Made by a program: the position numbers and the translations under genes | Shown here: positions 1 through 64,000 of the stretch, piece by piece | Layout of the letters: every line of letters starts with the position of its first letter | How positions within the stretch are numbered: position 1 is the stretch's first letter | Source: Perkinsus chesapeaki ATCC PRA-425 | Lineage: Eukaryota > Protista > Perkinsozoa | Assembly: GCA_013115145.1 (NCBI GenBank) | Contig: JAAPAO010000140.1 | Coordinates: 619 to 64,618, forward strand | Length of the DNA: 64,000 bases | Direction: 5' to 3' | The notes under the pieces: generated by a model | The model's input: only the letters and a program-made list of their open reading frames with translations | Database searches by the model: none | Told to the model about the DNA's origin: nothing

Positions 1-19
1 ACCTCTCCAGAATTCAGCC

Positions 20-740
20 ATGGACAAGGTCTTCGAGCAGATCTATCGAAGACATGAAGATCTAACGAATGCTCGATACAGTTGTTTATTCACAGTCACG
101 CAGTACGAAGGGTATAATAAATTTGATCTATTGACGAAGGACTTCGAATCCAAACCTTCTACAGTGAGCTCTGATGCTCGGACGCTGGGATCTGTCTGCA
201 GGTTTCGGCCCAATATAGAGTGGTTCTTGTGCTTACTAACAAAATGGAAGGACTCAAAATTGCCAAATTGGAGCTCATCACATATTCGTTACCAACGTGA
301 GTTCATTGGCGGTGGTACCAGTCTAGAGATCTTGCTGTCACGTCAGAGTCGGCGTCCCAAGATTTAATATGAGCCTCTTGCGAGCTTGGGAGGCTTCGAG
401 GCAGGAAGTATCTACAGTAGATCTTACTGTGGGAGATGAGGAGCTTAAGCGTCTCTGTGTCGACTATATGTCTTATCCGAAGCCTAGGGCACCAAATTGG
501 AAACCAACACAGAAATGGTTCTTCGAGGACGCAGACGATATGAAAGATGAAATAATGCACCTAATTCGTTCGGTTACTAATACCAGATTGCGGCTAGCAA
601 GTTCAGGTGGTTGGACTAGAGATGTTCTCGAAATCCGAATTCATGAGCCAATTGGCCGGCGCAAGTGGCCGGTAGTTTACCAGGATCCCAATTATCATGC
701 GGTGTGGTTGAAGGATGAGCTGTCACGGCTTACTGGTTGA
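20..740 (+). CDS. Hypothetical multi-exon protein (may extend 5' of the window)
   Basis: ORFs 20-367 and 369-740 can be joined through GT-AG introns starting near 164 and 298; no family motif recognised. Confidence 0.3.
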
Positions 741-902
741 TACAGCCTCAGCTGCATATGATGTTGTTGGTGTCATGTCCTTGATTACAGTAGTTGCGTT
801 GGAGCGGATCTTGGTGGTGTTTGGATATATCTTTCAGGGCACAAGCGTGATAGAGGGTATCTCATGAATATATATTCATCATATAGTATCTTACGTTGAT
901 CC

Positions 903-3900
903 ATGCCATCTCCACGTAAAGGATCTACTCATCGTCTTCGGAATGATGACGAGGAACCGTCATCACCCCAAGTCGATTATGGTGAGGAGTGGGAGGAGAT
1001 ATATCGAGAAGAGGAGCAAGCAAGGATAGGTAATATGGGAAAGTATTACTGTAAATATTTACCACTATCGCCGTCCAAGACTTATACTCCCCCTAAGGCC
1101 ATATATTCATGGTCCCAGTTGAGTGTCCAAAGTAGGATGAATATTATATAGGGGATGAAGTAGGGTCAATATTATATAGGGGATGAAGTAGGGTCAATAT
1201 TATATAGGGGATGAAGTAGGGTGAATATTATATAGGGGATGAAGTAGGGTCAATATTATATAGGGGATGAAGTAGGGTGAATATCGTATGGGGGATGAAG
1301 TAGGGTGAATATTATATAGGGGATGAAGTAGGGTGAATATCGTATGGGGGATGTAGTAGGGTGAATATCGTATGGGGGTGAATAATTTAATTGTTAATAT
1401 TAATAATCCAATTGCCTCGGGCGGCAAGTGAGGTAGTCGTTGTTTCAGCTGCTGGTCGGCCTAAGAAGAAGGCATCTTCTTCTAGTAGCCAAAAGCCTCG
1501 ATTGAACCTCTGGGATGACTGTGAAAATATGCCTGGAGCCAAGCCGAATGCAACACCAGTACAGCGAGAGTGAGCTACCAGTGGATGATGGCCTTGGAGG
1601 CCGACTTGTTAAGTTTATCAGTAAGGTACTTTGAATCGAGATGCCTGAAGGTTTGGAAGGAGACAGCTAAGGAGAGTCAAGCGCACGAGGAGGAGCGGTC
1701 TCGTGAACTGGAGCTGGAGGAGGCGGAATGGTAGTAAGAGGAGTTACGGTAGTGCTTCGGGCTGAGACTGATGTTGTTGCTGTTGTAGTCTTGAGAACGA
1801 GATAACAGATTTGTTCGAGATGTTTCCTTTGCTGGATTCAGCTTTGATACAGGACATTTACCTTTGTAGCGAGAGGGACTGGGATGCCACCGTCGACACT
1901 TTATTGGTAAAGCCGGACGGGATAGAGGGTATTTTGGAGATGATGTCCTATTCTGCCATTTTGGCGTAGCTGTAAAAGGTTTTCACACAACAGGGACGGG
2001 ATAACATGGTTTTTAGAGATGTTATCCAGTTGTCCCTGTTGTGGCAGTATTCTGATCGCTGCACAGATATCACTTTGCTGGCTTTAATCGACAGGCTGGT
2101 CGAAGGGAAGGAGGACTTGCCTGAATTCTATAATATAGAATGTCCTATATATGCGGAATGACCTGGTGATTGCATATTGGATATTGTTAACGACTCCCGC
2201 TCATCTAGAGGTCATGTGTTTTGAGCATCTGATGCTTAATGACATCCCCTAAACGGTGGATGTTTGATAATTTTGGAACAACCTAATTAGGAGTTCTCTG
2301 AGCTAGTGCTGCTGCTGGCGAGGATATTTGAATTTCAGAAACTGAGTGGAGAGAATGACGGTCTCGATGCGAAAGTGAGCAAGCCGCCACCGAAGATGGA
2401 CGACGAGAATGAATTCCCCCTCCTTATAGGGAGAGACGATTGGCAGGTGGGCGGCGGAGGCGCCTTAGTTGGATGGAGAGTATTATCAGGTGGTCCCGCG
2501 ATATATAATGGAGGAAGGCGCAGCGCCGTCGAAGCCGCCAGAATCATCTTACTTGGCGAAGGCGAAGGCCTCTTCTTCCGACAAGACTGCAGAAAAACCT
2601 TAGCCCATATGTAGGGAACTTTGTATCTTTGCCTCGTTTCTACGGTTCTGATTTCATCTTCAAGAGGAATTGTGTTAACCTTAGTAATGAGACGGTGACA
2701 GCTGATCGAACATGGACGGGAGTGATGTCTCCTCGGGTACTGAGGGTGAATCGTCTGGTGATGAAGAGGAGATAACGTGGAATGTTAACGAAAGAGAGAA
2801 ACGTATAATACAGAAACCAGGTAGATCGAGCGGTAACAGGTTGGAGATATCGACCTGGCTTAGCGACTTCACGGGATGATGATGAGTTTTGGAGCTCGAC
2901 CTTGCATGACACTTGGGAGGAGGATCCGGATGATACAAGCATATCTTTCAACTCTGAGGACGAGGCGGATGAGCAATGGCAGGTAGCCACCACCCCATTC
3001 AAAAGTATCTTAGCTCGATGCTAGTAGGATGTGGGAGAATCTAGCATGTCCGATTCGGATTCGGTTGATGATGAGGATGCTGAGAGCGGCGTTGATGAAG
3101 CCAGTGATGATAGTTTGAAGAGGAGGCGTAAACCCAACAAGTAGGCGATACATTTACAGTATTACACTACTTCACCCACTGCTGCTGCGGCTGTTATTTT
3201 TAAACGTGGTTGCAGACTTATTGATGACATGTTAACGAATTCGTATTATGATTGTTACATTAATAATTATTCATCAACTTACTTCTTCTTGGGTAGTAAA
3301 GTTGCCGCTTGTATCTCCCACGTATTTTTGTTTGAAGAAGGACCACTGCTTAGTAGTGTCCTACTGACGCTCTGGTAAAGCTCTTCGGTATACCTCTTTA
3401 AATTTGGCTGCCACATGCTTTATGCCATTCCGAAGCTCAAAGGATAATTGAAGGTATGTCGATCCAGAGTTGCAACCGAAAAAGAGGAAGACTGGTGTAA
3501 AGCAGCGAGCAAAGAAATCAGGGGAGATCAGTGGACCGTCCAGGGAGGAGACGTCTGATAACGGGTAGGTTTTAATGGACCGCGGAGCTTATCATAGAGT
3601 GTTCCGGTTAACAGGAAGTCTTCGCCACAGTCGAGGGGAGTGAGCACACGGGACACAACCCAAGCACAGACTGTAGATTCGAATGTTAGAGAGGCTGATC
3701 GGCAACATACTCAGGCGGAGCGACGCAATCGACGAGGGAAAAAGGTGAAGAGTAAATGGCCAAGCTATGTGGGATCATCCACATGTCTAGTCGATGAGCA
3801 AGATTTTCAGGATGAGCTGATGCAGGAAGCTCGTGAAGTTGAGGTCTGGAATACCGGGCAGTTAACAAGTTATATTGCCTACGAGAAGGAACTACAACAG

Positions 3901-4178
3901 ACTGGACATCATCAAAGCTCCGCCGTTAAAGCCAGGAAGAAAGCACGAGAAACTGCCCCTTACATCCGATGGACCTCAAGCAGGTAAGCAGCCTCTCGCA
4001 TCTTCTTATGTGAACGAGTCTCGGCAGCTCCTCGGATGGACACGGGGCAGTGGAGGTGTTATCCTTCCATAACGGAGCGACAAGCTCAGCCATCTCCCCA
4101 CCGACGGTAGGGCAGGTGACGGAGCCGGACCAGACAGGGCCTTGGAAATATCGGGAACCTCTGACGAATGAGAAGTAG
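903..4178 (+). CDS. Multi-exon acidic/low-complexity protein with a CUE (ubiquitin-binding) domain; possibly two genes
   Basis: Exon about 1790-1906 translates LENEITDLFEMFPLLDSALIQDIYLCSERDWDATVDTLL (CUE-like MFP motif and terminal LL); other exons are D/E/S-rich and flanked by GT/AG. Confidence 0.45.
1140..1382. repeat. 28-bp minisatellite, about 8.7 copies (AATATTATATAGGGGATGAAGTAGGGTC/G)
   Basis: Directly adjacent copies start at 1140, 1168, 1196, 1224, 1252, 1280, 1308, 1336, 1364; variant AATATCGTATGGGGG in later copies; probably intronic. Confidence 0.95.
1986..2043. repeat. Nested inverted repeat (12-bp + 9-bp stems) in predicted intronic DNA
   Basis: CACAACAGGGAC (1986-1997) / GTCCCTGTTGTG (2032-2043), with inner GGATAACAT / ATGTTATCC. 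Confidence 0.85.
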
Positions 4179-4512
4179 CCATCATCCCATGTGCGCGCTA
4201 TTAGTATGTATTCAGATTTAATACGATTCAAGAGTACCAGAGCCTCCGACAGAAAGGTAAGGAAAGGGAGCTGTCAGAGTTTCGCCGGGCTTTGGAAGCT
4301 CTGGAAGCTTTCTGTCCAAATGGTTGAAGTTGCTAGTTGATGTGCTGTTGCGTTAAACTTTTATGTGGGGTTGTCGAACAGAGCGTACGGTTCCTGTGAG
4401 GCGGCGAGTAGCTCAATCGGTCCAGATTGGGAAGGACTGATGAGAACTCTATCCAACACAACACGCTCTTTTCACATAAGACATCGGTTATACATACTAG
4501 AGGGACAAGCTG

Positions 4513-5787
4513 TTAAAGAGGAAGACGTAAGTAGATGTTTAGCGCATTCACACAAGCTTCGGACCATCTACGGAGCCTGCCTTCCTCCGAGAAGTAACTC
4601 TGGAAGTTGAACCGATGTTGACATGGCCGAACAGCACTTTTAGGGAAGTAGAGTAGTTTTTTGGACAAGTCAAAGCCAATCCTGTAAGCTTTGAATAGTG
4701 GCCAACCCAGAAGAGGGCATTTACCATCGGGAACAGGCCCAATGGCCAGTTTGCACTGGACGTCATCACAGTCCCTAAGATAGTGTTTGGGCTCAATGCT
4801 GAGGTCAATGCAGCCTGCCCATGCTCCAATACAGTACACAATAGTGGGCAGATATTTCACATGCTCTTTCCGCACAAGCATAAAACCACTCTTTGGATCT
4901 TTCACCATCAGCTTCTTACCGGTCCTTGGCACCGGTACAGCATCGGTTCGATTTGCCATTTCCACCATTACTTGGTCGATCTGATCGAAGATAGGTAGTG
5001 GTACGTCGATAACGGTCGCACCAGAGTCCACGACAACGAGTTCCATGTCGCCGTATCTGCGGATGTTATCCCCTCTGTCTGCATATGATTTATCATCACT
5101 GTCAACAATCGTGACCATTGGTACCGGTATAGAAGTCTTACGGTGATAGGCATATCGACGACCATGGTCCATTCTCAGAGGGTGGCTATCCACCAGTTGC
5201 GCATTCCCTATCGATAGTACACCAGACATGGTATGATTAGGGCCGTTGATATCAATCGAGTATTGAAGATTAGAGATGATGCCCCGTCGCTTTAACTGCT
5301 CTAGAGCCGTTTCAGGTAGGTATCTCCTACCAAAAGATAGACCTAGAAAACCCTGAGGCGTGCAGTTGTTGTCACTGTGGTTGATCGCCAATCCTATGGT
5401 GAAATGCTTTATTATTATACTTCCGATGGTGAGTGTAAGGCTATGCTCCACGTACTCGTACACGCCCCCAGTCTCGTAGGGAACCGTCCATCGCTTCCTC
5501 TCGAGAATATCATTACAGGGATTCTCAATAGGGCAAAAGTAACACCCTGAAAGAAGTCTACTGCAACTCCCTTCTCCATTCTTTTTCTCGTAAGAAGGGC
5601 CGTGTATAACAAAGCTCCTAGCCGTGCCCGTGTCCATAATAACGTTAGTTTTTTGCCCGTCCAAAGTGAGAGGTATATATCCTTCTGTTATAGGTAAGGT
5701 TATCACCTCAGCGATGCTAGCCTTCGCCGACAGTGTGAGTACGATGCAGCTGGAACGCATAAATAGGGAAAGTAAACTTCCTAACAT
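4513..5787 (-). CDS. Secreted pepsin-family (A1) aspartyl protease, copy 1, intronless
   Basis: Hydrophobic N-terminus from ATG 5787; catalytic motifs IMDTGT and VVDSGA; GFLGLS and LLGWPLFKAYRIGFD motifs. Confidence 0.9.
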   Translation of the reverse strand: MLGSLLSLFMRSSCIVLTLSAKASIAEVITLPITEGYIPLTLDGQKTNVIMDTGTARSFVIHGPSYEKKNGEGSCSRLLSGCYFCPIENPCNDILERKRWTVPYETGGVYEYVEHSLTLTIGSIIIKHFTIGLAINHSDNNCTPQGFLGLSFGRRYLPETALEQLKRRGIISNLQYSIDINGPNHTMSGVLSIGNAQLVDSHPLRMDHGRRYAYHRKTSIPVPMVTIVDSDDKSYADRGDNIRRYGDMELVVVDSGATVIDVPLPIFDQIDQVMVEMANRTDAVPVPRTGKKLMVKDPKSGFMLVRKEHVKYLPTIVYCIGAWAGCIDLSIEPKHYLRDCDDVQCKLAIGPVPDGKCPLLGWPLFKAYRIGFDLSKKLLYFPKSAVRPCQHRFNFQSYFSEEGRLRRWSEACVNALNIYLRLPL

Positions 5788-5918
5788 CCTCGAGTTCACC
5801 GCGCAAACTCCACGCCCCAATATTTATCACGCGACCTCTGCTTCGATTCTCTTAAATTGCACATCTGTTATACATATGGATTTAACAATATAGTATAGAA
5901 TCGAAAACACTCAATGCA

Positions 5919-7112
5919 CTACATCGCTGACAGACGCTGTTTCCGTCTGATAATTGATTTGATCAAGCTTGGTAGACGTCGAAGTATCCGCCTGGAAGTG
6001 GAAAAGTAAAGCTGCTCGCTAGACAGATCAAAACCAACCGTGTAAGCCCTGAACATGGGCTTACCCAAGCAGAGGAATTCGTCATCGGGAATACGACCAA
6101 GTGCCAATGTACACTCATTGTCATCGCAAGTACCAATATAGTGTTTGGGTTCAACTTTGAGCTCAATGCAGTCCGCCTGTCCTCCAATACAATACACGAT
6201 AGTGGGGAGGTATTTGACATACTTCTTCCGCACAAGGACCCAACCACTTTTTGCGTCCTCCCATATTATTTTATTATCACCAGTGGCAAATCTCGATTTG
6301 GCCGACAGTTCTGCCATTTTTTCAGTAATTAGATCGAAGCTTGATGCTGGAATGTCGATTAGTGTCGCGCCGGAGTCCACAACACCAGTAATGGTATCTC
6401 CTATAGCGTATTCAGATCTACCAGCTGAATATACTCTGCCGGTAGGATCAGAGAACGTTACCGCCGATACCATCACAGCAGCCTTCCTGCCAATCGAGCC
6501 AGGTTCTCGACGGTCCATATAAATCGCCTGGCCGTCGATTGGTCTTCCATCTCCAATTCGCAGCATTCCAGTCGCATCCGGTTTGCGTTCTTCAATATGA
6601 ATTGAGTAAACGAGATCTGAGATGACGGCTCTTCTCTTGAGTTGTTCCAAGAATGTTTCTGGAATGTCGCCCCGGCCGAAAGAAAGGCCTAGAAGCCCTT
6701 TGGGTGGATACCGCAAACTTGAAGTTGAGCTGTACTGGAGTACCAAACCAATTTTGAAATCCTCTATTATCCTAGTCCCGATGGTGAGTGCAACGGAATG
6801 CTCCACGTACTCGTACACGTATCCATCTCCGAAGACGGCAACCCATCCCTTCCTTTGGAGAATATCGTTGCAGGACTTACCCGGAGGACAGAAGTAACAC
6901 CCTGCAAAAAGTTCTTCGCAGCTCCCATGCCCGTTGATAGCCTCGTAAGAAGGACCATATATGGCAAAGCTCCTAGCACTTCCAGTGTCCATATGAAAGT
7001 TAAGGGCCTGCCCGTCGAGACCAAGAGACACACATCCTCTCCTTATAGGTAGACTTATCGAATCAGTGCTGACCAAGGTGGGCGGATAGAATATGAGGAA
7101 TAAGAGATACAT
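5919..7112 (-). CDS. Secreted pepsin-family aspartyl protease, copy 2, intronless
   Basis: Signal peptide; HMDTGS and VVDSGA; GLLGLS; LGKPMFRAYTVGFD. Confidence 0.9.
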   Translation of the reverse strand: MYLLFLIFYPPTLVSTDSISLPIRRGCVSLGLDGQALNFHMDTGSARSFAIYGPSYEAINGHGSCEELFAGCYFCPPGKSCNDILQRKGWVAVFGDGYVYEYVEHSVALTIGTRIIEDFKIGLVLQYSSTSSLRYPPKGLLGLSFGRGDIPETFLEQLKRRAVISDLVYSIHIEERKPDATGMLRIGDGRPIDGQAIYMDRREPGSIGRKAAVMVSAVTFSDPTGRVYSAGRSEYAIGDTITGVVDSGATLIDIPASSFDLITEKMAELSAKSRFATGDNKIIWEDAKSGWVLVRKKYVKYLPTIVYCIGGQADCIELKVEPKHYIGTCDDNECTLALGRIPDDEFLCLGKPMFRAYTVGFDLSSEQLYFSTSRRILRRLPSLIKSIIRRKQRLSAM

Positions 7113-8160
7113 GAATTAAAACGAGAAAACCTAAAACCATGAAAGATATTCCCATAAGACCGTCCCCGAAGAAGGAGTCAGCCTGATACTTCGTACGGGA
7201 TGGTGATTTATGGGGGCAGAGCTTTGATGACCAAAATCGCCCCGCTCATGCCACGAGCCAATTGGAGCCGGAAACAAGTCGAATGCTCAAGTCAGCTTAG
7301 TTCATACTTTAGAGAAAAAAGGTGCATGCGCCCAAAAATAAGCGACATTCACCCCGTCTCCCTTTCGCATTCTTGATTTCTTTCGTATTCTTCATACTGG
7401 AACAGCCCGCGTCTCGTAGTAATTCAACTCTTGTCATGTGAGAGTCTCACAGTACTACAGTACACGGATGTAGATGATAAGCGCACAGTGAGCACTTCCG
7501 CAACAGTCTGTAGTACTGCCATTTGCCGGAAACTCCCATTTCCCTGTCATTCAGACAGACTCGACATTAATAGGGCACCTTCAAGTTGAGGGCCTCAACC
7601 GTTCTTAGTGAGAACTTCTTACGGAATCAAACGGGAGTCCTCTCTTTCAACTTCTCCCTCAGTGAGTGACACTTTGTCGTGGTCGATTGCTCCCTAAATG
7701 GACATAGTTGCCCCAGGAATCATCGGTGAAGATTGCCGGACAATATTACTCGAACAGATTGTTAGGTTTATGCAGGTTGGTAAAAGTACCATATAGTTGA
7801 TATTTTAGGATAGAACTAACGGACTGGTTACAGTTTGTTCCTCCCGTTGACATTAACGAAGGGGTTGAAAGAACAGCCGTTGACATTATACTCTTACCTT
7901 GTCAACGTGACACCCAGAACAGCCTGCGATAACCAAGTAAGGCGTCCCTGCTGAAATCCCTGTAAAAACACATCAACTACCTCCCGAGTCAAGGATTTTG
8001 ACATGTATCTATGACGTATACGTACATGTCGAACATATATTCTCAAACACAAAATAAAGATGGAACATTAACGATCAGCACATCCATATGCAGTTACAGG
8101 TCATGACAGGGTTTACAATAATAAAAAGTATCGTGTAGCAGCCGCGACATCAGAATCAAC

Positions 8161-9321
8161 TCAATTGCCTTCTGCAGGCAATTCTACGCCGGGCTCGATA
8201 GCTGTGAAACTGAATCGCTCTCTAGATAAGTCGAACCCAATCGCGTAAGCTCGAAATAGAGGCTGACCCAGGCCAAGGGCTCTGCGGTTTGGAATACGGG
8301 CAACGGCTAGAAAACAATAACCCCTGTTGCAATTCTGAATATAATGCTTAGGCTGTATTCTGAGCTGAATACAGTCTGGTCCCTCTCCAATACAGTACAC
8401 AATATCAGGGAGGTACTTGGCATGTTTATCGCGGACGACTACCCAACCACAATTATCCTCCCATATTATCTCCTTGTGGCCTCTATCACCCACAGATATC
8501 TTGCTACCCTCTTGAGTTAGCGAATCTATCATAACTAGGTTAATTAAATCGAACACACTTGCAGGCACGTCGATAACACCCAGACCGCTATCTACGAGCA
8601 TGGGTGTGCTATCTCCAGCTGTAGCACCCTCCACTGCGGCGTGTAGATGGAGTACTCCTTGGATATCAACGAGTTGGATCATTGATAGTGGTACAGCAGG
8701 CTTCCGATGGAGTTCTGGGGGTCGCCGTGGATCCATCTTCACCGACTCTCCGCCCACCAGTTGCGCATCGCCCAACGATAGTACACCAGACGTGCTGCCC
8801 ATGGGGCCTTTGATATGAATTGCGTACACGAGATCGGCGATAATGCCGCGTCTTTTTAACTGCTCCAATACGGTTTCTGGTAGGGATCTTCTACCGAACG
8901 ACAGACCTAGGTAACCGTGAGGCTCACAGCGCACCCCGCTGTGCTTGATCGCCAGTCCGAACGTGAAATCCTTTATCACCGCCGCCCCGATAGTGAGGGT
9001 AAGAGTATGCTCCACGTATTCGTATTCTCCGCTTCCGAACGCAACTCTCCAGCGCTTTCTCTGTAGGATATCTTCGCATGGGTTCTCGCGAGGGCAAAAA
9101 TAGCATCCCGAGCGAAGTTTACCACAACTCCCTTCCCCGTTGAGCCTTTCGTATGAAGGGCCATGTATGGCAAAACTTCTGGCGGTGCCTGTATCCACGA
9201 GAAGGTCATTTTTCTGCCCATCCAAGCCCAGAGATATAAATTCCTCCACTACGGGCAAAACCAAAGCCTCAGCGACGACGACGCGGCTCAGAGGGGTCAA
9301 GAGGACGAGAGTAGAATACAT
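8161..9321 (-). CDS. Secreted pepsin-family aspartyl protease, copy 3, intronless
   Basis: Signal peptide; LVDTGT and LVDSGL; GYLGLS; LGQPLFRAYAIGFD. Confidence 0.9.
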   Translation of the reverse strand: MYSTLVLLTPLSRVVVAEALVLPVVEEFISLGLDGQKNDLLVDTGTARSFAIHGPSYERLNGEGSCGKLRSGCYFCPRENPCEDILQRKRWRVAFGSGEYEYVEHTLTLTIGAAVIKDFTFGLAIKHSGVRCEPHGYLGLSFGRRSLPETVLEQLKRRGIIADLVYAIHIKGPMGSTSGVLSLGDAQLVGGESVKMDPRRPPELHRKPAVPLSMIQLVDIQGVLHLHAAVEGATAGDSTPMLVDSGLGVIDVPASVFDLINLVMIDSLTQEGSKISVGDRGHKEIIWEDNCGWVVVRDKHAKYLPDIVYCIGEGPDCIQLRIQPKHYIQNCNRGYCFLAVARIPNRRALGLGQPLFRAYAIGFDLSRERFSFTAIEPGVELPAEGN

Positions 9322-9845
9322 AAACGAGTAAACTGAACTTCAGTGTATCTGCGCGTGAGCTTCTACTCTGCATTTTCGACGCTTTCAGAGCAACGCTATG
9401 GCATTTGGTGCTCAGCTAAACCGTGCTTAGTGACAATGAGTCGGTGCTCAATAGCTACACACCTCCTTATTTCTGGGTAACATGGAAGCGCTCTCCCGCT
9501 CGACGTGCAACGATGGTGTCTCGTCTCCATTGTTCAGCCTATCACGTGTCTCCCGGACTGCACTGTCTCTTCTCGTGCGAGTGGAATACGGAGACCAAGA
9601 TTTCGGCAAGATGCTTGCCTGCATGGTCTACGCGACGTTTCTGACATTGCCAGTGCTACAACGGAGCTTCAGGAGTTATTCGTGTACATGCGAAAGAAGT
9701 GGCCTGCGTAGCTACTGAGCGGTCTCGAAACGGTTTTTCATATTTTCTGGCGGACTGAGTGTGTTACAAGCAAACCAGTAGGATCATCCAACTAGGACGG
9801 GGAATCTAGCCCATGTGAATGTTTTCGGATCAGCGTGTTTCTGGG

Positions 9846-9896
9846 GTAGCTAGAAATCTCGAAATATCAGCCTGGTATTTCGAGATTTCTGGCTAC
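9846..9896. repeat. 25-bp-arm inverted repeat with 1-nt spacer
   Basis: 9846-9870 versus reverse complement of 9872-9896: 23/25 identical; both mismatches are G-U pairs in a plus-strand RNA. Confidence 0.9.
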
Positions 9897-10036
9897 TCTG
9901 AATACGTAGAATATCTGAATAGCATTCGTTTGTTCGTGTCGAAACCCCCTGAAGAAATATCGATAGTAATCGCACCAGAGTCAACGATGGAGGTTATGCT
10001 CGCTATCCTCTCCACCAGAATAGTTGACCATGTCAT
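9893..10036 (-). pseudogene. Relic of a fourth aspartyl protease (second catalytic motif only)
   Basis: Translates ...SITSIVDSGAITIDISSGGFD..., matching VVDSGATLIDIPASSFD of copy 2, same strand, then a stop. Confidence 0.6.
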
Positions 10037-10869
10037 CTGAATCCGATCAGTTACAGGCTGCATGCTCTACCAGTTCAGTATTTTATTCCATTTTATACCT
10101 TTCTCTCTGACCGCATTTCGCCAAAAATAGGTGTATCTCGCCACAAACTCGAGCCGGGCCGGTTATAAAGATCGGCGCGACTGCCTAGTGACTCAAATTC
10201 AGATACACAACCAAGCTCGCACAGACAATTGTGTGGCAACACAAATAGACAAATGAGGAACCGACTCAAGCTCGAGCTGTGCCTCTAAGCACTCTTGTGC
10301 TTTCCGACTAAGTGTGATTGTCTTTTAGGTGGAGCAGTAAAACTCAAGTATCATCAGTACATCGCACTGTCGTGGTTGTTTCAAGTCGATAGTGTATTCT
10401 GGTTCGCGATTCTCATTATATCAACGCCTTGACAACTCGAAGACATCAGCTATTTGCAGAAAACAACGATTTCGAGTTAATAATACAACAGTCATTCAAA
10501 AGCGGTGATAAGCTAACGAATATAAAGAAGACAACTGAGCGAGATGAAAATATCATTCTGAGGGGGAAATAATGTCAGAACTTCCCATTGCTGAAATACT
10601 CGTTCTTCGGCTACCCAAAGATGCTGTTGATGCCATTCCATTCTTTCTGAGATGATGCACTGTAACCCACAGACCGCTGTGATCAACTCACCTTATTAAC
10701 GGCTGCCGCCAAGCCAACACCCAACTGGGAGCGAGGCGTGCTTGTCCCTTGCTGAGGGACTCTAGTGGACGGAGACGGTGGGGGAAGGTCTCGCCGCGAG
10801 CTGACAAGGAATCGCTGGTTGCGGTTATGACTATACCAACTTTTGCACAACACTTTGTTGAATGACTAT

Positions 10870-13800
10870 TTAAGAAACTACGCTGAATAAGTCTAGCGAT
10901 AACATATAAGGCAGTACGAACCTACCTCGCAGGGGAGGGGCCGGCTGGTGAACGCTCTGCGATAGGCGTTCTTGTAATACTGTCGTGGCCAATGAAGCTC
11001 GACGAGAGGCTTGTGTCACCACTGAAGCATAAGTTTTGACAACGCGACTGTTATGGTTCACCTTGAGCTGCTGAGTCGATCTATTTCATCTCGGCTTCTC
11101 GGTGAACTAGTCGATATTTTATCTCTAGTGGCTCTACTGGTATGTCTAGACAGCCCCTCTTGAGGGAGTTCCAACTCAGCAGCTGCTGCTGCTGCTGAGC
11201 TGGTTTGCCGTACAAGTCCTCCTGGAGGAAGGGCTGCGCTGGTTTGTCGATTGAGTGCTCCAATCGGTGCAAGTGGGGCGGTCATCTCTTCGGACTTGTT
11301 CAGAGAGGAATTCTTCCGCGGTGTTCCTCGCCTAGAAAGCAGCAATCCTTCAGAAACAGCATCTCTAAATAACTACATATTAACCGCTTCGGGAGTGGCC
11401 GCCACAGTACTATCGGGGCTCTCGTTCAACACAGGCGTTCTGTAAGCGCTCTGGGCTCTCGTCAACGGTACCGGAGTTGCCATCGGCGAAGATGCGTATG
11501 CCGCCGACTGTGTTGACTTCAACGCAGGTTGTTGATAAATCGGATTGTATCGCGAGCCTCGAGTCGCTGGACTTTCATCGCGGCAGAGACCAGAGGCAGC
11601 AGCAACTCTAGGGCTCTGTTGGTAAGCATACAGGGATGCCCGAGGGCTAGGTTGATATCTCCGGGACGAATTGAGACGATCCGCATACAGCGAAAGTGCG
11701 CTTGACTCGCGCCTGATGCCGTTGGGGGCAATGGAGCCCCGAGGTGTGCAGTCAACACCAGCAACGGAGCTTGAGTCCCTGACAAACACACATTCGAGCA
11801 ACAAGATTGTAGTCGGCTGCGGTGGCGGGAGGCTGACTTGACTGACCTCCAAGGATCGTCCTCATTGGGCATAGTGTAGTTAGATGCTGCCTTCAAAGCT
11901 GAGAATGACAAATGAATAACACACCATAAGTGAGTAAGGGTGAGCTTCTTCTTCTAACCTTCAATATTCTTCCTTCTTTGTTCTTCTCGTTCTTCTCTAG
12001 CTCTTCTCCTCTCCTCCAGTTTCTCCCTTCTTGCCTCATGCTCCGCCCAGGCCTTCGCTTCAGCATCAGAGTTGCTGGTGAAGGAATCTAACCATCATCA
12101 TTGATACGATCGAATGATCATCATCATTGATACGTATTGGATGAATTACGATTGATGATCATCATCAATCGTAACAGAATGGTCGTTATTAATTTGATCA
12201 AGAGCTCCCAATCACCGAAAAACTATTAGTATCAATCACCGTAGGCAGGGCAACAAGCCCGGTATCACGAGTCACCGCTCGGAAGCACAGACAGACTCCA
12301 GAACAAAATTCCTTCGAAACTGGCGTTCCTACGTTAACGACCAAAACGAAGCTACTCGAACAACTAGATGGCTGGCTCATCGCCCACCTATCCGGGCCGG
12401 AGCCACCGCACCATTTTGGCCTGCCCCCCTCCTGCTCGCCGTAACGTCATCATCGTCATCATCATCAGCACTCAAGGCAAATGAATCCTTCGCGGATGAG
12501 GCCATCTTCACAGGAGTATGTCTGCCATCACTTATTGGTGATCTCCGTGCTTGCTGTTCTGGAGAGGGGGTAGGCTGTAGCGTTTCCGCTGGTCGGCGGC
12601 CACCACCACCGGCAGCATCAGCCGGATGAGTCTCATTGCCGGATGGCTTTCCAGGTGCTTTCGAGGCGGGTATACTGAGGGAAAGCGGCGAAGTAGGATT
12701 GGCCTCTCTATGAACTGATAAGGTTTTCGGCCTGAAGTTTAGAACACTGAAACTTTTGTCTAAGGCTAAAACACTGGAGCTAACGAAAACCAATACCATC
12801 GGGAAATATTCATATTGCCCTGGCAAAAAAGGGTAAAACCCCTGTGCCCCTAACTGCCTTCACTCTGTCCTATCGTGAACTGGGGGTTAGCCATCAGACT
12901 AGGCCAGTGGCCCTGGGTCACTCATAGAAGAGACTCTGATTACCGCATAAATGCAAGTTTGACTACAAACACTCGCATACGACATTTGACAAACATAATA
13001 CAAACAAGAAAAGATTCCCAAGAATCTTGTTATTTAGGTCATCTATTTCTAAAGTCCACAAAGGTAAGAAAACGTGATCACGTTGGTGTAGAAGTAATTA
13101 TTATTTTTCTATTCCTTCAGCACTACAACGACGCTACATTAGGTCACAAGATATCCCTCCAGACCTATTGAAGAGAAAGCCGCCCATTGAAAGAATGTCA
13201 TTCAAGCTTGGATGAATAGTATCCATTAGACACAAGTTATGTAAGTCTAGGAATAACAAACTGACAAATGGCGACTGGCTACTTACCTCTGGCTCGGTTT
13301 GCCAGCAGCTGCTGCTGCTGGCACTTGCTTGCTCCTCTCACGGTGAGCCTCATCATTATTATGATGTTTATGATGATGGTGCTTCTGTGGTGGCGGTGGA
13401 GGCGGGTCGCTACTAAAACAGATCCCCATATGCGAAAAAAGTATATCAACTGTCATGTCGAGTGCCCATGCCACCAGAGCTCAAGAGCAATGAAAACTAG
13501 CTCCGAAAAATGGTCGAATAGGGGAGCGTTGAAGTGTAAAATAATGTACTAACAACAATAAAGGAAGGTGTCACCAATAATCTTTACGATACATCGAAAT
13601 TGAAACTGCACCGCTACTTCAAGTGGGCTGCTGCAAAGTGCCGGTTTCCCCGACTAACCCTCGAGCGGGAGAGGTCACCGATAGGTCCACCCGGGCCGTA
13701 CTGGGTCGGAATTCACTTCTATATCTTCTCAAATTGGACGGCCCTGTTGCCGTTCCGCTCACAACTGGAGCGGTGTCATCGAGCACGCTGCTCCGATAGG

Positions 13801-15060
13801 GGCGTAAACCTGGCTGAGCAACTGATCCAGATGCATGCGTACCGAAACCAAAGCTTCTGTAGAAGGAAGGATCGTCATATACATTCGAATAGGTTCGCAG
13901 ACCCGCCCCATCAGCCCGCCAACGAGCAGCAGGATATCTCTGAGCACCCGATGTAGTGCATGCTCGCTGTTTCTCGATATCCGCGTCAAACCAAGAAGGC
14001 AGATCGTGACGCCAACGATCTCTACCGTACATCATTCGACGCCCAATAGTTTTGGCCGCTAGAGTTTCTGATGATGAAGAGCCCGCTGAGGACACCAAGT
14101 CGGAGTTTATTTCCTCAGGAAAATCGTCTCGATGCAAATGAGCTATATCATCGTCCAGCGGTGCTCTCTCTCTCCCATGATAGTGCGGGTAAACTGACCG
14201 CTCCCTCTCGAGAGGCACTGCCTCCTGACATTCCTCTGAGTTCGACCGAGCCCCAACTAGACCGTAATGTCCATAGTTCGGCCGACTCTGATTTGACTTG
14301 GACGAATCCCTGATTTAAAGTGGCTTGGTCGATGTCCCCCTACTACCTTTTACAAGACTTAGCGCTGTGGCCACTGGTTGTACCTATGATAGATATGCTC
14401 ATAGAGCGATCGTCTTACACACTTTAGGTCAAAGTGATAAAATACATCATGAAGATATTTTCCCCGTCGGCCGGGTTGCGTCTAGTATAATAACCTCTAC
14501 ACTAAAATCAACGCAATCGGGGCGACATCTAAGTCGCTCAATTCGGATATATGACCAACATTCTCCAACCGACTTTCATGATCAGGTATCGATCATCTCT
14601 CTAGTACAACATTTCGAACGCTCCATCCCGGCAATCGGCTACACTCCGTTTTGGACATCTTTTACTAGTAACCATCAATGACATCACTTCCCCTATACTA
14701 CTTTCTATCTCCTTTTCGTCTTTAGGGTCCCCCGAATAGCAGAGTAGCTTCTCGAATATGCTTCGATGCCTCCTGCTCCCTCTCCCTAAAATAAACCCTT
14801 TTCTACCTTCAACAACTACTGACTGCCTTACCTTCAGTGCTGGGGCTGCGGCTATGACCTTCCCCACTCTTCTTGGCATGACCGTTTGAACTGACATTCC
14901 ACTTAAACTCGAATCCTTTCAACCAACAGAAGTTCGATACGAGCAAAGGTTTGTGGAACAACTTAATACGTATCTTTGGCGATAGAATACGCGGCTTTAA
15001 GATTCTCCTCTCCAGTAGCGTCCTCATCTCCGCTAACTCCACAACGCTTCCTTCAATTTT
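10870..15060 (-). CDS. Hypothetical multi-exon low-complexity protein(s)
   Basis: Chain of minus-strand ORFs/exons (14809-15042, 13619-14218, 13283-13474, 12377-12826, EEREEQR-rich exon near 11950-12070, 11058-11852) with splice-like ends; no domain recognised; gene count uncertain. Confidence 0.3.
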
Positions 15061-15704
15061 TTTGATTATTTCCGGTTAAAATATTTTCCTGCGAATTTCC
15101 TAGGCTCCCCTTCTACCTTTTGAATAGATTGAATATATCACCAAAGGTAATACCAAAATACCATTGATCTGAATTGATGCACATTTATAGGAATAACAAT
15201 ATAGATACACACGACATAGGTTAATAATAAAAAACAACTGTGCCCAGGGACTTATTCACAAGAAGGGGTGGCTATGGGAAGGAAAGTGCTCTTCCGATGC
15301 TGAGACATAAAGCAGATCGATTACTGTAAAATATGACCGGAGACCAGAAGCAAATATAGAATGCATGAATCCTTCCTATGTGCCGTTGACAGCGCCAGCT
15401 CCTTAGACTCGTACTCAGCCAAAGATATCAAGAAAACCAATGCATGCGCTCTTATGGAATTTAGTGGCGCAGTGACGATTTTCTGATCAAACCAGCCATT
15501 CCAAGCCTCCCTAGCTAAAGTTAAGTGTTATATTATATTTTTCAATGCATCTCATCATATTTATATTTCACTTTTCTAAGTAGTACCCTCCCCTAAATTG
15601 AAGTATAAAGTCGATTGTTTGGTTCAATTTCAATTTTAACGTTTAATTTCGCTCCCTATTTCGCCTGGTTGAGCTGTTGACATTTGAAAGCATTCCTCCT
15701 TGTT

Positions 15705-16405
15705 ATGTCCGACAGTCTTTGCTACGATCAGAAAGCGAGAGTGAGGCAGGAACGAATCTGGGATGAAATAGTGGAAAAAGAGCTGAGGTTCGATGATAGC
15801 ACAAAAAGATACGCTGAAGCTAGACCTTAAGATACAATCGACCTTTTAAAAGATTCCAAATGAATCATACAAGACCATTGCCACCAACAGTCACCACAGT
15901 TACTGATAAGGTACAGCATAAAAGCCCTCAAGAACGAGTAAGATCAAATCTTTATAGTGCGATACTGGGGGAGTATCTTTTTAGATACTAGCATCTAAGG
16001 TCGATGCGAGCTCCTATGAGATTCAGGTGATGCGTCATCGTTCTAAAGTGCCAGCTGAGCGTCTGACCGCCCCAGAGACCAGCCAGCAAGAAATCGGATG
16101 GCTTATTGGTGTTCGGTAAGTGTCTCATGATCGAATTCACCTCTATAGAGGCTCTGGGATCCAGGTCCTTAGAGCTCAAAGGTAACAAACGGCTGCCACT
16201 TCAAACTGCAAGTAGCGACTGCTCAAGAGGAGAAGGCCCTGCTGTGCTGATGCAACAGGCAAGGGATTTACCAGCTAATACGTAAGGGTTGTGTGCTTAT
16301 TTAATAGATAGCATATTATTTGGTTTTACATACAGAAAGTATATCTATAAAATATGTCAATAGGAGACTAGGTAGCAATAGTAACAATTATGTATTATAC
16401 TACTA
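15705..16405 (+). CDS. FAM183/CFAP144-like axonemal protein (multi-exon)
   Basis: Spliced translation MSDSLCYDQKARVRQERIWDEIVEKELR|YNRPFKRFQMNH...KVPAERLTAPETSQQEIGWL resembles the FAM183 KELR and PxTxxQEIGW blocks; 3' end approximate. Confidence 0.5.
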
Positions 16406-16726
16406 AATAAGCTTCATTTAAACCAGCTATTGCAGCTCATTTTACTCCAATGTTGTCCTTATGTGCTTCTGAACAGTAGTGTGTATCAACAATATTATGT
16501 TCACTGAATAGTTCACTAGGATTCAACGTATGATAAAATATCATAATAATATACGGTAGATATCATTACCCAATGAATACTAGCTTTTTAATGCATAATT
16601 ATACCATAAATGATCTTGTCATTTTTCAGGGTCACCGATTTGAACTCTTTAAACCCTTCTAGATGGCGTCACAGCAAGTCCACATGCGATGTCACTCAAT
16701 ATGTTGATGAGTAGTATCTTATCTTG

Positions 16727-16755
16727 AAAACCCGAAACCCAAAACCCAAAACCCT
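16727..16755. repeat. Short degenerate telomere-like (A3-4CCC)n tract
   Basis: AAAACCCGAAACCCAAAACCCAAAACCCT, four units. Confidence 0.6.
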
Positions 16756-16923
16756 ATTCTTTGCTTTCAGATACGTAACTTTCTTTCGAAATAATCCTTT
16801 TAATAAGTCGTCAAATCCGCGGTGAACTCGCATGTTCTTTGGTTGTCGATATTGCCTTGCTCTTGTGTTCGGGTGTCCCGCGGGCGGCGTTGATTCATTC
16901 TTGCCTGTAGTTTATCTCTCAAT

Positions 16924-17554
16924 ATGGAAGGTCTAGCATTTGATCAGTTCAAGCAGCGCGATTTCAGTGATCTGGCCAAAGCAGGGTTCGCTGGGAACCT
17001 TAAGAAGACCCTAGCAGACTGCTCAAGTCATGGTGGCTTTGCACAACCTAAAATAGAGGATCTTGGAGGTGAGTCTCGATTATTAGAATGGAGATGATGA
17101 TCATTGAATAAGAATGTGCTGCTGCCTTTCTGAATAATCGTTCCGGGGACAATAGTGGTTTATAACAGTGTTATGTTGTCTATTCATATCACCATAGGTT
17201 GTTGTTACTTCATCAGCGAGCAGCCTTGATCAGTAGTACTGCTCAATGTGCATCTATGATGTTAGTTGTCAGTAAACCTTTAGTATGATATTCAGTAGTC
17301 CGGGTGTCCAGACAGCTTTGGGTCATCAGCACAGCGTAAAACAACATTATTATAACAACACAACATCGTTTATTTATTTCTTCTGATTGGACTTCCTTTC
17401 AGGTGCATTAGCCGATTTCTTCGGTGATGGCGATGATGATGATGCCACCACCGATAACGACTTGATGGCCCTCGGAAACGGCATTAATGAGGCAGCTGAT
17501 TTTGCCAAGTCGGGAGGCGAAGCTCCTGATGATAAAAAGTCCAATAGTTCCTAA
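16924..17554 (+). CDS. Hypothetical small acidic protein (two exons seen; may have upstream exons)
   Basis: MEGLAFDQFKQRDFSDL...KIEDLG|GALADFFGDGDDDD...KKSNSS* joined in frame across a GTGAG...TTTCAG intron. Confidence 0.4.
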
Positions 17555-17673
17555 GTATCCTCCTTCCTTCTGGTACATTAGTTTTCAATATGCTACTGTC
17601 GTTTATTAAATACCAATTATTTTCACTATCCCAATATTCTTTGGTTTAAGAGTAGTTGGAGGCACATGGTGAG

Positions 17674-20600
17674 TCATACCGAGGCTACACCAGGGTGAGA
17701 AAGGTTCATTTGGACCGTTCCTCGCCGAATGATATTGTTAGGAAGACAGGTCTCCAGTCGGTGGTGCTGCATATGGGATGCCCAAAGACTCGATGACATT
17801 TTGGTATCGAGGCTGCTGTAATGTATAATCTGCTTGAAGCACTCTGCCAGTGATCGGACAAACGTGCAAAAGCTTCCAGAAATCTCCAAAGAAAATTTCG
17901 CTGTCCAACATAATATAAAGACGATGCCCACATGCTCACCAACAAGGCTCTAACCGGTAGATCTCATACTGACCGAGTAAACCCGGCCTACCTCTCTCGT
18001 GCAGACAAACAGGTTAATGGTGTCGGCGGTGTCGCTGATGTTCTACCACTAGTATTGTTTCAAACGGGCCTACTAAGGTCTGGTATACTTGCTCCTAAAT
18101 GCGTTTCATCACCTCATTGGTTCCCGAGCATGGGTGCGATGTGTCATCTGCTGCGGAGCAAATCCGGACATTTGGTACACCCTACGCTTCTGTAGAGGAG
18201 GAGTACGGAATTACAACGACCGATGACAGTTGTCTATCAGGCTGCACCGCGGTGAGATAACACCCCTCCTCATCACCGTTGTAGCCGTATAAGGGTCTGA
18301 AACTTTCTACCAATGACACTTACAATGCGTACAAGCATTTTTATAGTCGGTTCATCAACCATAGTTGTTGTTAGTAGCATTATCTCGTTTTGGTCTAACC
18401 AAGTCAAATCTAGTATCGTCATAACCCTCTACGAAGGGTAAGGTCTCACATGCAGCTCAGTTATGCGGAAATTATGTGGGAAAGTGTTCAAACAAGCAAC
18501 AGTAGTAGAATGCATCATCAGTAACACAGCAGGAGCAGGCGGACCCGATGAATAAATGCTATCAGGGGAAGTTTCGGGACATTCCGAAGTCGAGGCCGCA
18601 TAGCAATCTTGCTCAATATCCGAATAATGCAACATTAGTTACTTTGCTGTCCCATCGATGGCCGTATAACCGTTCAACACTGTTTATTCTCAGATGCGTC
18701 TCTGTTGTAACATCCACTGCAACGGCCTCCCTCATGTTGAAACTGTGGCGCACTGTCTCGGTGGAACGCAGTATGAACCACTTCTGCGTCAGGGGGGCAA
18801 AGGGAAGGAACGAAAAATTGGAGTGAGAGTTGACAGCATTTGAGATGGTATGGTCGCCACAGGTTTGTGACTGCTTGCCGCACGGCACTTTTGAAACGGC
18901 TATATTAGTGAGGCCCGATGTTGTCAGACTCGCAGACTCCACAGATACTTATCCTGCTGGTGAGGGCTTTGGGACCTACACAGAGGAATGGTAGCGATTC
19001 AGGTGTAGCGGAAGACCTAGTTGTTTGTAAACGTGCTTTACTCGATGCTGTTCGGCGGCTCGATCTGCCTCTGGGCATCGAGGCTTCATCAATATCGTTG
19101 GTCGTCTCAGTACAGGAGGGAACGCGTCCAGTTAAGGGAGACTGGAGTGACTGGCCGTGAGTGGTTCTAAAATGCTGATGTCAAGTTGATTCCTCAGTTA
19201 TCTTACCACAGACGCAGTGAAAGCTATAATGGAAGGAGAGTTAAGGGAAGCTAACGGAAGGTGCGACAATACCTGATGGGAAATGCGAACTCGGCATGGC
19301 CGTAGGTCACTTAAGATAAATCACTTCCGCACAAATCTGCCTTCAATTGAAAGAATGGATTCTGGTGGAGGAATGTGGAATCATTGTTTGATGTTTGGTA
19401 TTGACAGTGAAAGAAGAACTTCATGGTTGGATAATAACTGTCTTGTGGCGGCAGAGAGTGAAGGCAGCAGCACCAGGAGACTGAAGGATGCTGTAGGTCA
19501 GCATCGAGCATATATTATATTCTCTCTTGTAGCACCGGTTCACAGTAGGGGAAGCCTTCTGCATCCCCGAGGGCCTCTCCGAAGGGGTATACAAGCTCCT
19601 TTGTGTCGTTGCACCTTTACAGCTGGATGCATCCTTCGCCACGCCGCTTCTATTCGAGTACGATGCTGCATCGTAAATGCAAGGGCTAAAGCATCCGTCA
19701 TTGTTTATTCAACAAAACGCGTATTGCGTCAAAGGGGCTTTGAGGTCAGGCAGCACGATAGGGTTTTTCATGGGTAAGGCGGATCAGTGTGGGATCATAG
19801 GCGAGTCGCAGAGACAACCAACTGGTTGAAATCCAGCAGACGCGCCCTCCGGGGGAGATAAATCAAACTGGCATGTGCGGCACATAGGCAGAGTCATTAG
19901 AGGACAAGCTTCAGTTAGGCGGGGTGTTGCAGACAACACCTTGAAAACCTCGAGTCTTGAGTCTTGCGCAACACTCAAGTTAGGCTCGAGAGTTTCCGGG
20001 TATGTCTTCCCCGTAGCATGTCTTCCTATACGCGGCCAGGGTGTCTTCTGGCCACCCTCACCCCAACTAGGCCTTAACACTCTTTCATTTACTCTCCCTC
20101 ACGGTTTAGCCACATGGCATGTACATTCCTTGTGATACCGCTGGTTGGCCAGGCCCATTGTGGCTGATCTGTCACCAATGGCAACGTCCCAGTCTTCTCT
20201 GTTCTCCGTCCGATTCATGTCGATGCTCTAGCCAAACCTCTGCATGATGATGATGATGTCTATCTCTCTACTTGGTGCCGGGGAGCATACAGTATATGTA
20301 CGCGGAAGAATTTCTCAAACCCGCGCGCACTCCAGAAGTTATCATTGCAGCGATAGAGGGCCGGCTCTATCGCTGCTAGTATCATTGCTATCATTATGTT
20401 ACGCACCCTGCGCTCTGACCTCACCTTGAAGCGCAGAGTTGCTCTGCCTGTCTACACTGTACGTGTTCTCGTGGCGCAGAAGTTCCACCTTTTTTGCTCA
20501 TAGCTATACTTTTCTTGAATCTGGTATTTCGGTCCTTTCCTTTACACTGGCCGGTGCAGCGCCGGCGGTGCTGGTACGCGAATGGATGATATCCACCGCG

Positions 20601-20890
20601 TCGTTCTGGCAGTGTTTGTCAACTCGACACTTGTACCCGAGTGGGGAAAATTTGAAGATATAACTCAGTTGAAGGTCTGAAGCTTCCTTTAGCGATACTC
20701 GATCATGGCGCCTATCGCCTGCGTGCAGACCAACTCCCACGCTTACTCATACTACTTATAACTTGACAGAGCAGCCACCCAATCTACAAGGGCTCTTACA
20801 GGAATAAAGGAATTCCAGCTGAGACAGCATGTCAATAATACGGATGTCATCACTACAGCGTTGAACTATTGCAATAATGCGAGGCAATGG
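17674..20890 (-). CDS. Hypothetical multi-exon protein
   Basis: Successive minus-strand open segments bounded by GT/AG (e.g. 20504-20740, 18613-18800, terminal exon 17674-17900); no family recognised. Confidence 0.25.
17747..17856 (-). pseudogene. 110-bp inverted copy of a carboxylesterase coding fragment (22193-22302)
   Basis: Reverse complement matches 22193-22302 at 108/110 nt by manual alignment. Confidence 0.95.
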
Positions 20891-22092
20891 ACATCTAAGA
20901 ATCTACAGATACTCTTTTTCCGGAGGGCGCCTATCGGCGCCTCTATAGAGTATTGATGGCGTAAATTGTGCGCCAGCACAATCGCTATCCGCGATTTATC
21001 ATCCCAGACTCGAGGATCACAGGAACACACGCCTTGAATCGAGGAACTCCCGCTGGGTGATTCTCCGCTTAAGTAGTACTACTTTTTAAGGTATTTCATG
21101 AGTTCAGACAAGTGGGCTCGATTGTATCGTTCCCAGCGTTATCCATTTGTAGTACTAAGCTGACATTTTCTGGTGCTTAATCCTTCTTCGTCTAACACTC
21201 CGACTGTTGGGTTTGCACCAAAAACGAGCGGCCTGGTCCCGTTATGGCTACGCCATTGATCGATCCAGCGTTCATAATACTTTCCCCAAACCAGTTATGG
21301 TAGGAGAATTTGTCAGAATTTGTGTGATTGGTGTAGGAGACTGGGCCTGGAGAACCAAAATGCAACTCGACTGATTCGCTCTTGGATTTTACTAATTTGA
21401 CCTCGGCTTGTATAATAATGTTTGATTATGAGTAAGAAATTCCCATCAGCACTGAGGAAATTCAATTTAATATTTGATCAAATGGCCCGTGCTCGGTTGC
21501 TCAACAGTAGTGGGCGTTGGGACATGCTGGTCAGGGGCAGGAGCACTCGTGCGATGGATCATCGCCGATGGTGCCCCGTCCCTTCCCAGATGTCGCATTT
21601 CCAGAGAAATGCCTGAAGAGCAACAGGGCGGGACGGGTGGGCAAACGCTTTTCTGCCACTAGACCGGGGGTCTAGGCGATATACTGGGGCTGGCGGCATC
21701 GGAGACAGCGAGAGGACGATTGCGCTGAGCTATGTTTCGGTTGCACGCATGCGTTGATCTTCCCTCCGCGCGCGCTATTTGACATGGTCCGATGACTTGA
21801 ACTGTTAGGATACAGTACCGACCCTGCTATGATAGCGGCGCTATCTCAGATAGCGATATCATTATTCACAGATAGTCTATCTGCGAATAATTCCCTTCCG
21901 GCGGAAATGTACAAAATTTTTTTGTCAAAAAATCCTACAGAACGTTTTCTTACATGTGTGCCGCCCATATTTTGCTTTTCTGAGGCTTTCAAATTCAGAC
22001 TTTGGAGCTGCTTCAGTGAAACTATTTAAAAGATTCGTCCGTGATGGAGGAGCACGGGGTTATGTACTATTTTTTCAGACTTCTGTCACCTC

Positions 22093-23916
22093 ATGTCATA
22101 CATCGTTCTATTCCTACTGGTACCCGTTTGCGCCGATGCAAGTTCTTTTTTGGACCGAAAAGCCTCCCAGCAAATAGAGACCAAGAACGGATCGATCACT
22201 GGCAGAGTGCTTCAAGCAGATTATACATTACAGCAGCCTCGATACCAAAATGTCATCGAGTTTTTGGGCATCCCATATGCAGCACCACCGATTGGAGACC
22301 TGCGCTTCAGAGCGCCTCGACCATTTAATGAGAGCTGGTCTCACCCCCGGTCGATGGTCAACCGAGGGCTATTTTGCGAGAAACACGAGGATTGCCTTTA
22401 TCTTGATGTCTACACTCCCGAGAAGGCTCCTGGGTTCCTTTCCCTGCCGGTATTGTTCTGGATTCACGGTGGCGGTTTCATGGGTTTCCACTTCCCTCAA
22501 GGAGACGGAGTTGCACTCTCAGCAGCTCACGACTTGGTTGTGGTTATAGCTCATTACTGTTTGGGGCATTTGGCCTTCTTCGCATCTGATGCTTCTTTAT
22601 CAGAGGAAGGCTCAACTGGTAACTGGGGAACGCTTGATCAACGAGCAGCCCTATTATGGGTAAAGGAGAACATTGCGAACTTTGGTGGTGATCCTGGACG
22701 GGTTACGATAGCGGGAGAGTCGGCTGGCGCTTTCAGTGTATTATGGCACTTGGTGGCTCCAGGGAGCGCTGGTCTTTATCATGCTGCTATCCTCGAATCT
22801 ACCACTGTCATAAGTCCAATTTTTTACCAAGCGAAAAAGGACGCGTATCGTTATTATGAATGGGTGGCTACTCAACTTGCTGGATGCAAAGACGCACAAG
22901 ATCTTCAATGCCTCCGCAAGGTAGACTTCAATGAATTGCAACTCAATTCTTCATGGCAAAGCAATGGTAAGATGAAGAAGAAGTTTGGACCACCCTGGGC
23001 ATCAGTGATGTTCCCAAAGTATCCCGTAGGACCAGTTATTGATGGTGTGACGCTACGGGATTCTCCACTCAACGTGGTTAAGAAAGGTGGCCACTCCAAG
23101 GTGCCTATCATACTCGGTGTTAATCATGATGAGGGCACAGGGTTTATATACGAAGTCCCTCAATATATTCAAGGAGCATCGCATACACCAACCGAAACGA
23201 TAGAGAAGAAGTTGATGGCCTACCTGTTAGGCGAAGCTGCTGTAAAGGCTGGTATCTTGGAAATGTACCCAGATTCAGAATACCACTCGTGGACCAACAG
23301 GGCGGCCATTTTCTCGAAGGCTTCTCGGATTCTTCGTGATTCGGCCTTCCACTGTTCCACACTACGTTTGGCTGAGGCGCTAATCAAATGGGATGATAGA
23401 GTTTACATGTATACTTGGAACTTTGAAGGTCTTTTTGGAATTCTGGATTATCTCCCTATTATACCCTTCACTGGTGTTGACCTCGACAGAATGGGGTTCT
23501 TTCACTCGGCCGAGCTGCCTTTCGTGCTCAAGTATTTCCCTCAACGGCCCGAGCTCAGCATGTATATTTATGCTGGACACCCACCTCGAGAGAAGAATGA
23601 TGATTTTCATAGATTATCCGATTGTGCATCGTGTATGTGGGCCAATATGGTTACATTCCATAGTCCAGTGGGTGGTAACGCCTCCTGTGAGTCTCACGTC
23701 AAACTGGTTGATTGGCCCAAATTTGATGGTGAAAGATTTCTGTATATTAGTAGGAATCCAAGAGCTATGTCAAGATCGAATAGCACTGGTGCCTTCCCAA
23801 ATGATATCTTCCCATCCAACAGAAAATGTAACGTCTTTGATAATCACCAAGCAATCTTTCGTGATGTACGTATTGCAGTGGATAATCTCGAGAATTGGAA
23901 CCCAAATATCACTTAG
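22093..23916 (+). CDS. Secreted type-B carboxylesterase/cholinesterase-family hydrolase, intronless
   Basis: Signal peptide; FLGIPYAAPPIGDLRF, EDCLYLDVYTP, HGGG oxyanion loop, GESAG nucleophile, NHDEG acid, FHSAEL His. Confidence 0.95.
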   Translation: MSYIVLFLLVPVCADASSFLDRKASQQIETKNGSITGRVLQADYTLQQPRYQNVIEFLGIPYAAPPIGDLRFRAPRPFNESWSHPRSMVNRGLFCEKHEDCLYLDVYTPEKAPGFLSLPVLFWIHGGGFMGFHFPQGDGVALSAAHDLVVVIAHYCLGHLAFFASDASLSEEGSTGNWGTLDQRAALLWVKENIANFGGDPGRVTIAGESAGAFSVLWHLVAPGSAGLYHAAILESTTVISPIFYQAKKDAYRYYEWVATQLAGCKDAQDLQCLRKVDFNELQLNSSWQSNGKMKKKFGPPWASVMFPKYPVGPVIDGVTLRDSPLNVVKKGGHSKVPIILGVNHDEGTGFIYEVPQYIQGASHTPTETIEKKLMAYLLGEAAVKAGILEMYPDSEYHSWTNRAAIFSKASRILRDSAFHCSTLRLAEALIKWDDRVYMYTWNFEGLFGILDYLPIIPFTGVDLDRMGFFHSAELPFVLKYFPQRPELSMYIYAGHPPREKNDDFHRLSDCASCMWANMVTFHSPVGGNASCESHVKLVDWPKFDGERFLYISRNPRAMSRSNSTGAFPNDIFPSNRKCNVFDNHQAIFRDVRIAVDNLENWNPNIT

Positions 23917-25145
23917 CATTACCCAGCAAATCATTTGCACATTCGCCAGTTGTGCATTTAGTTTCAAACTACTCTACTTGTTATGAACTACTAGTTTACT
24001 GAGTAAACTTTACTCACTTTTGATATTTCCATGTCTTTCAATTCACCATTGTACCAATTATCAGTGGAACCCTTTACTGTTCACATTTAGCCTTGTATGT
24101 ATTGAATAAGTAACGGTACCCTACAATGGCACTAACTTGCGTTCGTTGTCAATTCGCTTGTTTTCAATGGAACTATTTATGGGCAATTGTCTGAACTCAA
24201 TTAAATTCAATCTTAGAAGGAGAACTCAACTTACTACGTTCACAAAATTGCATTACAAGGCACTAGCGTCGCGCTATGCACAACACAGGAAAAAGGCACA
24301 ATTATTCTGGGATGAGATACTGTATCATCTTTTGGACAATCTCTGCAATTGTTGTGGTATCAGTCCATGAATATTAAAGGCTTCAGTGCCTTACCCGATC
24401 ATCTTCGTATTCGTGTGAAGCATGCTGATATTGAAGATATTGCAGATTTTTGGGTAAAATCGAGCCGCTGACCAACGCGAACGAAGTGGACACTCACGGT
24501 GATCGAAAAAACCGTGGATGGGAGACGGGAGCATTGCTGTATGAACGAAAATGCCCTATCAATGACAGGCTGTCATTGACCAAGACCGTTTCATCGGCTT
24601 GGGCGGGCGAGCCCTGGACACAAGTCCTTAGGTGTGCGCGCACACCTCGCAATTAAAAGGCCACCTGCACTTGTCTAGCTCTCCTGCGAAATAGATCAGA
24701 AATAATGAGGGATGGCCACTGGCCATTCCTGCATCTTGATCAGCACTTGTTTATTTTCATCGTTTCCACGGTGATTGAGCTCAATGTTCCTCGGATCCTG
24801 CTGAGTTATGCGCAGTATAGTTGCAACTTTCGCAGTTTTGAGTCGTCCAGTGTTACACTGCCAGTGTAAATAAAATTTACATAGCGTGTTGCTGTAGACT
24901 CTAGTCACATTGTAATACTTTATCAGACTAGTGCCCGTACAAATTGACTTATCAATGTCTCATCTGATGATAACCATCACGATGGTCTCGCGGTACTATA
25001 AATACAGCAATGGCACTAGTCCTAAGGAGGACCAAGTGCACACCATGGGCACAGGGTCCAGCACCCTACCCTAATGCAACTCGAACACAAAGCACGCGTA
25101 CTCGACATGACGACAACCTCTTCATAATATCCTTAACCGCGCAGC

Positions 25146-26300
25146 TCAAGATTTTGCCGGCATATCCGAAAGCGAACGAGTGGCCACCGAGGACGAGCTT
25201 CTACCTCTCAGCAGCATGGTCTTTTTCGGGCCTTTTCCTGGACGCTTCCGAGATAACAACGAGAAACAGCCCAGATTGCAACACGTTCTCCTATACCTGA
25301 AGTCAGTTAGCGAGCGTTGGCTGAGCCACCTTGGGGAAGAAACGAAAACGAATCAATGGGCAGTCGGAATGGGTAAGGTACACATACAAGCAAGGAGGTT
25401 TCATCAAGAAAATTAATGTAGGGGGTAAGGTGATGAGAATAAAGGAACTCGTGGGGTAGCATGTCCTCGAGCGTGATAATTTGTGAGGACGCTAAAATCA
25501 ATCAGCGCAGAGGGATGTTAATAGTTTCAGGAAACCACTTCACTCACATTGGAGTGTAGCCGTGAAGAAACGCCGACTGTTCTTTAGTGAAGCATCTAGA
25601 GCTTCGAAGCTGCCGTACCAATCGTAACTGTTCAATAACAGGTCGCAGAGCATCACCTACTTATCCTTACCGCATCAGTTGGCTCCATATTCTCTCTCTC
25701 GATGAGGCCAAGTGCAACCATTACCGGGGACCGCCCGAGACCAGAGATACAGTGGATAGCAACGCATGGCGGCTTTGCTGTGGCACACTTCTTCTTGTAC
25801 AGCGAGGAGTCCAATATTTCCATGAAATCCTCTATCACCCACTCCGGCGGAGAACATCCATCGGCGAACGGCTAAGGGAAGACTATGCCTGGCGCTGACC
25901 TGAGCGCGATGGAGCTTACCAAATCATGCAGTGCGATTTCTAGCTCCTCGAAGGCCCCTCGAGGATACCGGGAATCGTTGTCGCTCGAGACTCTAATCTG
26001 AGACTTAACTTGATGAACTGATCGATGATGTCATGCTACCAAATCTGTCACACCGAACCGATTCTTCAAGTACAGGGCCACGGCGCGAGCATTCTCATGT
26101 GTTGGCGCTTCACAAATGACCATCTGTGATTAAGTAACCCGAGCTGATCAAACTGAGACATATCCCACCTTAAAGCGTCCACTGTCCCCTCCTGTGACGA
26201 GTGTCGGGCCTTTTGGTGACACAAGATAGTTGTAAGTTCCAGCGGGTGGTCTCGCCCAATCATCAACCATTAGCCCGGCCTTATCTACAAATCCGTTCAT
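25146..26300 (-). CDS. PRL/PTP4A-like protein tyrosine phosphatase (multi-exon)
   Basis: Spliced: PTLV...MVICEAPTHEN...GVTDL|IRVS...LHDL|PFADGCSPP...VAIHCISGLGRSPVMVALGLIE; 3' exons uncertain. Confidence 0.8.
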
Positions 26301-26726
26301 TACTTATGTGTCACCCATATCTTTGCATACATCGCCTGTACAGCTCTGCCCTTTTCGTGTGCTCTCGTAGCCGTCTCTCGACTCTACTCGAATGCAATGG
26401 CTTCACTGCAACTGCTGCCATCACGTTCCCTCCGCTCAAGGTACTTTGCTCGCTGCCTTCCTCTTCGACGAGGACAGTCGGAGATCCTATCGAGGAAACT
26501 TCAATTTTATTGAAGGCGCGAAAACAAGCGGCGTGTAATTAATTCTTGTTACCGTCGCTTTCCCTCTCTTGGCTGCCTCGTATGCCGGTTAACCTTAAAA
26601 GCATCTTTCACAGCTTCTATAATGTAACGTATATCTGCCCGATAAAACATTACCCAGTTACCTGGTGATAATCTCACTCACCAAAGACCCTTCTTAGTAG
26701 CCTATTTTAATCGACTTTACCACTCT

Positions 26727-29700
26727 TCAAAGAGATGTGATGAGCCAATGTGTGTAATTTAGGTCGTTGAAGGCCCCGTTAGCACGACACTCAGAGGCCA
26801 ATACCAAAGAAAAGTGTGCAGTAGTGGTCGGAAGGTCGCCTAAAGAGACATGTAGCTGCTGGCCAGCTGTGACTGCTGAGAGACTTACCCAGCTTTTGAT
26901 AATCAGCGATCTAAACCGCTGACTGTTGATGAGTTCAAGTAAGGTGCTGAAAGTGGTGTCGAGTGCTCTTTGGTGATCAGAGCACTTGTTCAACGACAAG
27001 TGGTAGTAGGTTTTAAACCAAAGTAAAAAGCCTGACAGCAGCGATCTTGCCAACGAACCCATCAACGCCACAGAACTATCAATGAGACAAGTTGTCAGTA
27101 GTTCATCTGCCATGCGGAGAGTAATCATGGAAACTTCCGACCTATGGGGGCGATGCCGGAGTAACATAGCCGACTTACCGGCTCCGTCATCAAGCCTCCT
27201 CATGCCAGCCTCCGCTGCGGTTTTCGCCCTTGCTTCAAGCTCAGGAGATAACATCCAGCCCATTTTCTCTCCTTGCCCTACGCAAGTTCGACACCCAGCC
27301 AGGGCAATTCTCTCGCATATTACTCTCATTTTCCGGGTAGCTCCTTCGCCTTCGATCCCCACCTGCTGCTGTTGCTGCCCGTACAACATCATTCCTGCTT
27401 TTATCGATCTCCTGAGAGCTCCCTGCCTCACCCGAGACATGTTTCCCCTTTACAGTATGAACCGAGGCGATAACCTTCCGCTTCAAAGTCTTCACTCGTG
27501 CATTGTTCTCTATGCTCTCCTGCACTGCTTGGCACCTCAATCTATTCTCCTCAAACAAGTCCCTCCATCTATTCACGTCGCTTCCAGTCTACCAACGAAT
27601 ATGTACACCGCAGCTGGACGAGCGCCATCTCACTCCGGTGAGCGTCAAATTCATCAGCCTCATGCGCTCTTCAATGTCCTCAAGCTTTTCCAATAATCCC
27701 AATAGCGTTACCCTCAACGTGAGCATATCCCTCGCCTTAGCGTCGCCCTATCACTCGAGCCCTGCTCTCAACCACGGTTAGTAAAGCCTGCCGACCCTTA
27801 AACGCAGCAACCCGCTAACAAACTCCTCGCAAGTTATGGAACCAGATCCATCAACATCCAGGATCTTGAAGAGTTCTTCGACCATTGCTGGTTGAATGTC
27901 AATCAATGCCAACTTTTGCTGAGGAGGGAAGTCTCGTCAAAGCCGTGCAAGTTCCCACACTCGTCATGCGCTATTCAAGTTGGAAACCGAATGCAAAGAA
28001 CGATCGATCCCGCTGGATATCGCAAAAATCAGTACGAATGGTGTCCACGTGTCATCCTATGCCTAGGATCGTGAAAGCTACTGTTAGATTGAGAAATAAG
28101 CAAACCACATATAAAAGCATATCTTACCTTCATGCTAGGATCACCAAGGACACTCTTTTGAAACTCATCCCATCGTAATGTACCAGAACCATCAACATCT
28201 GCCTTCTCAAACTCCCCTTGAAGTGATCTTATGAACTGCACCTCCAGTTGGTAGATAAGCTATATAAGGAGCACTATCGAGCAGCAGCAGCAGTATTAGC
28301 TCCTCACTTTGGCACGTTCGACTTCATTACCATCTGAAACTGCCATCACTCGCTCGACCACCACCCCCAGCAAAGCCTTCAACATCCCGTACGAGCAAGA
28401 ATAAACAACGAAGATGATCAGAATGTTCGCAGCTAAGTTGATCTCGAGCACCTAACTATTGATTGGCGCGTGAGAAAATCAGCTGCTTGGCAGACAGACC
28501 TCTCTGGAGACTGTGTACCAGTTGTCCAGGGTCAGTAGCTGCAGACAAGTGAGCAAGGAGCGTCCTATGTTACCAAAATACTGGCTAAGTTCAGGCCAAA
28601 CGTGAACCTAATACGACCAAATAGAATGAAAACAGTAGTAACATAGCGGACACAATTATCAGTGTTGGACTACATACAAATGGAAACACGAATTCGCAAA
28701 AATCAAACTCAGATTCGCAGCACGGGTTAACGCCTAGTCGATGATGGGGTCCAACACCTTACATTATCAAGCTGCGATGTCCCAAGGGCCAAGGCTACCT
28801 GATAACAAGTGTACCAACGCCAGAGAGTAGGCTACTACCTCACTTGGTGAAGGCAAATGGGAGGTAGATTGTCCGACTATAAGTGTGAAGTAGCTGGCTA
28901 CTACTAACCTATTATTGCGCTGCCTGCTGGTTAGACAAGCTATCTAAGCTCACATGATGATACCAAGTATAATAGTAATCCAAACTAGAGTGCGCAGCGT
29001 AGCCTCAATACCCGCCACAAGCACCCATAGCTGCTTGAGACCGCTGCTGTGCCGGACCAGGCTGACAGGCCTGAACTACTATCATCTACTTGCCCTGCAG
29101 CTGTAGCTACTACTATACCTGACAAGTCTAATGATTCGCATTGCCGAACCCAGCTGGAGTTTGTCATCGCTCCCAGCAGAAGGGTCGTTGGGGTCAAGAT
29201 CGATCGACTTGAGGCCAAAGTAGACATCGTAAACTCCGAAGACCAGAAGCATGAAGTCGACAAGCGTCCATGAATCGAACAAGATTCCCCATCCTGAGCC
29301 ACCTCGCTTTGCCGGGAAATCTGTCCTTGGTTCTCACCAAGTTTTTTTGCATGAATGAAGAGTTCCACTGTGAAGCCCGCAAGGCAGAGCATTTGTAGGA
29401 GTTGAAACACGAGTATCTCAGTTCGCTTCTCTGAGGACGGTCTCCCAACTACATCGGTTTCGAGGCCCGCCAAAAGGGTAGACTACCAGCATGGCAGCAG
29501 ACACACAGGCTCTCACTTACCATCAATACAACTATCCACATTATCGCATCGAACGAATGCTTCCTCGCAACAGAGGCAATAAGAGCCCGGATGCCGCCGC
29601 CAGATGGGTTCATAAATGACAAGTCCATGGTTGCCGCTGAAGCCATGCCACCGAAGGCACCATCCCCACCAAAGCTGCCCGTGGAAGCATACCTGCACCT

Positions 29701-29830
29701 GGAGATACTCACCGACCAACAGAGGGGTAAGTTCCGCCGACCTAGAGGATGACCAGCTTGTAGAGACCGGTCGTATGGGGACATCATCAACACGCATGTT
29801 CCCTCCCACTGCACCTTGAAGCCTGTCATT
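26727..29830 (-). CDS. Single-domain (6TM) voltage-gated cation channel with C-terminal EF-hands (multi-exon; 5' end probably further upstream)
   Basis: S1 SFDAIMWIVVLM, S2 LCLAGFTVELF, S3 DSWTLVDFMLLV, S4 MRIIRLVRPVSLVR, S5 LRTLVWITIILGII, pore YFGNIGRSLLTCLQLLTLDNW, S6 YGMLKALLGVVVE, EF loops DVDGSGTLRWDE and DVDGSGSITCEE, then LRLRGDAKARD. Confidence 0.85.
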
Positions 29831-31076
29831 AGACGGTCTAGACGGAACTACTGGTAGGCACTTACAGAGATAGCAGCTGTGGGCTGATCTTGCGCTGCTT
29901 CACTCGCTACAGCGCAAGCAAGATAACGACATATGAACAGTAAGACAGCGGCCTCACCTTTACCGGCAACTGTCGAGGAGAATCTGAAGGCGGGTAGCCT
30001 CAGGATTACCTCAAAGCGTTCCTATGCGAAATATGTAGACAAGCACGGAGATTAGGCAAGACCCATAGACAGGTAAGCAAACAAGTATGTCCGGTTAGCA
30101 AGTACGTCATAAGCTTTTACACACGTCTTGGAGCCAGGAAGACTAAAGCTCATCGATTTCATCAATGAGCTCCCTATAGTGAACTCAATATGAGGGAGCA
30201 TCTATCGAGGTAAGGTTGTTCTCTTGTTGAAGACAAGTCAACGGACCAGCAGAATCCAACGTGGCTACCTATATCATCTTCATCACTTTCCACCCTCTCT
30301 CCACCATCCTGACAAACACAAATGATAAAGATACAAACTATGCTAAAATTCAGACACCCAGTGAACTGTTTAGAATCACCTGCTCATCCTCACCTTCACC
30401 TACATACACCTCCAGTGGCGAAATGCGCACAGATGCCCTCCGCCTAGCTACCATCAATTCACTAAGTACTAAAATATATTATTATGAACGCAAGACACTG
30501 GGGGAGTAAGAGGGAGCTCGGGCCCATACGAGACGTCACCGTGAGACTCCGAGGAAACACATCAACCCTCTGGTATTACTACAACAACTACAACCAACAA
30601 AAGCAGCAAATGTATCATATCCGACATCATCATTATCGACGTTGAGACCCTTACGTTAAAAACGCAGCCGGTGAACGAAGCAAGAAGGAATGATACAAAT
30701 ATAATAATAAGAGGGAAGTTGCTATCGGAAGCAAACAGCTAATTAGACGCTATGGGCCGAGTCCAGTTAGAGTTTATGAAAGAAGAATGATTATGATAGG
30801 CAACGATTATCCAAACATGGCAGCTTATCGGAAGTCTATACCAACAAAATTGAGGCGACCCATAGCAGCACAGTTCAATGTTGGATACCTCAAGGGGGAC
30901 AGTGTAGTGATTGTTGTTGACTGTATCATCAATGATCAACTATTACAGACTTCACCGAAACTAACACTATCACAATCTCACTGTACGTAAGATGCTCAAG
31001 AGCAGTCGGTAAAGCCCATAGTGGGAGATCTCGGAGATGAAACGGTCTACAAAAATAGCAGCAGCCATAAAGGTTA

Positions 31077-31466
31077 TTAGTTGCACGGCACGTGCTTAAG
31101 GACAGCTCTGGCCATCTGTGATGGATCTTCATTCCTTGATACCATGCAGCTCGTCGGTACAGTAACCACATCAAATCGGCCGACTCTGCGCCTTTTTATA
31201 AGGTCGCAAGGCTCGGCCAATTCACACTGAAATCTTCCAATACGTCTAACCTTTGGACTCGTAGAGGGTGCTGCTGTTACCGTTGGCTTTATGCAATCAG
31301 TATCCTTATGGAGGGTGGCATCTCTTAAGCTCTCGGCATCATCATGAGATAGAACAACCAAGGGTTCGAGACTAAACCGTCCCCTCTGAGTCCGAGGTGT
31401 CTCATCATCCTTGGTAACAGATGATGATGACGGAGGTTGGGTTAAAGGTTGAGTATTATCGACCAT
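31077..31466 (-). CDS. Small intronless protein with three GRF motifs (paralog A)
   Basis: ATG 31466; motifs RGRFSL, IGRFQC, VGRFDV; clearly paralogous to 35069-35554. Confidence 0.65.
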   Translation of the reverse strand: MVDNTQPLTQPPSSSSVTKDDETPRTQRGRFSLEPLVVLSHDDAESLRDATLHKDTDCIKPTVTAAPSTSPKVRRIGRFQCELAEPCDLIKRRRVGRFDVVTVPTSCMVSRNEDPSQMARAVLKHVPCN

Positions 31467-31700
31467 GCAAAGCACAGGCCTTGCTACAGGTAGTGGCTCG
31501 AAATTAAAGAAACAAAACGAAAGCTGACATTCAACAGCATCAGTTTCGGTCAACTTCTAAGAATCTTTACTCGCTAGCGATTCGTGCGAGTGAGCTCGAG
31601 GAATCTTGAGAATCTTGCGTTCTTGCAGCATTCCTCAACTTTCGCGGGTGTCCCGCAGGACTTAACACACCATAGAACGCTCAAGAGATTCACTTGATCA

Positions 31701-32133
31701 ATGACCGAGGCGAAGACTTTCGTAGATAGTGAGATAGCTGGTAACAAAGTAGTGGTATTCAGTAAGAGCTACTGCCCTTTTTGCACCAAGGCCAAAAAGG
31801 CCCTATCTAGCGTTGGTAAGCCCCCTGTATAAAGGAATGTCTCATCACGTAACTACAGGTGCTGATTACAAAGCCATCGAACTCGATGGGCGTAAGGATT
31901 GTGATAGCATCCAAGACTACCTACTCAGTATAACTGGTGGCCGCAGCGTAAGTGTTAGAGCATAGGTAGTCGCTGATTGCTACAATCAGGTACCTCGTGT
32001 GTTCATCAAAGGCAAGTTCATTGGCGGTGGCGATGAGACAGCTGCCAAGGCGAAAAGTGGTGAGCTCCAAAAGGTAAGAAACCGTTGCTCAAGATACCCA
32101 ACCATGTCCGTTTGGCAGATACTTGAAGGCTAG
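31701..32133 (+). CDS. Dithiol glutaredoxin (CPFC), 3 introns
   Basis: VVVFSKSYCPFC, TGGRS|VPRVFI, GGGD. Confidence 0.95.
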
Positions 32134-32367
32134 AAAATGTCACCACAATTTTTAAATAAGTTTTCAAGATCTGCTTTTCTATCGAGTTGTATTCAGTCGA
32201 ATTCATCATAAAAACAGGAATGACCATAAAACAAAACACGTATTACGAAGCTGAAAAGTCTTGGCAGTACAGGGCACCGACGACTGCTCAAAAGATAACA
32301 GTTCAGAACACACCAATTAACATCCGTTGAACTGCAATTAATCTCCACAATAAGCTCCCTGCCGGCC

Positions 32368-33678
32368 TCAGGCATTAACAATCGTATGCAGGAGGCCAGA
32401 TAGACAAAGGGGAAACATTAACACCCCGAAGATGAACAAACCCACCGACATGTACCACGTGGCGCTTTGCCTGACGAGAGACCGAAAAGTGGCTTTCGAC
32501 AACTTATCGTATTCATCTTTGCCAACTTCCCTTTCATAGAAAATCCTACAATACAGAAGCGTAGGGAAAATGAAGACCAAAGTGTTGGCACTGACAATGG
32601 ACATGAACGAGTACGTATAGCCTAGGTTCTCGACCCCTACTGATATTGATACGCAGAATACAATAAAAGCAACTGTAGATCCAATATGGAGTTTAGTTGT
32701 ATCTTTTAATAAGGGCATGAAGTAGCATAGAGCTTCCCCAAGGGATTGTCTAGCTGCAAATAATATAATAGGAAAGGCAGTCAGTAGGGCTACCGGTAGG
32801 GCTATATAACCAATTAATATTGCAGGGTGCCCAAGTGGCAGACTCAGATAGAAATTTGCAGAGACGTTGTAACCATAAACATAATAAGGTATTATCATAG
32901 CTATGGCAAAGAACACCGTAACAATGAGGAAGGCTAAGACCAGTATTGTGTCGAGCCGAGGTAGAGTTCTGCGTATAGTGTCTTGTGCCACCGGTAATGC
33001 TACGAAGTGACAAGAATATGCTCCAACAAACAAAGGCATAACAGATAGTAATTGCCATACATCCGATTGGGGTGGGAAACCAACGCTATCAGAACCCGCT
33101 GGTTCCTCACTCACAGCAGCATACACCACACCAGCAATTATCGAATAGAGAAATAGCGTGATGCCTATAGCACTTGTGATGGCATTGGCTGATATGTGCC
33201 GGGCCATACATATTGGTAAGAGCAGTACAACAATAAGAGCAATGAACCCTACTCTTATCCAAAATCTATTGCTAGTAGTTGATCCAGGAATGAAGTGCTC
33301 AGTGAGTGACAAGCCGATATCCGCGAACACTTGAAGGTAAACCGTGTCCATCAGAGCGTTATTTAAGAAAAGTACTATATCGGTTATTGGGGCCAACCAA
33401 TCTAGGCCCGCATGAACTGATACTGTATTGAATGTAAGCCTTTTATTAGGCATAACCATAGCAATACAGTTAAGTAGATGAGCAGTAAATCCAGATAGAA
33501 CTGCGCATAAAATAAACCATGAAACGCCGATTACCCATCCACACTTAGATAGACCAAATGCGAGTGTGAGCATACCTGTGCCAATAATAGCATTGGCAAG
33601 GCAAGCAACACCAGAGAAGATGCTCCCTTTAGGAGGTAGAGGGGGTAAGTCGTAATCAGAGCTCACTCGGCTAGTCAT
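32368..33678 (-). CDS. Amino acid/auxin permease (AAAP, Aa_trans/SLC38-like) transporter, intronless
   Basis: 436 aa with about 11 hydrophobic segments; ANAIIGTGMLTLAFGLSKCGW N-terminal signature; AYSCHF motif. Confidence 0.9.
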   Translation of the reverse strand: MTSRVSSDYDLPPLPPKGSIFSGVACLANAIIGTGMLTLAFGLSKCGWVIGVSWFILCAVLSGFTAHLLNCIAMVMPNKRLTFNTVSVHAGLDWLAPITDIVLFLNNALMDTVYLQVFADIGLSLTEHFIPGSTTSNRFWIRVGFIALIVVLLLPICMARHISANAITSAIGITLFLYSIIAGVVYAAVSEEPAGSDSVGFPPQSDVWQLLSVMPLFVGAYSCHFVALPVAQDTIRRTLPRLDTILVLAFLIVTVFFAIAMIIPYYVYGYNVSANFYLSLPLGHPAILIGYIALPVALLTAFPIILFAARQSLGEALCYFMPLLKDTTKLHIGSTVAFIVFCVSISVGVENLGYTYSFMSIVSANTLVFIFPTLLYCRIFYEREVGKDEYDKLSKATFRSLVRQSATWYMSVGLFIFGVLMFPLCLSGLLHTIVNA

Positions 33679-35068
33679 CGTATTGATAATAGAAGTCTAT
33701 ACATTCAATTCACCCGTGTTCCTGAAGTATCGACGCTAGATATGCGCACGCGTGCTGCTTGTCGGGGCTGTCACCAACCGTGGCATACCCGTTATTCGGG
33801 TTTCTCGGGCCGAGTAAGTCGGAGGCTCGATCACCAAAACCTAGTCAATAGCTTCGTGCTGAGTCTGTTTCAAAATCTGTAGCCAGGTCGCAAGGCTTCA
33901 GCGAGGGGCGAGGGGAGGGCCCGAAAAAGCGCCAACCCCCCTGCGTGCAAGGATCCTTCGTCCACGGGAAATCGGAGTGGTTTTCGTGTCGGGTTTGGCA
34001 GTCACCATTGATTTTTCATCATATCCTGTAAAGTGTCAGCTATCAGGCATAAGTCTTATTCAAAGCTTCATCACTGGACGATTAGTGAGGGATTCGCAAT
34101 AAGTGATGCGACTCCACTGGCTTTCACTGGAGCTAAGAACCACATGTAGCAGTGCGTTTTGCATCACCTGTTGAACAGGTTCTACTCAAAAGGCAGGTTT
34201 TCAAGGTGGTCTAAAAGTCTCTGTCAACACAGGGTGTGCAATTTTAGTTCAAGGGCTGCTCGTGTGTACGGCGCACACTGTGCGCCCCCAACGAGGTATC
34301 GTGTGCGCGAAATGTGTTGCCGTCTCCAAGGAAGACTCTCCTCCGGAATCGCTGTTGGAAAAGTATGCTATACGGATAGGACAGCTTGTCCTCGTCGAGA
34401 ACGTCTCGGCAAACGAATATAACAAGAGCGCCCCGACACAGTGTTGACGGGTGGAATCGGCGAACTAGGCTCCCATGGCCTGGGCTCACAAAGATATCTA
34501 ACACCGGGTATACATACCTTTTAATTTGCACCCTATTCAGAATAAACCCACATAAACTTCACACCCGTAATTTGCTTGCTGTGGCGGTTTTCGGACCCAA
34601 TGGGATCCACCCTATTGGAATTCATCGTGATTTCACTAATGCACGCATGCTCACCTACAATAGGTAGAGCTAAGTCAGAAACCGGAGCGAGTGAAGTGAC
34701 TCGCGCACACCGATGCTCCGGTTGCCGAGTGCGTTCTACAAACCTATGAACAGTTCGAAATCAGCGTTTTTGTTATAAAAGCAGGGCTTCCATTCGAACT
34801 GTGCCCATTCAGGCGATCTACATTTTTTGTACACTTTACACCTCATAACGATTTGCGCTCGACGACTCCGACGACCGCCACTTCGAACACCTCAATGAGC
34901 CATCTTGCCTTACGGAAACGTCCAAACATATATTATATACAACAGGCAATTCACTACAGAAGGTAGCTACAAAGGATAGGAATCGCTGATGCAAATTGAC
35001 AGGGTTAAGGCAGAATTCCAAGAATCATCAACAATGATGTTAAACTATCAACACCAAAAATGGCAGAA

Positions 35069-35554
35069 CTAGAGTTGTGGTGGTCTTTTAAGGACAACCT
35101 CATCCCCGCTCTGAAGTGCTTCTTCAGACCTCGATATCACACAATCAGAAAACATAGTGGTGACAACGAACCGACCAACACGTTTTCGGTGAACCATATT
35201 TCTATCGATCACGTTGTCAGCTTCAGCACACTCGAAACGGCCAACACGGCCAACTTTAATGCTTTGGCGTTTGTTGCTCGGGCTTTCTTTGCCAATGCAA
35301 GAAGCACAGGTGCTACGGCTGGTAGCATTTTCGGTCTTGTAGAGGATTGCGGAAGAGAGATCACGAACGTCTAGAGGGGATAGGATGACATCATTCTCAA
35401 GACTGAACCGGCCACGACGGCATGACGATGAGGAGGTCGAGGATGATGACACTGAAACCCTTCTATTATCAACCGGTATATTACAAATATTGCCGTATGG
35501 ACCTCTAGGAGGACAATAACAACAACAAGTCTGAGTGGTGGTGGTAGTGGCCAT
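35069..35554 (-). CDS. Small intronless protein with three GRF motifs (paralog B)
   Basis: ATG 35554; RGRFSL, VGRFEC, VGRFVV in the same order and spacing as paralog A. Confidence 0.65.
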   Translation of the reverse strand: MATTTTTQTCCCYCPPRGPYGNICNIPVDNRRVSVSSSSTSSSSCRRGRFSLENDVILSPLDVRDLSSAILYKTENATSRSTCASCIGKESPSNKRQSIKVGRVGRFECAEADNVIDRNMVHRKRVGRFVVTTMFSDCVISRSEEALQSGDEVVLKRPPQL

Positions 35555-36445
35555 GAGAATAACAATAGCCACACCCCTTAGGGATGGTGACAACACACCA
35601 ATATCACAAACCCTAACAAAATAACAATATCTAAATAGCGCGCCACGACAGTAAAGTAAGTCAAGTCACCACAGTACGTCGGTCATGGCACAAGCTTGAA
35701 GGAAGGAAATCGATTCTAGCGACTTGGAAAATCTTGCAATCTTATGCTCTTCCTCCACGCTGCGTCCGCGTACTTTCGGTGGCATCTCTTGACCGTGTCA
35801 CCACTGGTGTTTACTTGTCGAGCTGATTCTAAGACCACTACTGCATAGGTCCACTAGCAGCCTTGATCGTAGTGATGCTATTCCTAAGGAGCGTCGGTTG
35901 GACGGAGGGAACTCCTAATGTGATTCACGTTACGTGAATAGTTGCTGTTGTCATTTCTTTCACTACTCAACTTCACGCTTGCTCTATATCACTCGTCTGT
36001 TGTCGAGTAGATCTAAAAGTGTTCGACTTAAAGGGTGCTTTGAGGTGGTGGTGAAAAGTCCGACTGTTCCCGTGACCTGCACTCATGTCGTACACTACAA
36101 TCGAACAATAAGCTGTGTGTCTTGCAATCCCGCCGCACAACTCGGTCATCACTAGTGAGGAGGGGATCAGTGGCCTCCGCCGCTTGTTGCACCCGCCACT
36201 TCAGGGCGACACTGACCCATGAAGGGGAGATCAATATCTAATGCTAGCCTCGGCATTCGACCTACGATCGGGGCTTCCTTGATCACCACCTGGGGCATTA
36301 TTACCTCTGTACTGTCTACATTCACAATCGTTAACACAATTTGTTCCGCTCCTTGTGGGAAATCCGGCGGGACAGTCTTTGTGTCACGCAGCTCGGTAAT
36401 ATAATGGATAAGTAAGTTATCGTTTATTATATAAAGAAGTACATT

Positions 36446-36807
36446 ATGTCAAGCACTGATTCTCAGCAAGTGAAGGCTTTCGTCGACAACGAGATTGCCT
36501 CTAATAAAGTTGTCCTCTTCGGCAAGACCTACTGTCCCTTCTGTAAGAAGGCAAAGGAGGCCCTTGCTTCCATCAACGCCAATGCCAAGGTCGTTGAGAT
36601 AGACCAACGTGATGACTGCTCAGCCATCCAGGACTATCTTGGTCAGCTTACCGGCGCCAGAAGCGTAAGTCTAGGAATAGATCTTTCACCTTTATTGTAT
36701 TTGTATAGGTCCCCAGAGTGTTTGTGAACGGCAAGTTCGTCGGTGGCGGTGACGACACCGTGGCTAAGGTCCAAAGCGGCGAGATGAAGAAGTTGATCGA
36801 AGCTTAA
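36446..36807 (+). CDS. Dithiol glutaredoxin (CPFC), 1 intron
   Basis: FGKTYCPFC, TGARS|VPRVFV, GGGDD. Confidence 0.95.
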
Positions 36808-37080
36808 GTTCACTAGTAACCTGTTGGTTGAACTCCTGCACCAAAAATGTGCGGAGTTGTTTATTATCACCACCAGCAATGATTTCATATATTAGTGTTT
36901 GTTGAGTTTTCTCAAGTGTTGCCGACAGGTCGGATGTCGTCTCCAAATCGCCCTTTAATGCTGCTGCTGAAAATTGGCCGAATTTTCTCCCAAAATCTTG
37001 TTGTCTTGGACAAGCTGTTTGGTACCCTAATGTTCCTGTGTCCTCGATGTCAAATAGGAATTTTTACAAGCTAGCACTTC

Positions 37081-37649
37081 ATGGGAGATTGCTTCTCGTC
37101 TGGAGGAGGGGGAGAGGGTTCATCTGGCGTGTCAAAAGAGGATGCCAAGAAGCTAGTTGATGATGAAATCGCCGGTAACAAGGTTGTGGTGTTCAGCAAG
37201 AGCTACTGCCCACACTGTAAGAAGGCAAAAGCTGCTTTGGACAGTATAGGTGGTAACGGGAAGGATGTGTAGTGGCGTTGGCATAGGGGAACTTCAGGCG
37301 TTGAATACAAGGTTATTGAACTGGATGGTCGAGGGGACTGTGATACAATTCAGGACTACTTGAACCAGCTTACGGGGGCTCGCACTGTATGACTGTTGCC
37401 AATCTTCGAGGTGGATTGGTTACCGATAGGTGCCTCGTGTTTTTATAGACGGCAAATGCATCGGTGGTGGAAGCGAGACGGTGGCTTTGAAGAACTCTGG
37501 GGAGCTACAGAAGGTGGTGTTGCATTGACCTGTTTGGAATCCTTCGTCTACTTGATCAGATGATTGCCAGCACTAATCCTCTCCCTACTAAGGTGGAAGG
37601 TGCCGAAGAAGAGGGTGGTGGTGGTGGAGGAGGATTGCATCATGACTAA
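37081..37649 (+). CDS. Glutaredoxin (CPHC) with MGDCFS N-terminal extension and Gly-rich tail, 3 introns
   Basis: FSKSYCPHC, TGART|VPRVFI, GGGSET; last exon approximate. Confidence 0.9.
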
Positions 37650-37699
37650 CTCTATGGTGCCAATTTTTTGATACGCCCTGCCGCCGATTAGCATTACGG

Positions 37700-39270
37700 T
37701 ATACGCGAATTCACCAAGCGTGAAGAGTAACCGCCATTAGCCATCTTAATACGGTTCCATCTACTAGCAGCCACTTTTTGGGAGGAACTTTGGTTCGCCA
37801 TCGGAGCGTCTGTTGCGTTCTAGTATGTCGTTGAGGGGCCGTCCAGAACTCCAGTCATTGAATGCCTCGAAAACACAAGTCTCGGCGAGCACCGTCGACT
37901 CCTTCATCGACATCGTCGACTTCAACAAAAGAAGGAGGAGGAGTCAATAGGAGTGTTGCTGAAGTTTCAAAGGCGAGAGAGGAGGTGATATGGCCTAGTG
38001 GTGGAGCTTTTTGTTGCTAACCGATAGGTCCCCAGTTCGATTCCTCCTTCCTTTAGTTTACCGCCTCCCTCCAGCCTCATGTTGCTGCACTGAGCAAAGC
38101 CCTGAGTATTGTCCTCACCAAAAGGTGGCTTTTGCTTGGCTCCAATGGCAATATGGATGATGCAACTGAATGTGTGTTTAGAGAGCACCAGAGGGTCGTG
38201 GAGTGGCTCAGGGCGGACATGTAATATGCTCGGGGCTCACGAATGCATCGGCAATACGCTCGCGTGAATGGACTCATAATTCGGTCTTGAAGGGGTCGCT
38301 TCACAACGGGCCGAGATTGCGTATCGAAGAAAGATGCCTGATTCTCGCTTCAGCATTTGCTATTCCCTAATGAACTTTTCAAATAAGAGTTGTAAACAAC
38401 TTTGCTCCTCCTCCTCCTCCCCCATAACCCTTTTTGTGGTGAGTAACTGTTGAGCCCGTAATGCACGTGCGAGAGACACGGTAGTTGTTGGAACCCTCGG
38501 TAATGGCTTTAAACGGGCCCACCAACAAAACTTCGTGGGCTAATCCTCTCCCAGGTCATGGTGACTCGGGCCTCGTCAATAGGACATGCCCGCCTGTGGG
38601 CAGGGGTTAACACTGTACGGACTCGGTCGAATCTGAGGGTTGGCAATTTTTGGAGCGCCTTGCGTATCTCGGTCGACTAAGAACTGAGTCTGAAGAACGC
38701 GGAGCTATTGCCTTTCCGTTAGTCCTATATTCGTCGGCATCCCTTCCTCACGCATCTGGACCTTGCCCCGGCCCTCTGAAGGTCGACAAGTGGTGAAGAT
38801 GTTTTTAGGACCAAACGAGCCGAGCAGCTGCTGGTGTCCCTCCGAGTAGAGCTCGAGGCTTTCCAACAGAAACATGGCAGCAATCTCGGAAGGATAATAC
38901 GGCATTTGGATGGTGAGCCTATTGCGTATCTTTCATGCTCGACCTCCCGCATATCTTGTCTATCAGGCGTGGCTACTTCTACCGTAGCTGAGCCAGAAGC
39001 GTCCACTGATGTGATTAACGATATCATCACATCGGCGAGTCACTGCGCGGCGGAGATGCTCTTGGCGGTGAAAGCGCTGCTAGATCATCTCGATACTGTC
39101 GACCTAAACTCGAAACAACTGAAGGTATCTCTTTGCAAGCCTTCCGGGGAAAGTCGGTCCCTTTTAGGACGAAGAAGCAATCAACACCTGGGCGTTGGCG
39201 ATTACCTTGGAAACACCGCCTCAATTGCGCATGCGTGCAGATTTTGATACCAACAGTGAATGACGGCAAA
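37700..39270 (-). CDS. Hypothetical multi-exon protein
   Basis: Minus-strand open segments 39027-39269, 38725-39030 and near 37800-37920; strand and structure uncertain. Confidence 0.2.
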
Positions 39271-39348
39271 GAGTATTTTACGATTAGATTCGTCTGAACT
39301 TGTGTTTCGTCGAAGGATACCGAACCTTGTCCATTAGTTTTTTTAGGA

Positions 39349-40531
39349 ATGGGGCAGCAGGAATCTCGGACACTTCCGCCGCTTCCGCAGCAGCGCGTGG
39401 TGGGTCCCTGGTTCGATTCCTGGGTCCGGCATCTTCCGCTTCAGATCCGTTTGAACCCCGACGGGACCTCCACTGAGGTAGTTCTCAATCCCAGCGGTCA
39501 CACACTCAACGCCGACAGCTCAGCCGCAGCTCAGAGGGGCTCTGGTCGCTCGCCGGGCGGAGAACAGCTGACACCAGTCAGCATCGAGGCCTATGTAGCT
39601 CAGCGACTTGATCGAGATTATGCAACCTGTTGAGTTAGGTTGACCGAAGCTCCTTCAGAGTTGACGATGGCAAGCTGAGCTTCACTGTGGTGGCCTCAGC
39701 CGATGCTATGGTGACAGTTTACATGAATGCTATAAACAAAAGTACGGTGTGTTGCGTCACACTCGAAGTGCAATCATCTGACAGATGACCAACAACTTGC
39801 TCGCCATCGTCATGGCCCTCTGCGGTGGCCTGTTCTCAGCTACGAGCATTCGGAAACTCAACGGGTTGCTTGCTTGGCACCAGAGACTCGAACGCAGTTG
39901 ACGTATGAACTGGAGCCGGCCACCGTTATCCTCAAGGCCATGAGCCAGCAGAGATGGCCTTTGGTCCGTTGCCGGGGATCGAACCTGCGTCCTCCCACTT
40001 GATGATGATGTTCTTGTAGGTGGTAGAGGTCTTCGTTGCAGCGACTCAAAGCGGAACTATGATGTATCTAACAGCAGCCGACTCTAACGCGACGGCTGTG
40101 AGGGTTTCGGAGCAAGTCCATAAGTTGCCGAATGGCACTGTGGTGGCAACGGGGGCGCTGTACGGTTTATCGGAGATAACCAAGAATAGTAAGTCACCAG
40201 GGATCGAACTCAGGACCTCGAGGTATTCATCCTAAGCAGATAACGGTTCGGCTAATTCCTCTGGCTTAGAACAGGACCGATGCTCGATATGCCTGAGTAA
40301 CCCCATCAACACGGCGTTGCTGCCCTGTGGACACACCGCTCTTTGTACCATCAACCACCAGTCGCACCGTTCTAAAGCATCCTTCAGGTGCCGATTGTGC
40401 GAGGCTGCTGCAGGATGATCCCGCCAACTCCAAATGCCCGATTTGTCGAGCTCATGTCATCAGCTCAGTAGTAAATTTCCTGGCGCGCGGTCACATCTCT
40501 GTAGGTTACTCTCGACATACCTCGGAGCTGA
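39349..40531 (+). CDS. MGRN1/LOG2-like RING-HC E3 ubiquitin ligase, predicted N-myristoylated
   Basis: MGQQES start; spliced C-terminus CSICLSNPINTALLPCGHTAL|CADCARLLQDDPANSKCPICR. Confidence 0.85.
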
Positions 40532-40617
40532 TGACTCGGATGTATGATTATATTTTTAGTTCCTCCTGTCGAGTTGATGGGTGATTATATACCCTCCTGT
40601 AGCCCTTCCTTGTTTAA

Positions 40618-41792
40618 ATGCCACGCAAGTCCAAGAAGGCCAAAGACCAGGAGCAAGAACAGGAGCCAGCAGCAGCAGCCGTGGCTGAGGCGGCCTCGGA
40701 CAACAACAAGACGAAGAAGAAGGCGAGAGAGCGTGCAAATGACGTCAAGTTGGAGCCGGACTCGCTCGAACAGCGGAGACGAGAGCTGCAGCGAACAATA
40801 CAGAAAACGGTGGGTCTGCGATGGCGTGATGCATCGGGCGTGATGGTTGGGTGGTGGTAGGTGCGGAAAATGCGGGAAGAGGGAGTTGATGAGGCGCTGA
40901 TTAAGGTGGAGATTAATAGGATTAAGAATAGGGAGCAAAGAACACTTATGCATGCCGTAAGAGGACATTATGAAAATACCGGAGCCGGGGATCGAACCTG
41001 CGTGGTTAGGTCAAACAGCAGCAAAGGGTTGAAAAGGGCAGCAAACACGAAGTCGTTGTGGTACGTGAGGGCGGAGCGAAGCGATTCATCATTAACGGTT
41101 TCATGGTAGATTCCGATTGCATGGAAGCAAAAGGCCAGAGAAAAGGCAGAAGTTGACTCGGCGTCGATCGCCGTGAAGAGGGCCCTCCTGTCAGCTGGAG
41201 TGGACGCATGGCTTGACCATCGAAGAGAGTAAGCAGCCAATGCTATCTCCTCTTGTGGAGACTATCCAGATACACACCCGGTCAGAAGTTTGCCTATTGG
41301 GAGCATCTCGGTGTCAAGTTCCGCGTGGAGATTGGTCCCAATGATGTCGCCCAAAACCAATGCGTGGTGGTCCGAGCTGACGAGCCAGGAGAGTGGCTGA
41401 AGCATCAGAGGAAGCGAGGAGTAAGGTTCTGGTGGTCGCGGCTATTCCACTGTGCATTCAGGTGAGGCTCTCCTGCCGCGGTATCATTTCCGCCTTGATT
41501 GAGCTCGGTTATGATGGCGGCGGTGCTGCTGGTGACATTGACAGACTTGACGATGGCATACTGGAGGGGACAGCCGGCCAGGACGAGGACCACGATGAGG
41601 GAGGAGATGCCCACGAGGAAGTTGATGAAGGTATTTCGCTGCCAACACGCCGCATCCGCTGGGTATTTCATTTCCTTTGTAGATTTGGCCGGCAATGTAG
41701 CGCTCTCATCTGATGCCCCCAAAAGAGAGAAGCGTAAGACACCTTACAAGTCCTTCCTGATGAACAAGAAGAGGCAACGTACGTCAGAGTGA
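40618..41792 (+). CDS. Protein with a stand-alone ProRS-type anticodon-binding domain between charged low-complexity regions
   Basis: Spliced LLSAGVDAWLDHRR|YTPGQKFAYWEHLGVKFRVEIGPNDVAQNQCVVVR matches the class IIa anticodon-binding motif; no synthetase catalytic domain between the neighbouring genes. Confidence 0.75.
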
Positions 41793-41958
41793 AGCCTCCA
41801 TTGTATTCTATAACGTCATCTCTACCAGCGGCCTCCGCTGGGCTTCGATGCTCAACAACAACATCCACGATAGTTCCTCTCGCTGGTGACTCGGCCTTGC
41901 GTTTGGGGAGTAATGATTAGTTTGTATAGTTTTTAATAAACTGTCTGGCTTGGGGTCG

Positions 41959-43962
41959 ATGCAGTCTCAAGACTGCATTGTAAAATCAACACGTCATCTT
42001 AACAGGCTTCTCTCGTCTCTGCGAAGAGAGAAGGGATCGTCAGAGCGAGCACGGTGCCTCATCGATGAGGCTTTTCGGACACAAAAGATTGTCCCCGATT
42101 CGTTCACGTACAGTCAGGCCTTCCTCCTCGGAGCCTACAGCTGTTCTGAAATCGCCCCCATAGTGCGAGCCAAGGTATCATCTCTGAATACAGTTGCAGT
42201 GAACTCTGCGATAGCTTCCTGTGCCCGTATGGGTTGCGAGGCCGAGGCCCGGGAACTGCTGCGATTGAGCGAGTCGAACAGTCTGGCCAATACTCGTACC
42301 TACAACGCTTTCCTCGCAACTGTTACGACCGGCTCGGCAGCTCTGACAGTATGGCGGTCGATCCCAGCTGGGCTGAAAGACGGGTATACTCTGCAACTTG
42401 TCTTGAATCGATTGGCCCAAGATGGTCATCCACCCAAAGACTATCACACTGTGCTTCAAGAGGTCCGTGGTATCATCCCCACCGATCGTCATCATTTGGC
42501 CACGGTCATCTCTGGTTGCATTCGAGGTGGATATCCGCTCGACGGTCTCGAGGCTTTGAAGGCTGCTAACGTGAAAGCCTGCGATGACAAGGTGCTCGCC
42601 ACCTGCGTGCTGTGTGCTTACGAGCGGCTCGGTATGTGGCGTGAAAGCATCGACTTGGTTGGAGCAATCGACGAGCCCGATGCTGTATGCTACACTGTGG
42701 CGATGGCTGTCTGTGCTCGAGCTGGACGAGGCAAGGAGGCCGTCATTCTGTGGGGAGAGATGCGCAATCGTGGTCTCACTCCTCAGCGGCAAAGTCTCTC
42801 CGCAGTGGTGCGCGCATGTGAAGCCGCTGGCGACTACGACAACGCCATACGAATACTAAGTGAGATTGGTGAAGAAGCTCCGAAGGTGGGTGCGGTCACC
42901 GATCCGACCAAAAGATTCGCTAGCAGCCGGCCAGAGAGGATCACTCTTGCCTATCGAGACCTGCTCTGCGATAGGCTTGAACTGTCGCTCAACAGGGGCT
43001 CCGCTGTCTCTCCTTTGGGTGTCGCCGACCATCGCCAAGAGACAGTGCGAGTCGGTGTTGATTTCGGTACCGGACCCGCGCCCCATCAAGATGCGCTTGC
43101 CAAGCTTTTACCATCAACAGAGGAGCGTATGCGCGCCCTTGCGGCTGTCACCGATCTGAAAGGCCTTGCCGAAAAGGTGGGGCTCGGGTGTATAGAGTAC
43201 GGTGCTGCAGCCGCCGGCCTGGCCTTGCCTCATGGTGATGTCGACGTTACTTTGGTGCCGCAGGGGTTTGACTCCTCAACTGCGTGGCTTGAGAGCCTCT
43301 CCGATGCCGACAGGTCGGCCTATCCACCACGGGAATCTGCCCAGGCCTGTTTGCTCTCCCTTTATCGAATGCTCAATGATCGCTCTCCTTTCGGTGTTGT
43401 GGCCACTGGTCTCGGCGGAAGAGTCCCTGTTCTGACAATCCTCCACAAGGCCACTAAAACAGTGATGGATGTCACCTACATAAACGCCCTCGGCTGTCGG
43501 AAGAGCATCTGGCTCTCTGAACAAGTGGCAGAGCTACCTCAACTTAAAGATGCTATCCGCGTGGTAAAGTATTGGATGAAGAGACATGGCATGACAGGCC
43601 AGTCTAGAGGGTGGCTCGGCGGCTATTCTCTCGCGGTGGCAATGGTCGGAGTGGCGAAGGCCATCGACGCCCCCAACGACTGCGAAACCCTCTGTCGAGC
43701 TTTCGTTCGTTTGCTGCGCCAAATGGACATAGAAAGGCATTGCATCAGCCCTCGGCTTGGTGGAGTGGTCCCTAAGGTGTGTGGGAGAGGGCAAAGTTTG
43801 TCCATTGAAGACCCTATTGAAATACAATGGGATTTGGGAGCCATCCTTGGAGAGGAGAGGACGGCGGCACTACTTGGCAAAATTGGACAAGTCGATGCAT
43901 GGTGTGCACGTAACAGTGACTCAAGTTTGACTGAATGGTTGCTGCTTGCTGTTTCTGATTAA
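41959..43962 (+). CDS. PPR-repeat protein fused to a Cid1/GLD-2/TUTase-like nucleotidyltransferase, intronless
   Basis: About 8-9 PPR-like units (e.g. AVCYTVAMAVCARAGRGKEAVILWGEMRNRGLTPQ), then YGAAAAGLALPHGDVDVT, GRVPVL, VMDVTYINALG, VKYWMKRHGM...GWLGGYSL, LSIEDP. Confidence 0.9.
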   Translation: MQSQDCIVKSTRHLNRLLSSLRREKGSSERARCLIDEAFRTQKIVPDSFTYSQAFLLGAYSCSEIAPIVRAKVSSLNTVAVNSAIASCARMGCEAEARELLRLSESNSLANTRTYNAFLATVTTGSAALTVWRSIPAGLKDGYTLQLVLNRLAQDGHPPKDYHTVLQEVRGIIPTDRHHLATVISGCIRGGYPLDGLEALKAANVKACDDKVLATCVLCAYERLGMWRESIDLVGAIDEPDAVCYTVAMAVCARAGRGKEAVILWGEMRNRGLTPQRQSLSAVVRACEAAGDYDNAIRILSEIGEEAPKVGAVTDPTKRFASSRPERITLAYRDLLCDRLELSLNRGSAVSPLGVADHRQETVRVGVDFGTGPAPHQDALAKLLPSTEERMRALAAVTDLKGLAEKVGLGCIEYGAAAAGLALPHGDVDVTLVPQGFDSSTAWLESLSDADRSAYPPRESAQACLLSLYRMLNDRSPFGVVATGLGGRVPVLTILHKATKTVMDVTYINALGCRKSIWLSEQVAELPQLKDAIRVVKYWMKRHGMTGQSRGWLGGYSLAVAMVGVAKAIDAPNDCETLCRAFVRLLRQMDIERHCISPRLGGVVPKVCGRGQSLSIEDPIEIQWDLGAILGEERTAALLGKIGQVDAWCARNSDSSLTEWLLLAVSD

Positions 43963-44280
43963 TCGATTCACTGTTGCTTTCATAGTAACATGGACGGCTT
44001 GTGGCATGGAAAGCACTTTGGTTAGCCGGACAGGTTAACTATTAAACGAGTCGTTATTTAACATCAGACGTTTCTCTCGTGGACGTTAATGACTCTTCAG
44101 AGATTGCTGGTTTAAGGGTGCTTTGACCGTACTTTGTTATTGTATTGATGATTAACATTTAACACCACATACGATAAGCTGCAGAGTAAATGCTAATTTA
44201 ACACATTACGTAACACAACTGTCCCCTCAGTGAGATCAACCCTCTTGTTCAGCTCATCACGGTGGGCTGCATCCGATACC

Positions 44281-47200
44281 TCAATCACAGTCGATGATCT
44301 CAATGTCTTCGCTGGATGGCGGATCATAATCCGACAGCGACACTGAATCGACTACATCACCAACAAGCATTTCGCTCGAGGACAACGAGACGCCATCCTC
44401 GATAGCATCCACGTCGGTGAACGGATAGTCGCCGCTCGACGGCAAATCAAGGTCCTCTTCCAGGCATGGCTGCGCAAGGGGAATCTCGTCCTGTGTGTGA
44501 TCACTAATAATCTCGGCTTCGGACGACTGACTGCTCTGTAGCTCTGTTTTACCGCTGGAGGCCTTCCGCCCACTCAGCTGACTCGGCGCGACTTCCCACG
44601 TTCCAGGGAGACGATTGTCAAGCTGACCCAGATTCCGCCGAGCCCTGAGCTCTTCGATAGGTGCATCGCATCGCACGAAGTAGTTATCACAATGGTAAGC
44701 ATCCGTGCAACCTGCAGCCATCACAACAGAGCCTTCTGTGCAACTCGTACAGATCAGCCTAGCTGCACGAGATCTTGCCTCGGCCCCTCGTGCTGCGCTA
44801 CTCCCAGCGAACGCCACCAGAGCCGGATCGCGGTCCAAGCATGTTTCGCAAACCCAACGAGTGCCTTGTCGACTGCCCAATCGATGATGGCATAGGAAGC
44901 ACTCTGAACTCATGCTTTCTACAGCTGGCAGATCTTCGGTTAACCAAGCGGCCACACTCGGGAGGATCGGTGCGAGGATGCGCTGGACCGCCGGGAAGAA
45001 CTGCTTCGTCAAGTAGTAGTCAGCATCGATAACAACATTCCTCGACCCAGCGATCCTGTACGGCGGTACCACTCTGTCCAGGAGCTTAGCGTTCGACCTG
45101 TCACCAGCTTTTCTTGCCACCACATAAGCCACACGTTCCTTGTAACCGGTGTCCAGTCCTTGTAGGGCGGCTACATGGGCCGCTGGAGGGAGATTCTTAC
45201 TGCGATAATTAAGCCGTACTTGGTTTTGAAATATGAATTCAGTTTTGCTAATCTCACCGCTATAAAGCCGTCTGATGATCTCGCGCCCGGCTCGTCGGCC
45301 AGCCTCCAGATGAAGCGTCTCGTCTGCCGTAGGGTCCGTTCGGAACATAGCCTCGAGCACACTGTGCACAGACTTTGCCGTGAAGGGGCAGCTGTCTCGC
45401 CGGACTGTCTCGATGCCCTTGGCGAAGAACTCTGGTTTAGCTTTAGGATGCTCATATGCCCAACCGCAATATCTTTTCTTTGACACCAAAATACATGGCA
45501 TGCAGACTTTCTCAAGTTGCAGTTTGATCGGCCATGGGTTAACACTCGTCACACAGTCCGCCAATCTGCCTCCAAACTCGAACGCAGCTTCCACAGACCC
45601 GCATGATTCACTCGGCGGCCTGCACCATGAGCTGTAATAAAAGACCGCAACGCTGTTGCTGTGAAACTCACCGTATGAACATAGAATCGGTGTCCCCATA
45701 CAAAACTGTGGCGCCCATGTCCTCAGCAATCGACATGGCCTGCTGCAAAGTCCGCCTGGCTGTCAAAACAATAGCATCAGCTAGCTCCGAGCATGGCATG
45801 CGGCCAGAGAATGACGCACCAGCGTAGCCATACCTGAACTCTATGTGAGGAAATGATCAACTATGTGCAGCATCGCTACGTCACGTTAGCCAGCAACTTA
45901 AGCCCGAGTTGCCGGGCATCCATAATTCTATATAGTGCGGGAGAATCTTTTGAATTCACGCGTTTCATTGCACGCTTGACCATAAACCTTGTCTGGAGGA
46001 CCTGTGAGATACCATTCGACGAAGACCAAAAGATCCAGTCGACGAACCTCGTGGAGCATCCGGGGCAAGATGCCAACTCTACATGACGGCTGCACGAATA
46101 CCACTCCATTCGCAGCAACAACAACATTATCATCCTGGAGAATCGATGACGATCGTTTAATCTACAAACAACAAATATGTCATTCAACGATCCTACGTAG
46201 TAGTCGAAAGTTACCGTATGAGGTTTATCTCGCTGCGTGCCCAGTGGTACTGTCACATCCAGGTGTTCAACACGCCCCAGACATGTTGAGTAGCACATAT
46301 TATAGGCAATTATAATGCTTGGATATAGACTCTGGAAGTCTAGAATTATAGTAGGCGTTCGGTAATAGCCAGATCTTGGCTCAAGGATCATAGGAGTTCC
46401 CTCCAACGCCGGTTGTGCTTTCACCTAAGCAAGTAGGCCTAAACACAGTTACCAGCCTAGGTCCCCTAGCTCCAGTTGCGCATTCGAAAACAATCAGTTG
46501 TTCGCGGGGCTCACCTGCGCTTTGGATGATGTGACTAAGGCGAAACCGCTCCTAGTTGCCGCGCGATGGAGAATGCACTCAACTCTATATTGGCTTCCTC
46601 GAGTCAGCACCTGAGTAGAAGATTCCTGCTCGGAAGATTGACGAACTCTACAACAGAGTTCACGAACGCCCCCTAAATTAAACGAAATAAATAATTACCT
46701 CCTCGACATCCGGCATTCCTAATACGGATGACATCTCAGATGCTCGACTGAGAAGAGTACTGGCATCCAGCAGCTGCAAAGCGAGGAGGACCATCCGTGA
46801 GGTATATTTAAAGGCTTTGAGGCACAATGCTCTATCAGTCCACCAATCCTGCAGCAACCACATCGGGATATTCGGCAGCGTCAATCCGAGCAGCTGCCTT
46901 GCTGCACCATGCAAAGTCGTTGTTGACAACTTGAGCGAATCCTCCTGCCGCAAAGTCTGCCAAAGATCAAGCGTTATGCGGCCGAATAGGGTAGACGCTC
47001 CCATAGGCCCTGGAACAGGCGCGATGCAGACTCGATGGAATAGATACTCCGAGTTTGGAACGCGGAGGGATCGGGCCCGCTCAGCCGCATACACGATACC
47101 CTTCCGAGAGGCATCCCAGCTAACCACTACTGTGGGATCGAATTGACCAAAGACGTGGTCGAGGGCGAGGATGAGCTCGGACTCACAGGAAGCGTGTTGC

Positions 47201-48786
47201 AGTGTGCAGTATGTATCAACCGCCATAATTTCATCTTCGTTCAGGAGGTCACCAATCGTACACACCCATTTCCGTTGCATAGGGGTTTGCCGTTGGTCTC
47301 TTAACACACATACAGCACCAACAATAGGGTGTATAGCAGCATCCCACCTGTTAACCCCACGTGGCACTTGAACCACCAACTCCAAATATAACAAGGTACA
47401 ATAATCTACCGAGCTAGAGTCGCCTACAGCGCCGTTGGCATCAGGGGCACTCAGATATCTCGGGCTTATTGTAGGCCTCTCGCAGCATTCTTCAAGAACG
47501 GTCTCCAGCGAAGGCGGGTCCGGAAGGAACTCGTACAACTCATTCAGACGGGGCAACATCTCGGCCGCGCTCGTCTCAGCTTCTATGTTGGACGCCGGAC
47601 ACATCACTTCGAAACCAACATCACTCGCAGCCGACGAGCCCGAAGAGTTACTCTCCGCGTACTCGTTGACCAGCATCCCACTATCAGCTGGTAGGTCAAC
47701 TTGAGCATGACGGCTGGCCTCTGGGTAGGCTTTAATATCTTCTCCGACAGCCTCATCAGGAACTACTTCAAAAAAGTCCTCCAAAGCAGCCTTCTGGCTA
47801 TGATGAGCACCTTGGGACCCGCTGGCCGCCTCCTGCTTTGCGACAGAGTCTCGCAAGGCCTCCAACCTTGAAGAGTTCTCCGAATGACAAGGCATGCTTT
47901 GTGGAGTAGGACGACCGGTTGCACGACCTTCGGGCACATAGGGGAACTCCTCACCTGCAGCCAGACATCTTTCATGTTCACCACGCCATAATGTACGAAG
48001 CCTCTGACACATCATACTAGACGAACCACCAGACTGGGATGTGGACAGCGGGGAAGGTCTTGGATAGGAGACAGTATGATCCTGGCTATCTGGTTGAGAG
48101 GTCGAGAGCCGACCTCCAGTTGGAAAGATACCGTGAGCTTCTTCTGGGTTGTAGATACCACTACAGGGAGCGTCGATCTCCAGCGAGCATCTTGAATGTC
48201 GGTCACTTGGAGGCCTCACCGAACACGCATTGGCCTCGATCCGGATAGTTGCACCAGCAGCCAGACCACATTCGCTAACGAACTGCAATGTGTACGGAAT
48301 GTGAAGCTCAAATATCTTACCGTTTCTCCCGTATCTTGCACACAAAGATTTATACGCATGCGCAAGCTTGTAAGATTCGCTTGGATTCGCGTAGCGCACT
48401 TCGAAGATTTCTTGCTCAACCTCGTGATACCCGTAGATGTCCGTGCGCCGCACCCGCCTCACATCAACCACGCTGGCTGCGTTCTGGTTCCCTAAGTTCA
48501 TCAACCGGTCCAGACCGTCACCAAGCTGCCTTTCAGTAAAGTTGTCCGGGAAGCCTTCGGAGTCTAGCAGGACCTTCGGATGATACCCATGAACATGTAC
48601 GCAGCACTGCACTCGACTGACTGCCTCACCCGCGACCACATGCCCATACAGTCGAATCACAGGGCAAACCACCGAGCGCTTTCCGGTGATGCCCGACACG
48701 CTCGCGTCCCCCAGACCGGAGTGAGGCTCGGCCAAGTACCAATCGAGGTGGTAGAGTTTCATAACAAATGAGTTGGAGGAGGCCAT
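44281..48786 (-). CDS. REV3: DNA polymerase zeta catalytic subunit (multi-exon)
   Basis: PVIRLYG and HVHGY N-terminus, TRGSQYRVE, LDFQSLYPS, KLLANVT|YGY, YGDTDS, C-terminal CysA/CysB clusters. Confidence 0.95.
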
Positions 48787-48945
48787 GACAACATCTTACG
48801 GCAATTTAATATATCAACTACTCGACAATTGACAACTGTACGCAAACCAATACATCTTCTTCCAACACCAATTTGATAAATCTCAAAGCATGAGGTGGTG
48901 CCCCGCCCTATCAGGCGGTCCCGATTAATTTGCAGTCAATGACTC

Positions 48946-49946
48946 TCACTTCGTCGGCATGGCAGCAGCAGCACGGTTGCGTGGCACGAAATCGAATGTA
49001 TGGAGTTTCCTGAACCAAAGAATACCAGCATGATCTAATCTTAAGGAGTCCTCATCACTGGAATTGTCCTCTTCGATCAATCTCCCCCCACCCAGACATC
49101 CACTCCCCCGTTTCCTTCCTCGGCAGGCTATACTTGGTCCTAAGCCCTCGTCCCATCCATGAGGTGCAGTCCGATTCCGAAGCCACTGCTTCCTTAACAT
49201 CAGCTTTTCGCCGCAAAGTCTTCGTTGAGTAACTATCAGTAGATGTCACATCCAACCAACAAGAGCAAGTATTCACAGAATGCCACTCAGTGAAATATAA
49301 ACGATAATTTGTGACGGCAATATTAACCGGGAACATGTTCCTCGGGCGAAAGTATGCCACGGTTTCCCCAGTGGCCCTCCCCTCCCCCCTCCCACCCTAC
49401 CTCGCAGGTATAGCCTTCTTAGCGGCGAATCTTCCACGGCTCGGAGCTGACAACATATGCAGCAAGTGGGCAACGTTACCATCTGTCTGGAGGTTGGAGG
49501 ATGACCGTGGGTCTGTCGGAAAGATACCTGCATCATCGACAAGCTCATATATTGCCCGACTGGGAGGATGAGTGGGCGAACCGGATGAAGTCTTAAGATA
49601 TGAAGTAAATTATGGATGGAGCTGGGCGACAACTGGACTGCCATTTCGAAGCGTTAAAAGTGGAATCGATTTGATTCGGATGTATGATACGCGCAACAGC
49701 GGGGAATACAGGGTATTTGGCATGCAGTACTGAAAGTATAGAAGGCCAATGGTATAATAGAAAAGCATATCCTCTAGAGGGTGGAAATTAACACATCGCT
49801 TCAAGAGCTGGATGACGACTTCGAAGGTCAAAGCCTTCAAGCCATACACACACTAACAACACTTCTCAGATACCAAACTTCCAGCAGTGTGTTGAATAAA
49901 AGACCATCGCTCCCTCCTCGTCCTCCTTCGCCCTTCTAGTACCCAT
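48946..49946 (-). CDS. Hypothetical multi-exon protein, possibly membrane-associated
   Basis: ATG 49946 and open segments 49610-49849 (hydrophobic), 49273-49644, 48946-49200; splicing not resolved. Confidence 0.25.
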
Positions 49947-51011
49947 CCCACGGTCTCCTTCACTCTGCCGTGGCCTCTCTATTTGCATCCTCTTGCGACT
50001 TCCTCTTAGACCGTGATTGCCGTTGGTGGGCGAAAAAAGGTCTGTACTACTCGACGTAAAGTGCCTCCGACTGGACCTGCCGAAAACAGCGATACCAAGG
50101 ATCGAACCCGTGCTCAGTTGAATGAAGGTGTAACAGTAAAACCGCTACGCCAAGCAGCCGCCTCGATCCTCACCCGAAGTTCAGTCCATCAGCCTTTCTT
50201 TCAACACCAGGACTCAGAGAGCCCATAGCCAATTGACTAGGCAACACAGACTTCCGATGCTTCGGTCCTTCCGAGTCGATCGAGCCCCCCAAACCTCCCT
50301 CGTCAGCTGTCATCAACCTCGATCGATTATCCTGCCCATGCAACCCAGCAGATGAACCAGCAAACCCATTATATCACCTGCCGGCTCTGGCCGCTTTTAT
50401 CAGCTCTTTTTGAATCTACAAGGGAGAGTCTAAGTCCACCGACCGTCCCAGTCAGGTAACCTTCGTTCTCCCGCGAATGCATGCTGCCCAAGGCGAATGA
50501 GCTGGATAAATCAGGCCTCATCTTTGCGGTGGCCTCCTCCCCACCACACACACTTCCCTAAAGCTTCCAACTGTTATTGCCTATCCAGTATAACATTACA
50601 GAGTGTTGAAGGCCAGCGAGCGTCATTGGACTTGTCCTCAATTCTGTGTAGTACCGCTGGGCCATGTCAAAGAGGATGAAACAAGCCTTTCAAAAAGTAC
50701 TGTCGAATGCAGTTATCACGTTATGGCCATGGATGGGCCATCCACACCTCTCAAGACGTTTTAAGAAATCAAGAGAAGGCTCGAGGACGTGCATGAAAGA
50801 TACTAAATAGCTCACCTCTTTGACATGAGATATACCTATTACCAACGTACCTTGCGTGGGTTAAAAAGGAGATGTATTGATAGAAACCTCAATTATAATA
50901 AGCCGACCTGGCTAGGATGGTGACACAATTCGCCTAATTGCATGTAATGCATGAAAAACTTGTTTCCATCGGGCATGACACCGTGACGTCATTAGTTTAC
51001 CGCGTTGAATC

Positions 51012-54000
51012 ATGACTGACTCAATCGTAGAAAAGGACACTAGAATGGATGGACATGGACGACACTCGACCAATGAGATTTGTGGCGCGCAAGAAACTAT
51101 TGCCTATACCGCTGACGGCAATCAGAACCTGTTCATTGACGAAGACCGAGCTCCACGTGTTGGGATAATGGAATCTTCTTCAAGTGAGCTGGTGCATGCA
51201 TCAACCTAAGATTCTCCTCTTTGCAGACGACGGGGATCAAGGTGACGTAAGTGGTGGTTCTCTGCGGAAAAACGAACCCATGGTGAAAAAATTACTATGT
51301 CGTCACGCGAGGTTGAAGCAGGTCATTGACTGCCACCGAAGATACCATGCTGCCGATTCTCGGGACCACCGACATGGAGACCTCAATGCCGCCGACAGGT
51401 CCTCGTGTGATTCTATCATGGACGGGGTGCTGAAGGAGTATTATAACAGCAGAACCGCTGCAAGTACGTCCGCATTTAGAGTGACCAAAATCACTTTCCT
51501 TCAGCCAACCGAGCAGGCACCACCAAGTCCCTGCAGCGGTATTGGAGGTCTGATGGTAAGATACTCTCCAGGCGTTCCTCCAATACTTTTCAGAAACTTC
51601 CTCTCCGCGCGGAGCTACACCCTTCTTCCGTGGGAAATTCCGCCGCAAAAGCCGAACGTTGAAGTTAAATGACAAAGGAGCGCCGCTCCTGCCTTCAACA
51701 GGACGGTCTTGGACAGGACTGAGGCACAACAGCGCCGGTGGTGGACCGCCCAGACGAATCCACGAGCTTCCTGGAGTGTTACCGACACCAATAGGAGGAG
51801 GAAGAATCTTCCCGGACACTGATGATGAAATTGATGCGGCTGAATACCGAGGGAGCCGGATGGTAAGTGGGGTGGTGTTATTAGTAGTCACATACACAAC
51901 GCTTAGGGCAAAGGCTGTTGCTGTTGAAATCGCCGTTGGAGCTCCTAAACTTCATATCGAAATATCTCTATATTGTCTGAATCCATCATTACTGATTGGC
52001 GATAGTGCTTTATCATCGCTAACAGGCTCAAATGCAAAATGAATATGAACTATTAGTTATTATATCACTTTAATGAGTATTAATAAAATATCTACTAACA
52101 TCATCTCTAGAGATAGTCTAACCATGACCACCGGAGACCATATCATCGTAGAGTACGTCCTATTAGGTGCATGATGTTCAGCAGTTGCCTAACCCTCCAC
52201 CACAGACCAACCCGCCCCTTGGACCATTCTCCTCGGGCATCTTGCTCCCGATGGCACAACCAAGCATCTGCGACAGGGTGGGTATACCAGTGGTAATTTC
52301 GTGGCGCAGTGACTTTTAGGTTACAGTGGACGTCGCTTTGTTTATGCATCTCGTTGATTCATACGCTCTCTCAGGCGACAGTATGAAAAGGATGCGTCTC
52401 TGCAGTTTGGTAGCAGTTTGGTACCCTCCTCATGACCGCGCGCCACGTAATTCCCTCAGATGCAGTTCATGATAGCAGGTTTTCGGCCAAGGGAAAATGA
52501 AATTAATGACGATTGTCAAGTGCTTCGGTGCATCCCGTTTGGATCGTAAGTTCAATCAGCCCTCCTCCCCTAAAAGGTCCAACTCACCTGCTTGTTGCTT
52601 GTTGCAGGTTCACGTACAATCTCCATTTACCATGGGCAAGCGATCTAGATTTTGTTGTAAGCTCCGTTACTACTTTTATATAATCTACATTTTGTATAAT
52701 AATAAATAATTGCCGTGGCGTGCGGTGGGGGACGGTGCTTCACACGTCCGTATTACCATCGTGTGAATTGTACCTTACGCTCATTAAACCAATTCTGAAT
52801 GGCCGTGCAAACGTATTGTGCAGCAGCTTCGATTGATACCCTCTGTGTCCAGAAATTTTCCCACTAAAAGTACCCTCAGGGCGTGGGCCCATTTTTGCAG
52901 CATCTGACTTCGTATATTTATCGTTGATTTACCGTGGCGTGCTTCTGCTGTCTCAGTTACTGCCAGCGTCAGCTCAATACGCAGACCTTCTCTCTCCGGG
53001 CGCCACCGCCATGTCGGCTCGTACGGAGTCGGTCGGCCCTGTTGTTGTTGGGGGTGAAACCTCCGAGGTGATAAAGTATTATTAGTTTTCCTATTTCTGT
53101 TTTAGGCACCAGAAAGTGACGGGAACCGTGGCATTGATAACGTGAAGAAGGCCGAACTATGCGCGGCATTGTTGGGGGAGATATCAGACTATCTCGCCCG
53201 GACTCTACCATCAGGTAACCAAACTTGGCTTGCTTAACTCGCTCGTCGGACTATTAAATTGCTCCTTCGTTACTGACTTGTTCCGTCTTGTACACTTTTC
53301 GTTTGGCCCCATATGCCCAAGTGCAGCTTAAGGGACACACGCACGAATTCTTCATCGGAAACTACTTACTTCCCATTGTATCCGAAACCCATCGGAAACC
53401 GTTGTTCATTTTCAAAAGGCATTTTAATCAACAATCTGATGAGTTTTGGTTAACGTCCCAGTGCCCCTCACAGGAACAATAACCTCCCAGCCAACAGTGA
53501 TATCCTCCTCGAGGATTCCTTTAATAACAGTGTCATGTCGCGAGTTCATCATGGACAGCTTCGATCGGCAGTGGTGAGCAGACCTGGAACGGCCCGATCG
53601 ATGACTAAAGACTTCAGGTGTTCCTCCTGTTCTCTCGGCTCGGAGTCCTTGTGTCCGATGCATGCTCCAGTGCAGCTTCAGATATCTTTATCGGGGCCAC
53701 GCCACACAGGTGAGGTGTTATTCAGAAAATAAGCACATTCGGAATTCTTTCGGGTGCGATTTTGGTGGATGTTTTCTACAAGGGAAAGTTTGTGGGGAAG
53801 ATTCATCTGCCTTTTTCATCACCTTATATCGGTATTAATAGTTAACCCTTGCAACATTAAAGCTCTATAGTTAATATTTACTTTACCTTCCTTCTATCAC
53901 ACCAAGTGGCATGTAGCGCTCGCGCTTTTATCGTGATGAAGACACCAAAGCAGTAACGAGGTTGAGGGCCATCGAATCGGTTAGCACTACTTAGTAACCC

Positions 54001-56140
54001 AGATTGTCAACTTTCCATTCCTCAAGTGTCATAGTTTTATCACCAACTTATTGCATCTGTCCGATCTGTCGCATTGATATGTCAGTAGCCTTTACTTGCC
54101 TTGGCTCCCTAAGTTGGTATCTTCACCAAATTAACTCTGCCTGCTGAGTTATTATTCCTGGATGACAGCTGCTGTATTAATATATTACTTGCCATTGGCG
54201 CAAGTTCGATAGTTGCCTGTGGTAACCCCGTCAAAGTGGCATTTAGTATCATGCTGGCATGTCTGCAGTTGTCTTGTAGAAGGGGGGATTTTCGAACATA
54301 GTTGAAGATACTTTATTCATGACGTGATGGTTACGAGGAGGTTAAATAATAATGATAATAAAACTGATCTCCGTTATAGTATATTATTACACATTCTGTA
54401 GTATATCTTTTTCAGGCCTTGAGACATCCGCCTATATCGCCCTCATGAGCCAGCATTTCGAGTGTCTCCGGCCGCTGGTTTTGATGGTAAAGCACGTCCT
54501 GCTCTGTGATGGTTTGGTATCGACATACAACGGAGGTGTCAGCAGCTACACTTTGGTAAGCAACACCACGTACGGACCTCGGTGATATGCTAGTTGGGCA
54601 GCAGGTCCTCATGACTGTATCATTTTTAAATCAATTTTACTCCAACGATTGCTGGATCGGGGTGCCTCTCGGTCAACTACTTCTCGGTTTTCTTGGTTGG
54701 TATGGCGGTGACAACGATAATGATAAAGATGAGGTTGGTGTTGTTGGATGCTGCTGCAGTGGTGGTGGTGACGAAGATACCCTCCTTTATAACGGAGACA
54801 GAGTGTCTCTAGTGTTCCCCGACGGTAAGTCATTTTATACATAATAATGCGTATCCTACAGCAATCTATATCAGTATCGCCGGTTGAGTTCTCGGTAGCA
54901 CTATGAAGATTCGCAAGCGCAGCTCCAAGCTGTCAGTTTGTATGACTACTCAGCCTTGTGGCATGGACGCCTTATAATTCTATATGTGCTTATTGCTAGC
55001 TTTATCAACGTTCCCCAGGGGGAGATTTTTAAAACATCATGTCTCCGCCAGACTGTCAGAAATATGCACCTCTATACGTATTGATTTAATAGTATTGTTT
55101 ATCTACCTTAATCCATCTCACAGTACTCCACTGCTATTGTCGTTATTATTCATGCGGAAGCGAATACGTATTTTGCGGACCTCGGCGATGGCGGTGTTAT
55201 TATTTCACACATTTCAGGTTCAACATTCACATCGTTTGATGCGAGTCGGTTGATTATCCGACCGTTGAGTTCTTCTTCGTCCGGTGACTCGGTCAACTTC
55301 GAGCTTCGGTCAGAAAATGATCCTTCAATAAATTTGTTTAAAATGGATATGTTGGTTATCCTGGATCCTCTCTCCCCGCTCGGTGAGTGTAGCGGCGGAG
55401 AGTGTATCATCACCACCACGAAGTTGGTCCAAGAATCTATCGCACTCGCTGGAATATCTTTTATCCGTTTTAGTGTATACCAGTACTCTGTAGTTGAAAT
55501 AATTCGTAATTAAGAGTTAATCAATATATTATACTATTATAAAACCGTCTTTTCTTCATTATGTAGCTCTTTATATTGAATTATCATTATTATGTATAAA
55601 ACGTTCATTATTCACCTTCGCGTGCTTCCTTGTATTCGGCTCCTTTATTACTGAGTGTTCCCCACAGTACTGTTCTATAATATACAGTCTTCGTTGTTCT
55701 CCCGAGGAGAACTTGTCTCTCAGGAGAAACCCTGAATCTCGGCCGATCGGCGTGGCGTTGGCCATCAGTCACCGCAGCGCTTCGCTCCGCTAGAAAAAGT
55801 CTGCTTTCTGGCAACTGGTGGGGCCAAAAGTGAGCAGGAGACATTTTGTGGCGCAGTGACTCGACCCTTCAGATACGGTATGTCTATCCCAACAGTGTGG
55901 GTTGCAGCCAAGCGTGCCGGTCATGGGAGCGTTTCGGAGCCCCTGGTCGGCGCTGATAGTAATGGCTCCGCAACAGGCACCACGCGGAGCTCCGAGCTCG
56001 AAGGCGGCAACGGTATGCATGCTGGTGGAAATAGATCCGATGACGATACGACAATGAAGAGTGTGCAGTCGGTTACCGAGGTAAAGTTGCATATTCCTCC
56101 CACGTCATGTTTTACGTCATCATTTCAGGCCGGCTCTTGA
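51012..56140 (+). CDS. TRF4/TENT4-like non-canonical poly(A) polymerase-family protein (intron-rich; 5' end may extend to about 50000)
   Basis: Spliced CIPFGS|FTYNLHLPWASDLDFV (52530-52656), ISSSRIPLITV, LRPLVLMVKHVLLCDGLVSTYNGGVSSYTL, LGQLLLGFLGWYG, LVILDPLSP. Confidence 0.8.
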
Positions 56141-56572
56141 CGGTGGCTGTGATATTAGCGAATAGTTCCTAAGTGTATCATTTGTGTAATTGTCTCCTAC
56201 TATATGTCACATTTGCCCCCGCCATTCCTCAGCACTAGTCTCGTAATGTAACATAACATTATCATCATCAAATGAAATCGTGAATTGTCACACTTGACCA
56301 CCATATGGTTTTCTTATATATATTTTATAATAATTACTATGGCGTCCCTGCCGGTCTTGATTCACTTCCTGGCCCGTTGGATTCCGTCCGACCACTGTCG
56401 TCGAAATAGTCATTACGTCATGACACTTCTCTTCTGAGATTAGTAATCGTTGCTGCAGTTTTTCATCCAATCTCGGAGAGTAGTACTCCTACGTAGCATC
56501 TTCAGCAATGTTGCGTTGGCAGTCTCACCATACACCATTTCGGCAGAAGCTTCTCATTGGCTCCTCACTTGA

Positions 56573-58704
56573 ATGGTCAACACATCCGACGATAGGGTTA
56601 GGTAGCTGAGTTGCGCTCGCTGATGCCTTCACCTCCTCTTCCCCTACTTAGAGTTGGCATGCTCGGTTGTGGTGTTGTTGGTGGGGGTGTGATAGAGCTC
56701 TTGAAACCGTACAAAGATACTATCAACATTTGCAAGGTTCGACATAGCACCGATGTGCTTGAATCATTCCTTCAAGCTTTTATTGACCGAATGCTACCAA
56801 TTGTTATTATCAGGTATGCGTCCGCGATCCCAGCAAGAAGCGTGACATCCAATTCCCAGAAGGGTGCGAGATCCTCCCTGACCCGGAAGCCATTCTTAAC
56901 GACGAAACTATCGGTATGGATGTTGTCCTTGATAATCGGTATATCGCTGTTCAGACATTATAGTCGAAGTTATGGGTGGCACTGATGAGGCATGGGCATG
57001 CACTCAGAAGGCCCTGAAGTCCGGCAAGTATGCCATCATCATACTGCTCGATCTTCATCACTTTCTGTCGTCTTCTTGAATCCTGCCTACATATTTTAAC
57101 CGCCCTGAAACATCCCTGTTGAAGTGCGCCGAAAATTTCGTACCGGGTTTTGCGTGTTGGATCCCTTAAATGGAAGTATGCGATTTCGGAGGCCTCGAGG
57201 TGCGACCTAGCTAACCTCGTAAGTATCTTGCAACAGCTGGTAGTTGTTTCTACAATTGAGCCCATTGTTAATCTGAGCTAGTAGTAGTGTGCCCGAGAGT
57301 TTGTCATGTGATGAATGATCTGCTTCAGCTGATGATGAAATGATCAGGCACGTGGTGTCAGCTAATAAAGCTCTCATTTCCAAGTACACCGATGAGATCG
57401 AACGTCTGGCACTGGAGCAAAATGTAGATACATTTCTAGCGGAGCGAAGCACTCATTCTTTTCAAGGTTCAATTTTTATATGAAGCTGCTGTTTGTGGAG
57501 GCATTCCCATCATCAAGACAGTCCTCCGTGGATTGAGGGCCGATACTTTTAATCACATCTCGGGGTAGCGTTTTGCCGGCGATGTAATCAAAGATATGTT
57601 CAGAATCATGAACGGCAGTACCAACTATATATTGTCCCGTATGGAGAATGAAGGTGTCAGCTACGAGGAGGTATTCAGGTAGCTGATAGAATAACAATTG
57701 TTATACAGGTTATCAATGATGCTCGTCGCCTAGGGTATCTAGAGGCAGATCCAAGTGCAGGTGCGCATGCGTGCTAAATCTTGTGTAATTGTCTCCTAGA
57801 CCTTGAAGGGTATGATGCACGAAGCAAGATATGCATTCTAGCTCGCATCGGTTTTGGAGTGACTGTTGCCGATGAAAACAAACTGTGAGCGATCTGAGTT
57901 ATAGCCTTTAACGCTTCTGTAGTTACACTGCTGGTATAACCAACATTACATCTCGTGACTTCGAGTTTGCCAAGTCTCTCGGCTACACCATAAAACTCAT
58001 CGCCAAAGCCCGACTTCTTCCGAGTAACTATATTATCTTCAATGGCTTCCTAATCCTTCGGTATAGGAGATAACGCGACCACCGAAAACCGTTTGGAGTG
58101 TTGGGTCTCCCCTGCATTCGTGCCTCTAACGAATGCCATGGCAAAAGTCAGCGGTCCAACCAACTGTGTGGAAGTGTCCACAGTTCAAGTTGGCCCACAA
58201 TGGTGACATCTTCCCTATTGGCGTGATCCACTTTGTCATCACTAGGTACATAGGAGCTGGTGCTGGGAGGTATCCCACAGCGAATTCAATTGTCAGTGAT
58301 GTACTCGAGGCGGTTGACAATTGTTCAGCGGGAATAGGGTAAGTCTCCTTCCCCTTTGGCCCGGTTGCTCATCTCATCAGATTCTCGTCACCCTACGGAA
58401 GTCGCCGTATCGATGGCAAGGTCGAGGCTGACATCAACGCCCGAGTGTAGGTCAGTTTTGACGATCTTCACGCTACTGTTTTATCATCAGTTACATTCGT
58501 GTGGCAGATAAGCAATCAGCCGTTGCTACCCTAACTAAGGAAGGTGTCCAAATTGATCCTGGTGGGTTGCTTACTCTTTTTCTGCCCGGCACAAGCTCTT
58601 CAGATACTCCAGCAGATGTGGTGATTTCGACTAAGTCTGTGAGCCTTTTACAGGCCAAGGCTGCGCTGGACGCTTCAGCGGTTGTCATGCCTATTTTAGA
58701 GTAA
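56573..58704 (+). CDS. hom: Homoserine dehydrogenase, monofunctional, about a dozen introns
   Basis: [77 protein letters not shown]. Confidence 0.93.
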
Positions 58705-59435
58705 CAATCACACCATGAGTTTTTCTATCACGACAACTGTTGAGTTAACCAGTCGATCGGTGGTCCCTTTCCGAGGGATTTCGGTACTTGGCACCGACCT
58801 TGAGAGTCGCTGCAGAGAGGTCGCTAGATAGTTGACGTACCGTAGGTTAAGTTCGCACAGCAACAGGATTTTCGATGATGTCCTCCTCACAGCTATTTAG
58901 ATTGAGCCGCGACATCAATCTCAGAATATCCGTACTATTAATTGTTGAGTTGCCCCTATTAGAAATTACTAAACATAAAGACAGTACAATCTTGGACAGC
59001 GGAAATGACGTGATTAATATCGAGACCGATGGTGAACCACGAAAGCGACCATGAAAACCTTTTGGCGATGAAGCCGTGACACTGAAAGGTCCCGTGACCA
59101 GGGGCATGATGAAAAGAGGACTCTAGGACCCCGACAAGGTCAGGGCCTTCTCAAGGATAAGGGATCTTCTTTAGAACCGCCAGACTGTAGAATGTTGATT
59201 GTTGAGTGGTAAATAAGATAGGAACACATTATCATCATTATCCCTCAGATGAACTATTTCGGGCAAGGGGATCTACATTGACAACTCCAACATATCAAAC
59301 TTCTTGGAGAATGGGGATCGACTACAGACGTCTCCCTTCAAATCAGAAAGACAGACTTCTGGAATCAGAAGTTCCATCGACAAGAACTATTTCTATCGAC
59401 CCTATGAAAGAAAAACAATAGCTCCTGAGTATCCC

Positions 59436-62004
59436 CTATTGCATCCTGTCTTTCACAGATTTACTGATAAAGTCGTCGATAAGCTGCTTGGCTACTTGAG
59501 GTTGACCGATGGGCACCGAGTGCCCCGCGTTCCTGGTGACAACAGTAGTGCCATTCTCGCTAAGAAAGCTCACCTTATCGAAAAAGTGCGTAAGACTGCC
59601 TCCTTCACGGGAATAGCCATAAACCACTCTCGCCTCGTTTGGCTGAATGAGCAATGACTAGCTCCGGCAGCTAGGAGTAAACGGAATCACAATTCGAACC
59701 CGTCTTCCACTTCTATCTGACTCGCCTTTGGTTATCCCTCACGCGAATTCGTCGAACTTCGATTATGAAGATTTATTAAGCAACCCACCGAAATTAAAGC
59801 TTTAATTCAATCGATTGTTACGCGTGTTGTGTTATTGAGTAACTTACTCTCCATGGGCCCATCCAAATCTTCCGTGTTGAATTGTCATACTCAGCTTTGC
59901 CATCCCATTCAATGTGCTTGAGCCATTCTTCAGTCCTGAGGTACGAGGAATTACATTTGCCACTTCGTTACGTGATGTGGCTTACCCAACAAAACCGTCC
60001 TTGACGTCCATTTGCCCTTCCCACAGTAAAACAGGCACACTAGCATTGAGCAATGGTGGAATGAACTTAGCCAGCGGTCTCATAATATCCTTCTTCATCC
60101 TATCCACTACGTCATACTCATTTCTTAGCAGGAGTAAATTAATTAACCGAATAATAAATCACCAACGAGTTCGTACTTGAACTTCCTCTCTGGAACGTTG
60201 AAGGCCTCCCTCACTTGTGGACGATTGGCAAAGTGCTCTAGTTCTCGGCTGCTACTGCCCATCTTCCTGTAGAGAGCATTAATGTCAGGCAGTGCCCCTC
60301 CAGTAAAGATAAATCCACCTTATGTCATAGAGACTGACTCCTCCGCTTTCCTGATGTATCAAGTCCTCTAGTTTCTCACGTGCTTCTAGGGATCCTTCCC
60401 AACTGACGAATGATAATCAATTTCACCGTTTTGCTGGTGTAAATAGTGGGAGGCTCCCCTTTACCCTTCTTTGCACGTGACACTGAAGTGAAGCTCCGCT
60501 GCCCAACTTACTCATAATTAAGTGCGAGCCTTTGACTTCTCCTTGCCCATCCACGAGCCTCCACAAGTTTGTCTTCACCAATAAGACCAAAATAATAAGC
60601 TACATCGGCCTTGACGGCAACTTGATAAGCTAACAAGCATCATGTCTATGGACGAGGCAGTGAGGCTCTTACCTGGATAGGTCAGCCCGTTGCCGATTGC
60701 TAGCCCCGCCAGTGGTACATTTTCGATTGGGTTACGAAAGAGGTAATGGCCAATCGCTGGAACGTAGTGGCCTGCATACGACTCACCGACGATGAACCTA
60801 AGCAAAAGAATTGCAAATTGTGGGGAGGAATGGCTTCAGATAATTGATGGGCAGTAAAAGTTATGACTAAAGATCAGCAGCCAATAAATGTCTTCTGAGC
60901 ATTGCCCGTAAAGAGTTGCGAGGTGGTGGAGCCAGCTCGCCCCTGATTTATGGGCCCCAACAATAAGGGTTCCAGTGGCATATGAAAATTGAGGCGGAAC
61001 ATATACAAAAAAAGTAACATGATAATATAGTCTGTTAAACCAGGGTAGATGCTCACAGGTAAGCTGTCACAGCTTGAGTAAATGGTAATAGGACACTTCA
61101 CGACAACAAAAAGAACATACCAAAAGATCCTACAAAGGATGGCCCTTCAAGTTAGGCTTCACTTCATCGTAGAATTTAGTTAAGAAAGTGTTGAGCTGTC
61201 GGGTGACATCGTGTTCAGTGTCATGAGCATAGCACGAGTAAGAACGTGAGTAACTGTAACCGGTGCCCACTGGGGAGTCAACGAATATCATATGATAAGT
61301 TTCAGCCCAAGTGATGTTCCGGCGAACCTGATCGGATCAATCGGCCACATCAAGCTTGGTAATTGACAGTACCAGCTTGGACGTGCCCACGAGTTCGAGA
61401 GGCCCAACTTCATAGAAAGCGCTTATGAGCCCGGATCCCCCAGGGCCGCCCGCCAACCAAAGTATGACAGGAGTACTTGGGCTGTTCTTGAGCGTCTCGT
61501 TTATTGGAGGGAAGTACCTAAGGACCATACGATGTGATACGCATTGGTTTGTCAATGTGTATGTCAGCGGCTCACCAGTAGAACATGTCAGCGCTGCAGC
61601 GTGAATCAACCTCAATGGTTCCAGCTTCACTCTCTATAGCGAGAGCCTGATCAGTACGAGAAAGCTATGATGGATTAACTGTGGACCAAATTCGACTTGG
61701 AAGTCTATCGTTGAAACGATTCGATTTCTGTCTCTATACAGCTTTTCAACGGATATTTCAAGAATAGAAACTTCCTAAACCATCTCCCTGCTGGGAAGCT
61801 CCTAAACGAAGAACCTCGAGTTCAATTTCGCCAACCTGTCACTATTCTCTCAATAGGCCTTGAAAAGGTGTAGATGAAGGAAGAGCGTTTCGAGCTCACA
61901 TTTGGGTCGCTTGATATGTTGGAGAAGTCCACTGGCGCACCGGGGATGCCCCTAAAATTGAAAGCAAGAAGCAACAGGGTGCTTGCGAACGCGAATCTTC
62001 CCAT
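59436..62004 (-). CDS. Secreted serine carboxypeptidase (family S10), multi-exon
   Basis: Signal peptide; PVILWLAGGPG, FVDSPVGTGYSY, IVGESYAGHYVP, LAIGNG, EGQMD, NAGHSVP. Confidence 0.93.
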
Positions 62005-63456
62005 AAAAGAGACCAAAAATACTGCCAGGCTTCACCAGAAATGACCTGCCAGAGGGCAGCTAGACCCCCAGTATCAGCGGTAAGGCTCGTTCCATCTCAC
62101 ACTATGGCAACTTCTTATAGTGCCGGAAAGCGATTCCCCGGGTGACGCGTCGAAATTCATAGCGATGTTTTGCGTCACACGTAACTGCGTAATATACATA
62201 ACCTTCCAAAGTGCTATTGTAGGCGTTGATATTCAGATGTACCAAGAATACGATGACGAAGTTAACTGAGCTCTCGCGATACTACCATCCCAACCCAACG
62301 GCAGGAATGATGCTTTATCTTATAATGCACCCACCCACCCAGCTTTTTTGTGAGAATGTGTGACGCCATTATGCACCACTATTAGTAATAGCCTATTGCA
62401 TAGTAGCTTATACGTTCATTAAGCCCCTCGTCGGATTCCAGTTGTATAAGATTCTTATACAGTATAAGTAGTTCGCAATACGGTGAACGGTGGCTGCGTC
62501 GATCGTTATAAAAGCTCTTCGCTTGTCACTTAACTCGATGATGGTCCGCGACTTGAGCGTTGCTTTCGACACCTTTCGGTATCATCATTGGAAGCCCTGC
62601 ACCGGAAGTCTCACCTTCCAGGAGTTTTCCGGAAGGGCCTTCCGGCCTATGTCTCACTGAGAAGCACACTATGGATCCTCCGATTTCACTAACCTGAATG
62701 GCACGAGAGGGAATCTTTCTTTATGATCGCTCCTCATGTAGCTCTCCCGATAGGCATCTACGAGGCATGCTTACTGCCGGTGAACCACGGTTCGAGCTCA
62801 CACATGAAGCCTATCATTCTAGGCGATCTGCCGAATACATTTGTCAGCCTGTATGGTTGAATGGCACACGCTTCGACTGTTGTTCAATGTAGAGGATTCG
62901 ATCATGCCATTGATCGTTGCTTGTGATGGCCATGTTTGCCTAGCACAAGATATTGAGTGTAGCGTAAAATAGCGTGCTTGTAGGGAGCGCACGTTGTGTG
63001 TGGGTTGCACCACCCGTGGCATTTTCGGGGTCACCCGGGGTTGAGTTAGTCAGTTGAACTCGCAAAGCTAAGAGGTCTCTATGGTCGAGACTTTTATGGT
63101 ATCTTCGCAGTTACGCAAGGTTCCAAACCTCTATTTTTTTGTTTCCTCTTTGGGAGGCGCCAGTCTTGCTCCTCTGAAGGCGATTTGTCTAGGGAAGACT
63201 CTCGCCACTCTTAGAAGCATCCTGGCCCTGCGATACCTTATCGGAGCGTTCTAGCAGAACTTACTCCTGATCCAGGTATCGCCTTTTCCCAAGCTCCCGG
63301 AGAGGAAAGCGGTTTTAATGCTGTTGTAACTGTTAGACTTAAAGCGACATACTGTAGTTCGTGAAACGTTGTAATATAAAAGGAAGATGATTGGGGTATA
63401 AAAAGTGAATCTAGAATCCCTGGTATCCGTTGCGGAACAATTAGGAACAGGGACCG

Positions 63457-64000
63457 CTAACATCTCTCAAGAGAAGCGCGGAAGAATAAACCTGCCTTGA
63501 ATTTCAGTTTATCCTTACTGGCAATCGTCAACTCGAACTTGTCGACATTCATTTTCTCTTTCGCTTCTGCAAGTGTGTGATCAAAGTTAGACATAACGAT
63601 ATTACTACCGACTACTTTATAATCGCAGGAGCCTATCAGATTGACTGAGGGGATGTTAAGTTGAAGACGGCCTCGAGCCAATAGAAGCCTTACTGACTTT
63701 CCCCAAACACTCCCACAAAAATAACCTTCAAACCCGGGGGCTACAGACCTGGTTGTTGTCATCTTAGTTTTGATACATGTAGTTGAGGTAGTGGTAGTTG
63801 TGGTGATACGTGTAGTGGAATCTGTAATGGTTGTCGGAACACTCACCGTGCTAGGTGTTGTTGTAGATACTGTACTAGGCCTGGTCATCGTCGTCGAACT
63901 AGTAGGGGTAGATTCGGTGGTAGGTGAAGTCATCGTCGTCGAACTAGTAGGGGTAGTTGTAACGCACGGAGATGGTTTGAGAGTTGATTCGGTGGTAGGT
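63457..64000 (-). CDS. Thr/Ser-rich mucin-like protein with small Cys-containing C-terminal domain (5'-truncated by window edge)
   Basis: Frame open from 64000; TPTSSTTMT repeat encoded twice; C-terminal GYFCGSVWG...GSCDYKVVG. Confidence 0.7.
   Translation of the reverse strand, partial: PTTESTLKPSPCVTTTPTSSTTMTSPTTESTPTSSTTMTRPSTVSTTTPSTVSVPTTITDSTTRITTTTTTSTTCIKTKMTTTRSVAPGFEGYFCGSVWGKSVRLLLARGRLQLNIPSVNLIGSCDYKVVGSNIVMSNFDHTLAEAKEKMNVDKFELTIASKDKLKFKAGLFFRASLERC

What the first reader, a model, noticed from the sequence alone, without database searches (positions are those of the whole stretch)
41959..43962. PPR array fused to a terminal nucleotidyltransferase: candidate sequence-guided organellar RNA-tailing enzyme
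Seen: one intronless ORF with about 8-9 PPR-like repeats followed by a complete Pol-beta-type domain with all three acidic residues (GDVDV, VMDVT) and a PAP-associated region. The GS motif is GA, and the nucleotide-recognition loop is IEDPIEIQWDLG where Cid1 has IEDPFEISHNVG (His selects UTP). N-terminus is Arg/Ser/Leu-rich. Known: PPRs read RNA base by base, mostly in organelles; trypanosome mitochondrial KPAP1 needs separate PPR cofactors; myzozoan mitochondrial mRNAs and rRNA fragments are oligoadenylated and dinoflagellate plastid RNAs are polyuridylated. Inference: a single-chain, self-targeting tailing enzyme that could be the mitochondrial oligo(A) polymerase of this lineage, with unpredictable NTP preference. 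I cannot verify novelty without a search.
Basis: partly seen in the sequence, partly recalled or inferred. Interest (0 to 1): 0.8.

Follow-up and report, generated by a model that had tools for sequence, protein, structure and literature searches.

The report
PPR-fused RNA-tailing enzyme of Perkinsus
A shellfish parasite (Perkinsus) has one gene that joins an RNA-gripping repeat array to an RNA tail-adding enzyme; dinoflagellates have it too, no paper I searched describes it, and it is a good candidate for the enzyme that adds short A-tails to this lineage's mitochondrial RNAs.

Summary
Window 41959-43962 (+) is an intact, intronless 667-codon ORF. AlphaFold models nine PPR-type helical hairpins at residues 11-301; three to five of them are recognisable as PPR by sequence. 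Residues 377-663 form a complete Cid1/GLD2/TUT/mtPAP-type terminal nucleotidyltransferase (VIA-align Z 22-27 to solved structures). All three catalytic Asp are present, along with the triphosphate lysines and the stacking Tyr.

The genome is a Perkinsus species other than P. olseni or P. marinus. Both of those carry syntenic, intact orthologues at about 62% identity.

The same PPR-NTase fusion occurs in core dinoflagellates (Cladocopium, Prorocentrum/Polarella, Gymnodinium and transcriptomes) as two subgroups, so it predates the Perkinsus-dinoflagellate split. In one dinoflagellate subgroup the RNA-specifying PPR positions are far better conserved than the rest of the array. That points to a conserved RNA ligand.

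The UTP-selecting His of Cid1/TUT7 is a Trp here, and the GS motif is GA in Perkinsus only.

My best reading is a mitochondrial oligo/poly(A)-adding enzyme with a built-in PPR RNA-binding module. Localisation, nucleotide choice and expression in this species were not shown.

No paper in the searched library describes the fusion. Toxoplasma TgmtPAP1 is the nearest characterised enzyme, but I could not test orthology. The scan noted this same stretch once before, in another window.

The parts
41959..43962 (+). Intronless ORF, 667 codons plus stop: the PPR-NTase fusion protein
   Evidence: ORF listing. Intact colinear ORFs in P. olseni (L001 10001-12034, 677 aa) and a P. marinus-like assembly (L002 4001-6058, 685 aa). 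Start ATG conserved in the three-species alignment.
41989..42861 (+). PPR-type alpha-solenoid, residues 11-301: 18 helices, 9 hairpins
   Evidence: AlphaFold2 model, block pLDDT mostly 75-94. Foldseek matches to designed PPR proteins. PPR10 alignment over residues 137-305.
42190..42294 (+). Recognisable PPR repeat, residues 78-112 (position 5 = Asn)
   Evidence: In-session PPR repeat HMM, iE 2e-7; code positions.
42682..42891 (+). Two best PPR repeats, residues 242-276 and 277-311
   Evidence: Pfam PPR E 1e-11 and PPR_2 E 2.5e-10. NCBIfam TIGR00756 E 1.9e-10. Repeat HMM iE 1e-12 and 3e-6.
42862..43086 (+). Low-confidence linker, residues 302-376, the least conserved part (about 45% identity among Perkinsus species)
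   Evidence: pLDDT below 50 at residues 308-325 and 345-360; identity by region.
42916..42990 (+). Conserved motif FASSRPE (residues 320-326) and helix ITLAYRDLLCDRLE (328-341), shared with dinoflagellate subgroup A
   Evidence: Alignment A1 columns 660-745; R339, L340 and E341 nearly invariant. Helix 330-344 in the model.
43087..43533 (+). NTase catalytic (palm) domain, residues 377-525
   Evidence: PF22600 at residues 410-516; profile and fold matches to TUT7, URT1, GLD2, Cid1 and mtPAP.
43198..43251 (+). YGAAAAG...GDVDV: the G[S->A] loop and the first two catalytic Asp (D427, D429)
   Evidence: Motif positions. G415, D427 and D429 invariant in 11 sequences. Dinoflagellate members read YGS.
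43462..43476 (+). VMDVT: third catalytic Asp (D504)
   Evidence: Invariant column D504; aligns to TUT7 EVDIS.
43534..43947 (+). Central / PAP-associated domain, residues 526-663, with K537, K541 and Y556
   Evidence: PAP_central at residues 530-567. PAP_assoc hits at the aligned region in the homologues. Structural alignment runs to the C-terminus.
43801..43839 (+). Nucleotide-recognition motif SIEDPIEIQWDLG, residues 615-627. Trp sits where Cid1/TUT7 have the UTP-selecting His.
   Evidence: Motif position. E617, D618, E621, D625 and L626 nearly invariant. Alignment to TUT7 IEDPFDLNHNLG.
41793..41958 (+). Spacer between the stop of the upstream gene (41790-41792) and the start ATG. Indel-rich, with two short conserved blocks.
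   Evidence: Sequence; three-species alignment A4.

Best explanation
**What it is.** The gene encodes a single polypeptide. An N-terminal PPR-type solenoid of nine hairpins holds single-stranded organellar RNA. A C-terminal Cid1/GLD2/mtPAP-type terminal nucleotidyltransferase adds untemplated nucleotides to the RNA's 3' hydroxyl by two-metal catalysis (D427, D429, D504).

**Most likely role.** It is imported into the mitochondrion. There it adds the short A-tails found on Perkinsus cob and cox1 mRNAs and, by analogy with Toxoplasma, on fragmented rRNAs.

**Why the fusion matters.** It puts in one chain what human mitochondria (LRPPRC/SLIRP with MTPAP) and trypanosomes (KPAF PPR proteins with KPAP1) do with separate proteins.

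**Shown:** the architecture, an intact catalytic centre, the fold, and conservation of the fusion across Perkinsus and dinoflagellates.

**Inferred:** RNA binding by the PPR tract, mitochondrial location, ATP as the preferred substrate, and the identity of the target RNAs.
For: **Architecture and fold**
- PPR hits lie above the Pfam cut-offs.
- The model shows a 9-hairpin solenoid.
- The NTase family profile hits TUT7, URT1, GLD2, Cid1 and mtPAP at E 1e-47 to 1e-20.
- Structural Z is 22-27 over about 275 residues.

**Active site**
- D427, D429, D504, K515, S516 and K537 are invariant in 11 sequences.
- Y556 and K541 are present.

**Constraint on both halves**
- Identity to P. olseni is 64.8% in the PPR tract, 62.8% in the NTase and 46.5% in the linker.
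- 15 of 16 aligned PPR code positions are identical among the three Perkinsus species.

**Age of the fusion**
- Syntenic orthologues exist in P. olseni and P. marinus.
- The same fusion, with canonical PPRs, PF22600 and PAP_assoc, occurs in Cladocopium, Gymnodinium smaydae, Prorocentrum/Polarella and in transcriptome assemblies.

**Sequence-directed binding in relatives**
- In dinoflagellate subgroup A, code positions are 70% identical in register, against 36% out of register and 38% for the tract. 0 of 5000 random column sets reached the observed value.

**A substrate exists**
- A mitochondrial PAP is essential for rRNA A-tails in Toxoplasma (PMC11742926).

**No His at the UTP-selecting position**
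- It is Trp in Perkinsus and subgroup A, and V, K or I in subgroup B. From my own knowledge of Cid1 H336 and the GLD2 His-insertion work, this argues against a Cid1-style uridylyltransferase.

**Trans precedent**
- LRPPRC/SLIRP promotes MTPAP polyadenylation (PMC3439899).
Against: - No localisation data. Only about 10 residues precede the first helix, so no obvious cleavable presequence is present.
- No RNA evidence for this species. The only holders of the stretch are DNA runs.
- The Ser of the hG[GS] motif is Ala in all three Perkinsus species, which might lower activity.
- By profile score the closest solved relatives are uridylyltransferases (TUT7, TUT4, URT1), not mtPAP.
- Myzozoan mitochondria tail many different RNAs. 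That fits poorly with one fixed sequence-specific array.
- The Perkinsus PPR code does not match subgroup A (33% against 31% background), and most Perkinsus repeats are degenerate.
- The P. marinus 'homologue of TgmtPAP1' mentioned in PMC13623125 may be a different gene.
Confidence: 0.5

Rival explanations
1. It is a mitochondrial tailing enzyme, but it adds U or mixed tails (a TUTase or mixed tailer). Such tails would mark RNAs for decay or processing rather than build the stabilising or structural A-tails.
For: The best profile and structure matches are TUT7, TUT4 and URT1. The Trp at the nucleotide-recognition position has no characterised counterpart, so specificity cannot be read from sequence.
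Against: The His that selects UTP in Cid1, TUT7 and URT1 is absent. The tails reported on Perkinsus mitochondrial mRNAs are poly(A) (PMC9550989). Structural Z-scores for PAPs (GLD2 25.6, mtPAP 23.5) and TUTases (24-27) are close to tied.
Confidence: 0.15
2. It is not mitochondrial. It is a cytosolic or nuclear non-canonical poly(A)/(U) polymerase (of TRAMP, Cid1 or GLD2 type) that happens to use a PPR-like solenoid as its RNA- or protein-binding module.
For: There is no evident presequence. The NTase belongs to the broad Cid1 family, whose members are mostly nucleo-cytoplasmic. Most Perkinsus repeats are degenerate.
Against: PPR proteins are overwhelmingly organellar (established knowledge; review PMC12787238). 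The N-terminal helix STRHLNRLLSSLRREKG is basic and could serve as an import signal. Dinoflagellate homologues carry canonical P-class arrays typical of organellar factors.
Confidence: 0.12
3. It is a catalytically weakened scaffold. The GS-to-GA change has turned the Perkinsus copy into an RNA-binding pseudo-enzyme that recruits or regulates another polymerase.
For: All three Perkinsus species read YGA where the dinoflagellates read YGS. The single-sequence Pfam NTase score is below the gathering threshold.
Against: All three catalytic Asp, both Lys, the Tyr and the ED..E..DLG recognition motif are retained over a long divergence. The NTase half is as conserved as the PPR half. Ala is a small residue compatible with the loop (inference).
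Confidence: 0.08
4. The gene model is longer. The upstream HGTP_anticodon-domain gene is spliced onto this ORF, giving a three-module protein, as annotated in two P. olseni isolates.
For: P0165 (967 aa) and P0003 are annotated as such fusions. An in-frame GT...AG path also exists in the window (my reading).
Against: The two P. olseni models use different acceptors. A third isolate is annotated as two genes. The upstream stop and its last codons are kept in three species with in-frame codon indels (QRTSE*, QRTE*, QRTAE*) and are followed by an indel-rich spacer. This rival concerns the gene model only and could hold together with any of the functional readings.
Confidence: 0.1

Closest known systems
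Toxoplasma gondii TgmtPAP1 (TGGT1_281370), mitochondrial poly(A) polymerase (PMC11742926)
   Same: It is a myzozoan MTPAP-like non-canonical NTase. It is mitochondrial, essential, and needed for full-length A-tails on fragmented rRNAs. That is the function proposed here.
   Different: It was found by BLAST with human MTPAP, and no PPR array is mentioned in the paper or its supplement. I could not obtain its sequence, so orthology is untested. The window protein on its own does not reach MTPAP in a PDB phmmer search.
Human/chicken MTPAP working with LRPPRC/SLIRP
   Same: The NTase fold is the same (Z 23.5 to chicken mtPAP). A PPR protein promotes mitochondrial polyadenylation (PMC3439899).
   Different: The PPR protein is a separate polypeptide. 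MTPAP carries an N-terminal RL dimerisation domain instead of PPRs. The family profile scores lower against mtPAP (E 3e-25 and 1.5e-20) than against TUT7 or URT1.
Trypanosome KPAP1 with the PPR factors KPAF1/2, KPAF3 and KPAF4 (my own knowledge)
   Same: A mitochondrial Cid1-family poly(A) polymerase whose substrate choice and tail type are set by PPR proteins.
   Different: The PPR factors act in trans, as several distinct proteins. Here one array is covalently fused to the enzyme.
Cid1 / TUT4 / TUT7 / URT1 terminal uridylyltransferases
   Same: These are the closest solved relatives by profile (E 4.8e-47 to 7e-27) and by fold (Z 23-27). They share the DxD...D centre, the lysines, the Tyr and the IEDP...LG recognition motif.
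   Different: The UTP-selecting His is Trp here. There are no zinc knuckles. The N-terminal module is a PPR array. The GS motif is GA in Perkinsus.
Other PPR-enzyme fusions: PRORP (PPR-NYN), PPR-SMR, PPR-DYW, PPR-TGM
   Same: The design principle is the same: a P-class PPR array followed by a C-terminal catalytic domain acting on organellar RNA. A PPR-TGM is known in P. marinus (PMC4029402).
   Different: The catalytic domain is a terminal nucleotidyltransferase. That combination is not among the subgroups listed in the 2026 review of dinoflagellate RNA-binding proteins (PMC12787238).

Membership tests
Pol-beta-superfamily non-canonical terminal NTase (Cid1/GLD2/TUT/mtPAP family) | Catalytic triad Dx[DE] plus a third Asp on the palm sheet | tested here: met
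   GDVDV (D427, D429) and VMDVT (D504). These columns are invariant in 11 family members and align to the TUT7 catalytic Asp.
Pol-beta-superfamily non-canonical terminal NTase (Cid1/GLD2/TUT/mtPAP family) | hG[GS] helical-turn motif upstream of DxD | tested here: inconclusive
   Perkinsus reads YGA in three species; dinoflagellate members read YGS. The Gly is invariant and the Ser is replaced by Ala. The effect on activity is unknown.
Pol-beta-superfamily non-canonical terminal NTase (Cid1/GLD2/TUT/mtPAP family) | Two-domain fold: palm plus central/PAP-associated domain | tested here: met
   NTase-only model pLDDT 85.6, pTM 0.86. Z 27.0 to URT1, 25.6 to GLD2, 24.1 to TUT7, 23.5 to mtPAP over about 275 residues at 2.7-2.8 A.
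Pol-beta-superfamily non-canonical terminal NTase (Cid1/GLD2/TUT/mtPAP family) | Sequence-profile membership | tested here: met
   The family profile A2 hits TUT7 at 4.8e-47, URT1 at 3e-42, GLD2 at 4e-27, Cid1 at 7e-27 and mtPAP at 3e-25. The single sequence is below the Pfam cut-off (23.5 against 27 bits).
UTP-selective TUTase (Cid1/TUT7 mechanism) | His in the nucleotide-recognition motif that reads uracil | tested here: not met
   IEIQWDLG aligns to TUT7 FDLNHNLG, so Trp replaces His. Subgroup B has V, K or I at this position.
Pentatricopeptide repeat (PPR) protein, P class | Tandem repeats of about 35 aa matching PPR models above threshold | tested here: met
   PF01535 44.7 bits (cut-off 25), PF13041 40.7 bits (cut-off 30), TIGR00756 40.2 bits (cut-off 20). 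Only 3 repeats are significant with the in-session HMM.
Pentatricopeptide repeat (PPR) protein, P class | Right-handed solenoid of helix-hairpin units | tested here: met
   18 helices forming 9 hairpins at residues 11-301 with pLDDT mostly 75-94. Foldseek matches to designed PPRs at E 1e-9 to 1e-8.
Pentatricopeptide repeat (PPR) protein, P class | Canonical code residues at positions 5 and 35 that allow target prediction | tested here: inconclusive
   The Perkinsus pairs are ND, SN, ND, QD, AD, TD, TQ, S?. Only some are canonical. Dinoflagellate subgroup A has canonical, conserved pairs.
Mitochondrial poly(A) polymerase (functional class; TgmtPAP1 orthologue) | Mitochondrial localisation | not testable with these tools
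   No targeting predictor or proteome table was available. The N-terminus is short and basic. The supplement of PMC13623125 is not held.
Mitochondrial poly(A) polymerase (functional class; TgmtPAP1 orthologue) | Reciprocal-best-hit orthology with TGGT1_281370 | not tested
   No tool returned the Toxoplasma sequence.
Mitochondrial poly(A) polymerase (functional class; TgmtPAP1 orthologue) | ATP-specific tailing of mitochondrial RNAs | not testable with these tools
   This needs biochemistry or knockdown with 3'-end sequencing.

The most novel reading that the evidence does not exclude
The PPR-NTase fusion is the long-sought mitochondrial oligo(A) polymerase of Dinozoa, and its built-in PPR array sets where tails are added. 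It may also set how long they are, acting as a tethered ruler for the short, defined A-tails typical of myzozoan mitochondria. The second dinoflagellate subgroup (B), which has a different recognition loop, may be a paralogue specialised for another tailing job, for example plastid poly(U). This would be the first natural single-chain enzyme in which a programmable PPR array directs RNA 3' tailing.
Probability: 0.25. Interest if true: 0.85.

Novelty: new variant of a known kind. Interest (0 to 1): 0.66.

Why it matters
- **An unassigned activity.** In the papers I searched, no Perkinsus or dinoflagellate gene is characterised as the enzyme that puts A-tails on mitochondrial RNAs. Those tails create stop codons or poly-Lys ends on mRNAs and, in Toxoplasma, hold together a ribosome built from dozens of rRNA pieces. 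This gene is a concrete candidate. It can be tested in P. marinus, which is genetically tractable.
- **Convergent logic.** The fusion shows that 'a PPR protein steers a mitochondrial poly(A) polymerase' is a recurring solution. Humans and trypanosomes do it with separate proteins; this lineage hard-wired it into one chain.
- **Engineering template.** PPR arrays are programmable, so a natural PPR-tailing enzyme is also a template for designer RNA 3'-modifying tools.

Tried and rejected
**Searches that reached only Perkinsus or one dinoflagellate**
- Word-indexed homology searches with the full protein, with the NTase region, and with an NTase-domain alignment. They did not reach apicomplexans, so orthology with TgmtPAP1 stays open.

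**ESM Atlas**
- Feature searches with the whole protein and with P0015 gave no usable hit.
- The NTase-only feature search and fold search returned generic MTPAP-like clusters, none with PPR.

**RNA evidence**
- The only runs holding the stretch are DNA and are probably its source. Two small runs guessed to be RNA hold nothing. Expression in this species is therefore not shown. This is not evidence of silence.

**Literature**
- No paper in the library links PPR with a poly(A) polymerase or uridylyltransferase fusion in dinoflagellates or Perkinsus.
- No paper cites the P. marinus accession.
- A search for the bare number 281370 returned only noise.
- The supplement of the P. marinus complexome paper is not held.

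**Readings considered and rejected**
- A plastid role in Perkinsus. From my own knowledge Perkinsus has no plastid genome; I did not test this here.
- A three-module gene including the upstream HGTP_anticodon protein. The upstream stop is conserved with in-frame codon indels.

**Not attempted**
- dN/dS. At about 63% amino-acid identity, synonymous sites are saturated.
- A rooted tree with known NTases as outgroups.
Full report

Yes. The window holds one uninterrupted ORF on the + strand. It runs from a TTG at 41950, or the first ATG at 41959, to the stop at 43960-43962, giving 667 aa from the ATG.

The PPR part:
- Pfam PPR scores 44.7 bits (cut-off 25) and PPR_2 scores 40.7 bits (cut-off 30) at residues 240-287. 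NCBIfam TIGR00756 agrees.
- Against solved structures, residues 137-305 align to maize PPR10 (E 9e-17) and to designer PPRs.
- An AlphaFold2 model built on an 11-sequence family alignment has mean pLDDT 80.7. It places 18 helices, nine hairpins, between residues 11 and 301.
- A PPR repeat HMM built here recognises only three repeats at iE<0.01 and five at iE<=10.

The C-terminal half:
- As a single sequence it is only weakly recognised: PF22600 E 6e-5, below the gathering score.
- A profile of the family hits TUT7 (4.8e-47), TUT4, URT1 (3e-42), CutA, GLD2 (4e-27), Cid1 (7e-27), chicken mtPAP (3e-25) and human MTPAP (1.5e-20).
- A model of residues 327-667 (pLDDT 85.6, pTM 0.86) superposes on URT1, GLD2, CutA, TUT7, TUT1, Cid1 and mtPAP. 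Z is 22-27 over about 275 residues at 2.7-2.8 A.

**2. Gene model and organism**

The best hits are Perkinsus olseni (63% identity, 97% coverage) and P. marinus (60%). The window is therefore a Perkinsus species other than those two. Another note of this scan names the genome P. chesapeaki; I did not check that.

Synteny is conserved in P. olseni and in a P. marinus-like assembly. In P. olseni the order is glutaredoxins, RING-finger gene, HGTP_anticodon gene, PPR-NTase, then a family-B DNA polymerase on the opposite strand; the shorter P. marinus-like contig shows the RING-finger gene, the PPR-NTase and the DNA polymerase.

Both other species have an intact, intronless ORF:
- L001 10001-12034, 677 aa. 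The 3' intron in the deposited model is an artefact.
- L002 4001-6058, 685 aa. The RefSeq P. marinus model diverges after VMD and is wrong there.

Two P. olseni annotations splice the upstream HGTP_anticodon gene onto this ORF. The three-species DNA alignment argues against that. The upstream stop and its last codons (QRTSE*, QRTE*, QRTAE*) are kept with in-frame codon indels and are followed by an indel-rich spacer. The ATG at 41959 aligns with an ATG in both other species. I therefore take 41959-43962 as the gene.

No RNA data exist here for this species. All runs holding the stretch are DNA, and two small runs guessed to be RNA hold nothing.

**3. The fusion is a family, not a one-off**

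An exhaustive HMMER search of 1.84 billion representatives gave eight proteins whose single aligned stretch spans both the PPR and the NTase parts. Their sources are:
- Cladocopium sp.
- Gymnodinium smaydae
- Prorocentrum cordatum / Polarella glacialis: six consecutive accessions on one 261-kb contig, which looks like a tandem array
- a GEMP01 transcriptome
- unnamed Logan and JGI assemblies

All carry strong canonical PPR hits. Most also carry PF22600 and PAP_assoc; all have at least one NTase-domain hit.

In the alignment, G415, D427, D429, D504, K515, S516, K537, W539 and G547 are invariant. The ED..E..DL recognition motif is nearly invariant.

A tree of the NTase domain shows three well-separated groups:
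- Perkinsus (100/100 support)
- a dinoflagellate subgroup B (100/100 support)
- a poorly resolved subgroup A

Perkinsus shares the linker motif F[AR]S[SA]RP..[IV]T...R.....RLE and the IEDP.E..WDLG loop with subgroup A. Subgroup B has IEDCVE..[VKI]DL. The fusion therefore predates the Perkinsus-dinoflagellate split. Several homologues come from transcriptome assemblies (TSA, Trinity), so the family is expressed in dinoflagellates.

**4. What the PPR array says**

I extracted PPR positions 5 and 35, the residues that read the base under the established code (Barkan 2012, Yin 2013, Shen 2016; my own knowledge).

Dinoflagellate subgroup A:
- The eight aligned repeats read roughly [T/S/A]D, ND, ND, SD, SD, GD, NT, N?. 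That is about G-U-U-G-G-(G)-C-(U).
- These positions are 70% identical between members. This compares with 38% for the whole tract and 36% when repeats are compared out of register.
- 0 of 5000 random column sets reached the observed value.
- That is the signature of a conserved RNA ligand, and it supports sequence-directed binding in that subgroup.

Perkinsus:
- The pairs are ND, SN, ND, QD, AD, TD, TQ, S?.
- They do not match subgroup A (33% against 31% background).
- They are identical at 15 of 16 positions among the three Perkinsus species, against about 65% identity for the tract. My rough binomial estimate is p about 0.01.
- So the Perkinsus array is constrained, but its target cannot be read from the canonical code.

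**5. What the catalytic domain says**

The residues known from Cid1-family structures (my own knowledge of those structures) are all present:
- three metal-binding Asp
- two Lys on the helix that binds the triphosphate (K537, K541)
- the Tyr that stacks on the base (Y556)
- the recognition motif

Two departures:
- The Ser of hG[GS] is Ala in all three Perkinsus species, while the dinoflagellates keep Ser.
- The His that selects UTP in Cid1 and TUT7 is Trp. One search aligns IEIQWDLG with TUT7 FDLNHNLG.

Lacking that His argues against a Cid1-style uridylyltransferase and is compatible with A addition. No characterised enzyme has Trp there, so nucleotide choice remains an inference. Structural Z-scores do not discriminate between PAP and TUTase relatives.

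**6. Most likely function**

- In Toxoplasma, A-tails on fragmented rRNAs are structural parts of the mitoribosome and depend on the mitochondrial polymerase TgmtPAP1 (PMC11742926).
- PPR proteins are overwhelmingly organellar. From my own knowledge, Perkinsus has no plastid genome.
- In humans, LRPPRC/SLIRP stimulates MTPAP (PMC3439899). In trypanosomes, KPAF PPR proteins steer KPAP1 (my own knowledge).

The most economical reading is a mitochondrial RNA 3'-adenylating enzyme with its PPR partner fused in cis (confidence about 0.5). The rivals are:
- a U or mixed tailer (0.15)
- a non-mitochondrial non-canonical polymerase (0.12)
- a weakened pseudo-enzyme (0.08)
- a longer gene model that includes the upstream gene (0.1). 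This concerns the gene model only and could hold together with any of the functional readings.

**7. Novelty**

Databases auto-label the orthologues 'PPR-containing protein' or 'MTPAP-like central palm domain-containing protein'.

I found no paper describing a PPR-NTase fusion:
- A January 2026 review of dinoflagellate RNA-binding proteins lists PPR-SMR, PRORP, PPR-TGM and DYW types. It says other P-class subfamilies remain to be proven, and it contains neither 'nucleotidyltransferase' nor 'PAP'.
- Other searches were blank.

The 2026 P. marinus complexome paper mentions 'a homolog of TgmtPAP1' without an identifier in the held text. That homologue may or may not be this gene. I could not obtain the Toxoplasma sequence, so orthology is open.

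I rate the finding a new variant of a known kind: a known enzyme family and a known RNA-binding module in an undescribed, ancient and conserved combination. It bears on the still-unassigned tailing activity of dinozoan mitochondria.

Noticed in passing
window 40618-41792 (+): The upstream same-strand gene starts MPRKSKK... and ends KRKTPYKSFLMNKKRQRTSE*. It is a small stand-alone HGTP_anticodon-domain protein (aaRS anticodon-binding fold), identified by synteny with P. olseni L001 8532-9851. Two P. olseni annotations fuse it in frame to the PPR-NTase using different acceptors. The conserved stop argues they are separate genes.
   Followed up: partly
window about 41800-41815 and 41868-41882: Two short blocks in the otherwise indel-rich spacer are conserved in three Perkinsus species: TTGTATYCTAYAAC and ATAGTTYCTC. 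They may be 3'-end or trans-splicing signals.
   Followed up: no
window 44281-46424 and beyond (-): A multi-exon family-B DNA polymerase with a Cys-rich C-terminal module lies tail-to-tail with the PPR-NTase. The arrangement is conserved in P. olseni and P. marinus (Pfam DNA_pol_B in L001 and L002).
   Followed up: no
L002 4001-6058; P0002 (XP_002775279): The P. marinus RefSeq model is mis-predicted after the VMD motif and loses the third-Asp strand and the whole central domain. A Logan assembly carries the intact 685-aa ORF.
   Followed up: yes
L001 10001-12034: The deposited P. olseni model (P0001) has a spurious 3' intron. The uninterrupted ORF of 677 aa ends ...SELSLVDRLIVSG, like the P. 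marinus sequence.
   Followed up: yes
P0038, P0076, P0125 (dinoflagellate subgroup B): A second PPR-NTase paralogue group in dinoflagellates has 10-14 significant PPR repeats (iE<0.01), an extra helical insert before the NTase, and a different recognition loop (IEDCVE..[V/K/I]DL). I saw no Perkinsus member among the hits I could inspect. It may serve another tailing pathway.
   Followed up: partly
P0057, P0157-P0161 (Prorocentrum cordatum CAK0869035-40): Six consecutive accessions of the fusion lie on one 261-kb contig. This looks like a tandem gene array, as is typical of dinoflagellates.
   Followed up: no
The whole block is syntenic.
   Followed up: no
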